Part shown: in pieces, positions 1 to 64,000 of the stretch
Numbering within the stretch: the first letter of the stretch is position 1
Layout: every line of letters starts with the position of its first letter
Sequence record: MT710307.1
Length of the DNA stretch: 64,000 nucleotides
Reading direction: 5' to 3' (one strand)
Made by a program: the position numbers and the translations under genes
The notes under the pieces: generated by a model
Database searches by the model: none
Seen by the model: the letters and a program-made list of their open reading frames with translations, nothing else
What the model was told of the DNA's origin: nothing

Positions 1-42
1 GCACAAGCAATGGCCACCATGTGGACGGCCTGAGGGGATGAA

Positions 43-1569
43 ATGCAACAGTATTTCGAAGTGCCGTCACTTGATGTGACCATCCGCAAGGCGGTTATTG
101 ACGGCATCGTCTATCGATTATTAAACGAATCGGGGATGGACAAGTCCGACGCAGTCTTCTTAGACTCGTTCAACACAGCCCACCAACCCGGCTCGACGCT
201 CGGTGATGCAACCGATGTGGAATACGCCTCGACCGATCGCGTCTACGTTGAAGTGGACGAAGAACGTGATGAGATGGCACGCATCAATCGCGGTGTGGGT
301 CTGAACATTGAACTGCCGTTCTTCCACGATGAAACCAACGGCATTAAAGCGTGGCCGATTCGTACCAAATACAAAGTCACCATCACCTTCCGCCGTAACG
401 CCCAGTCTGAGGACGAGCTGTTACGCTGGACAAACCGTTTGAACAGTTTACTGGACATGGGTCGCTATTCATTAGTGACGGAGTCCGAAGCCTACTTCGT
501 GATTCCTAAGCCCCTGTTCAATCTGCTTAATGCCTGTTGGGTCGCTTCTGAAACCCGTGTGCCCGTGTATCCTACGTTTAAGGAATATCTGGCTGCCAAC
601 TTCGAAGAGACGGTTGGGGTGGTGGCCAACGACAGTGGTGGTCAGCAAACGTTGATGGTGCGGTATTCACCGACCCGTGTGGAGATGGTGTACGATGTCA
701 ACCCTCCGGCATGGAATAAGGAAGAGAACCACTACGAAGCCACGATGACCGCAAACTTCGAATACGACCGTCCGGAAGAAGTCGGGTGTGTCTATCCGTA
801 CATCATCAACCAAACGCCCCTGCCGGATGTGTTCTTCCCACACATTGACCCACCGTGGATGGAAAACGAAGACGGGGTCGAGCGTAGCGACGTGCAGACG
901 TCCTTTGACGGGACGTGGTGGCAGAACGAACGGCGTGAGCTGATTCGCCTGCCGTACCTGTTGTGCCCACCCGAACAGCTCCACCGTATTCACTCCCCAC
1001 TCGAGGCAAAACTCCTGCGGATGTTTGGGACGGATGTGTGCTTCGGTGAGGAGAACATGTCGAACCCGGTGGTGATGTCAACTTCTGACTTGCCGTATGA
1101 GTGGAACCCGGTACTGCTGCCGTATATCGAGCACTGCCGCACGATTGACCCGACGGGGATGACGGGTGTGTTCCGTACCGAGCTGTTTGAAAACGGCTTA
1201 CGTATCGAACCCCGGTTGTACCACTGGCAGGATGATGAGTTCTCCTTAACCCGTGAGATGGATGTGCACAAAGCCTACTTCCTGACCGAGTCAGTGATTT
1301 ACGACTGGCGGGGATTAGACCTGTGGCCGCTCCAGAAATACCCGAAGGCCGCAGAGCTGCTCATCAAGTGGTTGTTCCCGAATCTGGACTTCCCGGATTG
1401 GTGGTGGGATTTACCGACGCTCCCGCCGAGTGCGTGGGAAGAGATAGAAGACAAAACCACCCAAGACGAGACCGGTGCAGGCACCAACCGCAAGCATTTG
1501 CTGCTGACTGTCTTTAACACCACCATCATTGCAATACGAGGTACTTCGAATGCTGCAAGCGAAGGGTAA
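43..1569 (+). CDS. Putative virion structural protein (phiKZ-like, 508 aa; possibly neck/tail-completion type)
   Basis: Long ORF with RBS (GAGGGG); first of a coupled run of large ORFs in a jumbo-phage structural region. Function inferred from context only. Confidence 0.5.
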   Translation: MQQYFEVPSLDVTIRKAVIDGIVYRLLNESGMDKSDAVFLDSFNTAHQPGSTLGDATDVEYASTDRVYVEVDEERDEMARINRGVGLNIELPFFHDETNGIKAWPIRTKYKVTITFRRNAQSEDELLRWTNRLNSLLDMGRYSLVTESEAYFVIPKPLFNLLNACWVASETRVPVYPTFKEYLAANFEETVGVVANDSGGQQTLMVRYSPTRVEMVYDVNPPAWNKEENHYEATMTANFEYDRPEEVGCVYPYIINQTPLPDVFFPHIDPPWMENEDGVERSDVQTSFDGTWWQNERRELIRLPYLLCPPEQLHRIHSPLEAKLLRMFGTDVCFGEENMSNPVVMSTSDLPYEWNPVLLPYIEHCRTIDPTGMTGVFRTELFENGLRIEPRLYHWQDDEFSLTREMDVHKAYFLTESVIYDWRGLDLWPLQKYPKAAELLIKWLFPNLDFPDWWWDLPTLPPSAWEEIEDKTTQDETGAGTNRKHLLLTVFNTTIIAIRGTSNAASEG

Positions 1570-2881
1570 GGGTAAAACCACATTCGAGCCGGTTAAGACG
1601 GAACCCGAATACCTGAATCAGGCTCAAGACGGCGTCAAGGAAAAAACCAACATCGTCACAGAGCCCACCAGAACCACTGTAGTCGATTTAGAGCGTACGC
1701 CTGCCGTTAACCTGCTTCCTGTCGTTGAAGGCTCCTCATGGCCGTTGCTGGCGTATTATCGCCGGTTAATGGGCAAGAACGACCCGAAGATGTTGTTCGA
1801 CCCGAAACAGGACACGCCGGTACAACAATACGACTGCATCCACTATCTGGAGCTGCGGGTTAACAGCCCCTTGTCGCGTGACCAAGACGGGGGCAACAAA
1901 ACCTTCACCATGTCGGGCAGTGCCACCATGGCCACGTCCGTGGTACCGAACGAGAACGACATCTTCACGGCCTCCCTTGGAGATAACCGCGTCGGTATCT
2001 TTAACGTCACCAACACCACCCGTAATTCGAACAACAAGGTTGCCACTTATTCCATCGAGTACACCCTACTCTTTGAAATGACACCTGCCCACAAAGCCAT
2101 TCTGGACAAGTGTACGGCCCACGAGTTCTATTACGTTAAGGAGCGTGCGTATACCGGCGGTGACACTTTACTCACCCCGAACGAGTACAACGCGTACTTG
2201 GCACTCGGTGAGCATGTCAAAGGGATTGAGGAGACGTACCTGCGCCGTTTCTTTAACGAGGACGCGCAAACGATTCTCTTCCCGGATGACCGTTACGGGT
2301 ATGCCTACGATGTGTTCTTGGCGCAGTTCGTGCGGGACATTGGCTTGCGTATGGTGGGTAAAGATGTGCGCATCTATCCACACCCAACCAAACCGATTCG
2401 CGATATCGAAACGTTGTTCACGGTCATCATCGCCCAACAGCCCCTGTTCCTGCAAGACGTCAATCGCAAGAACAAAGGGTTGTCGGTGCGATCGTTCCGT
2501 ACCATGCAGACGTACAACAACGTGGGGTGGTCGAAGATTGCGGTGACACGCTACTTCTCTGACGATGCACCGTTACGTCAAATGCCTGCGGAGTGGCCGA
2601 AGTTCGATAACTTTACCAGTGACGATGTGTTGCTGGAAGGGTCGAATGAAACGGTGCCGGGCTTCCTGCCGTTAACGTACACGCCCTACCTGTTGACCGA
2701 GGTGTTCTACAACGGCGGTTACAGCTCTGGACTGGAGTATGCGCTACAGCAGTACCTGAACAAACAACCGCTTTCCACAAAGCTGGCGCTGGATTTGGCA
2801 AAGCAGGTTCACAAGCTGCCGAAGAACGCGCAACTCTATTACGTACCACTGGTGTACGTATTGTTGAAATACGCGAGGTAA
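1550..2881 (+). CDS. Putative virion structural protein (about 443 aa)
   Basis: ATG at 1550 with GAGGT RBS, overlaps upstream gene end; no catalytic motif seen. Confidence 0.5.
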   Translation: MLQAKGKGKTTFEPVKTEPEYLNQAQDGVKEKTNIVTEPTRTTVVDLERTPAVNLLPVVEGSSWPLLAYYRRLMGKNDPKMLFDPKQDTPVQQYDCIHYLELRVNSPLSRDQDGGNKTFTMSGSATMATSVVPNENDIFTASLGDNRVGIFNVTNTTRNSNNKVATYSIEYTLLFEMTPAHKAILDKCTAHEFYYVKERAYTGGDTLLTPNEYNAYLALGEHVKGIEETYLRRFFNEDAQTILFPDDRYGYAYDVFLAQFVRDIGLRMVGKDVRIYPHPTKPIRDIETLFTVIIAQQPLFLQDVNRKNKGLSVRSFRTMQTYNNVGWSKIAVTRYFSDDAPLRQMPAEWPKFDNFTSDDVLLEGSNETVPGFLPLTYTPYLLTEVFYNGGYSSGLEYALQQYLNKQPLSTKLALDLAKQVHKLPKNAQLYYVPLVYVLLKYAR

Positions 2882-2884
2882 GGC

Positions 2885-3427
2885 ATGAGCACGCAGAACA
2901 AGACTGCGGCATTCCACCTGTTCCATTCGTGGGTCGGGTGGCGTATCCCGGAGTATTCTACCCTGACCGCGTATGCGACGCAGGAGTATGGTTTGTTTCT
3001 TCCTGAGGACAAACAGAAAGCCCGCGCTATCCTGTTGAACAAAAAGTTCGTGATGTACCGTCCCTTCGAGATTGCCCAGTATCTGGCAACCGGGGGTGCG
3101 TTAGACATTAACGATCCGCAAGACGGGATTAAGGTGTACGGCTGGATAATGGAGCACTTGGCGAACTGGATTAAGCATATCGAGACGCCACAGCTGATTC
3201 CACAACCTATCCCCATCGTGGGGCTGCGTGAATTCAACGTGCTCGCCAACAAACTCTTCCCCGTGGCAAACCGTTATGGTTACTTCAAAAAACCCGAAGC
3301 CACCATGGCGGATGCGGTAGCGTCGTTGTTCGGGGAAGTGAAGTTGACGCAGCAACAACACCGGTTTAACGATACGCTGATTAAACGCATCGAAGCCGGG
3401 TACCGTAAACGTGGAGGTAAACGGTAA
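2885..3427 (+). CDS. Hypothetical protein (180 aa)
   Basis: Coupled ORF, AAGG RBS, TAATG overlap with next gene. Confidence 0.7.
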   Translation: MSTQNKTAAFHLFHSWVGWRIPEYSTLTAYATQEYGLFLPEDKQKARAILLNKKFVMYRPFEIAQYLATGGALDINDPQDGIKVYGWIMEHLANWIKHIETPQLIPQPIPIVGLREFNVLANKLFPVANRYGYFKKPEATMADAVASLFGEVKLTQQQHRFNDTLIKRIEAGYRKRGGKR

Positions 3428-4731
3428 TGGCCTATGGTCGCTTTCAACAGATTGTAAACTACCACATCGCGCAAGCGGCCGGATTGCCTCCCGTCGAGTA
3501 CAACGCGGTGGTCACCGTGAGAGGGATTCCCCTGACGGTGATTCGTGTGCACTCCCTGATCCACTCCGGGAACTTCTTCGAAGACATCACGACCCTGACC
3601 CATTTGACGTTGGTGGTACCGTTCTCGCAAATGCGTATCGCCACCGCAAATTCCGACGGGGACTTAAAGGTGCAGATTACCTTGCGCAGCGCCAACCGCT
3701 TACTCGCCACGTACGCCTATCGCGGTATCGTGGTAAGCAACCGTGACCCGGACATGGAAGCCCAAACCATGTTCTCCGGTCAGTCGGATGAGAAAGCGAT
3801 TGCCTTCGTCACGTTTGAGCTGATGGATGAGTCCATCTGGTTCTTGCGTCTGCGTAACGTCAAGGTACGTCACCAAGAAACGGATGCCTTAACAGTCGCC
3901 CGTGCTATCTTGGCAGACACGCTGCCTGACTCGTCCAACGAAGGGGAAGTCTTGTCGCTTGCCTACGAGAAAGAAGAACAGCAACTTTACCGTAACATCA
4001 TTCTGCCGGACAGCACGACCTTTATGGAAGTGTTTGATAAGTTGCAAGAACGTTATGGTATCTACAGCAAAGGGTTGGGCGTCTACCAACATTTGCGTCG
4101 CTGGTATCTGTATCAATTGTGGGACGAAGAGAAGTTCAACACCGCAACCGAGAAGGTGGTCATCTATAACCTGCCCCGCGAAAAGGCAGCCCAGATAGAC
4201 AAGACCATCCACATCACGCCGGGTGTTCTGTACCTGATTACCGGTGGAGACACCACTACCGTTGTGAAGACGGACGAAAACGCTCTGAACCAAGGGACAG
4301 GTTACCGCGTCGGTTCTATCCGTGCGTTAGATAACCGTGCGTCGTCCTTTACACCGGGCGGTGTCAGTATGACCACGCCCGACAAGTTCGTCTCACAAGC
4401 GAATCCGGTGGACTACGCCGGAAAGGTGACGAATGCCCCGGTGGCCAAACAAGGCTTTACCGACAACGACAAACCGCTTCGGGCGAAGCTTGCCCGCTCA
4501 ACTGGCACCTTTATCAAAGTGACGTGGAACCGCGCTGCACACGGCCTCATTAAGCCGGGGATGGCGGTGAAGTATGTCTATGCCAATGAGTACGGCATTT
4601 ACAGTCGCTACGGTACCGTTGTGGGCGAGGTCTTCCAAGCCGGTCTGGACGGCGGGTCGATTGCCACTGCGAACCACAATACCCAATCAGAACTCACCCT
4701 CTGGTTAGGGAAACAAAAAAATACAGCATAG
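3427..4731 (+). CDS. Putative virion structural protein (434 aa), possibly baseplate hub-like
   Basis: Coupled ORF; beta-rich pattern; hub idea is inference only. Confidence 0.4.
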   Translation: MAYGRFQQIVNYHIAQAAGLPPVEYNAVVTVRGIPLTVIRVHSLIHSGNFFEDITTLTHLTLVVPFSQMRIATANSDGDLKVQITLRSANRLLATYAYRGIVVSNRDPDMEAQTMFSGQSDEKAIAFVTFELMDESIWFLRLRNVKVRHQETDALTVARAILADTLPDSSNEGEVLSLAYEKEEQQLYRNIILPDSTTFMEVFDKLQERYGIYSKGLGVYQHLRRWYLYQLWDEEKFNTATEKVVIYNLPREKAAQIDKTIHITPGVLYLITGGDTTTVVKTDENALNQGTGYRVGSIRALDNRASSFTPGGVSMTTPDKFVSQANPVDYAGKVTNAPVAKQGFTDNDKPLRAKLARSTGTFIKVTWNRAAHGLIKPGMAVKYVYANEYGIYSRYGTVVGEVFQAGLDGGSIATANHNTQSELTLWLGKQKNTA

Positions 4732-4768
4732 TGCCGTTCTATGCTAACGTAACCATAAGGACTTTGTA

Positions 4769-5566
4769 ATGAACTCAGTTTACGCCCTCCGCCTACCTGG
4801 TCAACTTATCCAGGAGATTGAAGCCCACGAACAGAAAAACTTTAGCCGCCCATCGAACCTGTGGGATCGTATCGTTAAAGTTTTACCGCGTGACGGCGAA
4901 ATCGCACTGTTGTACGTCATGGCGTCCAGCCTTGATGCCAACGTGGCTATCATTTATACCCAAAATGGTGTGGAGCAATGTCGTCAGCTGCCGATTAGTG
5001 AAAAAGGCTCTCTGGGCCAACTGCTGTTCCTGCACTGCATGACCACCCTCCCGGTTTGGTCTGCACTGCGTGGCCAGTACGATTTCGAATACATCTACTT
5101 CTACGGCCAGAAGCTGTCCAACGACATCATCGTTGGTGACCAGTCGACCTACCCGCGTTATGTTGAGCGTATCACGCCGCAAGACACCGTCGATGCCGGT
5201 GACTACGAATTCAACATGTTCCGCTTCCAGATGGTCGGCGAATCCCGTGACCCGCAGAACACCGTGGCGATGCGTGCGGCAATTCGTTGTGTGGCGCGCT
5301 CAACTACCCGTGAGCTGTCAACCAACATCAACGAGATCTTCCCGGTGCTGCAATACGGCCCACTGATCACGTTCAACTCCTACGTGCCATTCCCGTGCCA
5401 GATTCTGACACCGTACGATAACGAGTGTACACTCGGTGCGGCGAAAGAATACGGCCTGCATGCACAGGACGCTGTGATCGCCATCAGCGATGAACGTATT
5501 GTCATCAACTCACTGCAAGGTGTGCAGGTCATGGACGTGCCGCCGATGACCGTGATGGGGCAATAA
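4769..5566 (+). CDS. Hypothetical protein (265 aa)
   Basis: AAGGA RBS, phage-like codon usage, followed by hairpin. Confidence 0.75.
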   Translation: MNSVYALRLPGQLIQEIEAHEQKNFSRPSNLWDRIVKVLPRDGEIALLYVMASSLDANVAIIYTQNGVEQCRQLPISEKGSLGQLLFLHCMTTLPVWSALRGQYDFEYIYFYGQKLSNDIIVGDQSTYPRYVERITPQDTVDAGDYEFNMFRFQMVGESRDPQNTVAMRAAIRCVARSTTRELSTNINEIFPVLQYGPLITFNSYVPFPCQILTPYDNECTLGAAKEYGLHAQDAVIAISDERIVINSLQGVQVMDVPPMTVMGQ

Positions 5567-5576
5567 AAGAAAAATG

Positions 5577-5600
5577 ATCCGACCTCGCAAGGGGTCGGAT
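5577..5600. terminator. Intrinsic terminator-like hairpin (GCAA loop)
   Basis: ATCCGACCTC-GCAA-GGGGTCGGAT, A-tract upstream, T-rich downstream. Confidence 0.7.
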
Positions 5601-5701
5601 ATTCTTATTAAAATGACCTCCTAGGCGTTTAGCCATAAAGGCTGGTCATTTATTGTCTTGTGCGCTACAAGCGCTTAGAAAGCTTCTGAGGGCGTTTAAA
5701 C

Positions 5702-6106
5702 GTGATAATTGAAATGCGTAAAAGAAAAACGAAGGATAAAGTCCCGACAACACACCGGTTTGAACCGTTTACCTTCCTCCCCACCGCCGATTCAGATGCC
5801 TTGATTGTCGAGGGCATTGAAACCGATCCCATGAAGATTCGGGAGTACATCCACCGTAGACGCAGGCAGATGATCGTGCATTCGGTTATCTATTACCGGA
5901 TGGATGAAAATGTGATTCCAGACACTCTATGGCAAGAGTGGGCAAACCAACTGGCAGCCGTCCAAAATAACTATCCCCAATATACTGACCTCGGATTTCA
6001 TGATGAGTTGTTCGTGGATTGGGATGGGTCGACGGGGATGCATTTAGATTTGCCGGAATACTACGGTGTGGCACTTTCCATCATCAGAATGGCGCAGTCG
6101 TACTAA
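5702..6106 (+). CDS. Stand-alone NAD+-dependent DNA ligase domain Ia-like protein
   Basis: HSVIYYRMDENVIPDTLWQEWANQL resembles LigA N-terminal H..LYY..D.P.I.D..YD.L; no KxDG adenylation motif in the 134 aa. Confidence 0.65.
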   Translation: MIIEMRKRKTKDKVPTTHRFEPFTFLPTADSDALIVEGIETDPMKIREYIHRRRRQMIVHSVIYYRMDENVIPDTLWQEWANQLAAVQNNYPQYTDLGFHDELFVDWDGSTGMHLDLPEYYGVALSIIRMAQSY

Positions 6107-6115
6107 AAATAATCT

Positions 6116-6143
6116 CAGATATATATTACCTAGGTGAGAGTTG
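6116..6143 (+). promoter_or_regulatory. Putative early (virion RNAP) promoter
   Basis: CAGATATATATTACCTAGGTGAGAGTTG contains TATATTAC, the phiKZ early-promoter core as I recall it; identical 28-mer at 53750. Confidence 0.75.
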
Positions 6144-6182
6144 TACAATAATCCTTAACTAATTACATATCTGGAGATACCT

Positions 6183-6362
6183 ATGAATACTTTAGAACGC
6201 ATTGCTGCTGCACGCAAAGCTCGCATCACTGAAAACAACCCACACGGCTATCAGTCCGAACAACTTCGTCGCACTGATGAAGTTCTGACCCGTAGCATTA
6301 AAGAAGGCAAGAAGGTCGACGATACTCTGGCCAGCGCCATGGACCGTCTGAACAAATTCTAA
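6183..6362 (+). CDS. Small early protein (59 aa; not in ORF track)
   Basis: Hand translation MNTLERIAAARKARITENNPHGYQSEQLRRTDEVLTRSIKEGKKVDDTLASAMDRLNKF; GGAG RBS; directly after promoter. Confidence 0.75.
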   Translation: MNTLERIAAARKARITENNPHGYQSEQLRRTDEVLTRSIKEGKKVDDTLASAMDRLNKF

Positions 6363-6398
6363 TTCCACCATTTCCAATCGACTATCGAGGACCACATC

Positions 6399-6536
6399 AT
6401 GTTCAAACACAAACGCGCTATTCTGACCATCGTCGCCATCATGACCTTCGGCTCACTGTACTTATCTGTTTCTACCGACTATGACACCTGCCGCGCTAAC
6501 GGGAACTCCGTTAGTCAGTGCACTGGTCGTGGTTAA
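6399..6536 (+). CDS. Small membrane/secreted protein with Cys pair (45 aa; not in ORF track)
   Basis: MFKHKRAILTIVAIMTFGSLYLSVSTDYDTCRANGNSVSQCTGRG; GAGG RBS. Confidence 0.7.
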   Translation: MFKHKRAILTIVAIMTFGSLYLSVSTDYDTCRANGNSVSQCTGRG

Positions 6537-6546
6537 GGACATTGTA

Positions 6547-6795
6547 ATGAAAATGCCAACTCTGAAAGAAATCATTCGTGCCGGTGAAAGAGAACAAACT
6601 CGAACCGACAACGAAGTAATCAATGGTTTGGAATACGAGTTCATTCCATTCCACAGCCCACGTTACGAGCGTATCTTCGGCACCACCGAGAATCGCGACG
6701 GAACAATCAACTGGCCAGAGCCACCGAGTAGTCTCAAGCGTGTTACACGCAATGGGATGGAAGGTGTGCTCTTTCCTGTACCAAAGAAATCGTGA
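6547..6795 (+). CDS. Hypothetical protein (82 aa)
   Basis: ATG at 6547 after AAGGA; track ORF 6481 is an upstream extension. Confidence 0.7.
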   Translation: MKMPTLKEIIRAGEREQTRTDNEVINGLEYEFIPFHSPRYERIFGTTENRDGTINWPEPPSSLKRVTRNGMEGVLFPVPKKS

Positions 6796-6826
6796 AAAGG
6801 GGCCTTCGGGCTCCCTTTATTTTTTG
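6796..6826 (+). terminator. Intrinsic terminator (UUCG)
   Basis: AAAGGGGCC-TTCG-GGCTCCCTTT plus T-tract. Confidence 0.85.
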
Positions 6827-6846
6827 TTTACACAAGGACTATCAAG

Positions 6847-7563
6847 ATGACCCTGTTATTGAATCGCTTCGACCTGTCACCCCGTTACCCAACACTGCGC
6901 CATGACCCTAAACTGATTGCCGAAGTGGAAGACATCCGCTTGGCGGTATCCGAAGACCCGAACGGCGAAGACAAAGTTTTCGTGGTCATCTATAAAGGTC
7001 AGGTCATCTCTGGCGTCTCGTTCAGTAAGCCCGGCTATCCGCGCGATGAAGACAACCAACGTGAGCAACGTAACGCGGCATACACGGCGCTGAGCTATGC
7101 CTCATCTTACCTGATGGCCGTCACTCCTGTCTTTGCAGACCGGGCGGTACTGGTAGGTCGGATGGTCGCGTTGTACACCCTGACCAACATGGATGAGTTC
7201 TACAACGACGATCGCATCACGCAACGTCTGCAAGAAGACCCACGTAAAGCCCACAATGCTTCTGACTGCAAACTCGACGCCTTGGCGTTGCTGTCTGAGC
7301 TGTATCACGTCTGCCCCACCTTTGACAATAACGGCATCGTTGCCCAGTACGAAAACGTCAAACTGAACGTACTGGCTTTGTGGGGAATTGAAAAGATTCG
7401 CTACAAGCTGACCGCCAAAGGGGGGACGTATGAGCTGACCGCGTATGTCGATGTCGGCTTCGAAGAAGACAGCCGTGACACGGTTGACAATTTTATGTCG
7501 CAGTTTGAGTTCCCGCTGCAATCCATCCCTGTTGACCAGAAAGAAGAAGGAGAAGACGAATAA
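6847..7563 (+). CDS. Hypothetical protein (238 aa)
   Basis: AAGGA RBS, acidic C-terminus. Confidence 0.75.
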   Translation: MTLLLNRFDLSPRYPTLRHDPKLIAEVEDIRLAVSEDPNGEDKVFVVIYKGQVISGVSFSKPGYPRDEDNQREQRNAAYTALSYASSYLMAVTPVFADRAVLVGRMVALYTLTNMDEFYNDDRITQRLQEDPRKAHNASDCKLDALALLSELYHVCPTFDNNGIVAQYENVKLNVLALWGIEKIRYKLTAKGGTYELTAYVDVGFEEDSRDTVDNFMSQFEFPLQSIPVDQKEEGEDE

Positions 7564-7955
7564 TGCGAAAGAGTCGTCTGTTACTGGCGTTAAAGTTTTT
7601 GTTTAAAGGTAACATTTTTAAGTGTCGTCACCGTATGGGACGCGTGAAAGATTTCCTGTACGGCCCAAAGAAATACCACCTCACAGAGCCGCGTTGCCTG
7701 TGGGATGAGACACTCGACCACAAGTTCCGTGTGGTACGCTACCGCAGGGTATACTGCTGGTACGGAAGACTCTACTCACCATTTCGTCGGACTCACCACA
7801 AAGGTCTGGAGCTGGAAAACGGGGTTATCGTGCCCCATGAAACCATCGCAGATTATCTGGCCGCACTGAAAAAGGCTGATGAAGTGTTTCCCCAATTAGT
7901 CGCGAACCTGAGAAAGGCAACCGACGACTTGTGTAATTCACGCATCGAAGCCTAG
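7563..7955 (+). CDS. Hypothetical protein (130 aa)
   Basis: TAATG coupling; basic N-terminus. Confidence 0.7.
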   Translation: MRKSRLLLALKFLFKGNIFKCRHRMGRVKDFLYGPKKYHLTEPRCLWDETLDHKFRVVRYRRVYCWYGRLYSPFRRTHHKGLELENGVIVPHETIADYLAALKKADEVFPQLVANLRKATDDLCNSRIEA

Positions 7956-7960
7956 CTGTA

Positions 7961-7999
7961 CCCCCAACTTCTTCGGAGGTTGGGGTCTTTATTTATTTT
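7961..7999 (+). terminator. Intrinsic terminator (UUCG)
   Basis: CCCCAACTTC-TTCG-GAGGTTGGGG plus T-tract. Confidence 0.85.
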
Positions 8000-8069
8000 C
8001 GCAAAGAAAATAAAAGTCGGTTACTCCCCCGGCAAGGAGAGTAACCTTAATCACATTGGAGTAATCAAC

Positions 8070-8213
8070 ATGAACAACTTTCTTAACCACCTCAAGGCGA
8101 AACAGAAAAGCGCCGAGCAATACAACCAACGCGTGGCCGAGATACAACGTGCTCCAGCGCCCCGCACACGCCTTAAAGGCTTAGGGGGTGAAATAGTATT
8201 CACTAAACGGTAA
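8070..8213 (+). CDS. Small hypothetical protein (47 aa)
   Basis: GGAG RBS, ATG 8070 (MNNFLNHLKAKQKSAEQYNQR...). Confidence 0.65.
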   Translation: MNNFLNHLKAKQKSAEQYNQRVAEIQRAPAPRTRLKGLGGEIVFTKR

Positions 8214-8349
8214 TCGGTAAGATATGTAACCTAGCCGGTGTAACAGCACCGGCTAGTATTCCCACCATAGTAAGAAGCTTTATTTTTTTTGTCTCGGCAA
8301 GACACATAACTGCCCCTGCTGGAGACCGAAGTCTCCAGCTGAGTTAGGC

Positions 8350-9915
8350 TCAGAATAAATCGTCGCCCATGCCACCGGTAAAGTGGTTGATAGAGGATGC
8401 CGTCACGGTCATCTCTTTGTCGCAATCCCAAGGTAGGATGCCAACGTCTGCAAACGGTATAACAGTGTAATGATGTTTCTCATTGGTATCAATGATGGTA
8501 CGGTGTTTACCACGTTGCACTTCTAAGAAGCTGTGACCGTTGACCACACGCTTGTTGAAGTACACCTCACCATCGGCTTCGTTATCCAGACTCGTACAGT
8601 TGTCGTACAAGCCACGGCCGGGCAGGTTCTTACAGAAACCAACCGGGTCTACCGCTTTCAGACGTTTCCCTTCTGGAGAAATCTGATGCGGTGCTAACAG
8701 GAAACCGTGGTTACGCACGACCTGAATGTTTCGGGCCATACGGTAAATCTCTTTGATGTCACTGCCTGCAATCCCGTTACCGTGTCCCGCTTTGTTGATG
8801 GTGCCAAGGTAGTCAGCACGAATCCCAACAACGTGGAAGCCGTCACGTTTGTAGTCAGTGATAAGGTCGTTCAGGTAATGCACTTTGAAATCGGTGTTCG
8901 TGTGTTTCTCAAACGAGTATTCCCACCCGTTCGCACGAATCTTACCAATCAGGTAATCAGCCATTTCTTGAACATGAGCAGCACGTTCTTCATCGGTGGC
9001 CGTCTCAGGCAGGGTCATTACCGGCGCAGCGCCTTCAAAGTGACCGTAGATAGCCTGATAAGCGTAAGCGATGTTCACGTCCAGTTCGTTCTCAAGACTC
9101 AAGTCCAGAATCAATGGAGCTAAGTTACCTTTTACGTTCGCCATGACTTTTTCCGGTGTGTTAAACAACGGAACCGAGATAGCGGTCAAGAGACTAAACA
9201 GAGACTTACAGTTAAATGGCAGCGCAGGCATGAGCCACAATTCTTCGGTAATCCCTTTGTTACACCCCATCATTTGATTGATGGCTTTCCAACCGGTCTT
9301 CAAACCGTTACCGGCAACCTTACGGTTAATGTCGCTGAACGTCTTCACAAACGGTGCTCGGTCTGTGGTAATCAGCTTGTTCACCTGTGAAGGAATCTTA
9401 TTATGAGAACGTTCACCGAACGTGGCCATCGATCCCGTCAGATCTTTCAGCGCTGTCTGGAGGTCAACGCGGGTTTCTGTTCCGTTCAACACGCCAAGTG
9501 TACGACCAAGGTATTGCTTTAACTGCACGCCTTGGATTGCCTGACGCAATTGGAAATAATATTGGGAGAGGGTTTTGTTCAGATAGTCGACACGTTCTTC
9601 TTCGGCTTCCGGCAATTCCTCAGCATCCATGAATTTCACAATCACATCGTATAGAGGGCGTGTTTGCGTGGTTGCCAGTTTCAAGCGCTTCATGACATTG
9701 GTGTGGTTGTAATCCATACCACCGTCGATGACTGATGTTATAATGTCTTTGATTTCAGCTAATGCCGAGCGCTCGTCACCTTCTTCGACGTAATCGGGGA
9801 GCTTGACCTCGTGGAGCACTTTTCTTATGACGTCATGATCTTTATCGGGCTCAGACAGAAGGCTCTCTGCGTATAAGGCGGCTAAGGCTGTTATCAACAT
9901 CATTTTACTATTCAT
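8350..9915 (-). CDS. dnaB: DnaB-like replicative helicase (phiKZ-type)
   Basis: Walker A-like ALPFNCKS, Walker B IRADYLG, PHQIS and RGKHR SF4 motifs; position just before MCP as in phiKZ-like phages. Confidence 0.85.
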   Translation of the reverse strand: MNSKMMLITALAALYAESLLSEPDKDHDVIRKVLHEVKLPDYVEEGDERSALAEIKDIITSVIDGGMDYNHTNVMKRLKLATTQTRPLYDVIVKFMDAEELPEAEEERVDYLNKTLSQYYFQLRQAIQGVQLKQYLGRTLGVLNGTETRVDLQTALKDLTGSMATFGERSHNKIPSQVNKLITTDRAPFVKTFSDINRKVAGNGLKTGWKAINQMMGCNKGITEELWLMPALPFNCKSLFSLLTAISVPLFNTPEKVMANVKGNLAPLILDLSLENELDVNIAYAYQAIYGHFEGAAPVMTLPETATDEERAAHVQEMADYLIGKIRANGWEYSFEKHTNTDFKVHYLNDLITDYKRDGFHVVGIRADYLGTINKAGHGNGIAGSDIKEIYRMARNIQVVRNHGFLLAPHQISPEGKRLKAVDPVGFCKNLPGRGLYDNCTSLDNEADGEVYFNKRVVNGHSFLEVQRGKHRTIIDTNEKHHYTVIPFADVGILPWDCDKEMTVTASSINHFTGGMGDDLF

Positions 9916-9928
9916 GGAGCATCCTTCA

Positions 9929-10468
9929 ATGCGAATTCGTTTTAGCCCTGCATGGGAAGTTCAACCTAACATAGATAAAGTAGCCAGCGTTAAAAAGTTG
10001 GAATTACTCCAACCGCTGTTCTTTAACTGGTTATATGACTGTGCTCCCGTTGCATTCAGTTCAAAGCTGTTGCCGGACTGCTCGCGTGAAACCATCTACA
10101 AATCGTTGATGGCACCTCCGCTGCTTCCTGTTAAATATTATGACCAAGTGTTTGACTTGGTTAGACAAGGTTCGAAAGAGTCCCTTTCCGATTTATATGG
10201 GGAACCTTTCACCGAACAGTTGCGCTGGGCTTTTGTCCAACGTAACGATGTTATAGTGGCGTCTCTAGTTGAAGCGAAGGCCGGTCATCCGGGTTTCACT
10301 CTCAGTGACGAACGCGCCGCGAAAAAGACGTTCTGCGCAGAACTTTTTAAATATGTGCGTACCAAGACTCGCGTCGTGGATGATTCATTCAGCACGTCTA
10401 CGCAGTTTGCTGCTCATGAAGTGCTGACGCAACTCTACGCATGTCATTTATCACACAAGGTAACTTGA
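9929..10468 (+). CDS. Conserved hypothetical protein preceding MCP
   Basis: GGAG RBS, ATG 9929; stop 1 nt before MCP ATG. Confidence 0.7.
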   Translation: MRIRFSPAWEVQPNIDKVASVKKLELLQPLFFNWLYDCAPVAFSSKLLPDCSRETIYKSLMAPPLLPVKYYDQVFDLVRQGSKESLSDLYGEPFTEQLRWAFVQRNDVIVASLVEAKAGHPGFTLSDERAAKKTFCAELFKYVRTKTRVVDDSFSTSTQFAAHEVLTQLYACHLSHKVT

Positions 10469-10469
10469 A

Positions 10470-12791
10470 ATGAAAGAAACTCGAATCTCCAATCTGGAGC
10501 GACTGATTGAGCAAGGCAACACTCTGGTTGCTAACTCAGCAGTTGGCACCACCACTGCGGATCTGTGGAAAACTGTTGCAGTTGGCGAATCTGTTCGTAG
10601 TAACGCACATGCATTCTCTACCGCTGTAAACAACGCTGGCCAGGCGTATGCTGCTGTATACGGCGGTAAGCCGATGTCGCACGCGGCACAGGTTGCTTCT
10701 GCCATGATTCTTTCTGCCATGGGCAACGAAGAAGAGTTCATGTCCAAGCCTGCTCGCGAATCTGCCGACAAGCGCTGGAACAACTACATGGAAGTTGCCA
10801 TCCCTGGCCAAGCTTCCCTGAACGCTGACTACGGTAAAACGCCGCTGGTTGCGACCGAATACTACACCAACAAAGATCTGGACAAAAACCTGGGTCTGAC
10901 TTGGACTCTGAACGTCCGCGCGCTGGAAACCCAGTCTGCGTTCGCTGAGAAACTGTTCCCGACCATCACTGTTGACACCAACGACGTTGGTATCACCGTG
11001 CGTACCAAAATCACCACCGTAACCCGTGGTATTCTGAACGCGCTGCTGGCGAAAGACAGCGTCATCGACGATCGTAAACCGCTGCACAACGCACTGACCG
11101 ACCACACCGTGCTGCAAGACGATGCTATCCGCATCGTGCCGTACGTGATGGAAGATGGCGACAACGCCGAATACTTCGTGAGCGATGACATCATCGAAAA
11201 CGAAACCGTGCGTCTGGGCCGTGTGCCGCCGTACCCGACTAACTATCTGGACATCAGCAAGCTGAAAGGCAACCTGTTCCGTCTGGCAGCGCATCCGGGT
11301 ATCGTAGCTGAAGGTTACGACGAAACTGACGAAATCGCACCGGGTGCTGCACTGGGCTCGCTGCTGGTTTCTGTCCGTAAGCCGGGCGACGATGTGAAGG
11401 CTGGTAAGAAAATCATCCTGAACACTCGCGACATGCAGTTCGCAAGCTTCCAGCGTCCTCCTGAAGGTGACGGTCGTGAGCTGGTCCTCCAGTTCCGTCG
11501 TACTCAGTTCGCGCTGAACGGCGACTCTCTGGATTACAAAGGCGACGACATCCCTGCGCTGTCTGCCCTGAAACAGAGCAAGTACACCCTGCGCTACGTG
11601 ATCAACATCACCATGAGCCTGTTCACCAACGGTCAGCGCTCCGGCCAGTACGAAATCAGCGGTGCCAACCTGTCTATCGAAGACCTGGTTGATGCAACTG
11701 GTGCAGAAGTGTCGATGGATTCCGGTATCGGTAAAACCATCATGGACAACCTGAAAATCGAACTGCTGGGCTGGCGCTTCGACGGTACTCGTACCAACGA
11801 GAACCGGAGAACTCAGGGCCTGCTGCTGGACCCAGTTTGGGAACAAGAGAACTACAAGCTGCAATACGGTTCTCCGATCATGACCAAACAGCCGGTTGGC
11901 GTTGAATACGACGACGCTGAACGTCTGGATGACCTGGTGTCTGCGGTTAACATCCGTAACGAAATGCTGGCCATCACGCAGACCCTGTCTTACACCGATG
12001 CGGTTAAGCAGGCGAAAGCAACTATGGTTACGCAGTGGGATAAAACTGCTATCCGCGGTCTGGGTCGCCACTGGGTTGCTCCGTGGTACGAAGAAGTTGA
12101 CTTCAACGTTGACAAAATCGTCCAGTCTCTGGAAACTAAAGACGCGCTGATCAACGCCCGTCAGGCGCTGCTGCAACGTATCGCTGACCAGGTAACTCGT
12201 GCTATCCAGGATAGCCGTTACATGCCTGCTCTGCGTCTGTTGACTGCAAACCCGCAAGCTGTACCGAAAGTTGTGATTGCAACTGACGAACCTACTGCTG
12301 CAATGCTGCTGCTGCAAGTTGGTGAAACTCGCCTGCTGGGCGACCGTTACGACTACGAAGTTGTGACCACCAACGATGACCGCTGGCGCATCAAGAACGA
12401 GGCTGACGGTTCTTGGACTCGTCGTCTGCAATGGGTTCTGAAAGTTGACGGTGTTGAAGAAGGTTCTTACTGTGTTCTGAACTGGGGTAACCACTTCTGG
12501 TCTCCGATCATGGTAACCAACATCAACATCCAGCGTAACGGTTCTACCAGCAAAGAACTTGCTGTGCAGCCTCGTAACGCGCACATCTGCCACTGCCCGA
12601 TCACTGGTCTGATCTGGGTTAAAGGTATCACCAAACTGGTTGAGCAGAAACTGGCTTACAACGTTGTTACCACTCAAAGTGGCGACGGCGCGACCGCAGG
12701 CGGCAACGCAGGCGATGTAGCTGGTGATGCAACTACCGGTGGTGCTACCACTCAGAGCGCTGGTACTTCTACCACTGCTCCGAAAAGCTAA
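10470..12791 (+). CDS. Major capsid protein precursor (phiKZ gp120-like)
   Basis: 773 aa, extreme high-expression codon bias, propeptide with A-x-E site (VATE/Y), strong terminator after, synteny helicase-MCP-RNAP-portal. Confidence 0.9.
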   Translation: MKETRISNLERLIEQGNTLVANSAVGTTTADLWKTVAVGESVRSNAHAFSTAVNNAGQAYAAVYGGKPMSHAAQVASAMILSAMGNEEEFMSKPARESADKRWNNYMEVAIPGQASLNADYGKTPLVATEYYTNKDLDKNLGLTWTLNVRALETQSAFAEKLFPTITVDTNDVGITVRTKITTVTRGILNALLAKDSVIDDRKPLHNALTDHTVLQDDAIRIVPYVMEDGDNAEYFVSDDIIENETVRLGRVPPYPTNYLDISKLKGNLFRLAAHPGIVAEGYDETDEIAPGAALGSLLVSVRKPGDDVKAGKKIILNTRDMQFASFQRPPEGDGRELVLQFRRTQFALNGDSLDYKGDDIPALSALKQSKYTLRYVINITMSLFTNGQRSGQYEISGANLSIEDLVDATGAEVSMDSGIGKTIMDNLKIELLGWRFDGTRTNENRRTQGLLLDPVWEQENYKLQYGSPIMTKQPVGVEYDDAERLDDLVSAVNIRNEMLAITQTLSYTDAVKQAKATMVTQWDKTAIRGLGRHWVAPWYEEVDFNVDKIVQSLETKDALINARQALLQRIADQVTRAIQDSRYMPALRLLTANPQAVPKVVIATDEPTAAMLLLQVGETRLLGDRYDYEVVTTNDDRWRIKNEADGSWTRRLQWVLKVDGVEEGSYCVLNWGNHFWSPIMVTNINIQRNGSTSKELAVQPRNAHICHCPITGLIWVKGITKLVEQKLAYNVVTTQSGDGATAGGNAGDVAGDATTGGATTQSAGTSTTAPKS

Positions 12792-12812
12792 GCCTTAGGC
12801 TAACGCGGAATA

Positions 12813-12848
12813 CCCTACTCCTTCGGGAGTAGGGTTTTTCTTTTTTTT
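12813..12848 (+). terminator. Intrinsic terminator (UUCG)
   Basis: CCCTACTCC-TTCG-GGAGTAGGG plus long T-tract. Confidence 0.9.
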
Positions 12849-12861
12849 GTCTAAATTTTTT

Positions 12862-12881
12862 GAGATAGATATTATCTAAGG
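12862..12881 (+). promoter_or_regulatory. Putative early promoter
   Basis: GAGATAGATATTATCTAAGG, matches repeated motif. Confidence 0.65.
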
Positions 12882-12917
12882 GACGTAACAACCTTTTCAT
12901 TTATAAGGAGTATTATC

Positions 12918-13670
12918 GTGGATATCGATTCGTTACCGGTTGTAGAGTTTACTGGCGTAAGCAGTGTCGTTCCCGTCTTCGATGGACGTGGGTACCTTGT
13001 CACTTTTCGAAACGAGGTTAACCACCGGACGTGGTTGAATCTGGCAAGTATTAAGAAACCTATCTACATGAGCTGTGATGCTCACGCGGCATTACTCGCC
13101 TACATCGCACAACAGAAGAAAAACGCAGAGAAAAATACCGGCTGGGGTTTCAGTTCGGATTACCTGATTCTCGGCGACGTACGCTTCAGTTCGGATTATT
13201 TTAACCACGTTTACAACCGCAGTGAGGAGCGTTCTCGTTATCTTGCCGATATGTACGCGGAGTCGGCGGCGGGATTAACCTTGAATTCCCAGTACGATTG
13301 GCAACCATTACCGTGGGATTACGACGGTGCGGTGATCTCACCCTCTGCGCGTCCAGACACATCCTTGGTCGTTGCAGCCGATCAGGGAATGGTAACTTAT
13401 CTTCTCAAAGAGTTCATCGAATCGCCACATGGACACCACCATCTCCAAGGGTTGTTCAGAGAGCGCAACTACAAACGGCTGGAGAGTCCGATTGTTGAAA
13501 CGGATACAACCTTTATCGAGATTGCCGATCGCCTCCACGGAATTGCCACCACGGCAACTTTCCCCAATGAAGGTTACCAGCTTTCCGTTGAGCTTGGCTT
13601 GGGTAAACTCGATCTCGCCAAATTGAGCAAAGGTCAGATACTGAAAATGGCGTATGCACTGATGCCGTAA
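12918..13670 (+). CDS. Hypothetical early protein (250 aa)
   Basis: AAGGAG RBS, GTG start, after promoter motif. Confidence 0.75.
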   Translation: MDIDSLPVVEFTGVSSVVPVFDGRGYLVTFRNEVNHRTWLNLASIKKPIYMSCDAHAALLAYIAQQKKNAEKNTGWGFSSDYLILGDVRFSSDYFNHVYNRSEERSRYLADMYAESAAGLTLNSQYDWQPLPWDYDGAVISPSARPDTSLVVAADQGMVTYLLKEFIESPHGHHHLQGLFRERNYKRLESPIVETDTTFIEIADRLHGIATTATFPNEGYQLSVELGLGKLDLAKLSKGQILKMAYALMP

Positions 13671-13722
13671 CATTTTTACGCCAGAGGCATAGCCTATGTG
13701 CCTCTTTGAATCCACGCATTCT

Positions 13723-13743
13723 GAGATAGATATTATCTCTGTG
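13723..13743 (+). promoter_or_regulatory. Putative early promoter
   Basis: GAGATAGATATTATCTCTGTG. Confidence 0.6.
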
Positions 13744-13777
13744 AATTGACGATTGGTTTTAAAGCTGGAAGTAAATA

Positions 13778-14869
13778 ATGAAACGACATAATCTAGATAT
13801 CGCACCGGTTATCTCGAAGAAGCCTGTTCGGCATAACGCCCTCAGGAAAACCTTCACTTACGAGAATAACACCGGCACGCCAGTCTACGTTACGGATTCA
13901 ACAGGGTCGTACATTATCATTGAGCCCAAGAGAAATGTTATCTCGCCGAACGCTATCGTGGTGTATGTCACGTACAGCATTCCGGCAGGAATGGCAAACC
14001 TCATTGGCATCGCAGATACCCTACCTGCGGCTGTCTATCAGAATCTGTGTCGTGAGCTGGATAGATTTGGTGAATCCACATTGATGTACATCGTGGAAGA
14101 TCCCGTACCCATTTTACGTGGAGAAGCTATTGTATTGGAGAACTTGGGGTTATCCTTCTCGGTTCGTCCATTAGAATTAGATAAGACACCTGTTCATCGC
14201 AATGGCCAAGCGACGGAACTGACGTTAGGTATTGTTGTAGTGCAGCGCCACGATGACACACGCGTAATAAAGTGGGTGCGGTATTACAACACGATGGTTC
14301 AGGTGGTTCCAATCAAGGCGAAGTTTTACGAGCCGGGAATGTATCTGGTGATGATGAGTGGAGATATTGTAGAAGGAAGTCGACTGCTGCATTTCGACTT
14401 CGATGACCCAATGTCGCCGATGCGGGGATTTGAAACAGAAGAAGCAGCTCGCCAGTTCAGGTGGGTTACGGATGCTGTTCCTGCATTATCTGATCTCAGA
14501 AACAAACTCGAAGCGCAAATCGCCGCCAACGACTTGTCTTACGCCCAGCACAAGCAGCAGCTAGATGTTGAGCATAGGCGCAAGCTTAATGACATGACAA
14601 TCGAACGGGAGCAACAGGCCGCCCTCTTCAGGGAACTGGAGATGAAGGTTAAACAGCGAGCAGAAGAACGAAAAGACAGCTTTGATGAACGGTCTACATT
14701 ACGTAAAGACCATTACGACGAACGGTCGACTGTCAGGAAAGACCAATCGGATGAACGTAAGGAACATTACGAAAACCGTTCACAGACACGTAAAGACGCG
14801 TCTGAAACATTGAAAGCTATCCCGGCCATATTAGCAGCGGGGGTGGCTATCGTAGCGATGCTTATGTGA
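13778..14869 (+). CDS. Coiled-coil protein with 11-aa repeats and C-terminal hydrophobic anchor (363 aa)
   Basis: RKDSFDERST/RKDHYDERST/RKDQSDERKE repeats, terminal AIPAILAAGVAIVAMLM. Confidence 0.75.
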   Translation: MKRHNLDIAPVISKKPVRHNALRKTFTYENNTGTPVYVTDSTGSYIIIEPKRNVISPNAIVVYVTYSIPAGMANLIGIADTLPAAVYQNLCRELDRFGESTLMYIVEDPVPILRGEAIVLENLGLSFSVRPLELDKTPVHRNGQATELTLGIVVVQRHDDTRVIKWVRYYNTMVQVVPIKAKFYEPGMYLVMMSGDIVEGSRLLHFDFDDPMSPMRGFETEEAARQFRWVTDAVPALSDLRNKLEAQIAANDLSYAQHKQQLDVEHRRKLNDMTIEREQQAALFRELEMKVKQRAEERKDSFDERSTLRKDHYDERSTVRKDQSDERKEHYENRSQTRKDASETLKAIPAILAAGVAIVAMLM

Positions 14870-14882
14870 GAGGAGAGAATGT

Positions 14883-16652
14883 GTGTTTGCAGATGCGATA
14901 AAAGAGTTAAAGGCGTCCGGTAAGATTGTTCCCTTTAACCGCGCAGTGGCAGAAGGCGTCGGCTATGCACAAGCAAAAGATGGTATCCATGAACGGGTGT
15001 ACGGGATTCTGAAACGCGAACTCACGTACGATGCAGAAACCAACCCAAGATTGCCCATCGGGTTAGCGGTGCAACAATATCGTTTCATGTCACCATTCGA
15101 AGCCTTTATCTTTAAGGTGGCAAAGGCAGACAATCGTCAAGCACGGGGTCGTGCGCCAGTCTCCATTGCCAGAACCGATCAGTATATGATCATGGCCAAC
15201 ATCCGTATTCCGGGAGAGAACCGACTTACTGCACGTCCGATGTATCTGCCGTTTATACGTCGCGGTGGACTGATGTACTCGTGGGGTACTTTGTACCATG
15301 TTGCGCCGGTGATTCACCAACCCGGTATCTGTCGCGAGCACGGCGGTATCTTCATTAACTTCGACTTCACCCGTAAAGTCTCACTGAAATTCTGTAAGCA
15401 CTCAGTGAAGATTCTGGTTAACGGGAAAAAGGAGGAAATCTTCCTGCCGGGTACATCGAACCTCTACGTCCCTAAAACGACGCAGGGACAAGATTCCGAT
15501 GAGAAGCCTCTGTTGTATTGGTTGTTCGGTAAGTACGGCTTTAAAGAAGCTGTAGAGCGTTACACGGGCGCACGCGTTGCCATCTGGCCATCGTACAATC
15601 TCAAGTCTATCGATTTGGATAAATACGTGGTGGTGCAATCGGGTGAACCGCAGCTGGGTAAAAACATCCAGTATGCGATTGTTGTCCGTCGCGAAGATTT
15701 ACCGAGCACTGAGAAGTCGCGCTGGGATCAGAACGAACACATGCTGTTGGCGATGTGTGCAGCTTTCTACAAAGCAGCGCATTTCTACGCAGGCCGTCGT
15801 ACTGGTCGGAGTCAGCAACGTAACGCACTGGCACCACTGTTCACCTCTATCAACGAATTCGATGTTGACGGTGACATTGCCAACCTGAACTCTAAGGATA
15901 TCTGGAAGGAAATTCTGGGACGCAGTATTCAGGGTACGAAGCCTTCTGATGTGGATTTGCTGCGAAGCATGAACAGCCACTTCATGGAGTGTGAGCGTTA
16001 TGTGAACAACACGTTCCGTGCCGAACTCATGGCGGTGGACCCGGACATTGATCCAGAGATGGACATGTTCGACTTCCTGTACTACACCACCAAGATGATG
16101 GTTCGCACACGTTTGACCAAGCAGGATGATTACTCGTCCATGTACGGCAAGCGCTTAACCGTTACCGATTACCTGTTGCTGGCACCAAAAGGTTTCACCA
16201 GTACGATCTCCAACATCCGTTGGCGGTTGAGTCAGCTGGAGAACCGGACAGCCGAAAGTTGCCACGAAACCATTCGTGACGAGTTGAATAAGAAGATTGT
16301 ACCTAACCTTGTCTGTCGTGGCATCACGTCAAACGGGGGCATCAACTTCTTCAATGCGTCTACTGAATCGATGGTACTGGCGGTCTCTACGCACGCAATT
16401 GGTCAGACGGAAACAGACAGTAAACGCGGTAAGAAAGGTAAGACAGTTAACCTTAACGACCGTACCAAACACGCTTCGGCGTCGCATCTTGAATGTGGTA
16501 ACGTACACTTCATTCCGAAGTCTGCTCCGTTCAAGTCTAACATCCTCAATGCGTATATGGTGACCAGCCGCCAGCTTGTGATGATGCGTAACCCGAAACT
16601 GAAGAAAGAAATCGAAGCCGCCGAGATTGACATCGCGCAAATCGGCCGATAA
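14883..16652 (+). CDS. Non-virion RNA polymerase beta subunit, N-terminal part (phiKZ gp123-like)
   Basis: AGGAG RBS, GTG start; HASASHLECGNVHFIPKSAP resembles the beta vH.Sh.G..C region; synteny after MCP. Confidence 0.7.
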   Translation: MFADAIKELKASGKIVPFNRAVAEGVGYAQAKDGIHERVYGILKRELTYDAETNPRLPIGLAVQQYRFMSPFEAFIFKVAKADNRQARGRAPVSIARTDQYMIMANIRIPGENRLTARPMYLPFIRRGGLMYSWGTLYHVAPVIHQPGICREHGGIFINFDFTRKVSLKFCKHSVKILVNGKKEEIFLPGTSNLYVPKTTQGQDSDEKPLLYWLFGKYGFKEAVERYTGARVAIWPSYNLKSIDLDKYVVVQSGEPQLGKNIQYAIVVRREDLPSTEKSRWDQNEHMLLAMCAAFYKAAHFYAGRRTGRSQQRNALAPLFTSINEFDVDGDIANLNSKDIWKEILGRSIQGTKPSDVDLLRSMNSHFMECERYVNNTFRAELMAVDPDIDPEMDMFDFLYYTTKMMVRTRLTKQDDYSSMYGKRLTVTDYLLLAPKGFTSTISNIRWRLSQLENRTAESCHETIRDELNKKIVPNLVCRGITSNGGINFFNASTESMVLAVSTHAIGQTETDSKRGKKGKTVNLNDRTKHASASHLECGNVHFIPKSAPFKSNILNAYMVTSRQLVMMRNPKLKKEIEAAEIDIAQIGR

Positions 16653-16676
16653 GTATACTTTAAGGAGAATCATTTA

Positions 16677-18245
16677 ATGGCAATTTCATCCAGTGCAGTC
16701 GTGAAAATCATCGAAAGTCGTTTAGCGGCTGGCAATGACACGACGCTTACTGCCATCAATCAGGCCATCAGCGAACGTGGTATCAGTGCGCAGGATGCAC
16801 TGGACATCGCTATCCAGATTGGTGACATACTCCTGGGTAAGGGCGTTGCTCAAGACAAGATTGTAGAGAACATTATTTCTGCGTACAAAGCCGCTGCTTA
16901 TCAGCTGTTGCAGAAAGCCGGTATCGCGTTCCAGAGCGACCCTGGCCTACATGAACGTCTGAACAAGTTCTTCCAAGAGGTGCGGGCCATGATCAAAGCC
17001 GCAGCCCAAAGTTCCACTGGAACCTTAGGCGGGTTGGTCGGTACCGCAATTCCGGGTGCAAGTTTGTCTGTTGCTCCAAGTGCGCCAGTGACGTCTTCCC
17101 CAATCGGTGATTTGGGTGGGATTCAAGTTGGCGATGGTATCCCCGTAACTCCGGCATCTACCAGTCCGGGTCTTAGTGCAGTTAGTGCCGCGCCGCTTGA
17201 GGCGTTTGCAGAAACTCCCGCAGCCGCTAAACCTGCTGCACCACAACAACCCGCACCAAAGGTGAATCCCGTGTCAAACGCTCCGGTTAAACAGATTATC
17301 GAGGTAGAAGATTTGGAAACGTACGCAGAACATGAACTGTCAACGCCACGTACTCGCGTGTCGGTCAGTGCGAAAGATGCCAATGAGAAAGTCAACGAGT
17401 TCCTGACCACCGGTAACTGGGTTGAACCACTGGCTGATCTCCTGGCCGGGAAAACCAATGCGGTGTATTACGCGGGCGCAGATATTCTGGTGCGTGCTAA
17501 CCGTGTCACTCGCCGTTATCTGGTTAACCCGACGAAAGATGCCGAGTTCGAAACGCGTATTGCGGAGTTCACTTCGCAGCACGAATCTCAGCTGGCGCGT
17601 CTGGATGATCTCTATGGGATGGATGACCCTGAGAAAATCATTAATGCGGTAACCTCGGTTGTACAGAAGATGAAAGAGAACTTCGTCTCCTTCTACACCG
17701 ACATGCTGCGTGAAGGTGCGGCCTCTGAAATCGTGGCCTCTGAAGTAGCCCGCTTCACCAACGTTGCACTGGGCACCATGTCCATTGCGGTACACAACGC
17801 ACTGAGCCTCGGTACCAACCGTTGCCAGAGCATTCCAACTAATCCACGGATTGAGCTGGAACGTAACATGGATGACTTGGAGTTCTTCTCCGACATCCTG
17901 TACCAGAAAACCGTTGGCGATAATGGCTACACCACGGAGCCGGATTTCTTCCGTGAGCTGTTCATGATGGTGGCCTCTTCCCTGCGTAAAGTGAATGTGC
18001 GCTACAGTTCTGGTGAGCTGATCGTACGTCACGAAGTCGCAGAGATTGTGATTCCGGGTAACTACCCAACCCTGAAACGCAATAACGTGGTGGGCAAACA
18101 TTCCCTGGGTGCAACACATGACCCAGTGACTACCATCTTCGAAGAGTTCGTCCGTAACAAGCCAGAAGTGAACGTCATGCTGAAAGCCGATGAAAGTTAT
18201 CTGCTGCTGAGCACTGGCGAAAACACTGCACCGATTTATTACTAA
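16677..18245 (+). CDS. Conserved hypothetical protein (522 aa) with Ala/Pro/Ser-rich linker
   Basis: AAGGAG RBS; helical N-domain, low-complexity linker, globular C-domain. Confidence 0.75.
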   Translation: MAISSSAVVKIIESRLAAGNDTTLTAINQAISERGISAQDALDIAIQIGDILLGKGVAQDKIVENIISAYKAAAYQLLQKAGIAFQSDPGLHERLNKFFQEVRAMIKAAAQSSTGTLGGLVGTAIPGASLSVAPSAPVTSSPIGDLGGIQVGDGIPVTPASTSPGLSAVSAAPLEAFAETPAAAKPAAPQQPAPKVNPVSNAPVKQIIEVEDLETYAEHELSTPRTRVSVSAKDANEKVNEFLTTGNWVEPLADLLAGKTNAVYYAGADILVRANRVTRRYLVNPTKDAEFETRIAEFTSQHESQLARLDDLYGMDDPEKIINAVTSVVQKMKENFVSFYTDMLREGAASEIVASEVARFTNVALGTMSIAVHNALSLGTNRCQSIPTNPRIELERNMDDLEFFSDILYQKTVGDNGYTTEPDFFRELFMMVASSLRKVNVRYSSGELIVRHEVAEIVIPGNYPTLKRNNVVGKHSLGATHDPVTTIFEEFVRNKPEVNVMLKADESYLLLSTGENTAPIYY

Positions 18246-18256
18246 TCGAATCAAAC

Positions 18257-18289
18257 AGGTGACCTTCGGGTCACCTTGTTTTATTTTTT
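18257..18289 (+). terminator. Intrinsic terminator (UUCG)
   Basis: AGGTGACC-TTCG-GGTCACCT plus T-tract. Confidence 0.85.
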
Positions 18290-18309
18290 AACTACCAGTG
18301 GTGAAAAAC

Positions 18310-18576
18310 ATGTTAACTGTTGATATCCTGAATCATGAAGGTAAGAAACTGTTTGACTTTGATCTCAATGTCAACGGTGCCGTCATGACAAAATTCGCAG
18401 AAGCCTGCGACAAACACAAAACGTCCGTGGTGAATAACAAACGTACTGTGCGTTATTCCATGGTGAGAAAAGAACTGGAAGCGTGTCTGCGCGGGACAAC
18501 TAATGCGTACTTACTGGCGCGGCTCCACACACTCGACCCCCACTTTACCTTCATTACTCACGATTATTATAGATAA
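18310..18576 (+). CDS. Small hypothetical protein, probable paralogue of next gene
   Basis: ATG 18310 (GTG 18298 possible); aligns by eye with 18600..18905. Confidence 0.65.
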   Translation: MLTVDILNHEGKKLFDFDLNVNGAVMTKFAEACDKHKTSVVNNKRTVRYSMVRKELEACLRGTTNAYLLARLHTLDPHFTFITHDYYR

Positions 18577-18599
18577 CGTGATACACGCTGAGGTGTAAG

Positions 18600-18905
18600 A
18601 TGGTCAAGTTGCTTGTAATCGAGTTAAATCAGTACCGGGATGTGTTGCATCGGTTCGAGCTGCCTGACAACGTAGCGACTACCGCGTTCTTGGAACGCTT
18701 CCGGGGTACCAGAACAGCCGTCTATGGTGGTCGTCGCTGGACGGTCTATTATAACGTACGTGGTGCGCTCACAGACGCGTTAACCGCAGGGAAGGTAAAG
18801 GAGACAACCGCATTTTTAAAAGCCTACGAGAAAGACCCGCTGGCGATTGGTATCATGCTGGCCGAGAAAGAACAGATCGGACGTCCTGCTCAATCGGACG
18901 AATAA
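18600..18905 (+). CDS. Small hypothetical protein (101 aa)
   Basis: GAGGT RBS. Confidence 0.7.
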   Translation: MVKLLVIELNQYRDVLHRFELPDNVATTAFLERFRGTRTAVYGGRRWTVYYNVRGALTDALTAGKVKETTAFLKAYEKDPLAIGIMLAEKEQIGRPAQSDE

Positions 18906-18910
18906 AAAAG

Positions 18911-18959
18911 AGCAAACTCCTACCCGTGAAGGTAGGAGTTGCGCTACTTATTTTTTTTT
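18911..18959. terminator. Bidirectional terminator between convergent genes
   Basis: GCAAACTCCTACC-CGTGAA-GGTAGGAGTTGC flanked by A- and T-tracts. Confidence 0.8.
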
Positions 18960-18964
18960 GCTAT

Positions 18965-21703
18965 TTAGACGTTTTCATCTTCCGGATTAATATCCAGAGG
19001 ATCGCCACCATCACCAGCATCGCCATTATCCCCAGCGTTGTTTCCATCGTCAGGGTTAAGAGCGTCATCTGGATTATCGTCTGGATTGTCATCGGGGTTA
19101 TCATCCGGGTTGTCGTCAGGATTATCATCCAGCGGGTTATCGTCTGGGTTATCGTCCAACGGATTGTCATCCAATGGATTATCACCACCACCCCCACCAA
19201 AGTTATCATCCCCGCCACCATCACCACCCATGTCGCGCTGCTTAGCCAACGTCTCAATCTTACCAGCCGTTGTTTTGCCGAGCTGCATGATAGTGTTTGA
19301 AGCTTCACGGATTTCGTCACTGATCATCTTCACGGTCTCAGCACGTTTCTCTTTATCGTAAATCAGGTCGAAGAATTCATTCTCGATACCTTGTTTACGC
19401 AGCCACGTACGAACGTAGAAGTTCTTCACCATAGTCTTAATGGTGTTGGCATCCAGAGAGATACCCGCATCCTGCAACATCGTGGTGATATCATCCGTTA
19501 CCACCAAGTCAGCCAGCTTCTCAATGAACTCTGTGCGTTTGTCGAACAGTTCCATTTGTGAAGAAGCCGCAGACGTATCCGGTGGTGGCAGTGTGACTTT
19601 GATACCGTTGATAAACTGACGCATGTACATAGACGCTTTCGCCACGTACTGATCTTCAGAGGTATCCGGCTCTTTGTCTTTGATGTACTCCACACAGGCT
19701 TTCAGCAGTTCGGCTTGCAGGCTTGGTGAGGACAGCGTGGACGTCACAACATAACGGGTCAGTGGTTTTTGCAGAATCTCTTGCTTCTTCATGATCTTCT
19801 GGGTGACCAGTAGAGACTTGGAGAAGATTTGAGAGGCAAACTCGATGTTATCCGGCGTCAGTACCAAATCCGGGTCAACGTCAGCGATGTGACAGGTACG
19901 ACGCAGTAACTGCTCGTCGAGTTCCTTATCAGGCGCTTTGTAGTCCGGTGTGGTGTCCGACACAGACACTTTGCTGCTCGGGTAGTAGTCGTTCCCCTCA
20001 ACGTTGAACGCGATCCCTGAGTTGGTTGCCATTGACCAGATGTCATCCATGTTCCCCCACATCGGCTGGCGACGGTTAAAGGAGTTCAGGATATCGGACT
20101 TCATGCGGGCAACCGTTTCTTCCCCGTTCATGGCATCCGGTGACAACTGAATGTCGTACTGCATGTGGCGAGCCGAGTTCAGGATAGAGGTGTTCATCGT
20201 CGCGAACAGCAGCGCCATACGCACAGACGAGATAATGAAAGAACGCTCAGTGATAGACACACCAAAGCCGTCTTCATCAAAGTCGGTAGCGAAGTAGCAC
20301 AGGTTCTCAGCCGGAATGTACACCACCTGCGTGTGACGTTTGGCCAGATGGCGCGTCAGCATGATACGGCCAAAGGTTTCTGACACGTTCATGTCCAGCT
20401 CAGCACCACCTAACGCATCACCCAGCGCAACCGCTAACTGGTTTTCAGCAATCTCACCGAAACGGCTAATCAGACGGTTAGCAATCTCAGGCGTTACCTT
20501 CGCGTTACCTTCGCCCATCCCGATGGCAGAACGGTTAATGATGGAGTCGACCATCCCGTCATTATTCAGGTAGTTCATGAAGTTCGCATCGCCGTACAGA
20601 GACGAACGCGCGTTAATGAAGTTACCCAACTCATCGACGATGGCCAGATAGCCGATCGGGTTCATCACGTCATCACCCAATACCAGTGGCATGGTGGATT
20701 CGGCAGGCAGAACACGCTCGGTGTATTCAACGTGGTTCACGTCGTCCATCATCGGCTTCTGCATCTCGCCGTACATCATGGTTTGTGGCGTGGTGCGATA
20801 CGTTTCGTTCAGGTCGGCGATATTGATGCCGTCGTATTTGCGGTCTTGGCTCTCTTTGAAGGCATCCGCTTCAAAAGTCCCGGCCCCGGTAGGCGTTTGA
20901 GGCTTTTCATATGCAGTCTGTTCCAACTGCCCGTAGAAGGACGCCGAGGCGTTCTCGCGCGCAACACGACGGACGGTTTCCGGCATCAAGAAAACGTTGG
21001 GGTTGTCAGTCAGCGTCAGTTTGATAGAAGCCATGTCACCGGCTTTCTTTGAATCGAACATCGCGTCCAGTTTAATCTCGATAGTCTGCGGACCGTCAGG
21101 ACGCGTACGCCCATTCAGTATGCTTTCAATCCCAACTTTACGCTCATCCGGCTTAGAAATCTTACCGAGGATGCCGCGCTGCTGATTAAAGAAATCAATG
21201 CGCTGGTTCTTGACAGATTCCTGTGCGACCCTCGTGTCCAACCCAAACAGTTTATCAAACCCTGAGTCGGAGAGCAGAAGTACCGGCGTTGCACCTTTGA
21301 ATTTAAGGGCATCGTAAATCCACTTGTACAGCTTAGTCGGCAGCTGACGTTTGTTGTCGTGGAACTCACGTTCGATGCGTACCATCTCCTGACGCAGGTC
21401 AAGAGGCATCTCGGCTACGCAATCGTAAATAAGACTGGTGTTCACCAGGTCTTTCGACGACAACAGAGAAGAGGTGGCGATAGTGACAATCGTTTCGAGT
21501 TCAGGCAATGCCTGATAGATACGCTGTGCGTTCTTCGCTGTACGAATACGCGAACTGGCGATACCTGTCAGTTCTGAGCGAGTTGGTGTGGTGCCTCCCT
21601 CCTCGCGCTTACCGCGCTCTTGCGAACCGCTTGGGCCGGTTGCCTTGCGCAGGATGGCGCTAACTGCTGGGTCGCGCGCCTGTAACTTACTAATATCGTC
21701 CAT
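18965..21703 (-). CDS. Portal protein (phiKZ-like), with acidic DDNP-repeat tail
   Basis: 912 aa, minus strand, position and size match my recollection of phiKZ gp129/SPN3US gp81 portal; long acidic disordered C-tail is portal-like. Confidence 0.7.
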   Translation of the reverse strand: MDDISKLQARDPAVSAILRKATGPSGSQERGKREEGGTTPTRSELTGIASSRIRTAKNAQRIYQALPELETIVTIATSSLLSSKDLVNTSLIYDCVAEMPLDLRQEMVRIEREFHDNKRQLPTKLYKWIYDALKFKGATPVLLLSDSGFDKLFGLDTRVAQESVKNQRIDFFNQQRGILGKISKPDERKVGIESILNGRTRPDGPQTIEIKLDAMFDSKKAGDMASIKLTLTDNPNVFLMPETVRRVARENASASFYGQLEQTAYEKPQTPTGAGTFEADAFKESQDRKYDGINIADLNETYRTTPQTMMYGEMQKPMMDDVNHVEYTERVLPAESTMPLVLGDDVMNPIGYLAIVDELGNFINARSSLYGDANFMNYLNNDGMVDSIINRSAIGMGEGNAKVTPEIANRLISRFGEIAENQLAVALGDALGGAELDMNVSETFGRIMLTRHLAKRHTQVVYIPAENLCYFATDFDEDGFGVSITERSFIISSVRMALLFATMNTSILNSARHMQYDIQLSPDAMNGEETVARMKSDILNSFNRRQPMWGNMDDIWSMATNSGIAFNVEGNDYYPSSKVSVSDTTPDYKAPDKELDEQLLRRTCHIADVDPDLVLTPDNIEFASQIFSKSLLVTQKIMKKQEILQKPLTRYVVTSTLSSPSLQAELLKACVEYIKDKEPDTSEDQYVAKASMYMRQFINGIKVTLPPPDTSAASSQMELFDKRTEFIEKLADLVVTDDITTMLQDAGISLDANTIKTMVKNFYVRTWLRKQGIENEFFDLIYDKEKRAETVKMISDEIREASNTIMQLGKTTAGKIETLAKQRDMGGDGGGDDNFGGGGGDNPLDDNPLDDNPDDNPLDDNPDDNPDDNPDDNPDDNPDDALNPDDGNNAGDNGDAGDGGDPLDINPEDENV
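19065..19185 (-). repeat. Coding tandem repeat, 12/15-bp units encoding DDNP(L)
   Basis: GGATTATCGTCT/GGATTGTCATCG/GGGTTATCATCC... synonymous variants of one unit. Confidence 0.9.
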
Positions 21704-21718
21704 TGGGGTCTCCGGAAA

Positions 21719-23902
21719 ATGCAGAGGTTCAATATCTTTAGAGACCAGTCCATCCAGTTGGCGATGTCTTTGATTTTTAAATCAGAAGCCATTGCTGAGC
21801 AGATGAATCTGGCTATAACCGAGAATGGCGGTTATGTGTCGAATGACCGCACAACGTGGCGGTACTACCTGCATTTGGCAGGTCGTCGACATGAAATCGA
21901 CAAACCGATTTTGTTTAAATCGGTCGAAAGCGGCGAGGAAATAGAGCTTACGGTGGCCAACTTGGCTATTCATAAGAAAACCTCGAACGTCTATCGTTCC
22001 AACACCGAGTATATCGAAAACCTCATCGAGGCGTATCCCGACTACGCGGTCTATATAAAAGGTGTCTTTTGGCCTGTGAGTTTGGAACGGGCCGTCTCCC
22101 TAAATGATTGCAGTATCATGTACTACGACTCGAAGTATGTCGAAGCGCAAGAGCAGTCATTGATTCACGATTTAGAAGCCAAGATTCGTGCCACACACGT
22201 CCGATATTTTGCCCAAGGATGGCGTGTACACAACGATGCGTTCGTGCTGGCGTTCTACGACATGCTCTACCCTATGTTGCCTGCCTTTATCATGCAGCTG
22301 CGACATGAGAAGCAGTTCACCGTTGAAACGCACAGCTACTACGTTACTGAGTTCTTGGCTTCGCACCAAGAGCTGCACGAGTTTATTCCTTACCTAACTC
22401 AGAAACAGATGTTCACGCTGTACCGTAACATCCGTTATTGGGAACGCAACTCCGGCAAGAAAGAAATCTTCGATTGGATGGTGGAGACCCTCCTCACCGG
22501 TTGGAGTATGCCTGCCGTGGCGTACAATGTTGGCCAGTTAATTCATGACCCCACCACTGGGTCAGATGAAGACTTAACGCCGAAGCCGACAGGGTACCAG
22601 CAAGCTCTAAACTATAAAGAGCGTACGTCTGGCCGTGATTTGGATTTGGTTGCAACCGCTGACCTCATCCAGAAAGAGTTGTCGTTGGCCTCCGAAAACG
22701 GCCAACACCAAGTTGAGTACCAGACAGACCTAGACACTCGCCTGGGCCTGACGCAATATCCTAACCTGTCCACGAAGCTTGTCGAAGTGACCGCCATTGA
22801 CCCCGAAGCGATTGAGCGTTGGGAGTATATGCACGGCCTCTTTAATGAGTGGTTGCACTTAACGGCCAGTGGAAAGTACAACATTTATCACGACATCCTT
22901 AACCCGACCAACGGGGACACGTTGAAGCTCTCGTCTAAAGAGTTGTTCGCGCTGTACCTGTATGCCGGGTTCAAAGGTTTCTCCAATATTGAGTTGACCA
23001 CCATCCCTGCGTTCCATGCCATGGACGTCCAGATTAAACGCTGGATTACCCCGGAAGAAATGCACAACGCAATCTACCCAGAGAGCTGGGCTGGGCGTTA
23101 CGATGGTATGGTTAACTATTTCGCTGACACACAGTACGAGGTCATCGGGTCGCTGACGAGCAACGATGAGTTGTTCGATGCAATCTCCACGATGTTAGAT
23201 AATAAACGTAAGCGCTACAGTTATGTTTATAACCGTCGTAAGATTCCTGACCGTGCAGCGGGCTTGCAACTGTTTGCTTACATGTATCGCAGCTATCGTT
23301 GCGACTTGGAACTGCCGTATACGGACTATGAAGAGTTCTTCAGAACGTACGGAATCGACCACACATTGATTTCGAATGAGACGTGGCAGGACATTGCAAC
23401 CGATGCGTTCAATATTGCAACAAACATGGAGAACCGGGCGGTTCTGTCTCAGGGTGAGATTCAGCGTGCAATGGTAAGGTTGATGAGTAAGCTCTCATCG
23501 TACACCATCCACTTTGCTGCACGTATGGCGTCTGACTCGTACGACATTACCGATCCTATCACACCGATTCTTGGGGACATACCGGCTTCCGCACACGCGT
23601 CGATGTCGGTTGACCATCCCCATACCGGGGTGCAGGATGTGGCTGTGAAGTCGAAGATGTCCACCTCAACACCGCTCGCGGTGATGCCCGATATCGTCGC
23701 CTTAAAAGCACCCCGTCGTTTGCGATACCAAATGGATATCGCTATGGGTATTCAGGTAACGATGCATCAGCATCAGGTGGTTAACATTTCTGAGCCGTTA
23801 GTGGGCGTGGACGTTACTGAAAACGTAAAAGACAAAGCCTACTTGAGCGATAAGATTGGGAAGCGTGCCCTCGATGGCTTTATTAAGGGCGAGTATTTCT
23901 AA
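21719..23902 (+). CDS. Putative virion structural protein (727 aa; baseplate-type)
   Basis: Divergent from portal; conserved-type phiKZ structural gene by context. Confidence 0.55.
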   Translation: MQRFNIFRDQSIQLAMSLIFKSEAIAEQMNLAITENGGYVSNDRTTWRYYLHLAGRRHEIDKPILFKSVESGEEIELTVANLAIHKKTSNVYRSNTEYIENLIEAYPDYAVYIKGVFWPVSLERAVSLNDCSIMYYDSKYVEAQEQSLIHDLEAKIRATHVRYFAQGWRVHNDAFVLAFYDMLYPMLPAFIMQLRHEKQFTVETHSYYVTEFLASHQELHEFIPYLTQKQMFTLYRNIRYWERNSGKKEIFDWMVETLLTGWSMPAVAYNVGQLIHDPTTGSDEDLTPKPTGYQQALNYKERTSGRDLDLVATADLIQKELSLASENGQHQVEYQTDLDTRLGLTQYPNLSTKLVEVTAIDPEAIERWEYMHGLFNEWLHLTASGKYNIYHDILNPTNGDTLKLSSKELFALYLYAGFKGFSNIELTTIPAFHAMDVQIKRWITPEEMHNAIYPESWAGRYDGMVNYFADTQYEVIGSLTSNDELFDAISTMLDNKRKRYSYVYNRRKIPDRAAGLQLFAYMYRSYRCDLELPYTDYEEFFRTYGIDHTLISNETWQDIATDAFNIATNMENRAVLSQGEIQRAMVRLMSKLSSYTIHFAARMASDSYDITDPITPILGDIPASAHASMSVDHPHTGVQDVAVKSKMSTSTPLAVMPDIVALKAPRRLRYQMDIAMGIQVTMHQHQVVNISEPLVGVDVTENVKDKAYLSDKIGKRALDGFIKGEYF

Positions 23903-23927
23903 TCTATTGACATAAGCGAGAAATTGT

Positions 23928-24452
23928 ATGCCGTATCGTATCGACCTATCGAAACCACCCCACGAAATACTGGTGAATCGCATCAACTACGTCTGGGGTA
24001 CTTCTTATAGACCAGACCAGGTTGAATTCAACAGTCGTGGCGCATGGCCGCTGACGAAAGAAGAACGACGTGCCCGTGGCGTCGAATCTAAAATCGCGGC
24101 ACGATTTAAAAACGGGGTAATGGGCTTTCAGGAGTTCCACCTTACCCGTGCCGACCTGACCGAACTGCTGGAAGGGGTTGTGGTAGAAGTTCCGATGGGT
24201 ATTACGTGGAGCCACTACCTCGTCCCTTACATCATTGATGAGTTAGGTTTACAGTTGGGGCCGTACGATTTGGTGATTGAACCGTTAGAGGGGGATTTCA
24301 CCACGTACGTTGCACGCATCGAACCACACCACCCTTCGTTCAAAGGGACGATTGACATTAAGTTCGTTGACCCGACCCCACGTAAGTTAACCGACCTCGT
24401 CACGAAATACAAACTTGACGGATTCCGCGTAGGAGAATTTTTCGATGGCTAA
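23928..24452 (+). CDS. Putative structural protein (174 aa) sharing features with the LIN..N tail paralogue family
   Basis: ILVNRINYVWG N-terminus, HLTRADLTELL, and terminal LDGF resemble the N-domain of the 56669-64000 paralogues. Confidence 0.5.
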   Translation: MPYRIDLSKPPHEILVNRINYVWGTSYRPDQVEFNSRGAWPLTKEERRARGVESKIAARFKNGVMGFQEFHLTRADLTELLEGVVVEVPMGITWSHYLVPYIIDELGLQLGPYDLVIEPLEGDFTTYVARIEPHHPSFKGTIDIKFVDPTPRKLTDLVTKYKLDGFRVGEFFDG

Positions 24453-25329
24453 TACCAAGGTGTATGACGGTAAGTTGTCCACAGCGACACTTAGCGCCAT
24501 GCGTTTAGCAAGTGCGTTGATTTGTGGTGCCGATGTAAAGTACCCACAGAACTCGACGCTCAATGAGTTTTTCAAACTGATGACCGGTAAGCTGCCTGAC
24601 CCCACGGTACGACCCAGTCTGAAGTATATGTCCATCGGCTTCGCAGGTCACAAATCCATCAAGGTGAAAACCATTGACAGTTTTGTGCCTGTTGCGAAAA
24701 GTCCTACTGCGTCGGGGATGTTCAGTCACGTACCGTTTGTGTTGCGTACCCTTGATAACGACCTGAGTGATGAACAGCGTAAAGATTATGCGTTCCGTAC
24801 TCAAGTCAACGTCGAAGGCCGTAACTACTGGGCGTATTACCTGAAGCGTCTGGATATGCGTTCGGTGCAGACGACCGACCTCGAAACGATCCGTGAAAAC
24901 GGCGTACCGAAGACGGAAGACTTCGTCTACAAAGACAGCGACCTGAACCCAATTCCAAAAGACCTGCCGGACTACGACTACGATGACGACAGCACTGTCC
25001 AAATCCCAGACGGTCGTTATGTTCAGTCAGGTTGCGACATTGTTATCAACTGGTCGGAGTTCGACATTCAGGAATACCTGAACGTAGCCGCCATCATGTT
25101 GGGCGATGCCGGTTCTGCTATCGTGTCTGAAATCGCGCTGTGTTCTGGTGTGGACTTCACCACCGGTGGCCAGTCTGCGACCGGTTCACCGTTCTCGTAC
25201 GAAGAAGCCATTGGGGTACAGGTTCTGTATCACATCAGCCTCTTTACTAACCTTGCACAAACCAACGACCAGCTGGGTCTGACGATTCGTGTGGGTCAGC
25301 CTGCGCCGTTCTATCTGGGACAAGCGTAA
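24445..25329 (+). CDS. Putative virion structural protein (294 aa)
   Basis: AGGAG RBS, coupled; context. Confidence 0.55.
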   Translation: MANTKVYDGKLSTATLSAMRLASALICGADVKYPQNSTLNEFFKLMTGKLPDPTVRPSLKYMSIGFAGHKSIKVKTIDSFVPVAKSPTASGMFSHVPFVLRTLDNDLSDEQRKDYAFRTQVNVEGRNYWAYYLKRLDMRSVQTTDLETIRENGVPKTEDFVYKDSDLNPIPKDLPDYDYDDDSTVQIPDGRYVQSGCDIVINWSEFDIQEYLNVAAIMLGDAGSAIVSEIALCSGVDFTTGGQSATGSPFSYEEAIGVQVLYHISLFTNLAQTNDQLGLTIRVGQPAPFYLGQA

Positions 25330-25979
25330 TGTTGATACCTGAACCGCGTCTCCCGGACAACATGGTGCGGATTGTGGGTGTCGACCCCGGCACCTCACAT
25401 CTCGGGTTAGCGGTTCTGGATTGGGAATATGGCACAGAGCAAGCCGAAGTGGTGTGGGCAGAAACCCTGCACGTCAAAGACCCGACACACGACTCCTCGT
25501 TTGGAGAAACGGTAGGGCGACGTGATGCTCGCATGATACAACTCGAAGCCTTATTCGAGGAGTTCCTTCGGTTAGCTCGACCGACGTTCCTTGCAACAGA
25601 AACCCCGTTCATGAAACGGGGTAAGCTTTCCGCCTATGAGTCCGGTGTTGAATTGCAATTGATGTTGCGCCGTTCCCTGTGGCGCGTCTTTCCGACGAAA
25701 GTCATTCACGGTTATCACCCCATTATTGTGAAATCTTATGTTGGTGTTGATGCGAGAGGCACTGATAAGGAAGACATGAAACGTGCAGTCCAAAAACTGT
25801 ACGCGAACCACACTCATGTCGACCTCAGTACCTTAGACGAACACAGTAACGATGCCGTCGCTGTGTGCAATATCTTCGTGAGGCTTTCACTGCTCAACTT
25901 AAACAGTCTCCTGCCGCCCAAAGAGAAGAAACCGAAAGGCTCCTTTTCCAAACGTCGGCGTAAACGGAAAAGGGGTTAA
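25329..25979 (+). CDS. ruvC: RuvC-like Holliday junction resolvase
   Basis: IVGVDPGTSHLG (D), LATETP (E), HSNDAVAV (D) RNase H-fold catalytic motifs. Confidence 0.85.
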   Translation: MLIPEPRLPDNMVRIVGVDPGTSHLGLAVLDWEYGTEQAEVVWAETLHVKDPTHDSSFGETVGRRDARMIQLEALFEEFLRLARPTFLATETPFMKRGKLSAYESGVELQLMLRRSLWRVFPTKVIHGYHPIIVKSYVGVDARGTDKEDMKRAVQKLYANHTHVDLSTLDEHSNDAVAVCNIFVRLSLLNLNSLLPPKEKKPKGSFSKRRRKRKRG

Positions 25980-25981
25980 CC

Positions 25982-26536
25982 ATGTCACTGTCTCAACAGG
26001 ATGCTACCGCCCAAGCGTTAGATGTCCTTATTCAAGCGGGCACCAACAAGCTCAGCATTGAAGAGGCCAGTAAAGTGAAAGACGCGGCTGCTGCTCTTGG
26101 GCATGCGGATATCATCGATGTCACCAAGCCTGCCAGCGTCATACTGTCTGCTCTGCGTCCGATGTTAATCGCGCAGATTGGCCAGTTGGCAGACAACCTC
26201 GAACAGCGTGCTGTCAGTGCTGTAGAGGGGCTGGATGCGAAGTATGGCAAAGAAACCATGATGACTTTGTGGCCGAACTTTGGTCGTGGGGTGAAGTTCA
26301 TCGTGATGCTGTTAGCGTTGGCGACCGTTGCCATTGCGGGGTACCTTGCGTACTACACCATGCACACGCCAGAAATGGACTCCATGGATGTGGCTATCGT
26401 GGGGCTTACTCCACTGTTTGGTCTGGCGGTGTTCTGCACCTGGCCTATCAAAACACTGGCGTACAGTTCGATGACGATTGCAGCCAAAGTCGTTGAGGCG
26501 AAACTCCAGAAAAAAGCGACCGCAGCCAAGTCGTAA
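25982..26536 (+). CDS. Membrane protein, 2 predicted TM helices (184 aa)
   Basis: VKFIVMLLALATVAIAGYLAYY and VAIVGLTPLFGLAVFCTWPI. Confidence 0.7.
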   Translation: MSLSQQDATAQALDVLIQAGTNKLSIEEASKVKDAAAALGHADIIDVTKPASVILSALRPMLIAQIGQLADNLEQRAVSAVEGLDAKYGKETMMTLWPNFGRGVKFIVMLLALATVAIAGYLAYYTMHTPEMDSMDVAIVGLTPLFGLAVFCTWPIKTLAYSSMTIAAKVVEAKLQKKATAAKS

Positions 26537-26539
26537 GTC

Positions 26540-26574
26540 TCTCGCCCTTCGGGGCGAGATCTTTTCTTTTTTTT
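26540..26574 (+). terminator. Intrinsic terminator (UUCG)
   Basis: TCTCGCCC-TTCG-GGGCGAGA plus T-tract. Confidence 0.85.
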
Positions 26575-26618
26575 GTCTTAATACGCGAGTTGTAATTTAT
26601 GTGAAAACGATTAGGGGG

Positions 26619-27248
26619 ATGACCATGAATCTATTACAGATGCGCGTTCGCACGGCACTGATATCTGCGACGGGGGTTCTGAACGCAATACCGAAGTTGC
26701 CTAAAATAGTGCTCGGTGATGAAATCAGAAAGCGGCTTATTGTCAGTATGCTTGAAGAACAGACGTGGGCGAAGTACAGAACACTTCCTGCGGGTTATTC
26801 TCACGTAAGGCCACCGTATGTGGGTCAAACGTTAGAGCTGCTTAAAACGCTGTTTAAGAGCGCTACTGAGGACGACGTTTATCACGCTTATCGGTGTCTG
26901 GCAAACGCGACAGAGAAACTGCTCGCCCGGAGCTACGGTTTGTGGCCGGAAGGTTTCCCCGAAGAGGGACTCGACAGCGGTTACCCCGGCGGTGCACTGT
27001 TGTTTGACCATGGGGTGTCTTACCGGTTCTACAAGAACTACATCCTTGCAGTTTGGTTAAGACCAACGGTAGACATGAAGGAAATGTCAGTTGCTTCCTA
27101 CATCGACTTCATTTACACACATTGCGGCGACATCGACGTCAAGGGTTATACGGTGCGTGAATTGACACAATCGTTACCTATCGGGGATTTCCTCAGTGAT
27201 GTGCACACCGATTATTTGGAGAGGAAACTATGCTCTACATCGAAGTGA
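26619..27248 (+). CDS. Hypothetical protein (about 209 aa)
   Basis: AGGGGG RBS, ATG 26619 or 26625. Confidence 0.7.
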   Translation: MTMNLLQMRVRTALISATGVLNAIPKLPKIVLGDEIRKRLIVSMLEEQTWAKYRTLPAGYSHVRPPYVGQTLELLKTLFKSATEDDVYHAYRCLANATEKLLARSYGLWPEGFPEEGLDSGYPGGALLFDHGVSYRFYKNYILAVWLRPTVDMKEMSVASYIDFIYTHCGDIDVKGYTVRELTQSLPIGDFLSDVHTDYLERKLCSTSK

Positions 27249-27706
27249 GTCCGGATAAGGTCTCCGGTGACCTGTTCCCCGGATTACGTAAGTGGATTGA
27301 TGACCAGAACGAACACCGGGGTCAGTCCATCCGTGTGGTTATGGCAGTGGAAGATGACATCCCGATGGGTGTGATGGCGTATGCCAATGGCCAGATACTC
27401 TACATCTACGTACCGGAAGAATCGCGCCGGGGTGGTGTTGGTACGGCACTACTGAAACGCGCGGTGCTGGAAAGTAAGGGTTCAGTCGTCAGCGCAAAGG
27501 TGCATCCGTCGAATGTTGATGGATTATGTTTCATGCTCAAGTGCGGCTTCGCTATTGATGGTGTCGTGATCGGTTTGGATAATGTACGTTATCATCGTAT
27601 GACGAATAACATCGTCGTTGTACATACGCCGCCGGAGGAAAAGCACTTAGAAACGTTTGTGACGAATGTGCCGATATTTTTATCGATGGCGGAAGGTAAT
27701 TTCTAG
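27230..27706 (+). CDS. GNAT-family acetyltransferase
   Basis: IYVPEESRRGGVGTALL (motif A); VHPSNVDGLCFMLKCGF (motif B). Confidence 0.8.
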   Translation: MLYIEVSPDKVSGDLFPGLRKWIDDQNEHRGQSIRVVMAVEDDIPMGVMAYANGQILYIYVPEESRRGGVGTALLKRAVLESKGSVVSAKVHPSNVDGLCFMLKCGFAIDGVVIGLDNVRYHRMTNNIVVVHTPPEEKHLETFVTNVPIFLSMAEGNF

Positions 27707-27722
27707 CCGCGAGATTATAACA

Positions 27723-28208
27723 ATGTTACGTGTTGTGTACGAGACACGGTGCTTGGACGATGTCCAATCAAAGCCCGTTTGTCACGCTGAAATCGTGCCC
27801 GCTTCGGCGGTGGACTTAAAAGCGTCCACACTTCGGGGCGTGCCGGTGAAGTTTACACAGTGTGACGAACATCGCGAGAACAAACCTTATAAGACTATAC
27901 CGGCAATGCGGCCCAGTACGCGTAAAAGTTATGCCGACTTAAAGCAAAGACTTTATCGGCATTACCGTCGGAGTGCTTGGAAACAGTTAGTGATGTTAGT
28001 CATTGACGATTTCATTAAGAACCTCGATTGGGAAGAAGTGCTTAAAGAGGCGGGCTTCCGCACTCATTCTTTCACGTACCACTGGCATCAATTCAAAAAA
28101 CAGTACGACCACGAACTTCGTTGGTCACCTGCAACCCGAAAGATGTTTGCGCGTCTTGAGGGGCAGGACTGGCTCCTACCGTATATGGAAGAGGACAAAA
28201 AAACATGA
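27723..28208 (+). CDS. Hypothetical protein (161 aa)
   Basis: ATG 27723, coupled to next gene. Confidence 0.65.
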   Translation: MLRVVYETRCLDDVQSKPVCHAEIVPASAVDLKASTLRGVPVKFTQCDEHRENKPYKTIPAMRPSTRKSYADLKQRLYRHYRRSAWKQLVMLVIDDFIKNLDWEEVLKEAGFRTHSFTYHWHQFKKQYDHELRWSPATRKMFARLEGQDWLLPYMEEDKKT

Positions 28209-28597
28209 TGCGCATTGTAGCAGCTTTTATTTTAACGGTTATTTCGTTTACAGTTTCTGCAAACTTTAATCCCTACGTAATGGAAGGGTTCAAACCTTCC
28301 AATCCGGGGGATGTCCGTGTGAAGTTTACCGAGTTGGATAATCCGACCACGGTAGCGGAGCACGGCGGGTTTGCTGTCGTGAATACAGGCCGGTCAGAAA
28401 AATGCCCCGCAGGGGGTTTTTATCTGGTTAACCTGACTCGCAAGACATATCAGTTCGTCGATGCGGGTTCCTGTCAAAAGGATATTCGTGTGTCATTGTC
28501 TGGCCCATACCCAGACAAACTTTCAGTCGTGACGGAGATTTTGACGTTCACTTACAAGGACATCGTCACGGCCCGATACCCACTCTACAGTTATTGA
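28205..28597 (+). CDS. Secreted/periplasmic protein with signal peptide and 2 Cys (130 aa)
   Basis: MMRIVAAFILTVISFTVSA signal; C67 and C90. Confidence 0.7.
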   Translation: MMRIVAAFILTVISFTVSANFNPYVMEGFKPSNPGDVRVKFTELDNPTTVAEHGGFAVVNTGRSEKCPAGGFYLVNLTRKTYQFVDAGSCQKDIRVSLSGPYPDKLSVVTEILTFTYKDIVTARYPLYSY

Positions 28598-28604
28598 GTG
28601 GCTT

Positions 28605-28638
28605 TCTCTCCCTTCGGGGAGAGATCATTTTATTTTTT
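28605..28638 (+). terminator. Intrinsic terminator (UUCG)
   Basis: TCTCTCCC-TTCG-GGGAGAGA plus T-tract. Confidence 0.85.
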
Positions 28639-28672
28639 AAGTCACCGGTGAATGCTATAGGAGGTGTCAATC

Positions 28673-29275
28673 ATGACCAAAATCTATCGCATTGCTGTAA
28701 TCGGTTCACGGGAAACAGAAGAAGCGACCATGAGCGAAATGTACATGGCGTTGCTGCGTGGGTTCAATATGCTGCACCACAGGGGTTACAAGATTCTGTA
28801 CAGTAGTGGCGGGTGCTGGAAAGGGCCTGACCAGTTACAGTTTAGGTTTGCCCAACAGTGGGCGAATACCATTGACCAAGACACCGGTAAGAAGGTCGTC
28901 TGGGACGACGAGTTCATCTGTTACTTAGCCGATGACAAGAAGATGGGTTGGCTGCCGGGATTGCACCGTAACGTCGACTTCCGTGTAATCGCACAGGACG
29001 AACGCTACCGCGATATCGTGCGAAAGTTACACTCTTACCCTGATAAGCTAAAAGAATTCGCCTGGGCGCTTCATGGGCGCAATTTGAACATCATTATGGG
29101 GGATAATCTGGATACGCCGGTGGACGCCGTCTATTATTCGGCTCCGTTGGATAAACACGGCAACCCAACGGGCGGTACCGCCATGGGTGTGAAGTACGCC
29201 ATGGAGTGTGGCATCCCTTGTTATAACCACGGATACGATGCCCGCAAGTGGCTGGAGACCGTGCGTTTATTATGA
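28673..29275 (+). CDS. SLOG-superfamily (DprA/Smf-like) protein
   Basis: IAVIGSRET, SSGGCWKGPD, GRNLNIIMG, GGTAMGVKYAMECGIP. Confidence 0.75.
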   Translation: MTKIYRIAVIGSRETEEATMSEMYMALLRGFNMLHHRGYKILYSSGGCWKGPDQLQFRFAQQWANTIDQDTGKKVVWDDEFICYLADDKKMGWLPGLHRNVDFRVIAQDERYRDIVRKLHSYPDKLKEFAWALHGRNLNIIMGDNLDTPVDAVYYSAPLDKHGNPTGGTAMGVKYAMECGIPCYNHGYDARKWLETVRLL

Positions 29276-29302
29276 CCCGGCCGCATACCTGAGGAAGCCA
29301 CT

Positions 29303-29575
29303 ATGAAACCCTATCCACTTTGGAAACGTCTGTTCTACGCTTTCTTCCCTGCGAAGGAAGTCAAGCCCAAAGAAATCATCTTCACGTACGACCGCACAGA
29401 GGAAGAGTTCTGGGCGATGTTGAATAAAGAGTATCCGGGGTGGACTGCTATCTTTCCGTTCATGGAACGTAACGAACCACGCGTGGTTCACTACCATGCA
29501 GTGGATGGGGATCTTGTGGCTATCTGTGTACGCTGGCCAAACCGTAACTATTACTACACCGTGCAGGTGTCTTAA
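29303..29575 (+). CDS. Hypothetical protein (90 aa)
   Basis: GAGG RBS. Confidence 0.65.
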   Translation: MKPYPLWKRLFYAFFPAKEVKPKEIIFTYDRTEEEFWAMLNKEYPGWTAIFPFMERNEPRVVHYHAVDGDLVAICVRWPNRNYYYTVQVS

Positions 29576-29584
29576 CGAAGGGGT

Positions 29585-30757
29585 GTGGCCATGTCGTCAC
29601 CAGATTTAGATTTTATCACACTGTGTGAGGACTTCGACACAGTGGTTGCCTTGGAGTCCATAGGGGCGGGAATGAATAACCCGATGATGCGCTCTATTGC
29701 TTTGCGATGGAACGTGTTAGATGAAGCTGAGGCAGAGTGGGAAGAAGCTGTTGCCCGTGAGTCCAATGCGATGATGGAACGTGCGCAGGCGGTAGCCGAC
29801 GGTGCTGCACAAGGCAGTATTGCGAAGAAGGTTGCCAAAGACGCCGGTAAGGCTGCGGTGGGTGTGGGGATGGGTGCTGCCCGTCTGGCCGGTAAAGGGA
29901 CTGTTAAGGGCGCGAAAGCCGCAGGTAAAGGTGCTAAACACCTTTCGAGCAAACTGCTGGATAAATTCAAAGAGTGGGCAGAACACTACGGTCCTATCTT
30001 TAAAGAGAAAATCGCGGACATGACGTCGAAGTCCACCACGATGGAAAAGCGTCGCCAGAAGCTCGAGTCCAAACTGCACACGGCGGAGATTCACCCGCAA
30101 GACGTGCGCGTCCTGACGTGGGCAAGCTGCGTCTGTTACGAAGACAAGCCTGACCTTGCCAAATGTATCGAGCTGTCGAACCACAGTGAGGCGATGGCTG
30201 CCGCGGTGAAAGAGTACACCGTGAAAGTTGACCAGACCAAACTGGTTGTCGACCGCCGTAAGAAGAACGATGATGGCACGCTGGATAAAATTGGCTATCC
30301 GTCAAACGCCGCGATTCACCGCGCTTCAGGTCTCCTCGGTCGTTTTACCGAGAACGACGTCAAGGCTCGCCCGTTGGCCGGTAACGTTATCATTGTTACC
30401 CGTGGGTTCGGTGCAAAAGAGAAAGTGGAGTTTGCCGTTGCCCGTGAAGCCAAAATCGGTGGCAAGTTCGAAACACTGTCTAAGGCCGAATGTGAAAAAG
30501 CATTAGAGGCCGTTAAGCGCATTGCGCAAGCGCTCGAAGACCGCAGTGCTAAGCGTGGCGTCTTCAGCTACACCGGCATCTATGAAAACATGGAAAAGCT
30601 GCGTGAGCACATGAAGGATTTGGACGGGAACGAGCTGCGTGCCGTTACACTCCAGTTCAAGAACGCCATGGCCGTCGAAGATGCGTTTACAACAGCGCTT
30701 GTTCGTGTAGGCGATGGTCTGCTCAATTGGGTGCAGGCGTCCATTAAGGCGGGTTAA
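29585..30757 (+). CDS. Putative internal head protein with A-x-E propeptide (390 aa)
   Basis: VALES and VARES sites in an acidic N-terminal region, Ala/Lys-rich body typical of phiKZ-like head proteins. Confidence 0.6.
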   Translation: MAMSSPDLDFITLCEDFDTVVALESIGAGMNNPMMRSIALRWNVLDEAEAEWEEAVARESNAMMERAQAVADGAAQGSIAKKVAKDAGKAAVGVGMGAARLAGKGTVKGAKAAGKGAKHLSSKLLDKFKEWAEHYGPIFKEKIADMTSKSTTMEKRRQKLESKLHTAEIHPQDVRVLTWASCVCYEDKPDLAKCIELSNHSEAMAAAVKEYTVKVDQTKLVVDRRKKNDDGTLDKIGYPSNAAIHRASGLLGRFTENDVKARPLAGNVIIVTRGFGAKEKVEFAVAREAKIGGKFETLSKAECEKALEAVKRIAQALEDRSAKRGVFSYTGIYENMEKLREHMKDLDGNELRAVTLQFKNAMAVEDAFTTALVRVGDGLLNWVQASIKAG

Positions 30758-30759
30758 GC

Positions 30760-31236
30760 ATGAAAGTCGTTTTAGTTTCTAAGTTAACATCCCGGCTGGG
30801 TCAGAAGTTCCACGCCGAGTTAACCGATTTGCACAACAGTCTCTATAACGACCAGCAGGCCCGTCTTAAAGACCTGAATGGCCGAAGCGGCTTTAATGAA
30901 ATCGATGATGTCTCCGAAGTCTGGAGTGAAGGACAACAGGCTGCCGTAGCTGTAGACGACGAAGGTTGTGCGGTGGGGTTCCTGTCCTTCTCTATTCAGA
31001 CCGGTCGGTCGAACATGGGCAGTAAGTGGTTGTGGATTTACAACTTCTATGTCAACAACGACCAGCGTGGTAAAGGTGTCGGTCTCCTGCTGATGAACGC
31101 GGTACGCGACCACGGGAAAGCCAAAGGTTGTGGTTTCATGCAGCTCTACGTGCTGGACAATAACCAGCAAGCGATTGCGATGTACCAGAAGTTTGGTTTT
31201 CGCACCGAATATCGGGATATGGTGAAGGAGATTTAA
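30760..31236 (+). CDS. GNAT-family acetyltransferase
   Basis: FYVNNDQRGKGVGLLLM; LYVLDNNQQAIAMYQKFGF. Confidence 0.9.
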   Translation: MKVVLVSKLTSRLGQKFHAELTDLHNSLYNDQQARLKDLNGRSGFNEIDDVSEVWSEGQQAAVAVDDEGCAVGFLSFSIQTGRSNMGSKWLWIYNFYVNNDQRGKGVGLLLMNAVRDHGKAKGCGFMQLYVLDNNQQAIAMYQKFGFRTEYRDMVKEI

Positions 31237-31842
31237 ATGGCAACTGTTCGCAATGTGCCCCATCAGGAGGGCCGTCATTATACGTTTGGTGTGAAGCGGC
31301 ATTTCCTCGGTTTCCGTCCGGGATGGAAAGTGGTTCGCGTTGCGGGCAGTTTCTGGCAACTCCCACCTAACGTGTTGAAGCATTACTCGGCAGAGCAGAT
31401 ACAACATTTCCTCACACTGGCGGACTGGAGACAGAAAGACTCCTTTAACCGTATCAAGTGTAATGAAATTGGTAAGTCTCGGAATGCAACCGAGCGGGGT
31501 GTTTACTGGACGGGACAAAACGCATTTCAAACGGGTGGCTTTGTTGGCCCAACGGAAGTGCGCGAAGTCGAAGGGCAACTGGACGGCAGAACATTTATCG
31601 GACTGCACATCCACTGTCCTGATTCCCCTCAGTATGACTACCTGCTTGTTACCGATAAAGATGTGACCTTCTCGACGTTCTACAAGTACCTCTTGTTTTA
31701 CAGCGATAAGATCTATTTCTACGCGTTCAATCGTGATACGCCGTGGGATATCGGTTTCCCTTACTTACGCCTACGGAGTAAAGAGGCATGTTCTATCGAG
31801 AACTTCAACAGTATACCGACGCTTTGCAAAGAAGCGAGCTAA
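31237..31842 (+). CDS. Hypothetical protein (201 aa)
   Basis: AAGGAG RBS; abuts GNAT stop. Confidence 0.7.
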   Translation: MATVRNVPHQEGRHYTFGVKRHFLGFRPGWKVVRVAGSFWQLPPNVLKHYSAEQIQHFLTLADWRQKDSFNRIKCNEIGKSRNATERGVYWTGQNAFQTGGFVGPTEVREVEGQLDGRTFIGLHIHCPDSPQYDYLLVTDKDVTFSTFYKYLLFYSDKIYFYAFNRDTPWDIGFPYLRLRSKEACSIENFNSIPTLCKEAS

Positions 31843-32156
31843 AGCACGACAGTAACTTTGATGATGTCACGGATGTCCTTTCTCAATTTAAAGACCTCGT
31901 GGTAACCGTTAAGACTGACCCAATCGGTGAGCAGTCGCGGGGGTTAGACCTTGTGATTGCCAACGAACATGGGCGGTTCCATTTGCGTTTCCGTTACAGT
32001 AAGGATTTTTTACTCACCTTATTGTGTCACGTTGAAACGAATGGCCAGCGACACAAAGTGCGTTGGTGGGACGATTATTCTAAGTTCGAGTACGCAGAAG
32101 CAGAACACCGCCAAACCGTATACGACTTTATGCGAGCCGTAATTAACGGATTTTGA
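31788..32156 (+). CDS. Hypothetical protein (122 aa)
   Basis: GAGG RBS; 55-nt overlap with previous gene. Confidence 0.6.
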   Translation: MFYRELQQYTDALQRSELKHDSNFDDVTDVLSQFKDLVVTVKTDPIGEQSRGLDLVIANEHGRFHLRFRYSKDFLLTLLCHVETNGQRHKVRWWDDYSKFEYAEAEHRQTVYDFMRAVINGF

Positions 32157-32166
32157 GAGAGCGAAA

Positions 32167-32766
32167 ATGCCTGAGATGATCTTAGACTCGCTTTTCCTGA
32201 TTACCAATGCGTACATTGATAAGAATGGTAAACTGCCGGTGCGTATCTGCGTCCGGCGCAGCGGCGTGAGCCGTCTGTATCACATTACCAAAGTCTTAGA
32301 CATTGCGTGTAAAGTGACCGGGATGAAGCGACCGAAAACCCTGAACAACTTCAAACACGTTCAAGGTATTTTACACAAAGCCATGTGTGACATGCACCGT
32401 AAGCGTCGTCACTCACCGTACCATCCATTAACGCGGGCATCAGGAGGTGACGTGGAGTATCGTGAGAACATCGTTAACCTGCGTCCGGGTTATTGCAATG
32501 TTGCGGGGTTAGGCGCACAACGCCTGCGGAACATCATTCAGGGCAAGAACGCTGAACCGACCCCGCAGGAAGCAGAACACGCGATGTCGATGTTGCGGGC
32601 TGCTGAACTCGTGGTAGTGGATACCGAAGTTGAAGCGTACCGTATGCAGTTCTTCTTGACTGAACGCGGGCTAACGGCTTTGGTGGTCTACGGTGAAACG
32701 GCTGACAAGCTGAGCCTGCCGAGCACAGATGGCGTCTGGTCGAAACCGACCGTTGAGCATCTGTAA
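32167..32766 (+). CDS. Hypothetical protein (199 aa)
   Basis: ORF followed by terminator. Confidence 0.7.
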   Translation: MPEMILDSLFLITNAYIDKNGKLPVRICVRRSGVSRLYHITKVLDIACKVTGMKRPKTLNNFKHVQGILHKAMCDMHRKRRHSPYHPLTRASGGDVEYRENIVNLRPGYCNVAGLGAQRLRNIIQGKNAEPTPQEAEHAMSMLRAAELVVVDTEVEAYRMQFFLTERGLTALVVYGETADKLSLPSTDGVWSKPTVEHL

Positions 32767-32770
32767 TGTT

Positions 32771-32808
32771 TACCCACCCTTCGGGGTGGGTTTACTCTAT
32801 CTTTTTTT
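32771..32808 (+). terminator. Intrinsic terminator (UUCG)
   Basis: ACCCACCC-TTCG-GGGTGGGT plus T-tract. Confidence 0.8.
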
Positions 32809-32828
32809 GAATAGATATTATTTAGGTG
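32809..32828 (+). promoter_or_regulatory. Putative early promoter
   Basis: GAATAGATATTATTTAGGTG. Confidence 0.6.
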
Positions 32829-32921
32829 AGATGACAATAGTTATCTTTTTTACAACAGATACTCTAAGTATGCCGTAGTGCGTCGGTTAAAACGCATCAA
32901 CTAACCTAAGAGAGAAATACC

Positions 32922-33680
32922 ATGACTGTTAAAGCTGAGAAAAAAGAGTTCCTGTCCGTATCTACCCCAGATGGGCAATACCGCTATGTGTTTTTATACA
33001 ATGCGGATTCTGTCGGTAATCACGGACTTCCCCGTTCACTCGAGCATAAGCTCATCGGCACCAAAACTGGCGGTACGGTTGTTCCCGGCGGTTTCGAAGT
33101 GTTTGCACCGAATGCAACACGCGAGGACGTTATTCGCGAAATGCTTTCGGCGATGCGTAACATCTCGGCTAAGATGTTCTTTAAGCAGGTTGCACGGAAA
33201 CCGCATCTTATTGATGCGTGGAAGGAATTCGATTTAGAGGCTCTGCGTGAAGAAGCTTCGCGGTATGTTTCCATTGAAGAGTGCATCAACGCATTTTTCA
33301 GTGAGGTGATGAAAACCGAACGGTTGGTTAGAAGGCCGTCGGAAGTAGAGCAGTTCTATCGTAAAGTCAGTAGCACTGAAAACCTCCGGGCTAACTTCAA
33401 TGATATTGAGTTGCGTGTGACACGCCGTATGTCTCTGCTTTTCACCGATAAGAGTGCGATGCGAATTATGCTATCGTATTCCCTGACACCGCCAGCAGGT
33501 CTTCCGAGGAATGACGATTTCGACGTGCGTGGACTCAGCTTCACTAACAACTACTCGTTAGCGGAATGGCCATCACTTAATCGCTTCTTTAATGATCCTA
33601 CAATCAAGCCAGTCATCGAAGCATGGATTGAACACACTTGGACTCCCGAGATGAAGGAAGCCAAGAAAATCGAGTGGTAA
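32922..33680 (+). CDS. Hypothetical early protein (252 aa)
   Basis: Monocistronic unit between promoter motif and terminator. Confidence 0.75.
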   Translation: MTVKAEKKEFLSVSTPDGQYRYVFLYNADSVGNHGLPRSLEHKLIGTKTGGTVVPGGFEVFAPNATREDVIREMLSAMRNISAKMFFKQVARKPHLIDAWKEFDLEALREEASRYVSIEECINAFFSEVMKTERLVRRPSEVEQFYRKVSSTENLRANFNDIELRVTRRMSLLFTDKSAMRIMLSYSLTPPAGLPRNDDFDVRGLSFTNNYSLAEWPSLNRFFNDPTIKPVIEAWIEHTWTPEMKEAKKIEW

Positions 33681-33693
33681 GAATCTAATAACT

Positions 33694-33729
33694 CAGGCAT
33701 CCTTCGGGGTGCCTGCTTTATTTTTTTTG
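33694..33729 (+). terminator. Intrinsic terminator (UUCG)
   Basis: CAGGCATCC-TTCG-GGGTGCCTG plus T-tract. Confidence 0.85.
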
Positions 33730-33792
33730 TTCGATTACAGCAAGTGTACATTATGTGTACAGAACACTTAAAGCTTTAATGGGGAAAACGTA

Positions 33793-34434
33793 ATGACAGC
33801 CATTACCGCGGCCTTCGATGGTCACGATTATGCTGGGAAGTCTACGATGGTGCAGAAAGTTCGCGCTGTCTTAGAAGGTCTCGGTCTGCGAGTGAAGGTG
33901 GTTAACCACCCGTGTGCGGATACCGAGACAGGGCAGTTTGCTCGCCGTCAGTTAGTGACTGGTGTGGCGGATGCTCTGGTTGCACGGGCAATGTGTCAGG
34001 ATTTCGAATACACACTGCAATACGTCGTACCCCAATACGACGTGGTTTTGCTTGACCGTTGGGCACCCGTGACAATCGCGAACCAAGGTGACGAGGGCCG
34101 TCAGGAAGTCTTCCGCTCTGGTGTGTGTAACCAACCGGGCTCACCCCAGATTTATATCTCGATGGAAGTCGGTTTTGAAACCGCCAAACTCCGTCGTGAC
34201 AAACGTCTGGCTGAGAAAGGGTTGGACTGGGATGATGCGGTCAGTGGTAAGATGTTCGAGTCGGAAGAAGCGTGGGATGCGTATCGCGATCGCTATCGTT
34301 ATGCGTTCCAGATTCTGACCGAGGGCGGGGATAAGTTCCAGTGGCTGAAGTTTGACGAACAGTCTGACCAAGTTACGGCACCGCTCACCATCGCGACCGC
34401 AATCGCAGTGGCGTACGTGAACAAACTAAAATAA
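33793..34434 (+). CDS. tmk: Thymidylate (dTMP) kinase
   Basis: P-loop FDGHDYAGKST, VVNHP, LLDRW. Confidence 0.85.
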   Translation: MTAITAAFDGHDYAGKSTMVQKVRAVLEGLGLRVKVVNHPCADTETGQFARRQLVTGVADALVARAMCQDFEYTLQYVVPQYDVVLLDRWAPVTIANQGDEGRQEVFRSGVCNQPGSPQIYISMEVGFETAKLRRDKRLAEKGLDWDDAVSGKMFESEEAWDAYRDRYRYAFQILTEGGDKFQWLKFDEQSDQVTAPLTIATAIAVAYVNKLK

Positions 34435-34441
34435 GAAAGAC

Positions 34442-34476
34442 CCCTCTTACCTTCGGGTAAGAGGGTTTTATTTTTT
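34442..34476 (+). terminator. Intrinsic terminator (UUCG)
   Basis: CCCTCTTACC-TTCG-GGTAAGAGGG plus T-tract. Confidence 0.85.
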
Positions 34477-34510
34477 ACACCAACCGATAGTCCTATGCTT
34501 TATTCCACAA

Positions 34511-34536
34511 AATCTCAGATAGATATCATCTAGGTG
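34511..34536 (+). promoter_or_regulatory. Putative early promoter
   Basis: AATCTCAGATAGATATCATCTAGGTG. Confidence 0.65.
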
Positions 34537-34582
34537 GACATTGAAATCAATGTCTTATTGTACCCACAAGGAGAATCAAACA

Positions 34583-34933
34583 ATGCGTTATATTCACGAT
34601 GCTACTCGCAATGCTAAAAACAAGTTCGTCAACCAAATGAGCTTCATCATTGAAAAGATTGTTGAAGACGGTGTGACCCAGCGTGAACTTGCTGACGTTG
34701 CGAAAGTCTCACCGGGCGTCATTAGCAACATCAAATTCGGTCGCGTCGACCGTGTTTCATTTGACGTCGTTAAGCGTGTCGCCGATGCCCTGCGTCTGGA
34801 ATATACAATCACCGTAACGTCCCGCTTTGGTAAGGCTACCGAAACTGTGACCGTACAAACCGGTTATGAATATATGAGACTCAATGCCGCATGGCAGGGT
34901 CACCAGGCTAAGTCCGTCCGTATCGCACACTAA
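34583..34933 (+). CDS. XRE/Cro-C1 helix-turn-helix regulator
   Basis: VTQRELADVAKVSPGVISNIKFGRVDRVSFDVVKRVADAL; AAGGAG RBS. Confidence 0.85.
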   Translation: MRYIHDATRNAKNKFVNQMSFIIEKIVEDGVTQRELADVAKVSPGVISNIKFGRVDRVSFDVVKRVADALRLEYTITVTSRFGKATETVTVQTGYEYMRLNAAWQGHQAKSVRIAH

Positions 34934-34944
34934 TCGAGGTTACC

Positions 34945-35415
34945 ATGAAAGCAATTTATGCCGCTGGTAAGACCCAGCACATTATCGCCCCACACGACGA
35001 ATGTTGCCCGCACCTCCATCCGTGGCAAATCGCCCCGTACTACACCGCGCAAATCGTCGGCCCTATCCGTACAGTGTTCTACACCTGTAAGTCGTGCCAC
35101 GAAGCGTTACAGAACGAAATCGCGCAGAACTTCATCCTCTGCAACGATTGCCGTAAACCGATGGCACCGGAAGAAGTGATTTGCTGGTCACCGTATGACA
35201 CCAATCCTGCTGAACCGACCATCTATCTGTGCAAAGACTGTGAGTGTGGTACGAAACATTTCGACCGTGTCGAGTACGACCGTGCGAACTTCGTACAAAG
35301 CTATCCGGTGAAACAACGTAATCTCCGCCTACTCGCCACAAGCGATGCCGGAATGAACATGCGTTATATCCCGGAGCCGATTCGTCGTCGTGTCGACCAA
35401 CACATCCAGTCGTAA
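34945..35415 (+). CDS. Cys-rich putative Zn-binding protein (156 aa)
   Basis: CCPH, CKSC, CNDC, CKDCEC. Confidence 0.65.
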   Translation: MKAIYAAGKTQHIIAPHDECCPHLHPWQIAPYYTAQIVGPIRTVFYTCKSCHEALQNEIAQNFILCNDCRKPMAPEEVICWSPYDTNPAEPTIYLCKDCECGTKHFDRVEYDRANFVQSYPVKQRNLRLLATSDAGMNMRYIPEPIRRRVDQHIQS

Positions 35416-35420
35416 AGTAT

Positions 35421-35449
35421 AAGGGGGTCTTTCCCCCTTCTTATTTTTT
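35421..35449 (+). terminator. Intrinsic terminator
   Basis: AAGGGGG-TCTTT-CCCCCTT plus T-tract. Confidence 0.7.
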
Positions 35450-35508
35450 GCCTTTTTACGCAACTTCCCTTTCCTGTGAATAACAAGAATTTGTTGCGGG
35501 GGAAATCG

Positions 35509-36516
35509 ATGCAATCGATAGCGCAATCAACCATCATTAAACCGTCGGTCGAACCGACAGAACAGCAAATCAACATCACCATTGAGCGTCTCACTTGGGG
35601 TAGCGAAAAAGCACGCGAGTATTATCATGCCTTTGGGTCACGTACCATTCCGATTAAACGGTTGAACGTTATCCTCAAAAATCCACAGTACCAAGTCTTC
35701 GGTTTACGCAACGACAGACATAAGCCACTCGGGTATGTCTCGGTCATTACCACCATGGGTGATGAAACCCTCATCATTCATCATGCAGAAGAGATTATTT
35801 CTAAGTCTCTTAACAAAGTGGCAATGATGATGTTGTTGGATCATGTCGGGTGTCGCTATGCAATGACGGTTGACGGGTCGTCTGATAACTTCGACTTCCG
35901 CAACCGCATGGGCTTTAAGCTGATTGAAAACAACTGGATGGTGAACTGTAAACCGTACGAGAAACTTCCCATCGATAAACGGATTGTGGATGTCTCTGGT
36001 TTAGAGTCACTCAGCGAACAACAGCTTGAGCAACTTACCGGTTTAATCCGCTACACCATCTACCGCGAAGGACAGACCGATCCGTTTGGTCGGGAAATCT
36101 TCCGTGAAGTGTTGCCAGAGTCGGTTGTTGAACGTGGCCGCACCAGTCAGTATAAAACACTGGTCTGGATGGATGCAGGGGATATCCTCGGTGTCGCACA
36201 ACTCCAATACGCTCAATGGGGTGAGATTATCCTGAGTGGGGTTGGGGTTGATGGTTCCCATACGGGCAAGCGCATCGGGCGCAATCTGGTTGCTGCGGCA
36301 ATACAGAAAGCGGGTATGTCTCACGAGCATCTGATGGCCACTACCTTTGCAGACAATGGGCCAATGAACCATCTGTTTGGAAACCTCTTAGGTTGGGATA
36401 TGTTGCCGGGGTCAATTGGCGTGGAGCTGGTTGAGAACGCGGTAAGCTGGAAGAAGTCGAAGAAGTATCTGGGTGCGACAGCCGGTCACGGTGCCCCAGT
36501 GTACAAAGGGGATTGA
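35509..36516 (+). CDS. Tandem GNAT-domain protein (C-terminal domain intact)
   Basis: VGVDGSHTGKRIGRNLV and TFADNGPMNHLFGNLLGW in C-half; N-half has a GNAT-like pattern ending FRNRMGF. Confidence 0.7.
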   Translation: MQSIAQSTIIKPSVEPTEQQINITIERLTWGSEKAREYYHAFGSRTIPIKRLNVILKNPQYQVFGLRNDRHKPLGYVSVITTMGDETLIIHHAEEIISKSLNKVAMMMLLDHVGCRYAMTVDGSSDNFDFRNRMGFKLIENNWMVNCKPYEKLPIDKRIVDVSGLESLSEQQLEQLTGLIRYTIYREGQTDPFGREIFREVLPESVVERGRTSQYKTLVWMDAGDILGVAQLQYAQWGEIILSGVGVDGSHTGKRIGRNLVAAAIQKAGMSHEHLMATTFADNGPMNHLFGNLLGWDMLPGSIGVELVENAVSWKKSKKYLGATAGHGAPVYKGD

Positions 36517-36517
36517 G

Positions 36518-37339
36518 ATGCGTTCTATTTTAAAATGGGTCGGTGGAAAGAAGCGAATCATCCAACCCCTGCGTAAGGTGTTCGGTGACGTCGATTGTTT
36601 CGTCGAGCCGTTCGTGGGCGCAGGGTCGGTATTCATGAACACCAACTTCCCGAAGTACATTCTCTCTGACTACAATCCCGACTTGGTTGCGGTGCTTCGT
36701 TCTGCGATGGAAGCCCCGGATGATTTGGTGGAAGCTTGTGAGCAACTCTGGACTAACGGGTGTGACCCTGAGGTCTATGATGCGCGACGGGCGATACTCA
36801 ATGACCGTGAGAACGTCACTGTCGAAGACACCATTGACCGGGCAGCTATCTTCATTTACCTGAACCGTCACGGTTACAACGGGTTGTGTCGCTACAACAA
36901 GTCAGGCGGGTATAACGTCCCTTATGGCGACCACCCAACCAAGCCGTATCTGCCAAAAGAAGAAATCCATGCGTTCTGGAAACGCTGCACCGAATCTGAA
37001 GTAGACTTACGCTGCTGTGGCTTTGAGGAGACGATTATCAATGCACCGAAAGGTTCACTGATTTACGCCGACCCTCCGTACATACCCAGCTCGAAAACTT
37101 CTTCGTTCGCGCAGTACCATAAATCCTCCTTTAACCAACAACATCAACGTCAATTGGCTAAGCTTCTAAAAGAAGCGCACCTCCGTGGTTGTCGTGTAGT
37201 CTTGTCGAACTCTGATACGCTGCTCACCAAAGACATCTACTACGGCTTCCAATGGCAGACTGTAGAGGTGGGGCGGTATTTGGGATCGAAGGCTGAAACC
37301 CGTGGACGTGTGAACGAGCTGATTGGTGTTCTGGAGTAA
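36518..37339 (+). CDS. dam: DNA adenine methyltransferase (Dam/D12 class)
   Basis: ILKWVGGK, FVEPFVGAGSV, YLNRHGYNGLCRYNKSGGYNVPYG, IYADPPY, VVLSNS. Confidence 0.92.
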   Translation: MRSILKWVGGKKRIIQPLRKVFGDVDCFVEPFVGAGSVFMNTNFPKYILSDYNPDLVAVLRSAMEAPDDLVEACEQLWTNGCDPEVYDARRAILNDRENVTVEDTIDRAAIFIYLNRHGYNGLCRYNKSGGYNVPYGDHPTKPYLPKEEIHAFWKRCTESEVDLRCCGFEETIINAPKGSLIYADPPYIPSSKTSSFAQYHKSSFNQQHQRQLAKLLKEAHLRGCRVVLSNSDTLLTKDIYYGFQWQTVEVGRYLGSKAETRGRVNELIGVLE

Positions 37340-37341
37340 CC

Positions 37342-38136
37342 ATGCACCTGTTATCGTATCCACCTGTGTACGAACGACCTGTCCTCCTCAATGGTCGAGA
37401 GGTTGAAGTTGAACGTATTTGGCAAGGCATTAAACAAACCCATCCGTTAGCGATGGACGAGGAGCATTATCTGGTGGTGTCTAACACACGCCAGACACTC
37501 CTTGTATTAAGTGGCGAACGTCACGGTGATGTGTTCCATATTCTCAATATGGTGCCGATGACCGACAAGCCCTTTTACCAGTGGAAAAACCTCATGCGTC
37601 AACTCGAAGTGGTTCACTTCGATGTGGTATTAGACCCAAGTGCTCACGTCGAGCACGGGATATGCCAGGCCATGGGACTTGAGTTCGTGACAAAGCGTGT
37701 GAAGTTTACCCCGTTTGATGTTTCGCGTTTCAACACGCGTGCGCCGATGATTCATCGTCAGGAGAACTGTTCTCTTGATGACATGGAGCGTGTGTGTCAG
37801 ATAACGAAGAAATCACTGCCGGGGTATAAGCACGTCTTAAAGGAAGTGGCGTTCGGTTTTATGGAAACGTTGGTGCGCAAACAAAACGACAAGATTACGT
37901 CGGTGTTGTTTGTTACCCAGACGCCTAATACCGTAACCGTCGCTAACTACGTTTCTGTGTTTCATCAACAGGACAGGCAGTATGCGCAGGACTTCTCGGA
38001 GTTCTTCCGCTACTTGCTGAAACTGTGTGGGACACAGAAGAAGTCGTTATATATCTCGCTGGACGCTAAGGCAGAGATACCGACTTACGATGGTATCACT
38101 CATGAGGTGGTGACACATCATTACACGATTGCTTAG
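37342..38136 (+). CDS. Hypothetical protein, possible degenerate tandem GNAT fold (264 aa)
   Basis: Two-domain beta/alpha pattern, ICQAMGLEF motif-B-like; acetyl-CoA loop not recognisable. Confidence 0.4.
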   Translation: MHLLSYPPVYERPVLLNGREVEVERIWQGIKQTHPLAMDEEHYLVVSNTRQTLLVLSGERHGDVFHILNMVPMTDKPFYQWKNLMRQLEVVHFDVVLDPSAHVEHGICQAMGLEFVTKRVKFTPFDVSRFNTRAPMIHRQENCSLDDMERVCQITKKSLPGYKHVLKEVAFGFMETLVRKQNDKITSVLFVTQTPNTVTVANYVSVFHQQDRQYAQDFSEFFRYLLKLCGTQKKSLYISLDAKAEIPTYDGITHEVVTHHYTIA

Positions 38137-38143
38137 GAGGGTT

Positions 38144-38905
38144 ATGAGAGAGATAACGAAAGAGGTGCTAGATGGCACGTATGACCAACCGCTCGGGCGT
38201 GGTGTATTAGACTGGCGTATCTTAGATCTGGCCCCCATGGAAACAAAACACATTGTTGAAGTGGGGCGTTGGCGTGTGTACCTAAAACGTCATCGTATCG
38301 AGGAAACGGCACTGCTGATTTCCGTTGACCGCTTTGGGGAGGTGGAAGAACCACTGAATCTGCTTCCCGATGTGCTGGATGTCAAAGCAGTCTTTGCTTA
38401 CTCGACGACGACTGCGGATGAAGCCCTTAAACGAATAGGGTTTGATCTGCACGCAGTGAAGTATATCATCCCGCCACGCGAGGGCATCAGGCCACCGCCG
38501 AAGATGATTGAAAACTGCCTGTTGACGGACCAAGAAGCGGCGTCCTTTAAACTGGCCGCCATTGAAGAAGAAAGCATCCGTAAAGCGGCGGAAGCGTACG
38601 GTATGGGAACAGCTGCGTTTCATCGTGTTGATTTTGGGCACGGACGTACGGCAGTTGCGCTTATCAATATCGTCGATGAACATGCCACACTGCTGACGCA
38701 TTGGGCAAGTGACTTCCAATCGCAAATGACGGTTGCTGACATCTTTAACTACATTGCCTCCTGCCAGAAGAACGGCGGGGAGTACGTGGTTAACCGTCAA
38801 ACGTTCGATGACCCAACCCCTCTGGTGGAAACGCTGGAAACCCTCAACACCTCAACACGCGGTGTTTATATTATCACAAAAGGAGTATCTGCCCATGCAA
38901 ACTAG
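38144..38905 (+). CDS. Hypothetical protein, possible degenerate tandem GNAT fold (253 aa)
   Basis: AGGAGG RBS; EALKRIGFD motif-B-like; two-domain layout like upstream gene. Confidence 0.4.
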   Translation: MREITKEVLDGTYDQPLGRGVLDWRILDLAPMETKHIVEVGRWRVYLKRHRIEETALLISVDRFGEVEEPLNLLPDVLDVKAVFAYSTTTADEALKRIGFDLHAVKYIIPPREGIRPPPKMIENCLLTDQEAASFKLAAIEEESIRKAAEAYGMGTAAFHRVDFGHGRTAVALINIVDEHATLLTHWASDFQSQMTVADIFNYIASCQKNGGEYVVNRQTFDDPTPLVETLETLNTSTRGVYIITKGVSAHAN

Positions 38906-39191
38906 CATTAATCGTTCTGTCGCGCGTTCTAAAGAAGTGGTTTACGATGTGGTCTCTGGTGAAAAGACCCTGTTCCGTGCGGTGATTGTCGAGAACAACG
39001 AACTGCTCGTGGTCTATCCGGGTGGTGAGTTCTCTAAAGCGGAAAAAGTGGCACTGGATAAACTCATCACCAAAGCGAAACACCGCGACGGGATTTCTAT
39101 CCACCGTGTGGTCAATGGACGCGAGTTAGTGGAGAACGGCAAAGACTTAGAGGTGCGTCCCGTGAGCACCCAAGTCAACGCCTTTGTATGA
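38895..39191 (+). CDS. Hypothetical protein (98 aa)
   Basis: AAGGAG RBS, ATG 38895. Confidence 0.7.
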   Translation: MQTSINRSVARSKEVVYDVVSGEKTLFRAVIVENNELLVVYPGGEFSKAEKVALDKLITKAKHRDGISIHRVVNGRELVENGKDLEVRPVSTQVNAFV

Positions 39192-39218
39192 CACCACTAA
39201 CGTTATAGAGGAATCGCA

Positions 39219-39719
39219 ATGGATGTTATCGATTTCGAACAGCTTCCACAGCACGACTTCGACCTCGGCGTCCGTGACATGGATTGCGGCTTCGAAGAAA
39301 AGGCGCGTGCGCTGTTCCAGAAATACGGCGAACTGATTATGGGCACCGACCATCCAGACATCACACTGGATGAGTTCGAGAAACTGATCGTTGGTCTCAT
39401 CACGACCCGTGCACAGGACAGAGCGTTGCTGAACGAGTTGAACTTTACCACCGTGTCCCCCGCGGATGCTGCCGGTATCTTGTCGCAGTCTATCGTTCCG
39501 AACGATGAGATTCTCGACAAGGTTGCTGCGCTACGTGGCCCGTTCGACACAGCGGTAGAAGACTATGCGCAGCAGTTAGCAGAATCGGAATACGCGATGG
39601 TCGCCCCTGAGGGTGAACAGTTGCCATCTGATGAGCAAACTGAAACTGCCCGTCTGCGTCTTGCGCGATATGTCATTACCAGTGTGCTGGTTGATGACCG
39701 TGAAGATTGTCAGCTCTAA
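39219..39719 (+). CDS. Acidic hypothetical protein (166 aa)
   Basis: GAGG RBS; terminator follows. Confidence 0.75.
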   Translation: MDVIDFEQLPQHDFDLGVRDMDCGFEEKARALFQKYGELIMGTDHPDITLDEFEKLIVGLITTRAQDRALLNELNFTTVSPADAAGILSQSIVPNDEILDKVAALRGPFDTAVEDYAQQLAESEYAMVAPEGEQLPSDEQTETARLRLARYVITSVLVDDREDCQL

Positions 39720-39727
39720 TGAAATGG

Positions 39728-39757
39728 CCTCACCTTCGGGTGAGGTTTATTTTTTTT
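39728..39757 (+). terminator. Intrinsic terminator (UUCG)
   Basis: CCTCACC-TTCG-GGTGAGG plus T-tract. Confidence 0.85.
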
Positions 39758-39817
39758 GCCTTTTTACAGAATAGCACCTATCTATGTCAAACCAAATAAC
39801 CCTGAGGATTAAAAGCA

Positions 39818-40153
39818 ATGTGGCTTAGCGCAATTCACCGTGATTTACCAAAAATCGTTGACTTCGGTACCAGTGTGACTGGCGACCCGAATGTCGAACC
39901 GGTACAAATCGATGTGGGTCTGGCGAAGTTCGACCGCATGGAAGAAGGACAGTTCGTGGTTCTCGATGCCGAAGAGAACGAATACATGCTGTTCCACCCG
40001 GAAGTGGATGCCTCAGGCATCGTTGACGGTGTGTGGTTAGCATCGTGGCACGATAAGTCCACAGACAAGTGGATGTGGGCGCTAGCGAAACAGGTCGGCG
40101 AGAATTCCTTCGTACTGGATACCAATCACCATGTCGAACCCATTCCACACTGA
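39818..40153 (+). CDS. Hypothetical protein (111 aa)
   Basis: GAGG RBS. Confidence 0.7.
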   Translation: MWLSAIHRDLPKIVDFGTSVTGDPNVEPVQIDVGLAKFDRMEEGQFVVLDAEENEYMLFHPEVDASGIVDGVWLASWHDKSTDKWMWALAKQVGENSFVLDTNHHVEPIPH

Positions 40154-40460
40154 TATCCGTGATGAGCTGTCGACAAACGACTACCTCATCCGAATGCAGT
40201 CTGCGTTCCAGCGCCCGTTAGGCGGGCCAATGGAAGCCCGACAAACACTGGCACAAGTCATCGGTGTCGATGACACAGCCGTGCACTTTACGAACATTGA
40301 AACGAAAGTCGATTTCACGATGCCGTTGAACGTGTTCTTACTGGTGCCCGCCGTCGGGATGTTTGTAGAGATTAACCGGGTACATCACCGTATCTTCTGT
40401 TGGCCTGATGCGCGCGACGGGAGAAAGGGTGACGCCGTGCAGCTGCAAATCCGCCTGTAA
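40131..40460 (+). CDS. Hypothetical protein (109 aa)
   Basis: Overlaps previous gene by 23 nt. Confidence 0.6.
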   Translation: MSNPFHTDIRDELSTNDYLIRMQSAFQRPLGGPMEARQTLAQVIGVDDTAVHFTNIETKVDFTMPLNVFLLVPAVGMFVEINRVHHRIFCWPDARDGRKGDAVQLQIRL

Positions 40461-40472
40461 CGTATTACTTTT

Positions 40473-40494
40473 CAGATAGATATTATCTAGGGGA
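40473..40494 (+). promoter_or_regulatory. Putative early promoter
   Basis: CAGATAGATATTATCTAGGGG. Confidence 0.65.
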
Positions 40495-40539
40495 GAAGAT
40501 TGTTTTCTCCCCCACATTTTAATCTATAAGGAGTATCTC

Positions 40540-41124
40540 ATGTACAATTACGTTGTGTTGGGCCGCAAAGGTAGCATCGTCAGATTCGTCTTTAAATCTG
40601 ACCCGCCCGCCAAGCCGCGCGCGTTGGATTTAGCGGGCTTCGATTATAAAGGCATCCGCAAAGGCGTACAGCTGCACTTCGACGGTGATGTGAAACCGGA
40701 GAACCTTTTGTATTCTGGCGATGTGAAACCGAGAAAGCTTGTGGCTATCGGTAAGAAGAAACCCGCGAAGACTGCAAAAGAAAGCAAAAAGGCACCGAAG
40801 GTTGACCCGATCTTCGTCGTTATTAAACGCGTGAAACAGGTCATCGAATATAAGATCTGCGGGGACGAGTCTGCGGAGCTGTTGAACGAGACTCTGAAGA
40901 TTAGCCTCGCTGGTTACGACTACAGAAAGCTGCGTAAGGACATGACCTTCCAGTTTGAAGGTGGTAAGGTTGCAGCGGAGAACATCCGCTACTGGCCGTT
41001 CCGCGGCACTTCAAATAAGCTGCCGTTGCCGAAGCTTGAAGAAGTTGCACCTAAAGCGAAATCCGCTGCGGTGTCTAAGCGCGGTGCCACACCCAACGTG
41101 TCTATCCTGCGTAAGCACTTCTGA
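40540..41124 (+). CDS. Basic early protein with internally duplicated domain (194 aa)
   Basis: LAGFDYKGIRKGVQLHFDG..KPENLLY versus LAGYDYRKLRKDMTFQFEG..AAENIRY. Confidence 0.75.
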   Translation: MYNYVVLGRKGSIVRFVFKSDPPAKPRALDLAGFDYKGIRKGVQLHFDGDVKPENLLYSGDVKPRKLVAIGKKKPAKTAKESKKAPKVDPIFVVIKRVKQVIEYKICGDESAELLNETLKISLAGYDYRKLRKDMTFQFEGGKVAAENIRYWPFRGTSNKLPLPKLEEVAPKAKSAAVSKRGATPNVSILRKHF

Positions 41125-41131
41125 TCAGTAC

Positions 41132-41168
41132 GTCCTACTCCTTCGGGAGTAGGACTGTTTTATTTTTT
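41132..41168 (+). terminator. Intrinsic terminator (UUCG)
   Basis: GTCCTACTCC-TTCG-GGAGTAGGAC plus T-tract. Confidence 0.9.
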
Positions 41169-41179
41169 AAGGACTGTCG

Positions 41180-41707
41180 ATGACTACTTTTATTGCGGGC
41201 AAGAACTACCTCGCCGCAGACCGTGCGGTAATGAAAAACCGAATGGTATTTGAAGATGCGAAGATTCGCACTATCAAAGGGCGCATCGCGTACTTCTTTG
41301 GTTCAGAGCATCCCACGCCAGACGAACGCAAGTTGCTGGAAAAGCATATCTACGATTACATCTTCGGTAAGCAGAAAGCCCAAGAGGCAGCAGAGCTGTG
41401 GTTGCTGCACTTCATGGAAAGCAATACGCTGGTTGTGATGACCCGCAAGAAGACGCTGACCTTCAGTGCTATCTCACGGCTTGCTGCGTGGTCGCCGGAG
41501 CTGGGTGCCCCAACCCGCCATACAGGACTTACTGTAACCGAAGACCTGCTTGAAACACCTGTCGTTTATGGCTCGGGTGCAGAGTTGGCACGGGCAGGAT
41601 GGGCATGCGGATTACCGCCTGAGAACATCATTCTCATGGTACAGAAAATAGACCCGATGTCAGGGCATGGCTGCGATGTGGTTTACAGAGAGGACTTGCG
41701 AAAATGA
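41180..41707 (+). CDS. HslV/proteasome-beta-like Ntn threonine peptidase
   Basis: M-TT start, LAAD, AKI (catalytic Lys equivalent), YGSG, and D-P-M-SG near C-end, the canonical order in Thr proteases. Confidence 0.7.
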   Translation: MTTFIAGKNYLAADRAVMKNRMVFEDAKIRTIKGRIAYFFGSEHPTPDERKLLEKHIYDYIFGKQKAQEAAELWLLHFMESNTLVVMTRKKTLTFSAISRLAAWSPELGAPTRHTGLTVTEDLLETPVVYGSGAELARAGWACGLPPENIILMVQKIDPMSGHGCDVVYREDLRK

Positions 41708-42252
41708 GTACCGTTTCTATTGCTGGTTTCGTTGTGAATGGTGTGGTCTACGTCAACACCGCTGTTCAATCCATGCACCTGATGGCACCGTACAACCCCG
41801 AGGCGGGGTTCGATAAACTCGGGTGGTGGTTCCCGAACGACGGACAAGAAAAAATCAGTGACATCTTGGTTAATGGGGACGATTGCGAACGCCATGAGGA
41901 CATTACCTACTCCGGTAGTGTGCTGCGTCACGATGGTCGATTCTACGATGTTAAATTGGCCGGGCCAAACTATCGATTAACTTTCCTCCATCAACCAACC
42001 TCCGTGATGGTCTTTCCAGCCGATACGGAATCGGCGTTTGTGGCGACCTTTATCGAGCACCTGTCCATGCACCCCGATTTGGACACCGAAGGGCCTGAGT
42101 GGAGTGCAGAGCGTATCACGAAGATATTGTCGTGCTTCGGAGGCTGCCACAACTTCATCCCTTTCATGACTCTGGATGAACTCAAAGCCAAAGTCCAAGC
42201 GATGCCAGAGTGTAAATTAGCGCCCTTCCCCCGCCAAAGAAAGCCGGAATAA
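41704..42252 (+). CDS. Hypothetical protein, possible degenerate Ntn-fold partner (182 aa)
   Basis: ATGA-coupled to peptidase, similar size, MSTVSIAGFVVNGVVYVNT resembles the S1-S2 strands; GSG and D..SG absent. Confidence 0.35.
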   Translation: MSTVSIAGFVVNGVVYVNTAVQSMHLMAPYNPEAGFDKLGWWFPNDGQEKISDILVNGDDCERHEDITYSGSVLRHDGRFYDVKLAGPNYRLTFLHQPTSVMVFPADTESAFVATFIEHLSMHPDLDTEGPEWSAERITKILSCFGGCHNFIPFMTLDELKAKVQAMPECKLAPFPRQRKPE

Positions 42253-42313
42253 GAACGCGCAGATTTATAACAACATCACCCCTTTTAATGACAAACACAA
42301 GAGGATTATCATC

Positions 42314-42925
42314 ATGCAATCTGTAGCTCATGCGTTATCCCCAGTTACGTTTCCAAAGTTCACCGGTCTGCAAGTCTACATGTTGCAAGCCACCGCAGGG
42401 ACGCTCGCCGATGTAGCGCCTGAAGGTTATCGTGACCTCGTTAGCAACATGCTGAAAGATGGTAACATTCCTGCGGACACACAGGTCTGGCTGACGGTTG
42501 ATGAGTCGAACGTCAAAGCCGGTAAGAAGCAACGTCGTGGCGGTGCACACATCGATGGCAACTACGACCTCTTTGCGGGTGACTGGTGCACCGGTAGTTC
42601 TGGCTGGTTAAACGGGGTGCCGGGACGTGAACTGACGCTTGAAGAACACCATCGCAGTTATCAGGAGTTCGGTGGTGGGATGCTGATTGCCTCCAACCAT
42701 GCAGCCTGTCAGGTGTGGGAAGGGGAAGTGAACGGTATTCCTGGTCAAGGTGGCGACTGTGAGCATCTTCGTGACCAACTGGAAACGCTCCCGACCTATC
42801 TGATGGAAAGTAACCGAACGTACCTGACGAACTCACAGTGTGTGCACGAGTCGTTACCATTAAAAGTTGACTTTCCACGTCAGCTTGTGCGCATCACCCT
42901 GTCCGAGCAGTACAAATTTAACTAA
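42314..42925 (+). CDS. 2OG-Fe(II) dioxygenase-like protein
   Basis: RRGGAHIDG (HxD), CVHESLP (distal His), RQLVRIT (2OG-binding Arg). Confidence 0.7.
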   Translation: MQSVAHALSPVTFPKFTGLQVYMLQATAGTLADVAPEGYRDLVSNMLKDGNIPADTQVWLTVDESNVKAGKKQRRGGAHIDGNYDLFAGDWCTGSSGWLNGVPGRELTLEEHHRSYQEFGGGMLIASNHAACQVWEGEVNGIPGQGGDCEHLRDQLETLPTYLMESNRTYLTNSQCVHESLPLKVDFPRQLVRITLSEQYKFN

Positions 42926-42951
42926 TCTAAAACCACAAAGAGAATCAGAAC

Positions 42952-43614
42952 ATGGCGAAGCAAAAGAAAGTACGGAACAAAAAATATAACCCGCAGCAAG
43001 CCCACGCAGAAACAGCCCGTATGGTGGTACAAAACTCATTAGCACGTATCTCCTTTATTGGTGCGTCTAACCGTCGTATTCAACCGTACGGCGGCCGCGG
43101 CTTCCAATTCACCGTCAGTCGTCCGGTACGGGTAACGGTCAGTGCAGCATTGGCTGAAACACTGTTCGAAGACCCACGGACATGGTCGGTGTGGATGGCG
43201 CATTATGCTGTTAATGCGGAAGGTGCCGTGGATGTGGAGTCTGGCGTTCTTCGCTTAGACGAATATACCTTGACTGACTTCACGGAAAACGTAGACAAGT
43301 TAGTGGAGCACATGAAACCTGAACACATGATGGATAACCCGGACTACGTGGGCTATGCATTCTTTGCTTCACCGAATGAGCGTTACGATTTCACGCACGA
43401 CACCACGGACGAACGTTTGATTGAAAACTTCATGGCGTCGGGTGTGTTAGAGAAAGAGAACCATCTTCCGCAACACGTTCTGAATGTTACCAAAGAAGAA
43501 CTTATTATCATGCTCATGGCAGACCACGCCAAGTTTGATACCAACATCAGTATTCACCAGCGCGGCGAAGGTGATGATTACCAAGTCGCAAATAAGCAAG
43601 TTATCGGAGAGTAA
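42952..43614 (+). CDS. Hypothetical protein with basic KKVRNKKYNP N-terminus (220 aa)
   Basis: ORF in operon upstream of HslU. Confidence 0.7.
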   Translation: MAKQKKVRNKKYNPQQAHAETARMVVQNSLARISFIGASNRRIQPYGGRGFQFTVSRPVRVTVSAALAETLFEDPRTWSVWMAHYAVNAEGAVDVESGVLRLDEYTLTDFTENVDKLVEHMKPEHMMDNPDYVGYAFFASPNERYDFTHDTTDERLIENFMASGVLEKENHLPQHVLNVTKEELIIMLMADHAKFDTNISIHQRGEGDDYQVANKQVIGE

Positions 43615-43617
43615 GAA

Positions 43618-44184
43618 ATGAAGTTCTGGGAGCGCTTTTGTCGCTTGTTTAAAGATGTCCCTGAGGCCCAGTCCGACGGTGACCGTTATACCCAAATCGT
43701 GCGTGACTACTTCAATGCAGGTAATCACAACGTCGTGGAACTCTGTGATGCCATTGGCATGACACCGCGCTCACTGTACTTTGCGGTTAACGACGACAAC
43801 GTCCGGGCGAACATTCTGCCCCGCCTCCCTGAAAAGATGCGGATGGAATTGCGTGATGAGCTGACCGCGCGTGCGTTCAGTCGTCAGGCCGTCTCGTTAA
43901 TTCGTCCGAGCACCGCGAAGTACGATTTTGACAACCTCAATGAGTTACTGGCACACGTACACGAATTGTTCGAAACCTACCGCATCGAACGTGGCGAGAA
44001 AGTGGACCCCTCTATCAAGGCGTACATCCACTCTCTTACACCGCGTACGGTGCGTATTGCCTTCGTAGGCAGTGGTCACGAATTCAATGTGGGTATCATT
44101 GAAGGTATTAACGTTGTGCAGCAAAACCTGCTTATGGTGAATTATGGAAAACTTAACGCCCGTGGAAATCGTCAATGTTTTTAA
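43618..44184 (+). CDS. Hypothetical protein (188 aa)
   Basis: GGAG RBS; 41-nt overlap with HslU. Confidence 0.7.
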   Translation: MKFWERFCRLFKDVPEAQSDGDRYTQIVRDYFNAGNHNVVELCDAIGMTPRSLYFAVNDDNVRANILPRLPEKMRMELRDELTARAFSRQAVSLIRPSTAKYDFDNLNELLAHVHELFETYRIERGEKVDPSIKAYIHSLTPRTVRIAFVGSGHEFNVGIIEGINVVQQNLLMVNYGKLNARGNRQCF

Positions 44185-45877
44185 CCGTTATGTCCACGGT
44201 CAAGAACTGGCGAAAAAGATGTTGGCGATTGCTCTGCGTAACCGCGTACGGGTAGCATTGCTACCCCTCGGTGAACGTAACAGCGTTCGTAAACAGAATC
44301 TGTTGTTACTGGGGCCAACTGGCTGCGGTAAAACGGCGCTGATGCGCGTACTGAAAACGCAGTTTGGGTTACCTGTCTTAGAGCAGGACATGACGGGCTT
44401 CTCCGAGACGGGCTACGTGGGGCGTAATCTCAATACCGTGGGGACGGACTTACAAACCCTCACGCGTACAATCGCTTTGCCGGACTGGTACGTAGAAATG
44501 CGCACCGGAATGCAACTCGAAAAAGACGAGCAGCGCTATACCCGCGAAGAACTCAAAGCGTTAGAAGAGAAAGAGTACGAAGTGGAAAGTGCTGCACGCC
44601 AAGCGGAATGGGAAGCAGGACGTGATGCTAAAAAGCAACACGAACAAACCCTGAAAGACTTGGGCGTGTTCCCGGACGATGATACGTACAACCATTATCG
44701 CATGGTCTATTACATGCGTGCGTTTTTGGTGGGGTATCATGCACTAAAGAACCTGCCGTACGATGTCATTGATTTCGCGGATATCGAAATGATTCATGGG
44801 CAGAAGCTCATTGATGTCGCGAAGACTGTGGTTGGCCTTGTCGAGAAAATGGCGGGTAGACCGATCAACAGTATCGATGACCTCAATGAGGATCTCAGCG
44901 ACCGCACCGATGAGATGATGGAGAACAACCCCGCGTTGTTAGGCGAGTTCATGGGACTGATGGCCTACAACGAAGTGCTGGAAGCCATTATGGAACTTGG
45001 CACCGATCGCCTCAGCAGTAACCCAGTGGCGGCCTGTGTCTCCTCTGGTGACTGGTACGACGTCGCGCACTCTTTCGATGAAGCTGATGAACGTGACATC
45101 CCGCCCGGCATTGCTTGGCGTCCGATGGACTTCACGGAGTTTGCGCTCTACATCTGTGTGATGTTGGTGCGTGACCCGGAAGGTCTGGAGGAAGTCTTCG
45201 AAGACTGTGATGACTTCACCCGCTTTGCCGACAAGAAACTTTGGAGCTACACCGTCCCTAAACCGGAAGTGGTGCAGCCTAAAGGGAAGCGCAATGTGTT
45301 GTCGAAGAAAGACCTCGACAAGGTGGCGAACTGTAACGGTCGCGACTTCGTGGAGAATTTCGGTGTGGTGTTCTTAGATGAGATTGACAAACTCATTGAA
45401 ACGGATACCACGGGACGGACACATGTCTCCCGCAGTGGTGTGCAGCGCAGTCTGCTCAAGATGGTAGAAGGTGGCCTCTATGCTGGGATTGACACCACGA
45501 ACATTTTGTTTATTGGTGCTGGTTCGTTCGCAGAAGCCCCAGTGACCAAACTGATGCCAGAGTTGCAAGGTCGGTTTACGTTGCGTGCGGAAATGGAACC
45601 ACTTGACAAAGAAGCGATGATCGCAATTTGTCGAATGGACAGCAGCGAGTTCCATGCGATGGTGCGTCTCTTGCGAATCGAAGGGGTGAAAGTCAATTAC
45701 GACCTTGACACCTTTGAGTACATTGCAGAGAAAACCGTTGAAGCAAACTCGGTCGATGACCTCGGTGCACGCCGTTTAGCCGCGATTGTCGAAGCGTTGT
45801 TCCAAGATGCGTTGTACGAACCCAACAAATACACCGACAAAGGTTATGACCTGACTGGTCAGAACCTAAGGAAGTAA
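44144..45877 (+). CDS. hslU: HslU (ClpY)-like AAA+ ATPase
   Basis: TPVEIV..GQELAKKMLAIALRNR, GPTGCGKT, GYVG pore loop, VFLDEIDK, GVQRSLL..VEG, PELQGRF, GARRL. Confidence 0.92.
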   Translation: MENLTPVEIVNVFNRYVHGQELAKKMLAIALRNRVRVALLPLGERNSVRKQNLLLLGPTGCGKTALMRVLKTQFGLPVLEQDMTGFSETGYVGRNLNTVGTDLQTLTRTIALPDWYVEMRTGMQLEKDEQRYTREELKALEEKEYEVESAARQAEWEAGRDAKKQHEQTLKDLGVFPDDDTYNHYRMVYYMRAFLVGYHALKNLPYDVIDFADIEMIHGQKLIDVAKTVVGLVEKMAGRPINSIDDLNEDLSDRTDEMMENNPALLGEFMGLMAYNEVLEAIMELGTDRLSSNPVAACVSSGDWYDVAHSFDEADERDIPPGIAWRPMDFTEFALYICVMLVRDPEGLEEVFEDCDDFTRFADKKLWSYTVPKPEVVQPKGKRNVLSKKDLDKVANCNGRDFVENFGVVFLDEIDKLIETDTTGRTHVSRSGVQRSLLKMVEGGLYAGIDTTNILFIGAGSFAEAPVTKLMPELQGRFTLRAEMEPLDKEAMIAICRMDSSEFHAMVRLLRIEGVKVNYDLDTFEYIAEKTVEANSVDDLGARRLAAIVEALFQDALYEPNKYTDKGYDLTGQNLRK

Positions 45878-45879
45878 TA

Positions 45880-46077
45880 ATGCTTGCGATCATCGTAGCA
45901 ATTATCATTGGCTTTTTGATGCTCAGTGTATTGGGTATCTGGATTGCCAAAGTTTCTATACGGTATCACTGGCCGTGGTGGGTTATGTTAGTAGTGGCGC
46001 TGGCACTCGGCGGTCTTCTCGGCAACGTTTACTTTAACTTCGTTATTGTACCACTTTATCAAAATATCGGAAATTGA
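45880..46077 (+). CDS. Small 2-TM membrane protein (65 aa)
   Basis: Two hydrophobic stretches. Confidence 0.7.
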   Translation: MLAIIVAIIIGFLMLSVLGIWIAKVSIRYHWPWWVMLVVALALGGLLGNVYFNFVIVPLYQNIGN

Positions 46078-46081
46078 GAAC

Positions 46082-46555
46082 ATGGAAAAGAAAACTGAAC
46101 GTAACTTGATTGAAATCACAGGCAAGGGCGAAGACAACAACGGCAAGTTCTACTCGGTCGTGTTGTTAGACCAAACCAGAATGAATGCAAACGGTAACCA
46201 ATATAACGGTGATATTGCACATCTGGTGCGGGGTATCAAACGTATGCCGCGACTGTTCTGTGAAATTGACCCGTACCACGATTACCGTTTTCAGTACCCG
46301 GTAAGCGATGACCGTTCTGTGTCCGGACCATGCACCATTGATAACCGCAACGTTTGCGCATCTATCGAAAACATCCGTCACGATAAGATGAACAAGCGTG
46401 TATCCGCCGAGTTGCGTCCGTGGGGACCACATGCCTCTATGGTGCGTGATTTGATGGATGGGGTAAACCAGAACGTGACCTTCGGGATGCGTGCACTGGC
46501 AACCCCTGATGGCAAGATTGATAAAGTCATCACATGGGATTTATTACCAGAATGA
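46082..46555 (+). CDS. Prohead-protease-like protein (phiKZ gp175/T4 gp21 fold), probably inactive
   Basis: NANGNQY, FCEIDP (vs GExGHP), RPWGPH...NVTFGMRA (vs NVxFSxR), ITWD. Confidence 0.6.
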   Translation: MEKKTERNLIEITGKGEDNNGKFYSVVLLDQTRMNANGNQYNGDIAHLVRGIKRMPRLFCEIDPYHDYRFQYPVSDDRSVSGPCTIDNRNVCASIENIRHDKMNKRVSAELRPWGPHASMVRDLMDGVNQNVTFGMRALATPDGKIDKVITWDLLPE

Positions 46556-46752
46556 ATATCGCCGAACTGTTCTACTGGGTTACCATGGTGTTAAGCGGGT
46601 ATTTCCTTATCGTGATTGCCATTGACATGGTTAAGGATTTACTCAAGGGCGACCTGATGGGTGTGCTCGTTTTGATCGTGTTTGCTATCATCATCTGGAA
46701 CGTCCACCGTTGGGCGTTCGTAAGACTGGTGCCGTTGCAGACATTGTTCTAA
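46552..46752 (+). CDS. Small 2-TM membrane protein (66 aa)
   Basis: ATGA coupling; two hydrophobic helices. Confidence 0.7.
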   Translation: MNIAELFYWVTMVLSGYFLIVIAIDMVKDLLKGDLMGVLVLIVFAIIIWNVHRWAFVRLVPLQTLF

Positions 46753-46764
46753 TGAAAAAAAGCT

Positions 46765-46785
46765 CAGATAGATATTATCTTGATG
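46765..46785 (+). promoter_or_regulatory. Putative early promoter
   Basis: CAGATAGATATTATCTTGATG. Confidence 0.65.
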
Positions 46786-46858
46786 AGCTTTCCATTATTA
46801 GTTCCAAGGAAGGTGCGTTTTACAATTACAATAAATTAAAATAAATAAGGAGTCCATC

Positions 46859-47035
46859 ATGGATAAAATTTATATCGTTACAGCAATCCTCTTCACAATC
46901 GCTTGCTTACTCAGCTGGCGCGTATCATCCAACATGAAACGTCGTAAGTGCCCACCGGGTGCACTCGCGTTTGGTGTTCAAGCCTGTGTTTATGGTTTTG
47001 TGGCCATCTACACCGGTGCGAAGTATTTCATCTAG
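46859..47035 (+). CDS. Small early 2-TM membrane protein (58 aa; not in ORF track)
   Basis: MDKIYIVTAILFTIACLLSWRVSSNMKRRKCPPGALAFGVQACVYGFVAIYTGAKYFI; AAGGAG RBS. Confidence 0.75.
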   Translation: MDKIYIVTAILFTIACLLSWRVSSNMKRRKCPPGALAFGVQACVYGFVAIYTGAKYFI

Positions 47036-47040
47036 CAGTA

Positions 47041-47072
47041 AAAAGGGCACGGAAGTGTCCTTTTTCTTTTTT
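47041..47072 (+). terminator. Intrinsic terminator (GGAA loop)
   Basis: AAAAGGGCAC-GGAA-GTGTCCTTTT plus T-tract. Confidence 0.8.
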
Positions 47073-47092
47073 CGTAAAATAAGGAGTATCAA

Positions 47093-48157
47093 ATGCCACG
47101 TCTCTTAGCGTTCACCGGTGGAGTTGATTCCACATGGGTGTTACAGAAGTTAATTCAACAACCGTCTGCGGATGGCGGTGAAGTAATCCATCCGGTCTAC
47201 ATGGATTTCTATCAAGGTTCTCCGGCAGCCATTGTCGAGTTCCTGCTGGGCAGCGAAATTGCTCTGCGGCTGTTAAAGCACAACAAAGACAATTATAAAG
47301 AGCCGCTGGAGTGGCGCTCACCTCCGCTGCAAATCTTCACGAGCTGTATCATCGGTCGTTCAAGCGGAAATGAAAGTCGCCTGATTCAACAGGGTAACAC
47401 TGTGTTGGGTTTGGCACACCTGATGAATGCGGTGCAAGCACGCCATCCGGGGTCTACCGCCTTAACCGGTTGGAACAAAGCCGACTTCATTGAAAGCAGT
47501 GCGCTGCAAGGTGAGTGGTCGGAAGAAGACTACTTGCGCCTGAAGAAACTCTACAGTGAAATGATGTTCTTCCAAGACCATCACTATCGCTGTTCTCCGC
47601 TTCTCACCCCGGCGTGGGATATGGAGAAGAAAGACATGTGGGATGCACTCCCGGCTGATGTGCAAGAACTGATCACTGTGTGTTCAACCTACATGTTTAA
47701 GATTTACCATGTTAAGTCCGAGAACGCGCTGTACATCTCCTGTAACCCAGAACACTTCGGTAAGTCTGTGCGGTATCTGGCCCGTGGGATTAACCTCACG
47801 GCAGCGTGGCGTATCGCGATTGATGACGAGTTCCATCGTCGACTCAACACGGACAATGTCCCGAGTAACCACTTCGCTGGAAGCTTCCCCAGTGAGCTGC
47901 TGTCCTCATCAGAAACAAGACACCGACCATCGTTGCGTATGCGTTCCGATGACCGTAACCTGCAAATCGAAGCCTACAGTATCGATGAGTGGAAAACGAA
48001 GTTTGACCATGTAGAAGATATGCTAAAGGTGGAACGTGAGCGAGAACAAGCCGAGTACCGCGCCCAGCGAGAAAAAGAGAAAGCTGAAAATCCGGACAGT
48101 CCAAATCGCGAAGTGGCGGAAGGCGAAGTCGCTGCATCCAGCAGTGTCGCTGATTGA
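47093..48157 (+). CDS. PP-loop ATP pyrophosphatase, QueC-like (divergent)
   Basis: N-terminal LLAFTGGVDSTW PP-loop, PVYMDFYQ, TGWNKAD, LLTPAWDMEKKDMW; canonical QueC Zn cysteines only partly present. Confidence 0.65.
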   Translation: MPRLLAFTGGVDSTWVLQKLIQQPSADGGEVIHPVYMDFYQGSPAAIVEFLLGSEIALRLLKHNKDNYKEPLEWRSPPLQIFTSCIIGRSSGNESRLIQQGNTVLGLAHLMNAVQARHPGSTALTGWNKADFIESSALQGEWSEEDYLRLKKLYSEMMFFQDHHYRCSPLLTPAWDMEKKDMWDALPADVQELITVCSTYMFKIYHVKSENALYISCNPEHFGKSVRYLARGINLTAAWRIAIDDEFHRRLNTDNVPSNHFAGSFPSELLSSSETRHRPSLRMRSDDRNLQIEAYSIDEWKTKFDHVEDMLKVEREREQAEYRAQREKEKAENPDSPNREVAEGEVAASSSVAD

Positions 48158-48461
48158 TGTCACGGTCAAATCCGGTATCAAAGCCTTAGCCCCAACGTGG
48201 GACTTTTTGATGGAGTACAAGAACTCCGACAAAGGCCCCGAGGCTGAGGATGCCTACACGAAAAAATATAAAAGCAGAATCCAACAACTCAAACAGGATG
48301 ACCCTGATGTGATGTTGGAACTGCTGTATCAGGATGAGATTATTCTGATGTGTTATTGCCCGGCCGGGAAGTTCTGTCACCGGCTTTTATTAGTTGATGA
48401 GTTCAAAGCCTTAGGCGATGAACATAATGTCGAAGTAATCTACGAAGGAGAAATAACATGA
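48036..48461 (+). CDS. DUF488-like protein
   Basis: IDVTVKSG..LAPTWDFLMEYK and ILMCYCPAGKFCHRLLL; overlaps QueC-like gene by 122 nt. Confidence 0.7.
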   Translation: MSENKPSTAPSEKKRKLKIRTVQIAKWRKAKSLHPAVSLIDVTVKSGIKALAPTWDFLMEYKNSDKGPEAEDAYTKKYKSRIQQLKQDDPDVMLELLYQDEIILMCYCPAGKFCHRLLLVDEFKALGDEHNVEVIYEGEIT

Positions 48462-48853
48462 GTTTTGATATCAAGAACGACACCCTGCGCATCATTGTTC
48501 CGGTCGGCACCATTCCCGGTCGTGAAATCCCGCTGTTCGAAAATGCCACAGCGCTCGCGAAAGAAGCGTTCGAAGCCGCAGGCTTTGAGAAAGTAGAACT
48601 GGTTGAGAAACCGGCAGCGTTCTTTACCCGCGCTTACAGCGACAGCGGTTGTGGTTGGGCAGCACTGTACAACTACGGTCTGGTACTGCGTTCTTCATTT
48701 ACCCCGTACGTCACACTGGAAGAGTTGCAGAAACATGCCGCCATCATTAACGTCTGGCATGACATCTTCAGCCACAAAATCCCAACGGATACGCTGATTA
48801 AGTTTTCCCCGACCCTGACCATGGTTGCCGTTAACGATTTGGCCAATAAATAA
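48458..48853 (+). CDS. Hypothetical protein (131 aa)
   Basis: AAGGAG RBS, ATGA coupling. Confidence 0.7.
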   Translation: MSFDIKNDTLRIIVPVGTIPGREIPLFENATALAKEAFEAAGFEKVELVEKPAAFFTRAYSDSGCGWAALYNYGLVLRSSFTPYVTLEELQKHAAIINVWHDIFSHKIPTDTLIKFSPTLTMVAVNDLANK

Positions 48854-48878
48854 CTTAGCACCCACAAGGAGTATCAAC

Positions 48879-49778
48879 ATGCAAGCTCAGTTTATCCGCG
48901 TACCATTGTTTTCGAAAAATACCATCTCCGATAACATCGTTATTCAGAACATCATCGATACTACCAATCGGTTGTACGCGTTAGCAAAAGACAAGTTCCC
49001 ACACATCGAGGGGTACAGTGTTCCCGAGGAAACCCGCACCTACGTGCTTATGGAAAAGTATGCACGCCCTGCTTATCGGGCACTGGCTTCACTCGCACCA
49101 GATGCAGAAGAAGCAAAAGATATTATTGCTATTCTTCATGAACTGTATTGCGGTATTGCCGCCGATGACCCGGTTAGGATCGTGCCGACACCTGCAATGT
49201 TGTTAGCAGTCGAGCGACAACATCTTGAATCAGATATGTACATGAGATCTGTTTTAGAAAATAAACCGGGGATGGTTCGTAGACAACTGCGTAATAACGC
49301 GGTCGTTGATGATCCTATCAATAAAGACATCACCCTTATCACCGCCACGGAATTGCCAGAAGAAATGCGGCAGGCCATTGTCAGTGCCATGGCGAAATAC
49401 AATTTGGGCAGAAACACCATACTGTCCGGTAACGATCGCAACCTCATTACCGGTTCGGCAAGTTTCGACCTGAACTATCTCGGCGGCGGCAAGTGGGAAG
49501 CGGAAATCCACATTGTGGGACAAGCTGTTTCTGCGCAAGTCTGGCAACTGATTATCGAACGTCTGAAAGCGGGTAGTGATTCAACCGAAGACAAGTACAC
49601 CGTCGACGGCGATAAGATGGTTATCGAGCTGGCGCAGATGGTACCCCGTCAAAACCTGAGCGACACGGTTATCCACTTGGTCACCAACGGCATGAAAAAT
49701 ACCATCGCTCATGTCATGTTGGATGTCTGTAAGCGCCGTTACGAGAACGAAATTGTTCTTCGTCCCCTGAACAAATAA
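48879..49778 (+). CDS. Hypothetical protein (299 aa)
   Basis: AAGGAG RBS, ATG 48879. Confidence 0.75.
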   Translation: MQAQFIRVPLFSKNTISDNIVIQNIIDTTNRLYALAKDKFPHIEGYSVPEETRTYVLMEKYARPAYRALASLAPDAEEAKDIIAILHELYCGIAADDPVRIVPTPAMLLAVERQHLESDMYMRSVLENKPGMVRRQLRNNAVVDDPINKDITLITATELPEEMRQAIVSAMAKYNLGRNTILSGNDRNLITGSASFDLNYLGGGKWEAEIHIVGQAVSAQVWQLIIERLKAGSDSTEDKYTVDGDKMVIELAQMVPRQNLSDTVIHLVTNGMKNTIAHVMLDVCKRRYENEIVLRPLNK

Positions 49779-49802
49779 GCAGTCCCCACAAGGAGTATAA
49801 AA

Positions 49803-50321
49803 ATGGAAATGAACTTTTACACCAAGCGCGAGTTAACGCACCTCGCGATGTTAAAACAGCCGGGTATGGCCATTGACCCGGAAATCAAGATTGACCCGCT
49901 CAAAGAAGAAATCGCATTGAGCTACCCGGAAGCCGAGTGGAACGACTGGTACTGCAAGGTGAAGATGGTGTCTTACGCGCTGCTGGAGCTGGCTCGCTAT
50001 AACACCTGCAAACGTTTGCAAGGTTGGGTCTGGTATGTGCCCCGTACGCCGTCTCAGTTAGCCTTTGAGACAAATCCCGAAGAGAAGGTAGCTATCCGCC
50101 CGGTTATCCACCCTGAGCGCTTAGACGTCCATCTGGAAGCGATTTGGAACCGTCCGCGTACGGAGCTGGCAGAAATCATTCGCATTATCCAGCGGGTTGA
50201 GATGCCGGGACTGACGTGGGTAACATGGGACTCGGTTGATGTCAACAAAAACTTCTGGGTATTAAGCTGGGTCGGTGGGCCGTTCCATAACCACAACCAT
50301 ATCTACCTGAACCGGAGATAG
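49803..50321 (+). CDS. Hypothetical protein (172 aa)
   Basis: AAGGAG RBS. Confidence 0.75.
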   Translation: MEMNFYTKRELTHLAMLKQPGMAIDPEIKIDPLKEEIALSYPEAEWNDWYCKVKMVSYALLELARYNTCKRLQGWVWYVPRTPSQLAFETNPEEKVAIRPVIHPERLDVHLEAIWNRPRTELAEIIRIIQRVEMPGLTWVTWDSVDVNKNFWVLSWVGGPFHNHNHIYLNRR

Positions 50322-50325
50322 TCCA

Positions 50326-50601
50326 ATGCTTGACCGTCTGCTCTCCTTGATTAACAAACGCCAGCGTGATCTCTTTCAGCGTAACCTGCGTCTGGAAGAA
50401 CAAAAGCTGGAAGCGGAACAGCGTGTCCGTACGCTGGAAAAGATGGTGTTGGAAATAACCGACGTCGCGGTATCGCACTGCGTGGTGATAAAAGCCGGTG
50501 TCGATCGCAGCGACGGCCCCTCCATTCGTCTGTCGACTGACACGCTTCATCAGCGCATGGTGGGGTATCGTACCAAAGTCAAAGAACTGGATTATTTCTG
50601 A
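50326..50601 (+). CDS. Hypothetical coiled-coil protein (91 aa)
   Basis: GGAG RBS. Confidence 0.7.
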   Translation: MLDRLLSLINKRQRDLFQRNLRLEEQKLEAEQRVRTLEKMVLEITDVAVSHCVVIKAGVDRSDGPSIRLSTDTLHQRMVGYRTKVKELDYF

Positions 50602-50927
50602 TGAAAGATGTAACACCTTTTGATGCCAAGTCACTCGGTGGGATGTCGCCAGAGCAATCACTTTCCTACCTCGCAAGGGGTGGGAAGATTCTGGATGACA
50701 CCGACACAGCTGACCGACTGTTAACCATGATGGTGCCCCTGCGTGATAACTACTACGAGATTGTGCCGTTGGCAACCGAGTATGTGGTGCGTACACCGGG
50801 GCGTGAATACGAAGCATTGAGAGCGCCTCGCACTGTAGGTGGGGTGATTCTATTGATGCGTAACTTTAACGACGCTGTAGAGCGCTGTGGGCTGTATATC
50901 GCCACAGGTGGAACAGGACACTTCTAA
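50601..50927 (+). CDS. Hypothetical protein (108 aa)
   Basis: TGATG coupling. Confidence 0.65.
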   Translation: MKDVTPFDAKSLGGMSPEQSLSYLARGGKILDDTDTADRLLTMMVPLRDNYYEIVPLATEYVVRTPGREYEALRAPRTVGGVILLMRNFNDAVERCGLYIATGGTGHF

Positions 50928-51346
50928 TGTTTGGATGGCTTTCACGACTGTGGCGTTTGAAGCAGGAAAACGCCGAGCTAAAAGAATTGGTGGCAACGCT
51001 GCGGGAACTCAATGAAACTGATGAACGTATGCTTGCGTCCACCATGGCGTCCTTAAATGATGACATGATGCGTGGTCATGCATGGACGGAAACTTACTGC
51101 TGGCACGTTTGTCGGATGAACGAGGCCACACGGAAGTACATCAAAGAATACGAGGAGTCGTATCAAAGTATCGCCAAAGAACGAAACATCCACATTAATC
51201 ACGAACCGATACCGACGTTCGATTTCCCGACCCCGCCACCGGGCGAAATTGTTGTACGTCCTCGTGATAAGTACCGTACGCCGATTCGTGGCACAATAGA
51301 GATTAAAGATCTCAGCACGTATATTCAACCAAAAAAGGAACAGTGA
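50927..51346 (+). CDS. Hypothetical protein (139 aa)
   Basis: TAATG coupling. Confidence 0.65.
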   Translation: MFGWLSRLWRLKQENAELKELVATLRELNETDERMLASTMASLNDDMMRGHAWTETYCWHVCRMNEATRKYIKEYEESYQSIAKERNIHINHEPIPTFDFPTPPPGEIVVRPRDKYRTPIRGTIEIKDLSTYIQPKKEQ

Positions 51347-51765
51347 TGTATCAACTGACATTGTCAAACGGTTTAACAGTTAGCTTAGTCCAACCCACGG
51401 TTGAAGACGTGCGTAAGTTCACCCACAATCAGCGCGATGCGCGTACGTCGCAGACCATGTGGATTCTCAGTGAAAACGGCGAGTTCATCTTACCGAAATT
51501 TGTGAAATCAGAGCGTGGTGAACATCTCGCGATTAACCGTTTCCTTGACCGGATGCAAAAGGTCGGTGCCGAATACGGGTTAGCCGTTTGTACCGCAGAG
51601 CTGCCTGATGACCTCGTGTTAATGTCTGATGACCTGATGCACCTGTCGGTTGAGTATCTGGCGCTTATCGACAACTACTGTAAGAACCCCAACGCTCGCG
51701 CATTCATCCAGATGTCGAACATGGCGTCACATCTCTGGAACGTGCACCACCGCAAGAAACACTAA
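51343..51765 (+). CDS. Hypothetical protein (140 aa)
   Basis: AAGGA RBS, GTGA coupling. Confidence 0.65.
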   Translation: MMYQLTLSNGLTVSLVQPTVEDVRKFTHNQRDARTSQTMWILSENGEFILPKFVKSERGEHLAINRFLDRMQKVGAEYGLAVCTAELPDDLVLMSDDLMHLSVEYLALIDNYCKNPNARAFIQMSNMASHLWNVHHRKKH

Positions 51766-51789
51766 GAGTAACCTAAAAGGAGTATTAAA

Positions 51790-53106
51790 ATGTTGAAACC
51801 TCGTAAAGCAAAAACCGGTCTGGTAATCGTTACTCGCTATTCTGCGGGACTCCGTGGATTCCCAGAAGGGTTTGCGGTGTACGTGGGCAAGAAATTTGTT
51901 CGCTACATCGATGGCGTAGAAGTCGGTGAGATTGTAGGGCCGTTGGGCGCACCTACCTTACCGGTCTTTGACCTGCCGAAAATCACCCGTGTGATGTATC
52001 GCCAATTACAGAATATGTTCTGTCGGGCGACCATCGGCATGGGTACCAAGTATTACGGTCTGCGTAAACTCCCGCAAGTCGCCAAGAAGAAAGAGACCTA
52101 CATGGAAGAGTTGCAGGAGTCGTTGTTCGGTAAACCGGACTACAGCCACATCGGGATTAACGCTCGTAACGACGAAGGCAATATATCCACGATGGACAGA
52201 CTGACCCGCAAGATTGCAAACAACCCCGGCGTCTCGGGTGCGTTTGATAGCCGGTTAGCGGGACTGCGTGATCAGGCTGTGGGTGAGTTGGGTGTGTCCG
52301 GTTCGTTACTAACCAGCGACCTGAGTCTGCGTTCTATTGCGCTGGAGATGGCGCAGTACAATGTAAAGTTGGCATTGAGCAAACTCAACTTTTCTAACGT
52401 CAAGGTGCTGTACACCAGTGATGTGTTGAAGGACGTTGAGAACGAACTTCGTACGTGTATGGATGATCGCAAACACATCAATCGCATGATGGAGCTTCGT
52501 GAAACGTTACCGCTGGCAGGTACGTACACCCTCGTCGACGATTTGATTAAGTTACCGATTATGTCACAACTGACCGAGGCTATCTGTGCAGCGGGTAAAC
52601 GTGCCATGGCGGAACTGTCACCAGAAGACTTCGCTAAGTTGAACGACCCGACACCAGAAACGTTGGTCGACTGGCTGATTCTGTTTGGTTCTCTGAACCA
52701 ACCGAAAACGCTGGATTATCTCTCGACGTTAAATCCGGGCGGGTTGGAGATTTCCCACGAAAAAGCGCAATTGTTGTACGGCGGCCTGCGTGACCCCGCC
52801 GGGGTTAACGAAGGTGACGTGGCAGCGGCCCGGACGATTATGTTAGCCCGTACGATTAGCCCGCAGCTCCACGACCCGTATTCCTTCGCTCGTGCTTTAC
52901 GCAACGGCGAGCCGGTGATGTACATGGATCTCGAAAAGCCGTTGGACTTGTCCAAACTCGACGAGCTGATGATCAAGAAGGACGATCTGGCAGGCATGAC
53001 GGCCAACTACATCAAACCACGTCAAACGGGTAAAGGGAAACACTTCGTCATCGATTCTCTCCCACGCGAAAACAGTTTACTGAAGGACGAAGACGACAAT
53101 GCTTAA
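51790..53106 (+). CDS. Hypothetical protein (438 aa)
   Basis: AAGGAG RBS. Confidence 0.75.
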   Translation: MLKPRKAKTGLVIVTRYSAGLRGFPEGFAVYVGKKFVRYIDGVEVGEIVGPLGAPTLPVFDLPKITRVMYRQLQNMFCRATIGMGTKYYGLRKLPQVAKKKETYMEELQESLFGKPDYSHIGINARNDEGNISTMDRLTRKIANNPGVSGAFDSRLAGLRDQAVGELGVSGSLLTSDLSLRSIALEMAQYNVKLALSKLNFSNVKVLYTSDVLKDVENELRTCMDDRKHINRMMELRETLPLAGTYTLVDDLIKLPIMSQLTEAICAAGKRAMAELSPEDFAKLNDPTPETLVDWLILFGSLNQPKTLDYLSTLNPGGLEISHEKAQLLYGGLRDPAGVNEGDVAAARTIMLARTISPQLHDPYSFARALRNGEPVMYMDLEKPLDLSKLDELMIKKDDLAGMTANYIKPRQTGKGKHFVIDSLPRENSLLKDEDDNA

Positions 53107-53680
53107 ACCGAAGAAGCGTAAAGACCGTGTGTACCTGATGCGGGCAACGAACGGTGGTTACGTGGTACGCAGTGAAACAAAACGTCGTGTATTAACCCAA
53201 GACGCCATTGACGGTATCTTGCTGGTCTATAGCCCGGTGTATAACTATCCATCTGCCAACTGTGTAGTACGCTCAGTTTTGGATATGGTTTATCGTAACA
53301 AACGTAAACACACCATGGCGCATGAGTTCTCTTTGAAAACTTTTATGCCAAGCCCGGAAAAGTTTCACATTCAGACTGACGGTGTGATGTGTCGCGAGTT
53401 GAACTGGAGCGAGTTGTCAGCGGGTTGGGTGAAACCGGTTATTTCGGAGAGCGCAAAAGCAGCCATCAAAGATTTGGAAATCAAAGGGGTTGAGCTGAAA
53501 CGCTCAAAGATGTCCCCTGAGAACATCCAGATGATGGTTAAGGAGTTTGGTGATATCGCAGAGCGGGATATGATTGAACGGTTCCTGCGTAACGAACACC
53601 CAACGCCTGAGCAGATTGAAGAAGCGCAACGTCTCGGCGGTTTGATGTTGCACCGCGCGTTAGAAAAAGCGAAGTGTTAA
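53099..53680 (+). CDS. Hypothetical protein (193 aa)
   Basis: Coupled; N-terminus similar to previous gene. Confidence 0.7.
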   Translation: MLKPKKRKDRVYLMRATNGGYVVRSETKRRVLTQDAIDGILLVYSPVYNYPSANCVVRSVLDMVYRNKRKHTMAHEFSLKTFMPSPEKFHIQTDGVMCRELNWSELSAGWVKPVISESAKAAIKDLEIKGVELKRSKMSPENIQMMVKEFGDIAERDMIERFLRNEHPTPEQIEEAQRLGGLMLHRALEKAKC

Positions 53681-53689
53681 AAGACGGTG

Positions 53690-53727
53690 CCCTACTCCTT
53701 CGGGAGTAGGGTTTCTTCTTTTTTTGT
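53690..53727 (+). terminator. Intrinsic terminator (UUCG)
   Basis: CCCTACTCC-TTCG-GGAGTAGGG plus T-tract. Confidence 0.9.
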
Positions 53728-53749
53728 TTACTCGTACTAAAAAATATTT

Positions 53750-53777
53750 CAGATATATATTACCTAGGTGAGAGTTG
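53750..53777 (+). promoter_or_regulatory. Putative early promoter (identical to 6116..6143)
   Basis: CAGATATATATTACCTAGGTGAGAGTTG. Confidence 0.75.
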
Positions 53778-53829
53778 AGTAATAATCTTCTCTTAATCAT
53801 CCTATTAATAGACTATCGAGGAATATACC

Positions 53830-54255
53830 ATGAACACTATCATCACTCTGAACGACACCATCCGTGAAGCTGCTCGCCGTAACCCAGCTTCCCTGTTAAC
53901 CGTTATCGGCATGTACGCTTCAACCGGCCGCGTCAACGATATCTCGATTGAGCAGTTGGACGAAGCGGTTAATCATGCAATTGACGGTGGCCGTAACAAA
54001 CCAATACCTGTTCGCGAACAATTCGAAAGTGACATTTCGTTTAACGACCAGTACAATCAACATACCATCATTCGTGCATTGTCAACCAAACTCTGCTACG
54101 GCTTTACTGCGGATAACATCCCAGGCATGATTGATGAAATGTACGAACGTATGGAAAGCCATGAAGAAGTGTGGGATGCCTACACAGCCATCAGCGAATC
54201 CACCCGTCGGATGGAAGAAGCTTTCATGGACAAAGCGAAAACCGAACTGTTCTAA
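53830..54255 (+). CDS. Hypothetical early protein (141 aa)
   Basis: GAGG RBS after promoter. Confidence 0.75.
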   Translation: MNTIITLNDTIREAARRNPASLLTVIGMYASTGRVNDISIEQLDEAVNHAIDGGRNKPIPVREQFESDISFNDQYNQHTIIRALSTKLCYGFTADNIPGMIDEMYERMESHEEVWDAYTAISESTRRMEEAFMDKAKTELF

Positions 54256-54264
54256 CGAACGCCT

Positions 54265-54289
54265 ACCCCTACCCATAACGGGTAGGGGT
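54265..54289 (+). other. Hairpin without U-tract (possible mRNA stabiliser or processing site)
   Basis: ACCCCTACCC-ATAAC-GGGTAGGGGT between two early genes. Confidence 0.5.
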
Positions 54290-54325
54290 TAACTTATCTT
54301 AAAATATAAATACTGGAGAATCACC

Positions 54326-54544
54326 ATGCGCAACTTATTCACTACTAACAAAGCTATCGTTGAAACTAAAACTGCTGGTAAGAAAGAAGACATGCTGGAC
54401 CTGCTGCTGAAACTGAACGGCGATGAGCTGTCTGCGGTTATGGCTGAGATGAAGAAAGGCGACCCTATGGTCAGCAAAGTCGAAGCCGTCTACGACCGCA
54501 AGTCTGATGGCAAAATGAAAAGCACCATGCTGTTCATGTGCTAA
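54326..54544 (+). CDS. Small hypothetical protein (72 aa)
   Basis: GGAG RBS; high-expression codon usage. Confidence 0.75.
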   Translation: MRNLFTTNKAIVETKTAGKKEDMLDLLLKLNGDELSAVMAEMKKGDPMVSKVEAVYDRKSDGKMKSTMLFMC

Positions 54545-54547
54545 GGG

Positions 54548-54627
54548 TAAATGATGCGACAACCAATACGCTGACTCTCGGGTAACCGGGAGTCGGCTGA
54601 GGCGCGCGTGTCATTTATTTTTTTTTT
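54548..54627 (+). terminator. Extended two-tier stem-loop followed by U-tract
   Basis: Outer TAAATGATGCG/CGTGTCATTTA; inner CTGACTCTCGG-GTAA-CCGGGAGTCGG. Confidence 0.6.
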
Positions 54628-54726
54628 GATTTTTTCCCGTGGTTGACACACTCTTCTTTTTTCTTGTCGGATAAGCGGCAAAATGCTATGGACGTCACCC
54701 CTTCACTTACATGAGGAACATGCACC

Positions 54727-56532
54727 ATGGTTATCACTGCTACTGCTTCTGACCGTTGTGCATCAATTGGCGCGTTACGCGCGAGCGAACCGGTTTTCCC
54801 TGGGCAACGTATTGATTTGAAAGAATATCGTCAAGGCTCCGGCTTTGGTGGTGGTTTCTTTATTCACGACGACACCGACACGTCTACCCCTGACGATGGC
54901 GGCTATTGTGTTGTCACCCCTAAAGGTGCCCGCTGGAAACGTGCACTGAACTCCCTGCATGAGCTGAATATTTGTCACTTCGGCGCAGAAGGGAACGGAG
55001 TCGATACCGCAGACGCGTTCGCGCGAATGATGGCCTTCTCCCAAAAGAACATTCCGGGTATGGGCGTGCAGTATCCGACCGGTACCTTTAAACTGTCGAA
55101 ATTCACCAACACAAAAGAACTGGGACGCTTCCGTGTCGCCGGTGCTCCGATTGACGCTGACTACGGTTACTTCACGGGCACCACGCTTTACGGTAACAAC
55201 GACCAAGAAGGGTTTATCCTGGATATCGTTGCACGCCGTACGGCTATTTCGAATATCAACTTCGAAGGTGCGGTGGATATCACCGTAGCGACCAACAAGA
55301 AGGTCGCTGGCAAGATGGGCTTCCTGCGCAACACTTGTCCGGGCGGTCAGTACGTCCGCGTCAGTAACTGGACCAGTTCGTTTGTAGGTGGTATCACCTT
55401 TAGCATCCTCGATGCACTGGACACCAAGTTCGACCAGTTCTACGTGTCCAAGCACACCAACACCTTCATCTACGGTCGTTGGTCTGGCCAGACGTGGGGC
55501 GTGTGGGATCACGAGACTGCCATTGAGCTGAGCAACTTTAACATCCAAAGTTGTACTGGCCCACATGCACTTGACCTGCCGCGTGCGACCCAGTCGCAAA
55601 TCACCAACGGTTGGATTGAACACACCGAGAACCCAGGCGACCTGTCTGACGGCCATTGGCTGATTGACAACTTCTCGATTGAAGACTCGGGCAAAATGCT
55701 GATTCAAAACGCACGCCTGACACGTCACCACATCAACCTGCAAGGGACGAGTGGTTTCGATAAAGGCACGGGCGCATCGAATTGGCCGGGTCTGTCTGGT
55801 TACGAGAAAGGTGACCTGCAACTCGAATACCACGGTATTGAAGCAGCGGGTTCTATCGCTGCAAAATACTTTGCACCAATCGGTCGCATGGATAACAACA
55901 AAGGGTCTTCGCAGTGGTTCTATCTGGGCAGCATCCGCACCACCGGTGTGGGTGAGAACGTCAAGATTACCCTGCAAGGTACCCGTGGTTATAACGGCGT
56001 GAATGCCAGCGAAACCCGTCTGGGTGGCGGTGGTAGTGCACACGGTGCAGGCATCATCAGTATCAAAACTGTGTCGTCTAACTACGCTGATGTGCAATGG
56101 GATGGCGAAGGCTCTTGTCCGGTGAAGAACGTGAAGTTCACCAAACCGTTCAAGAACACCTGTCACCTGTTCGTTGAGCTGTTCGACTGGACGCGTTACA
56201 TTTCGCCGAAAGTCGAAGTTACCTCGAAGTCACGCTTTGAAGCCGGTGTTCCATTCGACTTCAACTTCGTGGGTACAACGATTACGCTTGAAGAGATGCA
56301 AGCCATGGCTGATGCACAGACGGTCGCTGCGGGTAACACCGTGACACTGAACGATGCCATCACCGGGATGTATCTGGGTGCCAAAAACGGTATCGGTTGG
56401 AATGGCAACGGTGAACTGCTGTTACGCTTCGCCCTGACCAACGGCTACCTGCCGGTGCGGATTACTGACCCGGTCACTGAACGTGTAACCCAAGGTTACA
56501 TCAAAGTGGAATCGAGCATTCCGAGCAATTGA
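54727..56532 (+). CDS. amsF: AmsF/WceF-like beta-helix EPS-modifying enzyme / tailspike-like depolymerase
   Basis: N-terminal GGGFF..DDGG..RWKR tailspike module; CPGGQY, WDHETAIELSNFN, LPRATQSQITNGWIEHTENPGDLSDGHW match Erwinia AmsF as I recall it. Confidence 0.7.
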   Translation: MVITATASDRCASIGALRASEPVFPGQRIDLKEYRQGSGFGGGFFIHDDTDTSTPDDGGYCVVTPKGARWKRALNSLHELNICHFGAEGNGVDTADAFARMMAFSQKNIPGMGVQYPTGTFKLSKFTNTKELGRFRVAGAPIDADYGYFTGTTLYGNNDQEGFILDIVARRTAISNINFEGAVDITVATNKKVAGKMGFLRNTCPGGQYVRVSNWTSSFVGGITFSILDALDTKFDQFYVSKHTNTFIYGRWSGQTWGVWDHETAIELSNFNIQSCTGPHALDLPRATQSQITNGWIEHTENPGDLSDGHWLIDNFSIEDSGKMLIQNARLTRHHINLQGTSGFDKGTGASNWPGLSGYEKGDLQLEYHGIEAAGSIAAKYFAPIGRMDNNKGSSQWFYLGSIRTTGVGENVKITLQGTRGYNGVNASETRLGGGGSAHGAGIISIKTVSSNYADVQWDGEGSCPVKNVKFTKPFKNTCHLFVELFDWTRYISPKVEVTSKSRFEAGVPFDFNFVGTTITLEEMQAMADAQTVAAGNTVTLNDAITGMYLGAKNGIGWNGNGELLLRFALTNGYLPVRITDPVTERVTQGYIKVESSIPSN

Positions 56533-56537
56533 TTTGT

Positions 56538-56575
56538 GTAGGGCACTTCGGTGCCCTACCTTTCTTTCTTTTTTT
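56538..56575 (+). terminator. Intrinsic terminator (UUCG)
   Basis: GTAGGGCAC-TTCG-GTGCCCTAC plus T-tract. Confidence 0.9.
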
Positions 56576-56668
56576 GTCATGACAAACGGCACCTTTATTA
56601 TGCTGGCAGGGGGTCTACGTTATTGCGGTAACGCGGGCCTTTGTAAACCTTACAACCGAGTTAACGCG

Positions 56669-57463
56669 ATGTCTTTTAAATCCAAACAGAATCTGCTAAA
56701 ACTCATCAACAAAGAGAACAAAATCTCCCCGGAGCTGACGTTCGATGATGTTGATATCTCTCTGCCGGAGGTGGTTTCAGTCGATGGCCGTGATTCGAAG
56801 GTAATTCTGACTTCGAAGTTATCGGGCGACGCGGGTGAGCAAATGGAGGTGTTTTATCACCGCCGTGACTTACCCGACTATATACTGGGCGATGTGACGT
56901 TCGATAGAGAAGATGTGTTCACTACACACGACTTTATTCCTGCGCTTAATCAACGCTACGGCTTGAATCTGCTTCCGGACGACCTGGAAGACTTGCCCGT
57001 CTCAGGCAATGCGCACACTGTTATCGCAGAAGCGCTTTCGCATGAATGGCGTGGGCAGGTTACCCTTAATATCGTCGTTGGGGTGCCGTTAGCCGATGTG
57101 ATACCAAATACGCAGTTGGATGGTTTGCTTTACCCTGACCACCAAGACGTGAGTGTGGGTCAAGCCTCACTCTACTCGTATGACGTTGACGCATCCTCGC
57201 TTAAATCGTGGATTCCTTCACTGCAAGCTGGTAACGCCGACATGGCCGCTTTTGCGAAAGCGTTCTCAACGGTTGTACCGGAACTGTGGGTTGGAACGAA
57301 CGATGCGGTGCCTTACAACCTTCAACAGGCGGGTTACTTGTATTACAAAGAAACCGCCAAAGTGGTCGGTGCGAACCCCGCGTTTAAATACGTCTTAGGG
57401 TTGGAGCTGAGCCCACTGTGTACCAACTTCCAAGGTACGCTGAACCTGTACTTTAACAACTAG
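56669..57463 (+). CDS. Tail/baseplate paralogue 1 (phiKZ gp131-like family)
   Basis: SKQNLLKLINKEN, YHRRDL, LNQRYGL, LDGLLYP, YSY, terminal LYFNN. Confidence 0.7.
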   Translation: MSFKSKQNLLKLINKENKISPELTFDDVDISLPEVVSVDGRDSKVILTSKLSGDAGEQMEVFYHRRDLPDYILGDVTFDREDVFTTHDFIPALNQRYGLNLLPDDLEDLPVSGNAHTVIAEALSHEWRGQVTLNIVVGVPLADVIPNTQLDGLLYPDHQDVSVGQASLYSYDVDASSLKSWIPSLQAGNADMAAFAKAFSTVVPELWVGTNDAVPYNLQQAGYLYYKETAKVVGANPAFKYVLGLELSPLCTNFQGTLNLYFNN

Positions 57464-57472
57464 GGGGTATAA

Positions 57473-58318
57473 GTGTCTATCTACGATAAGCCCTCACGGG
57501 AAATGTTGTTAGAGGCGATTAACCGGGATAATAACCTGACGGGGAGCAAAGCCCTGACATGGAATCAAATTGCGTCCGGTTTTCCCGAGGTCATCCAGTC
57601 AGAAGGCGCGCAACGGAACACCCGCGTTTTACTGTACGGCCTGAACGGACAGGGATATAAAGGCAACGTCACGATCGAATACGACCGTATCGATATGCCG
57701 ACGTTGTTCCGCGGTGTAGTGCCGGTGGTGATTACCGACCCCGTTGGTAAGCTCTCCGAACTGCTGCCGTTTCTGAATGAAAAATATGGACTTTCATTAA
57801 TCCCGGACGATATCGTCGACCAGTCTGTTAAAGACTTAGGCGAAAGCTGGGTATTGGATGTAGAAGTCAAAAACGGCTGTCTGGCATGGCAGGGTGGGTT
57901 CACACTTCGTTTTGCGAAGTTCGTGCCTAACCTCAAGGATGTTGTGACCGATGTTGACCTGAGTGTCATCATTGCTCCGTTTACGCTCGGCCCCAAGCCG
58001 CAAGCGGAATACGTGGCGTACGGTTACGACTGGACAGAAATCAAAACCACCCTCACCACAGATTGGATTTACAACCGCACGTTGACTGCGGCGGATGCCG
58101 ACCTGTTGAATGAAGTGGTGCCTTTGAATTTTGTTAACGTTCCCCCGGCAAATGTGAAGCCCGGACAGATTAACCTGAACGGTGCGCTGTACAAAGGTGT
58201 TGTTGCTGTTGTCCCCAAAGGGAAGTACGACGAGTCGTACAGTCGCGCTGCGATTATTACCCTTGCGAATACCAGCAACTACACTGGCGACATTATCCTT
58301 CACTTCCTACCGGTATAA
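57473..58318 (+). CDS. Tail/baseplate paralogue 2
   Basis: LLEAINRDN, RNT, YDRIDM, LNEKYGL, YGYDWT, ILHF. Confidence 0.7.
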   Translation: MSIYDKPSREMLLEAINRDNNLTGSKALTWNQIASGFPEVIQSEGAQRNTRVLLYGLNGQGYKGNVTIEYDRIDMPTLFRGVVPVVITDPVGKLSELLPFLNEKYGLSLIPDDIVDQSVKDLGESWVLDVEVKNGCLAWQGGFTLRFAKFVPNLKDVVTDVDLSVIIAPFTLGPKPQAEYVAYGYDWTEIKTTLTTDWIYNRTLTAADADLLNEVVPLNFVNVPPANVKPGQINLNGALYKGVVAVVPKGKYDESYSRAAIITLANTSNYTGDIILHFLPV

Positions 58319-58327
58319 GGATACGCC

Positions 58328-59182
58328 ATGCCTATCTTAGCCACAGCGGAACAGCTCATTCTGGCGGAGCTGAATGTCGAGAACAAACTCGACTTAAAAG
58401 AAACTGACGTTGTCTTTGGTGTACCACAGATACCGACAGAGCCGGATGATGTTACTCTTGCCAACGGACACAATGCAATGGTGCGTGTCACTGCGACACC
58501 GCTTGCCAATGCCGTGGGTTACACCAAAGTGTTCTACGACCGTCTTGCCTTCGATGAAATGTTCACCGGACTGGATGGCGTGCAACCGTTGGTGGTACCT
58601 GCCCGTTTGGACACGGTGTTTACCTCGCATGATGTCATCCCGCTGATTAATCAGTATTACGGATTAAAGCTGCGGACGACAGATGTTGAGCGGACAGATA
58701 TCGATCGCACCGCGTGGGTCGTTCGGTTGGTGGCCCATCCTGAGTCTTTAGGGTGGATTGGTGAGTTGGATGTGAAGTTAACGCCGGGTGATGCTTTGAT
58801 CCCGAGTAACTTCGACCCCGACACATTGAATCCGTACTCTTACCCGTATTTCAACACCAGAGTCGGGCAAGGGGCGGTGTACAGCTACCCATGGCGATTT
58901 GACGATTACGCGACGGAGTTACGTAACTTTGGCATTAATGCTACTGATACGTTCCGTACCCGTATGGCGCAAATCATGAAGACTGTGACCGGTGACGGTT
59001 GGATTGTTTACCGTAACCCGATTGAGTATAACCTGAAGGAAGCGGAGATTGTCTACAATGGCAAGAACAGCCCCGCTTATCCGACAAACCCGTCGTACGA
59101 CAACGTGCTGGTCATCAAACTCTCGTTGTATTGCATCAATCTCGGTGGGGAAATGTACATCCACTACAACGACCCTGAATAA
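58328..59182 (+). CDS. Tail/baseplate paralogue 3
   Basis: ILAELNVEN, YDRLAF, INQYYGL, GQGAVYSY, YIHYN. Confidence 0.7.
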   Translation: MPILATAEQLILAELNVENKLDLKETDVVFGVPQIPTEPDDVTLANGHNAMVRVTATPLANAVGYTKVFYDRLAFDEMFTGLDGVQPLVVPARLDTVFTSHDVIPLINQYYGLKLRTTDVERTDIDRTAWVVRLVAHPESLGWIGELDVKLTPGDALIPSNFDPDTLNPYSYPYFNTRVGQGAVYSYPWRFDDYATELRNFGINATDTFRTRMAQIMKTVTGDGWIVYRNPIEYNLKEAEIVYNGKNSPAYPTNPSYDNVLVIKLSLYCINLGGEMYIHYNDPE

Positions 59183-59202
59183 GCCTCCTAAAGGACGTTA
59201 GA

Positions 59203-60117
59203 ATGAAACCTTTAAACAAAACCTCCGACCTTCTGGTTCTGGATCTCATCAACGAGAAAAACCAGCAAGCGAACCTGCCGCTGTCGAAAATCATCCTGAA
59301 CACCCCGGTGGTAAATGACGGTGATGACAAAGCAGACCGCAATACCCGCATGACCGTAAAGGCCCGTAAGAACTCTGGCTACATCGGTACACAGGACGTG
59401 ACGTATGACCGCCTGGACGGTGAAAAGCTGTTCCTGAACGTGACTGCGTATCTGGACGTGAAAGAGCCGAAAACCACGACCGACCTGCTGGCCAAACTGA
59501 ACGAACAGTACGGTCTGAAAATCACCGAAGATGACATCATCGCGGCAACCATCCCAGACGGTACTAACCCACCGCTGACCAACCCGGACGATCCCGATCC
59601 AATCCCGGTTGACCACCTCGTGCAGTTCAAAGACGAGTGCTACGCCTACCTCGGTAACATCCCGGTGAAAATCGGTGCGAAACCACAGGTTGGTGAGCGT
59701 CTGAGTCTCGTTATTACCCAGACTCAGCTGGACGGTCTGAAATACCCAGACCTGCCGCAGGATGGCAAAGGTCAGGCGTACATCTACTCCTACGGCGTAG
59801 ACTGCTCTCCGATCTCCAAATTCCTGAACGCACAGGCTCCGGGTGTGCTGGCGAACGATACCGCCTTTGCGGTTGAGCTGAACAAAGTTGTACCTGAGCT
59901 GTGGATTTCCGAAGACGCCCTGAAGGACTACAACCTGAAAGGTTCTGACGTGAAATACGTAGGCCCGACTGACGACGACGGTACCGCAACCGGTACCGAT
60001 CCGAAGGTGCCAGTCGCAGGTGCTAACCAGAACTACAGCCACGTTATGTTGCTGGAGCTGGACGACACCAAATGCTCTAACTTCACCGGTACCATGTTCT
60101 TGCACTTCAACGCTTAA
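59203..60117 (+). CDS. Tail/baseplate paralogue 4 (highly expressed)
   Basis: VLDLINEKN, RNT, YDRLD, LNEQYGL, LDGLKYP, GQAYIYSY, FLHFNA. Confidence 0.7.
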   Translation: MKPLNKTSDLLVLDLINEKNQQANLPLSKIILNTPVVNDGDDKADRNTRMTVKARKNSGYIGTQDVTYDRLDGEKLFLNVTAYLDVKEPKTTTDLLAKLNEQYGLKITEDDIIAATIPDGTNPPLTNPDDPDPIPVDHLVQFKDECYAYLGNIPVKIGAKPQVGERLSLVITQTQLDGLKYPDLPQDGKGQAYIYSYGVDCSPISKFLNAQAPGVLANDTAFAVELNKVVPELWISEDALKDYNLKGSDVKYVGPTDDDGTATGTDPKVPVAGANQNYSHVMLLELDDTKCSNFTGTMFLHFNA

Positions 60118-60123
60118 CGGCGT

Positions 60124-60167
60124 GCTGGGAGGAGGCCAATCCTCCTCCTAGCTCCGTTTTCTTTTTT
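60124..60167 (+). terminator. Intrinsic terminator
   Basis: GCTGGGAGGAGG-CCAAT-CCTCCTCCTAGC plus T-tract. Confidence 0.75.
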
Positions 60168-60186
60168 ATCTGCCGAGGAGTCTGCT

Positions 60187-61026
60187 ATGGCGATTTATAG
60201 TCAGTCTCAGCGACAATATCTGTACGATGCGATTAACGCGGAGAACCCCGGTGCGATTACACCCGCTGGGTTTGCTAATGCCCTGATTGGGGAACCGCGG
60301 GCGATTACACCGACAGTGAATGGTGGTGCCAATACTGAGATTACCCTGCGGGGACGTCAAGGTCGTGGTTACGTTGGCGGACAAACCTACCGCTACACTC
60401 GCCTGTCGTTGAATGACTTGTTCAAGAACATCGTGCCACAGGTAACATCCCCCAACGCATACGGGTATCTATATACCGAAGCGTCGAAACTGGCGTTCGT
60501 GCAAAACGTGAACGCACGCTACGGGTTAAACCTCGAGCCGGGTGATATTCCTGATGTGTACGTGTATCTGAACCAAAAGAACACCGTGAATGTGTTGAAG
60601 ACCTGCGTGCAATACACCGGAGGGTTTACCTTCCAGTCCGTGCGCGGTAAGAACAGTCTGGAAGAAGCTATTCTGGATGACATCTTAAACGAGATGATGC
60701 ATCCCATCACGACAGCGGATAAGAAACTTTGTGCGACGCTGCTTTCCTACGGGTTTGACTTCACCGATGAGCCGCAGGTTATGCAAGCGTTTGTCAATGG
60801 CCGTATGGATGTCGGTGCAAACTTCACCAGTGGTGCATCTGATAACCTGATTACGCTTTTGACCAGTCGGGGACTTCCGGCGTTCGACTACACGAAAGCC
60901 ACGATTACACGTCTAAAAACGACGGCCGAAAGCCGTGCGAATACTGCCTACGATAATGTGCTTGTTATCACAGGGTACACCGACGGTTCTGTGGGTGGCG
61001 ATTGGCTGCTGCACTACAACAACTAG
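60187..61026 (+). CDS. Tail/baseplate paralogue 5
   Basis: LYDAINAEN, YTRLSL, VNARYGL, LSYGFDFT, LLHYNN. Confidence 0.7.
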   Translation: MAIYSQSQRQYLYDAINAENPGAITPAGFANALIGEPRAITPTVNGGANTEITLRGRQGRGYVGGQTYRYTRLSLNDLFKNIVPQVTSPNAYGYLYTEASKLAFVQNVNARYGLNLEPGDIPDVYVYLNQKNTVNVLKTCVQYTGGFTFQSVRGKNSLEEAILDDILNEMMHPITTADKKLCATLLSYGFDFTDEPQVMQAFVNGRMDVGANFTSGASDNLITLLTSRGLPAFDYTKATITRLKTTAESRANTAYDNVLVITGYTDGSVGGDWLLHYNN

Positions 61027-61035
61027 GAATAAACC

Positions 61036-61923
61036 ATGGCAATTTATCAACCCTCTAAGGATGTTCTGCTGGCGGCGATTAATGCCCAGAACTCCATTAA
61101 GGTGAAGCTCACTGACATTGTGTACAGTGCGCCCAAAGACATCAGCGGGACTGACAAAGGCATCACCACCAACCGTAACACCCAAGTTAAAGTGACAGCG
61201 GATGGCGTGGTGGGTTCGACTTGGTCGGGTAAGAAAAACGTTTACTACAGCCGTCGCAACTTAGCTGACCTGCTTATCCTCTTGGGTGACAGTATCTACA
61301 TCGGTCCGTCAAACAAAACGCTGTTTGCGGCGATTCCGGCGATGAACCTGCGTTACGGGTTTGTGTTTGAAGAAGTCGACTTCGTTGATGCTCCTATCGA
61401 GTGGAACAACGAACTGACCGAAGGCACTGTCCGTCTGCGTGCTAACGCTACATCCCTCGGCTGGTACGGTCAGGCTGACTTCAAAGTCCTGAAAGGCGAC
61501 GAATCGCTGCCGTCGAAAGTAACCACCAATGTCCTGTCTGGTCTGAAATACCCGAACGGTCAGATGGGTTCCGAAGTGGTCAATGCGACCATGGCAGAAG
61601 TCTACTCGTATCCGTTCGACTTCACGCTGTCACACGACAAGCTGATCGCGTTGCCAATTGGCGTTGCAACAGGCGACACTCTGTCTACGCTGGTCAATGT
61701 GATGAACTCGGTTACGGGCGGTGCGTGGGATACCACCAACGGCGCAACGTGGGGTCTGTCAGGTGCCGAGATTCTGTCTATCGGCCCGAACGACGCAACC
61801 ACCATGCCAACCAACAGCAAGTACCAGAAAGTGTTGAGGCTGAAAGTGCCTGCTACCAACACCGCGGTCGTGGGTACCATGTATCTGCAATTCAATAAAC
61901 CTGATGACCCGAACGAGGTGTAA
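61036..61923 (+). CDS. Tail/baseplate paralogue 6
   Basis: LLAAINAQN, RNT, YSRRNL, MNLRYGF, LSGLKYP, YSYPFDFT, YLQFN. Confidence 0.7.
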   Translation: MAIYQPSKDVLLAAINAQNSIKVKLTDIVYSAPKDISGTDKGITTNRNTQVKVTADGVVGSTWSGKKNVYYSRRNLADLLILLGDSIYIGPSNKTLFAAIPAMNLRYGFVFEEVDFVDAPIEWNNELTEGTVRLRANATSLGWYGQADFKVLKGDESLPSKVTTNVLSGLKYPNGQMGSEVVNATMAEVYSYPFDFTLSHDKLIALPIGVATGDTLSTLVNVMNSVTGGAWDTTNGATWGLSGAEILSIGPNDATTMPTNSKYQKVLRLKVPATNTAVVGTMYLQFNKPDDPNEV

Positions 61924-61926
61924 TCC

Positions 61927-62769
61927 ATGTCACTGAACTATGGTAAAATCTCTGACCTTCTGGTCTTCGATTTGATTAACCGCGACAACCCCGGCCTGCC
62001 GTATCCTGTCGATGCAAGCAACGTTATCATCGAGAAGATTACGCAGGTGACCCCAAGTGCTGCTACGAACAACCGTAACACGTCTGCTCGTTTGCGCGGG
62101 CAACAGCAAGCGGGTTTCCGTGACACCATCACGGTGTATTACGATCGTATCAATATCGATCGTATTCTGCCGTGGTGGAAGCTCGGCAGCACCACTCGTA
62201 CCGCCACCGCGATTGTAAACTTCACTGCGGCGACCACACACGAGCTGTTGCCATCGTTTCTCGATAAGTACGGGATTAACCTTCAACCGAAGGATATCCA
62301 AAACACGTCGTTGCCGTATGCAAATAATCCAAACCAAGCGTATAACTACAACATCAGCATTCTCGCCACGTCACCTGCTTATGTCGGTTCGTCAGTGGGT
62401 CGTCTGGATCGTGGTTTACCGGTGTTGGATACGTCGATTACGATTGATGTCTTGTCGGAACTGAACCACCCGATTCCGTTGTCGAATCAGAAGTGTGTGG
62501 ATTTACACACCTACGGTATCGACTTCACGGCGTACAAGAATATGCTGACGGTAAGCGCGGCAGGGTTGCCGAACTGGGCAGGGTTGCGTGCGGTGTTAGA
62601 CTCGTTAGGTGTCCCGGCGTATTCTGCGCCGCTGAACAGTAACTACGTGTCCGACGTTGCAACCAGCACTGCGCAATATGCCAATAAGGATTTTGACCGT
62701 GTGGTGATTCAGACCGGTATTGATGAGGCCGGAGCAAAAGGCGTCGCGTACTACCACTACAACAACTAA
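61927..62769 (+). CDS. Tail/baseplate paralogue 7
   Basis: VFDLINRDN, RNT, YDRINI, LDKYGI, TYGIDFT, YYHYNN. Confidence 0.7.
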   Translation: MSLNYGKISDLLVFDLINRDNPGLPYPVDASNVIIEKITQVTPSAATNNRNTSARLRGQQQAGFRDTITVYYDRINIDRILPWWKLGSTTRTATAIVNFTAATTHELLPSFLDKYGINLQPKDIQNTSLPYANNPNQAYNYNISILATSPAYVGSSVGRLDRGLPVLDTSITIDVLSELNHPIPLSNQKCVDLHTYGIDFTAYKNMLTVSAAGLPNWAGLRAVLDSLGVPAYSAPLNSNYVSDVATSTAQYANKDFDRVVIQTGIDEAGAKGVAYYHYNN

Positions 62770-62773
62770 AACG

Positions 62774-62800
62774 GAAGGGCCGCTTGGCCCTTCTTTTTTT
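62774..62800 (+). terminator. Intrinsic terminator
   Basis: GAAGGGCC-GCTT-GGCCCTTC plus T-tract. Confidence 0.8.
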
Positions 62801-62826
62801 GTTCGCGGTGGTTATTAGGAGCCATT

Positions 62827-64000
62827 ATGCAATTCTATTCCGAAGCGGCGTTGCAACTTATTTACCGTCAGGTAAACCGCGATAACCCGAATCTCCCAGT
62901 GCCCATTAATGATGATACTGTCGCAGTTGTCGGCACTGTCAAAGCGAACGGGAGTGGTGCGGTACGCAACAGCAGCATTACCGTAGTAGGGAAGCCGGGT
63001 CGAGGGTACTACGGTAAAACCGTGTTGCAATTTGACCGTGTCCGGCTACCCTATATGTTCTTCTCCACCCTTCGGCCAATGATTTATTTGCCGAAAACAG
63101 TAAAGACATTACAGGCGGCCCTGCCGTACATTAACAGTACGCTGGGAATCGCGTTGACGGTTGAGGATTTGGCCACACCGACAACTATCTTGACACCGAC
63201 TGCCACCTCAACCGACATCTCAATCGGTATCTCAGGTAACTCACCGGGTTTCCTCGGCCCACTCCATTTCAGCTACCAGTTGGAACGCGGCAAGTATTAC
63301 GGTGCGTCAGGGCCAGGGTCGAAGTATCTGCTCTTGGGTGATGAGAACTTTGGATTCTTTGGCAAAGTCGACACCACGGAGATGTTCACCAACTTAGAAC
63401 TCTGGAATGTTACATTCGCGGGCAAAGGCACGACGGCACAACGTCAACTCTTTGTGGAGGGATGGTTCAAATTCTTCTATAAAGGGAAAGTGATCTACAT
63501 GCCACAGGCCCCAACCGCCAGTAACCTGAGTTGGAACGACCTGTACAACTTGGGGTACATGTACGGTATCGATGGGGTGGGGAGTTATCCGACGACCACA
63601 CCGGTAAGCCAATTAAAGCAAATCAGCTTGAAAAAGGCGGGTGTGACATCGTACTTCCTTTTACGCACCCCAAGAGCATCGATGTCCGAGCCGGATGGTT
63701 ATTTCGTGGGACGTCCGGGAAGTGGTAACTACGCAGGCACAGAATTAGACCTGTTAACCCGCCTGTTTACCGGCGGTGCGTGGGGTAATGAGAACGGAAC
63801 GCAGTGGGGGCAGTGGTGTATGATGCAGGACACCATCAGCAACAACACGGCAAACAACTTCCGTATCTCTACCATGACCGGGACTAACTGGTCGGTCGGC
63901 TCGAAGTCGGGTGCCGGATCATCGCAGTATTGGTGGCCTGTACTGGAGTTGGTTGACCTCAATAACTCGCTTGTGCCACTTGAGTCGGTCGTCGGTCGTC
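62827..64000 (+). CDS. Tail/baseplate paralogue 8 with a different C-terminal domain (runs off window)
   Basis: Hand translation MQFYSEAALQLIYRQVNRDNPNLP..RNS..GKPGRGYYG..FDRVRL; later GFFGKV..WFKFFYKGK..SWNDLYNLGYMYG; open to window end; AGGAG RBS. Confidence 0.7.
   Translation, partial: MQFYSEAALQLIYRQVNRDNPNLPVPINDDTVAVVGTVKANGSGAVRNSSITVVGKPGRGYYGKTVLQFDRVRLPYMFFSTLRPMIYLPKTVKTLQAALPYINSTLGIALTVEDLATPTTILTPTATSTDISIGISGNSPGFLGPLHFSYQLERGKYYGASGPGSKYLLLGDENFGFFGKVDTTEMFTNLELWNVTFAGKGTTAQRQLFVEGWFKFFYKGKVIYMPQAPTASNLSWNDLYNLGYMYGIDGVGSYPTTTPVSQLKQISLKKAGVTSYFLLRTPRASMSEPDGYFVGRPGSGNYAGTELDLLTRLFTGGAWGNENGTQWGQWCMMQDTISNNTANNFRISTMTGTNWSVGSKSGAGSSQYWWPVLELVDLNNSLVPLESVVGR

Follow-up and report, generated by a model that had tools for sequence, protein, structure and literature searches.

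A tail-less HslU relative in Salmonella phage pSal-SNUABM-04 and other nucleus-forming jumbo phages

Introduction

HslU is the textbook example of an AAA+ unfoldase whose C-terminal tails couple it to its peptidase. On ATP binding, the tail (the last 8 to 12 residues, with a conserved aromatic at the third-last position) leaves a buried position, enters between HslV subunits, docks, and activates the peptidase allosterically (PMC4106860, PMC6429459). The loop at host Pro315 lies packed onto the tail and is in contact with HslV (PMC4106860, PMC6429459), and the tail pocket of HslV includes F54, F57, and Q114 in E. coli and H. influenzae (PMC6429459). Erwinia phage RAY (Agricanvirus) encodes gp116, an "HslUV protease family" protein reported inside the phage nucleus (PMC10299810). 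The jumbo phage Salmonella phage pSal-SNUABM-04 (Chimalliviridae, Machinavirus) was described as having HslV genes, with HslU not found. Here, we report that ORF121 of this phage is, by sequence and predicted fold, an HslU relative that ends before the canonical tail. The analysis followed up an earlier note on a 64,000-nucleotide stretch of MT710307.1 (the window), in which the gene product had been read as an HslU that might partner a phage peptidase, act as a stand-alone unfoldase, or poison or redirect host HslU.

Results

The gene corresponds to MT710307.1 positions 106144 to 107877 (100% match) and carries the GenBank product name "putative DnaA."

44144..45877, + strand, HslU-like AAA+ ATPase gene, ORF121 of pSal-SNUABM-04; 577 aa, phrog_4339, intact, without a tail-encoding extension

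No DnaA family was among the Pfam, NCBIfam, and PDB matches, the best of which were all HslU or ClpX. PDB HslU was matched with phmmer (6e-48), the AF2 model (pLDDT 88.8) had HslU/ClpY as top Foldseek matches (6e-20), and the match to phrog_4339 was full length (E value, 1.2e-199; residues 1 to 576 on profile positions 2 to 527 of 552). The NCBIfam HslU equivalog model TIGR00390 scored 199.4 bits, below the cut-off of 362.45 (host HslU, 781.6), with the match stopping at profile position 419 of 441. The name DnaA is wrong for ORF121, and so is the published claim that pSal-SNUABM-04 has no HslU gene; the record is corrected here by naming ORF121 an HslU relative.

Three segments were delimited within the gene.

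44144..44461, + strand, residues 1 to 106, N-terminal portion of the large AAA+ subdomain; aligned to HslU chains 22-124
44462..45319, + strand, residues 107 to 392, enlarged intermediate (I) domain; 286 aa, no PDB or Pfam match
45320..45874, + strand, residues 393 to 577, remaining large and small AAA+ subdomains; ends at the host K427 equivalent

Motifs were checked in a 76-sequence alignment (24 phage-clade members, 49 bacterial HslUs), with positions mapped onto host Salmonella HslU. The motor that the earlier note had read as complete was borne out by the motif columns, invariant in the phage clade, as well as by the HslU fold match. Walker A (G57..K63-T64; host K63), the GYVG pore-1 loop (G90-Y91-V92-G93; host Y91), Walker B (D412-E413; host D256-E257), the arginine finger (R477; host R325), and sensor 2 (R543-R544; host R393-R394) were present in 24/24 phage-clade members, and the Walker A and GYVG columns did not vary across the 24 phage and 49 bacterial sequences. 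The AAA+ modules of ORF121 were approximately 36 to 41% identical to bacterial HslU, enterobacterial HslU not being the closest, and within the clade median identity was 71 to 75% in the AAA+ modules versus 40% in the I-domain. On the evidence of these alignments, the motor is complete and kept under selection. In the family alignment, the AAA+ modules had no insertion specific to the phages that could act as a new docking loop; relative to bacterial HslU there was a 4-residue deletion after residue 445, and host positions 56 and 310 (tail contacts in free HslU) were still hydrophobic in the phage protein.

The protein ends in ...DLTGQNLRK, as had been noted, and its stop adjoins the next gene.

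45875..45880, + strand, double in-frame TAA TAA stop of ORF121 (sequence and three-frame translation)
45880..46077, + strand, ORF122, a 65-aa hydrophobic small ORF adjoining the HslU-like stop (ORF list)

The second TAA overlaps the ATG of ORF122, and in relatives a similar-sized gene likewise lies directly 3' of the HslU-like gene. In the family alignment, K577 was aligned to host K427, leaving host residues 428 to 443 (16 residues) without a counterpart; past that column, 48/49 bacterial HslUs ran exactly 16 residues further, and phage members ran 0 to 11. A missing tail of 20 to 25 aa, as first estimated, was roughly right by pairwise BLASTP, which placed the end of ORF121 at host residues 418 to 420 (approximately 23 residues missing), but the 16 residues of the family alignment are better supported. 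Absence of the tail, confirmed against the 49 bacterial orthologues, extended to 24/24 aligned clade members and to the genomic members Caitlin, SPAsTU, Kwan, Phobos, and RAY. All members examined, from six jumbo-phage clades, shared the truncation, which is therefore a lineage trait rather than a sequencing error.

A frameshift or sequencing error, which the earlier note had kept in view as a cause of the loss, can be set aside on the same distribution and on the three-frame reading. Downstream of ORF121, the remaining two frames contained no tail, only stops or the membrane ORF at 45880-46077, so a frameshift restores none, and read-through is ruled out by the double stop. No host-like tail end was found to be supplied in trans by the stop-to-stop ORFs of the window; just five of these end aromatic-aliphatic-aliphatic, all on the minus strand and none like the host tail.

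The tail-packing loop was rewritten as well. At host K314-P315-S316-D317, bacteria had P at 315 in 44/49 sequences and D at 317 in 45/49, while the phage clade had P-[V/L]-[S/T]-K (residues 466 to 469 in ORF121); in 24/24 members the P stood at 314, one residue before that of bacteria, and 317 was K. Because the published tail-in-pocket mechanism (PMC4106860, PMC6429459) needs the tail, we infer that the ORF121 protein is unable to activate or engage host HslV by the usual route.

The I-domain is inserted at the same site as in HslU (after residue 106, between Walker A and Walker B) and had been described as longer, acidic, and unrecognisable, which agrees with its length (286 aa versus 125 in the host; bacterial median, 127), its composition (21% D+E; net charge, -27), and matches limited to the phage clade. 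The AF2 model was all-helical here, with a long helix at residues 134 to 172, and the phage-specific insertions all fell within residues 140 to 370. Aligned identity to bacterial HslU I-domains was 12%, with no detectable homology. Searches of 1.84e9 representatives with phmmer found no relatives outside the phage clade, returning the clade itself and one probably compositional match to a 1487-aa protein; Pfam and PDB gave no match, and BFVD added just other phage HslU-likes. With the tail lost and the I-domain doubled and acidic, ORF121 probably works without the host protease.

The phage Ntn protease invoked as a possible partner does exist, and a candidate lies nearby.

41180..41707, + strand, HslV-like N-terminal-threonine peptidase, ORF116; 175 aa, phrog_1040

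ORF116 matched phrog_1040 ("peptidase HslV family") at 7.5e-10, and its family profile matched PDB HslV 4hnz weakly (1e-3); single-sequence PDB searches with ORF116 and with ORF1, a further HslV-like paralogue outside the window, found no HslV match, and ORF116 had no NCBIfam or Pfam match at E values of ≤0.01, hence none above the curated HslV cut-offs. The AF2 model (pLDDT 89.2) gave HslV and proteasome beta as top Foldseek matches (E value, 1e-7; TM score, approximately 0.57). The catalytic set of T2, D14, K28, and G131-S132-G133 corresponds to host mature T1, D17, K33, and S124; in a 54-sequence alignment, T2, D14, K28, G131, and G133 were invariant, and position 132 was S in 43/54 and T in 11/54. 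From sequence and model, ORF116 is a divergent HslV-like Ntn peptidase with a complete catalytic set. The tail-pocket residues F54, F57, and Q114 were not conserved or were gapped in phage HslV-likes, in a region where the alignment is unreliable. Genes of the ORF1 type were common in phages without an HslU-like ATPase, and five of the six clades had an HslV-like gene of some type.

ORF116 and ORF121 share a strand and follow the V-then-U order of bacteria, ORF116 being 2.4 kb upstream with four genes between, and the block has further features on its flanks.

41132..41155, + strand, terminator-like hairpin, 10-bp stem and T-run, just upstream of ORF116; putative 5' block boundary
41704..44184, + strand, four genes without assigned function, lying between ORF116 and ORF121; phrog_25529, 8970, 6965, 11712
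46082..46555, + strand, ORF123, short paralogue of the phiKZ-type head maturation protease (Peptidase_S80); start from record
47040..47065, + strand, terminator-like hairpin, 11-bp stem and T-run, after ORF125; putative 3' block boundary

The intervening genes occupy 41704-42252 (phrog_25529), 42314-42925 (phrog_8970), 42952-43614 (phrog_6965), and 43618-44184 (phrog_11712), and in Caitlin and/or Kwan three of the four families likewise precede the HslU-like gene. ORF123 matched Pfam PF20034 (2.6e-07) and phrog_7478 (1e-54). The two best terminator-like hairpins bracket the block 41180-47035, with no strong one between ORF116 and ORF121; these come from a consensus scan only, in which the total count was not above that of shuffles. 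A sigma-70 promoter scan gave fewer matches than in shuffles; jumbo phages like pSal-SNUABM-04 use their own RNA polymerases. ORF116 and ORF121 look like one transcription unit, and are probably co-transcribed.

Genes of the ORF116 type were found only in genomes with the ATPase and always 2.3 to 2.5 kb upstream of it (17/17 records). The linkage was kept in Machinavirus and in the Derbicus/Phobos group, whose ATPases are only approximately 50% identical. In Caitlin, SPAsTU, and Kwan, the syntenic HslV slot is filled by phrog_7413 genes, which were ruled out as hidden HslV relatives (hhalign probability, 0.05); in the Caitlin and SPAsTU groups, the record places an ORF1-type HslV-like gene approximately 100 kb away. 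The whole Kwan genome, scanned in six frames by HMM, gave no HslV-like gene (best E value, 1.2; controls, 1e-41 to 1e-58), and the Kwan ATPase is retained with all motifs. The Kwan result could mean divergence past the reach of the HMM. A scan of IMG/VR returned one clade member and approximately 79 short ClpX-like AAA+ genes without the I-domain.

Discussion

The three roles offered by the earlier note are not equally likely. We lean toward ORF121 being an HslU-derived unfoldase, private to the phages and no longer coupled by canonical HslV docking, with a core job that is peptidase-independent, and hold this with evenly balanced confidence. The product would be a working hexameric AAA+ unfoldase, descended from HslU and private to nucleus-forming jumbo phages (phrog_4339). 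Its canonical link to HslV has been removed lineage-wide, by loss of the 16-residue tail and rewriting of the tail-packing loop, and its choice of substrate would have been re-tooled by the doubled, acidic, helical I-domain. Its core job would then be to unfold or remodel substrates picked by the I-domain, with no peptidase needed. By analogy with RAY gp116, a homologue only 31.6% identical, the protein may act in the phage nucleus. It might, in addition, hand substrates over to the probably co-transcribed ORF116 peptidase via a non-canonical contact, a coupling that in our view is facultative rather than defining. Independence from HslV is suggested because Kwan keeps the ATPase without a detectable HslV-like gene and ORF1-type genes occur without the ATPase; among the roles offered, Kwan thus favours the stand-alone unfoldase.

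It is possible, though we would not favour it, that the ATPase is instead the obligate unfoldase of ORF116 (perhaps also of ORF1) in a phage-private HslUV-like protease with a new interface on both partners. The operon-like arrangement favours such a partnership: both genes are on one strand in the order of bacterial hslVU, with strong terminator-like hairpins on the flanks and none of that strength between, two genera (Machinavirus and the Derbicus/Phobos group) share the pairing, and the ORF116-type gene never occurred without the ATPase in 17/17 records. Linkage, order, and co-occurrence therefore argue for a real partnership, which counts against a stand-alone reading. The equivalents of Thr1, Asp17, and Lys33 were invariant in the 54-sequence alignment, with S or T at that of Ser124, and such conservation would mean that the peptidase has been kept active. 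Loss of the F54, F57, and Q114 pocket would fit a co-ordinated, two-sided change, subject to the unreliable alignment there, and RAY likewise has a divergent HslV-like gene (gp56). However, an obligate pair sits poorly with the ATPase of Kwan, with the unrelated phrog_7413 genes occupying the slot in Caitlin and SPAsTU, where the ORF1-type gene is remote, with the 37 kb between the RAY genes, and with the many phage HslV-likes in phages that have no such ATPase; nor do the AAA+ modules show a new docking element.

A more specific version, in which the ATPase and ORF116 form a compartment-specific nuclear protease with an undescribed docking mode and phage-selected (perhaps basic, DNA-bound) substrates, seems to us unlikely. 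If true, the ATPase-peptidase pair would give a phage nucleus its first assigned ATP-dependent proteolytic machine, with docking unlike that of HslUV, ClpXP, or the proteasome activators.

Interference with the host, in which ORF121 enters hexamers of host HslU, or occupies host HslV or HslU substrates, and so disables or redirects HslUV, is highly improbable. A homologue without its output element is what a dominant-negative subunit classically looks like, and the residues at host positions 56 and 310 have stayed hydrophobic. Against this, identity to bacterial HslU is low in the AAA+ modules and the affinity is not enterobacterial, which makes co-assembly with host HslU doubtful; a mere poison subunit would have no need of invariant motor motifs, and the clade has conserved the large I-domain. 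Moreover, the homologue in RAY was reported in the phage nucleus, away from cytoplasmic host HslUV (PMC10299810), and this option of the earlier note found no support. That ORF121 is a canonical HslU whose tail was lost by sequencing or assembly error, or an incipient pseudogene, would account for a bare truncation and nothing more, and is refuted by the same end point in independently sequenced genomes (42% to 97% identity), the double stop adjoining the next gene, the full-length intact ORF with invariant motifs, and the high-confidence predicted fold.

With ORF121 read as an uncoupled, phage-private unfoldase, the lineage would be a natural experiment in which an HslU motor has been uncoupled from HslV or has evolved a different coupling. 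The family would also give a concrete role to an accessory protein already reported in the phage nucleus.

Comparison with known systems

Bacterial HslU (ClpY; PDB 1g4a, 1do0, and 6kww; TIGR00390) was the best match of ORF121 in both sequence and fold. The two share a single AAA+ module of the ClpX/HslU type with the same motif positions, an I-domain at the same site, and an HslV-type peptidase gene upstream on the same strand. Unlike bacterial HslU, ORF121 lacks the host 428-443 tail and has the host 314-317 loop rewritten, and its HslV-like gene is 2.4 kb off, with four genes between.

ClpX was the second-best family. The N-terminal 100 residues of ORF121 matched ClpX chains at 1e-24, but the score against the ClpX model NF003745 was 128.6 bits, below the cut-off of 359. 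ORF121 has no zinc-binding N-domain, starting directly with the AAA+ module, and no inserted loop where ClpX has its ClpP-docking IGF loop; the I-domain of ORF121 is in turn absent from ClpX. Some ClpX homologues act without a peptidase, which offers a functional analogy.

RAY gp116 resembles ORF121 in belonging to phrog_4339 (1.9e-180), in its motifs, in having no canonical tail, and in its chimallivirus origin. The two proteins are just 31.6% identical, over about half the length; the I-domain equivalent of gp116 is 204 aa, versus 286 aa in ORF121, and gp116 bears a C-terminal extension of approximately 40 residues, of a different, non-canonical sequence, that ORF121 lacks. The RAY HslV-like gene gp56 is divergent, lies 37 kb from gp116, and has Ser at the expected Thr1; the two 179-aa proteins encoded immediately 3' of gp116, gp117 and gp118, were tried as HslV-likes and rejected. 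Trypanosomatid HslU1 and HslU2, which retain a substituted tail where that of ORF121 is wholly missing, are the precedent for changes in the tail and at host position 315 deciding HslV activation by a paralogue (PMC4106860, PMC6429459).

Salmonella phage pSal-SNUABM-04 (MT710307.1, 239.6 kb) matches window 41000-48200 at 100% identity (subtracting 62000 from a record coordinate gives the window coordinate) and belongs to the nucleus-forming jumbo phages (Chimalliviridae, genus Machinavirus; NCBI taxonomy). Its HslU-like AAA+ ATPase gene, ORF121, carries the product name "putative DnaA protein," which is a misannotation; the orthologue in close relatives is named "putative heat shock protein" or "HslU-like ATP-dependent protease." Contrary to the phage's paper, which detected no HslU (PMC7823757), ORF121 is an HslU relative. 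The genes discussed here are as follows.

40540-41124, ORF115, 194 aa
41180-41707 (+), ORF116, 175 aa, HslV-family peptidase
44144-45877 (+), ORF121, 577 aa, HslU-like AAA+ ATPase
46082-46555, 157 aa, Peptidase_S80 paralogue (phiKZ-type head maturation protease) just downstream of ORF121
47093-48157, ORF126
Outside the window (L008:1-471), ORF1 of MT710307.1, 157 aa, second HslV paralogue (phrog_1040, 2.5e-36)
Erwinia phage RAY (L096:62-607), gp56, divergent HslV-family protein (phrog_1040, 4.7e-9)

Among solved structures, ORF121 best matched HslU (6kww, 6e-48; E. coli 1g4a, 2.5e-42), followed by ClpX, in two blocks (residues 1 to 106 and about 393 to 573) with no match between them. Pfam returned generic AAA domains only, and PHROGs placed the full length on phrog_4339 (1e-199). 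In NCBIfam, the HslU equivalog ranked first with 199 bits (cut-off, 362; host HslU, 782), the match ending at profile position 419 of 441. The AlphaFold2 model (76-sequence alignment as input; mean pLDDT, 88.8) had HslU/ClpY chains as its closest PDB neighbours throughout. Residues were mapped by alignment using the host's own HslU (Salmonella contig L009) as the ruler: K63, Y91, D412-E413, R477, and R543-R544 correspond to host K63, Y91, D256-E257, R325, and R393-R394. Neither these columns nor the GYVG loop varied among the 24 phage-clade and 49 bacterial sequences. Contig L009 also supplied the host HslV used for comparison, the other sequences compared being PDB alignments and database proteins.

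The I-domain, the substrate-selecting insertion, spans residues 107 to 392 (286 aa versus ~125 aa in bacteria) at the identical insertion point, with 21% Asp plus Glu and a net charge of −27. AlphaFold2 predicted an all-helical bundle at high confidence, including one 39-residue helix, and a low-confidence linker (about 363 to 388) back to the ATPase. Median identity within the clade was 40% for the I-domain versus 71 to 75% for the motor, so the I-domain evolves faster. As the sole query against 1.84 billion cluster representatives, the I-domain found its own clade only, plus one match at residues 20 to 67 taken to be compositional. The earlier note had described an intact HslU-type motor around a longer, acidic, unrecognisable I-domain, and both parts of that description hold, the I-domain having relatives only within the clade.

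The note also claimed that the C-terminal HslV-docking tail is absent, and the ORF does end in DLTGQNLRK (ORF listing). The family alignment places the final residue, K577, opposite host K427, with host residues 428 to 443 (16 residues) left unpaired; exactly 16 residues follow this column in 48 of 49 bacterial HslUs and 0 to 11 in phage members, none of which, among those aligned, has a bacterial-HslU-like ending. Plain BLASTP ends slightly earlier, at host 418 (23 residues missing); the 16-residue version better fits the predicted strand-helix ending. A frameshift hiding the tail, which the note had named as a refutation, was not found: a three-frame reading past the stop revealed no tail-like sequence, and the stop is doubled (TAA TAA), the second TAA overlapping the start codon (ATG) of a hydrophobic ORF of 65 aa. 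Direct reading of genomic members from five more clades (Caitlin, SPAsTU, Kwan, Phobos, and RAY) likewise showed no canonical ending; in RAY, gp116 extends further at its C terminus, but with an unrelated sequence. Because the truncation is shared by all of these and by the aligned phage members, it is an ancestral trait of the lineage.

In HslU at rest, the tail is buried between subunits; upon ATP binding it enters pockets between HslV subunits, and the last 8 to 12 residues as peptides can substitute for HslU as activator, Phe441 and the loop before Pro315 being key elements (PMC4106860, PMC6429459). The Pro315 loop is also rewritten in the phage clade, from K-P-S-D in bacteria to P-[V/L]-[S/T]-K, with Pro shifted one position and Lys replacing the acidic residue (each 24/24). 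As for a substitute docking loop, the family alignment showed no phage-specific insertion in either AAA+ block; all such insertions fall inside residues 140 to 370.

ORF116 answers to the phage Ntn peptidase that had been proposed as a partner. It matched phrog_1040 (7.5e-10) and, by profile, solved HslV (1e-3); its model (pLDDT, 89.2) was closest in the PDB to HslV and proteasome beta subunits, and its catalytic set is complete, with equivalents of Thr1, Asp17, Lys33, and the Gly-Ser-Gly turn invariant in the family alignment. It passes none of the curated HslV models, and ORF1 is the less divergent family member. The cited tail-pocket residues F54, F57, and Q114 are not conserved in the HslV-like proteins, in a region where the alignment is weak. 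RAY gp56, annotated merely as hypothetical, lies 37 kb from gp116, has Ser at the expected nucleophile Thr, and carries six additional N-terminal residues, an arrangement that resembles HslV with a propeptide in Gram-positive bacteria (PMC7468587); genes of its type are confined to Agricanvirus.

Four genes separate ORF116 from ORF121, and a small hydrophobic ORF lies between ORF121 and the Peptidase_S80 paralogue. The region's two strongest terminator-like hairpins (41132-41155 and 47040-47065) bracket ORF116 to ORF125, which suggests one transcription unit, in a hairpin scan that was overall not above chance. Caitlin and Kwan likewise have a head-maturation-protease-like gene <2 kb from their HslU-like gene. 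Two stretches of ORF115 match the 104-position profile phrog_12339, suggesting a tandemly duplicated domain of ~95 aa. ORF126 (phrog_8825; no Pfam match at E ≤ 0.01) is noted in the record as an ExsB/QueC-domain protein; its C terminus is a long acidic stretch rich in Glu.

Full-length ATPase relatives (tblastn) occurred in Machinavirus proper and in the Caitlin/ChrisDB, SPAsTU/1252/SPLA3, Kwan/Wellington, CR5/Phobos/Derbicus, and RAY/Ea35-70 groups, with a further relative in Klebsiella phage Miami (BFVD). ORF116-type peptidases were found only in Machinavirus proper and the CR5/Phobos/Derbicus group, 2.3 to 2.5 kb upstream of the ATPase in 17/17 records; the phrog_7413 genes filling this slot in Caitlin, SPAsTU, and Kwan are unrelated to HslV. 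ORF1-type genes are broader (21 Salmonella-phage records versus 12 with any ATPase match) and occur in many phages without an ATPase match, including SPN3US-like jumbo phages and 42- to 49-kb Klebsiella and Proteus phages, so phage HslV-like peptidases are often found with no phage ATPase. HslV-family profiles were run over six-frame translations of the whole Kwan and RAY genomes. Erwinia phage Kwan (NC_031010.1, L090-L094) yielded no HslV-like gene (best E, 1.2; controls, 1e-41 to 1e-58), and its gp148 is a tail-less HslU-like gene; the RAY scan turned up gp56.

One relative (P0018; 586 aa, 50% identity to ORF121) represents a cluster of 135 member sequences that NCBI names "AAA family ATPase [Salmonella enterica serovar Saintpaul]," which suggests that SPAsTU-like jumbo-phage DNA is present in Salmonella genome assemblies. 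Many IMG/VR viral contigs (L011-L089) encode ~320-aa AAA+ ATPases that match both AAA+ blocks of ORF121. They lack an I-domain, look like ClpX-like or minimal HslU proteins, and fall outside the clade.

The ATPase would form hexamers and unfold substrates selected by its I-domain, with canonical docking on host HslV presumably impossible. RAY gp116, of the same PHROG, reportedly co-localises with phage DNA within the nucleus that the phage forms (PMC10299810), so the ATPase most probably acts in that compartment, where host HslV would be missing. We give about an even chance to an unfoldase that works independently of a peptidase and hands substrates to ORF116 facultatively at most. A tentative alternative is a private HslUV-like protease whose two parts are obligate partners through a novel interface, ranked slightly lower because independence is seen both ways: the ATPase occurs in Kwan without a detectable peptidase, and in many phages the peptidase occurs with no ATPase match. 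Interference with the host by the ATPase is improbable, with little or no support, and an artefactual truncation, equally short of support, is scarcely credible given the same absence in five further clades.

The HslU-like annotation of the family in several genomes and the localisation of one member are already known; in the literature searched, nothing described the loss of the tail throughout the lineage, the altered loop, the I-domain private to the clade, or the ATPase's partial decoupling from HslV-like genes. Compared with canonical HslU, the motor is alike and three tested defining features (tail, Pro315 loop, and curated score) fail; phrog_4339 is filed as an HslU-derived phage family set apart from HslU proper.
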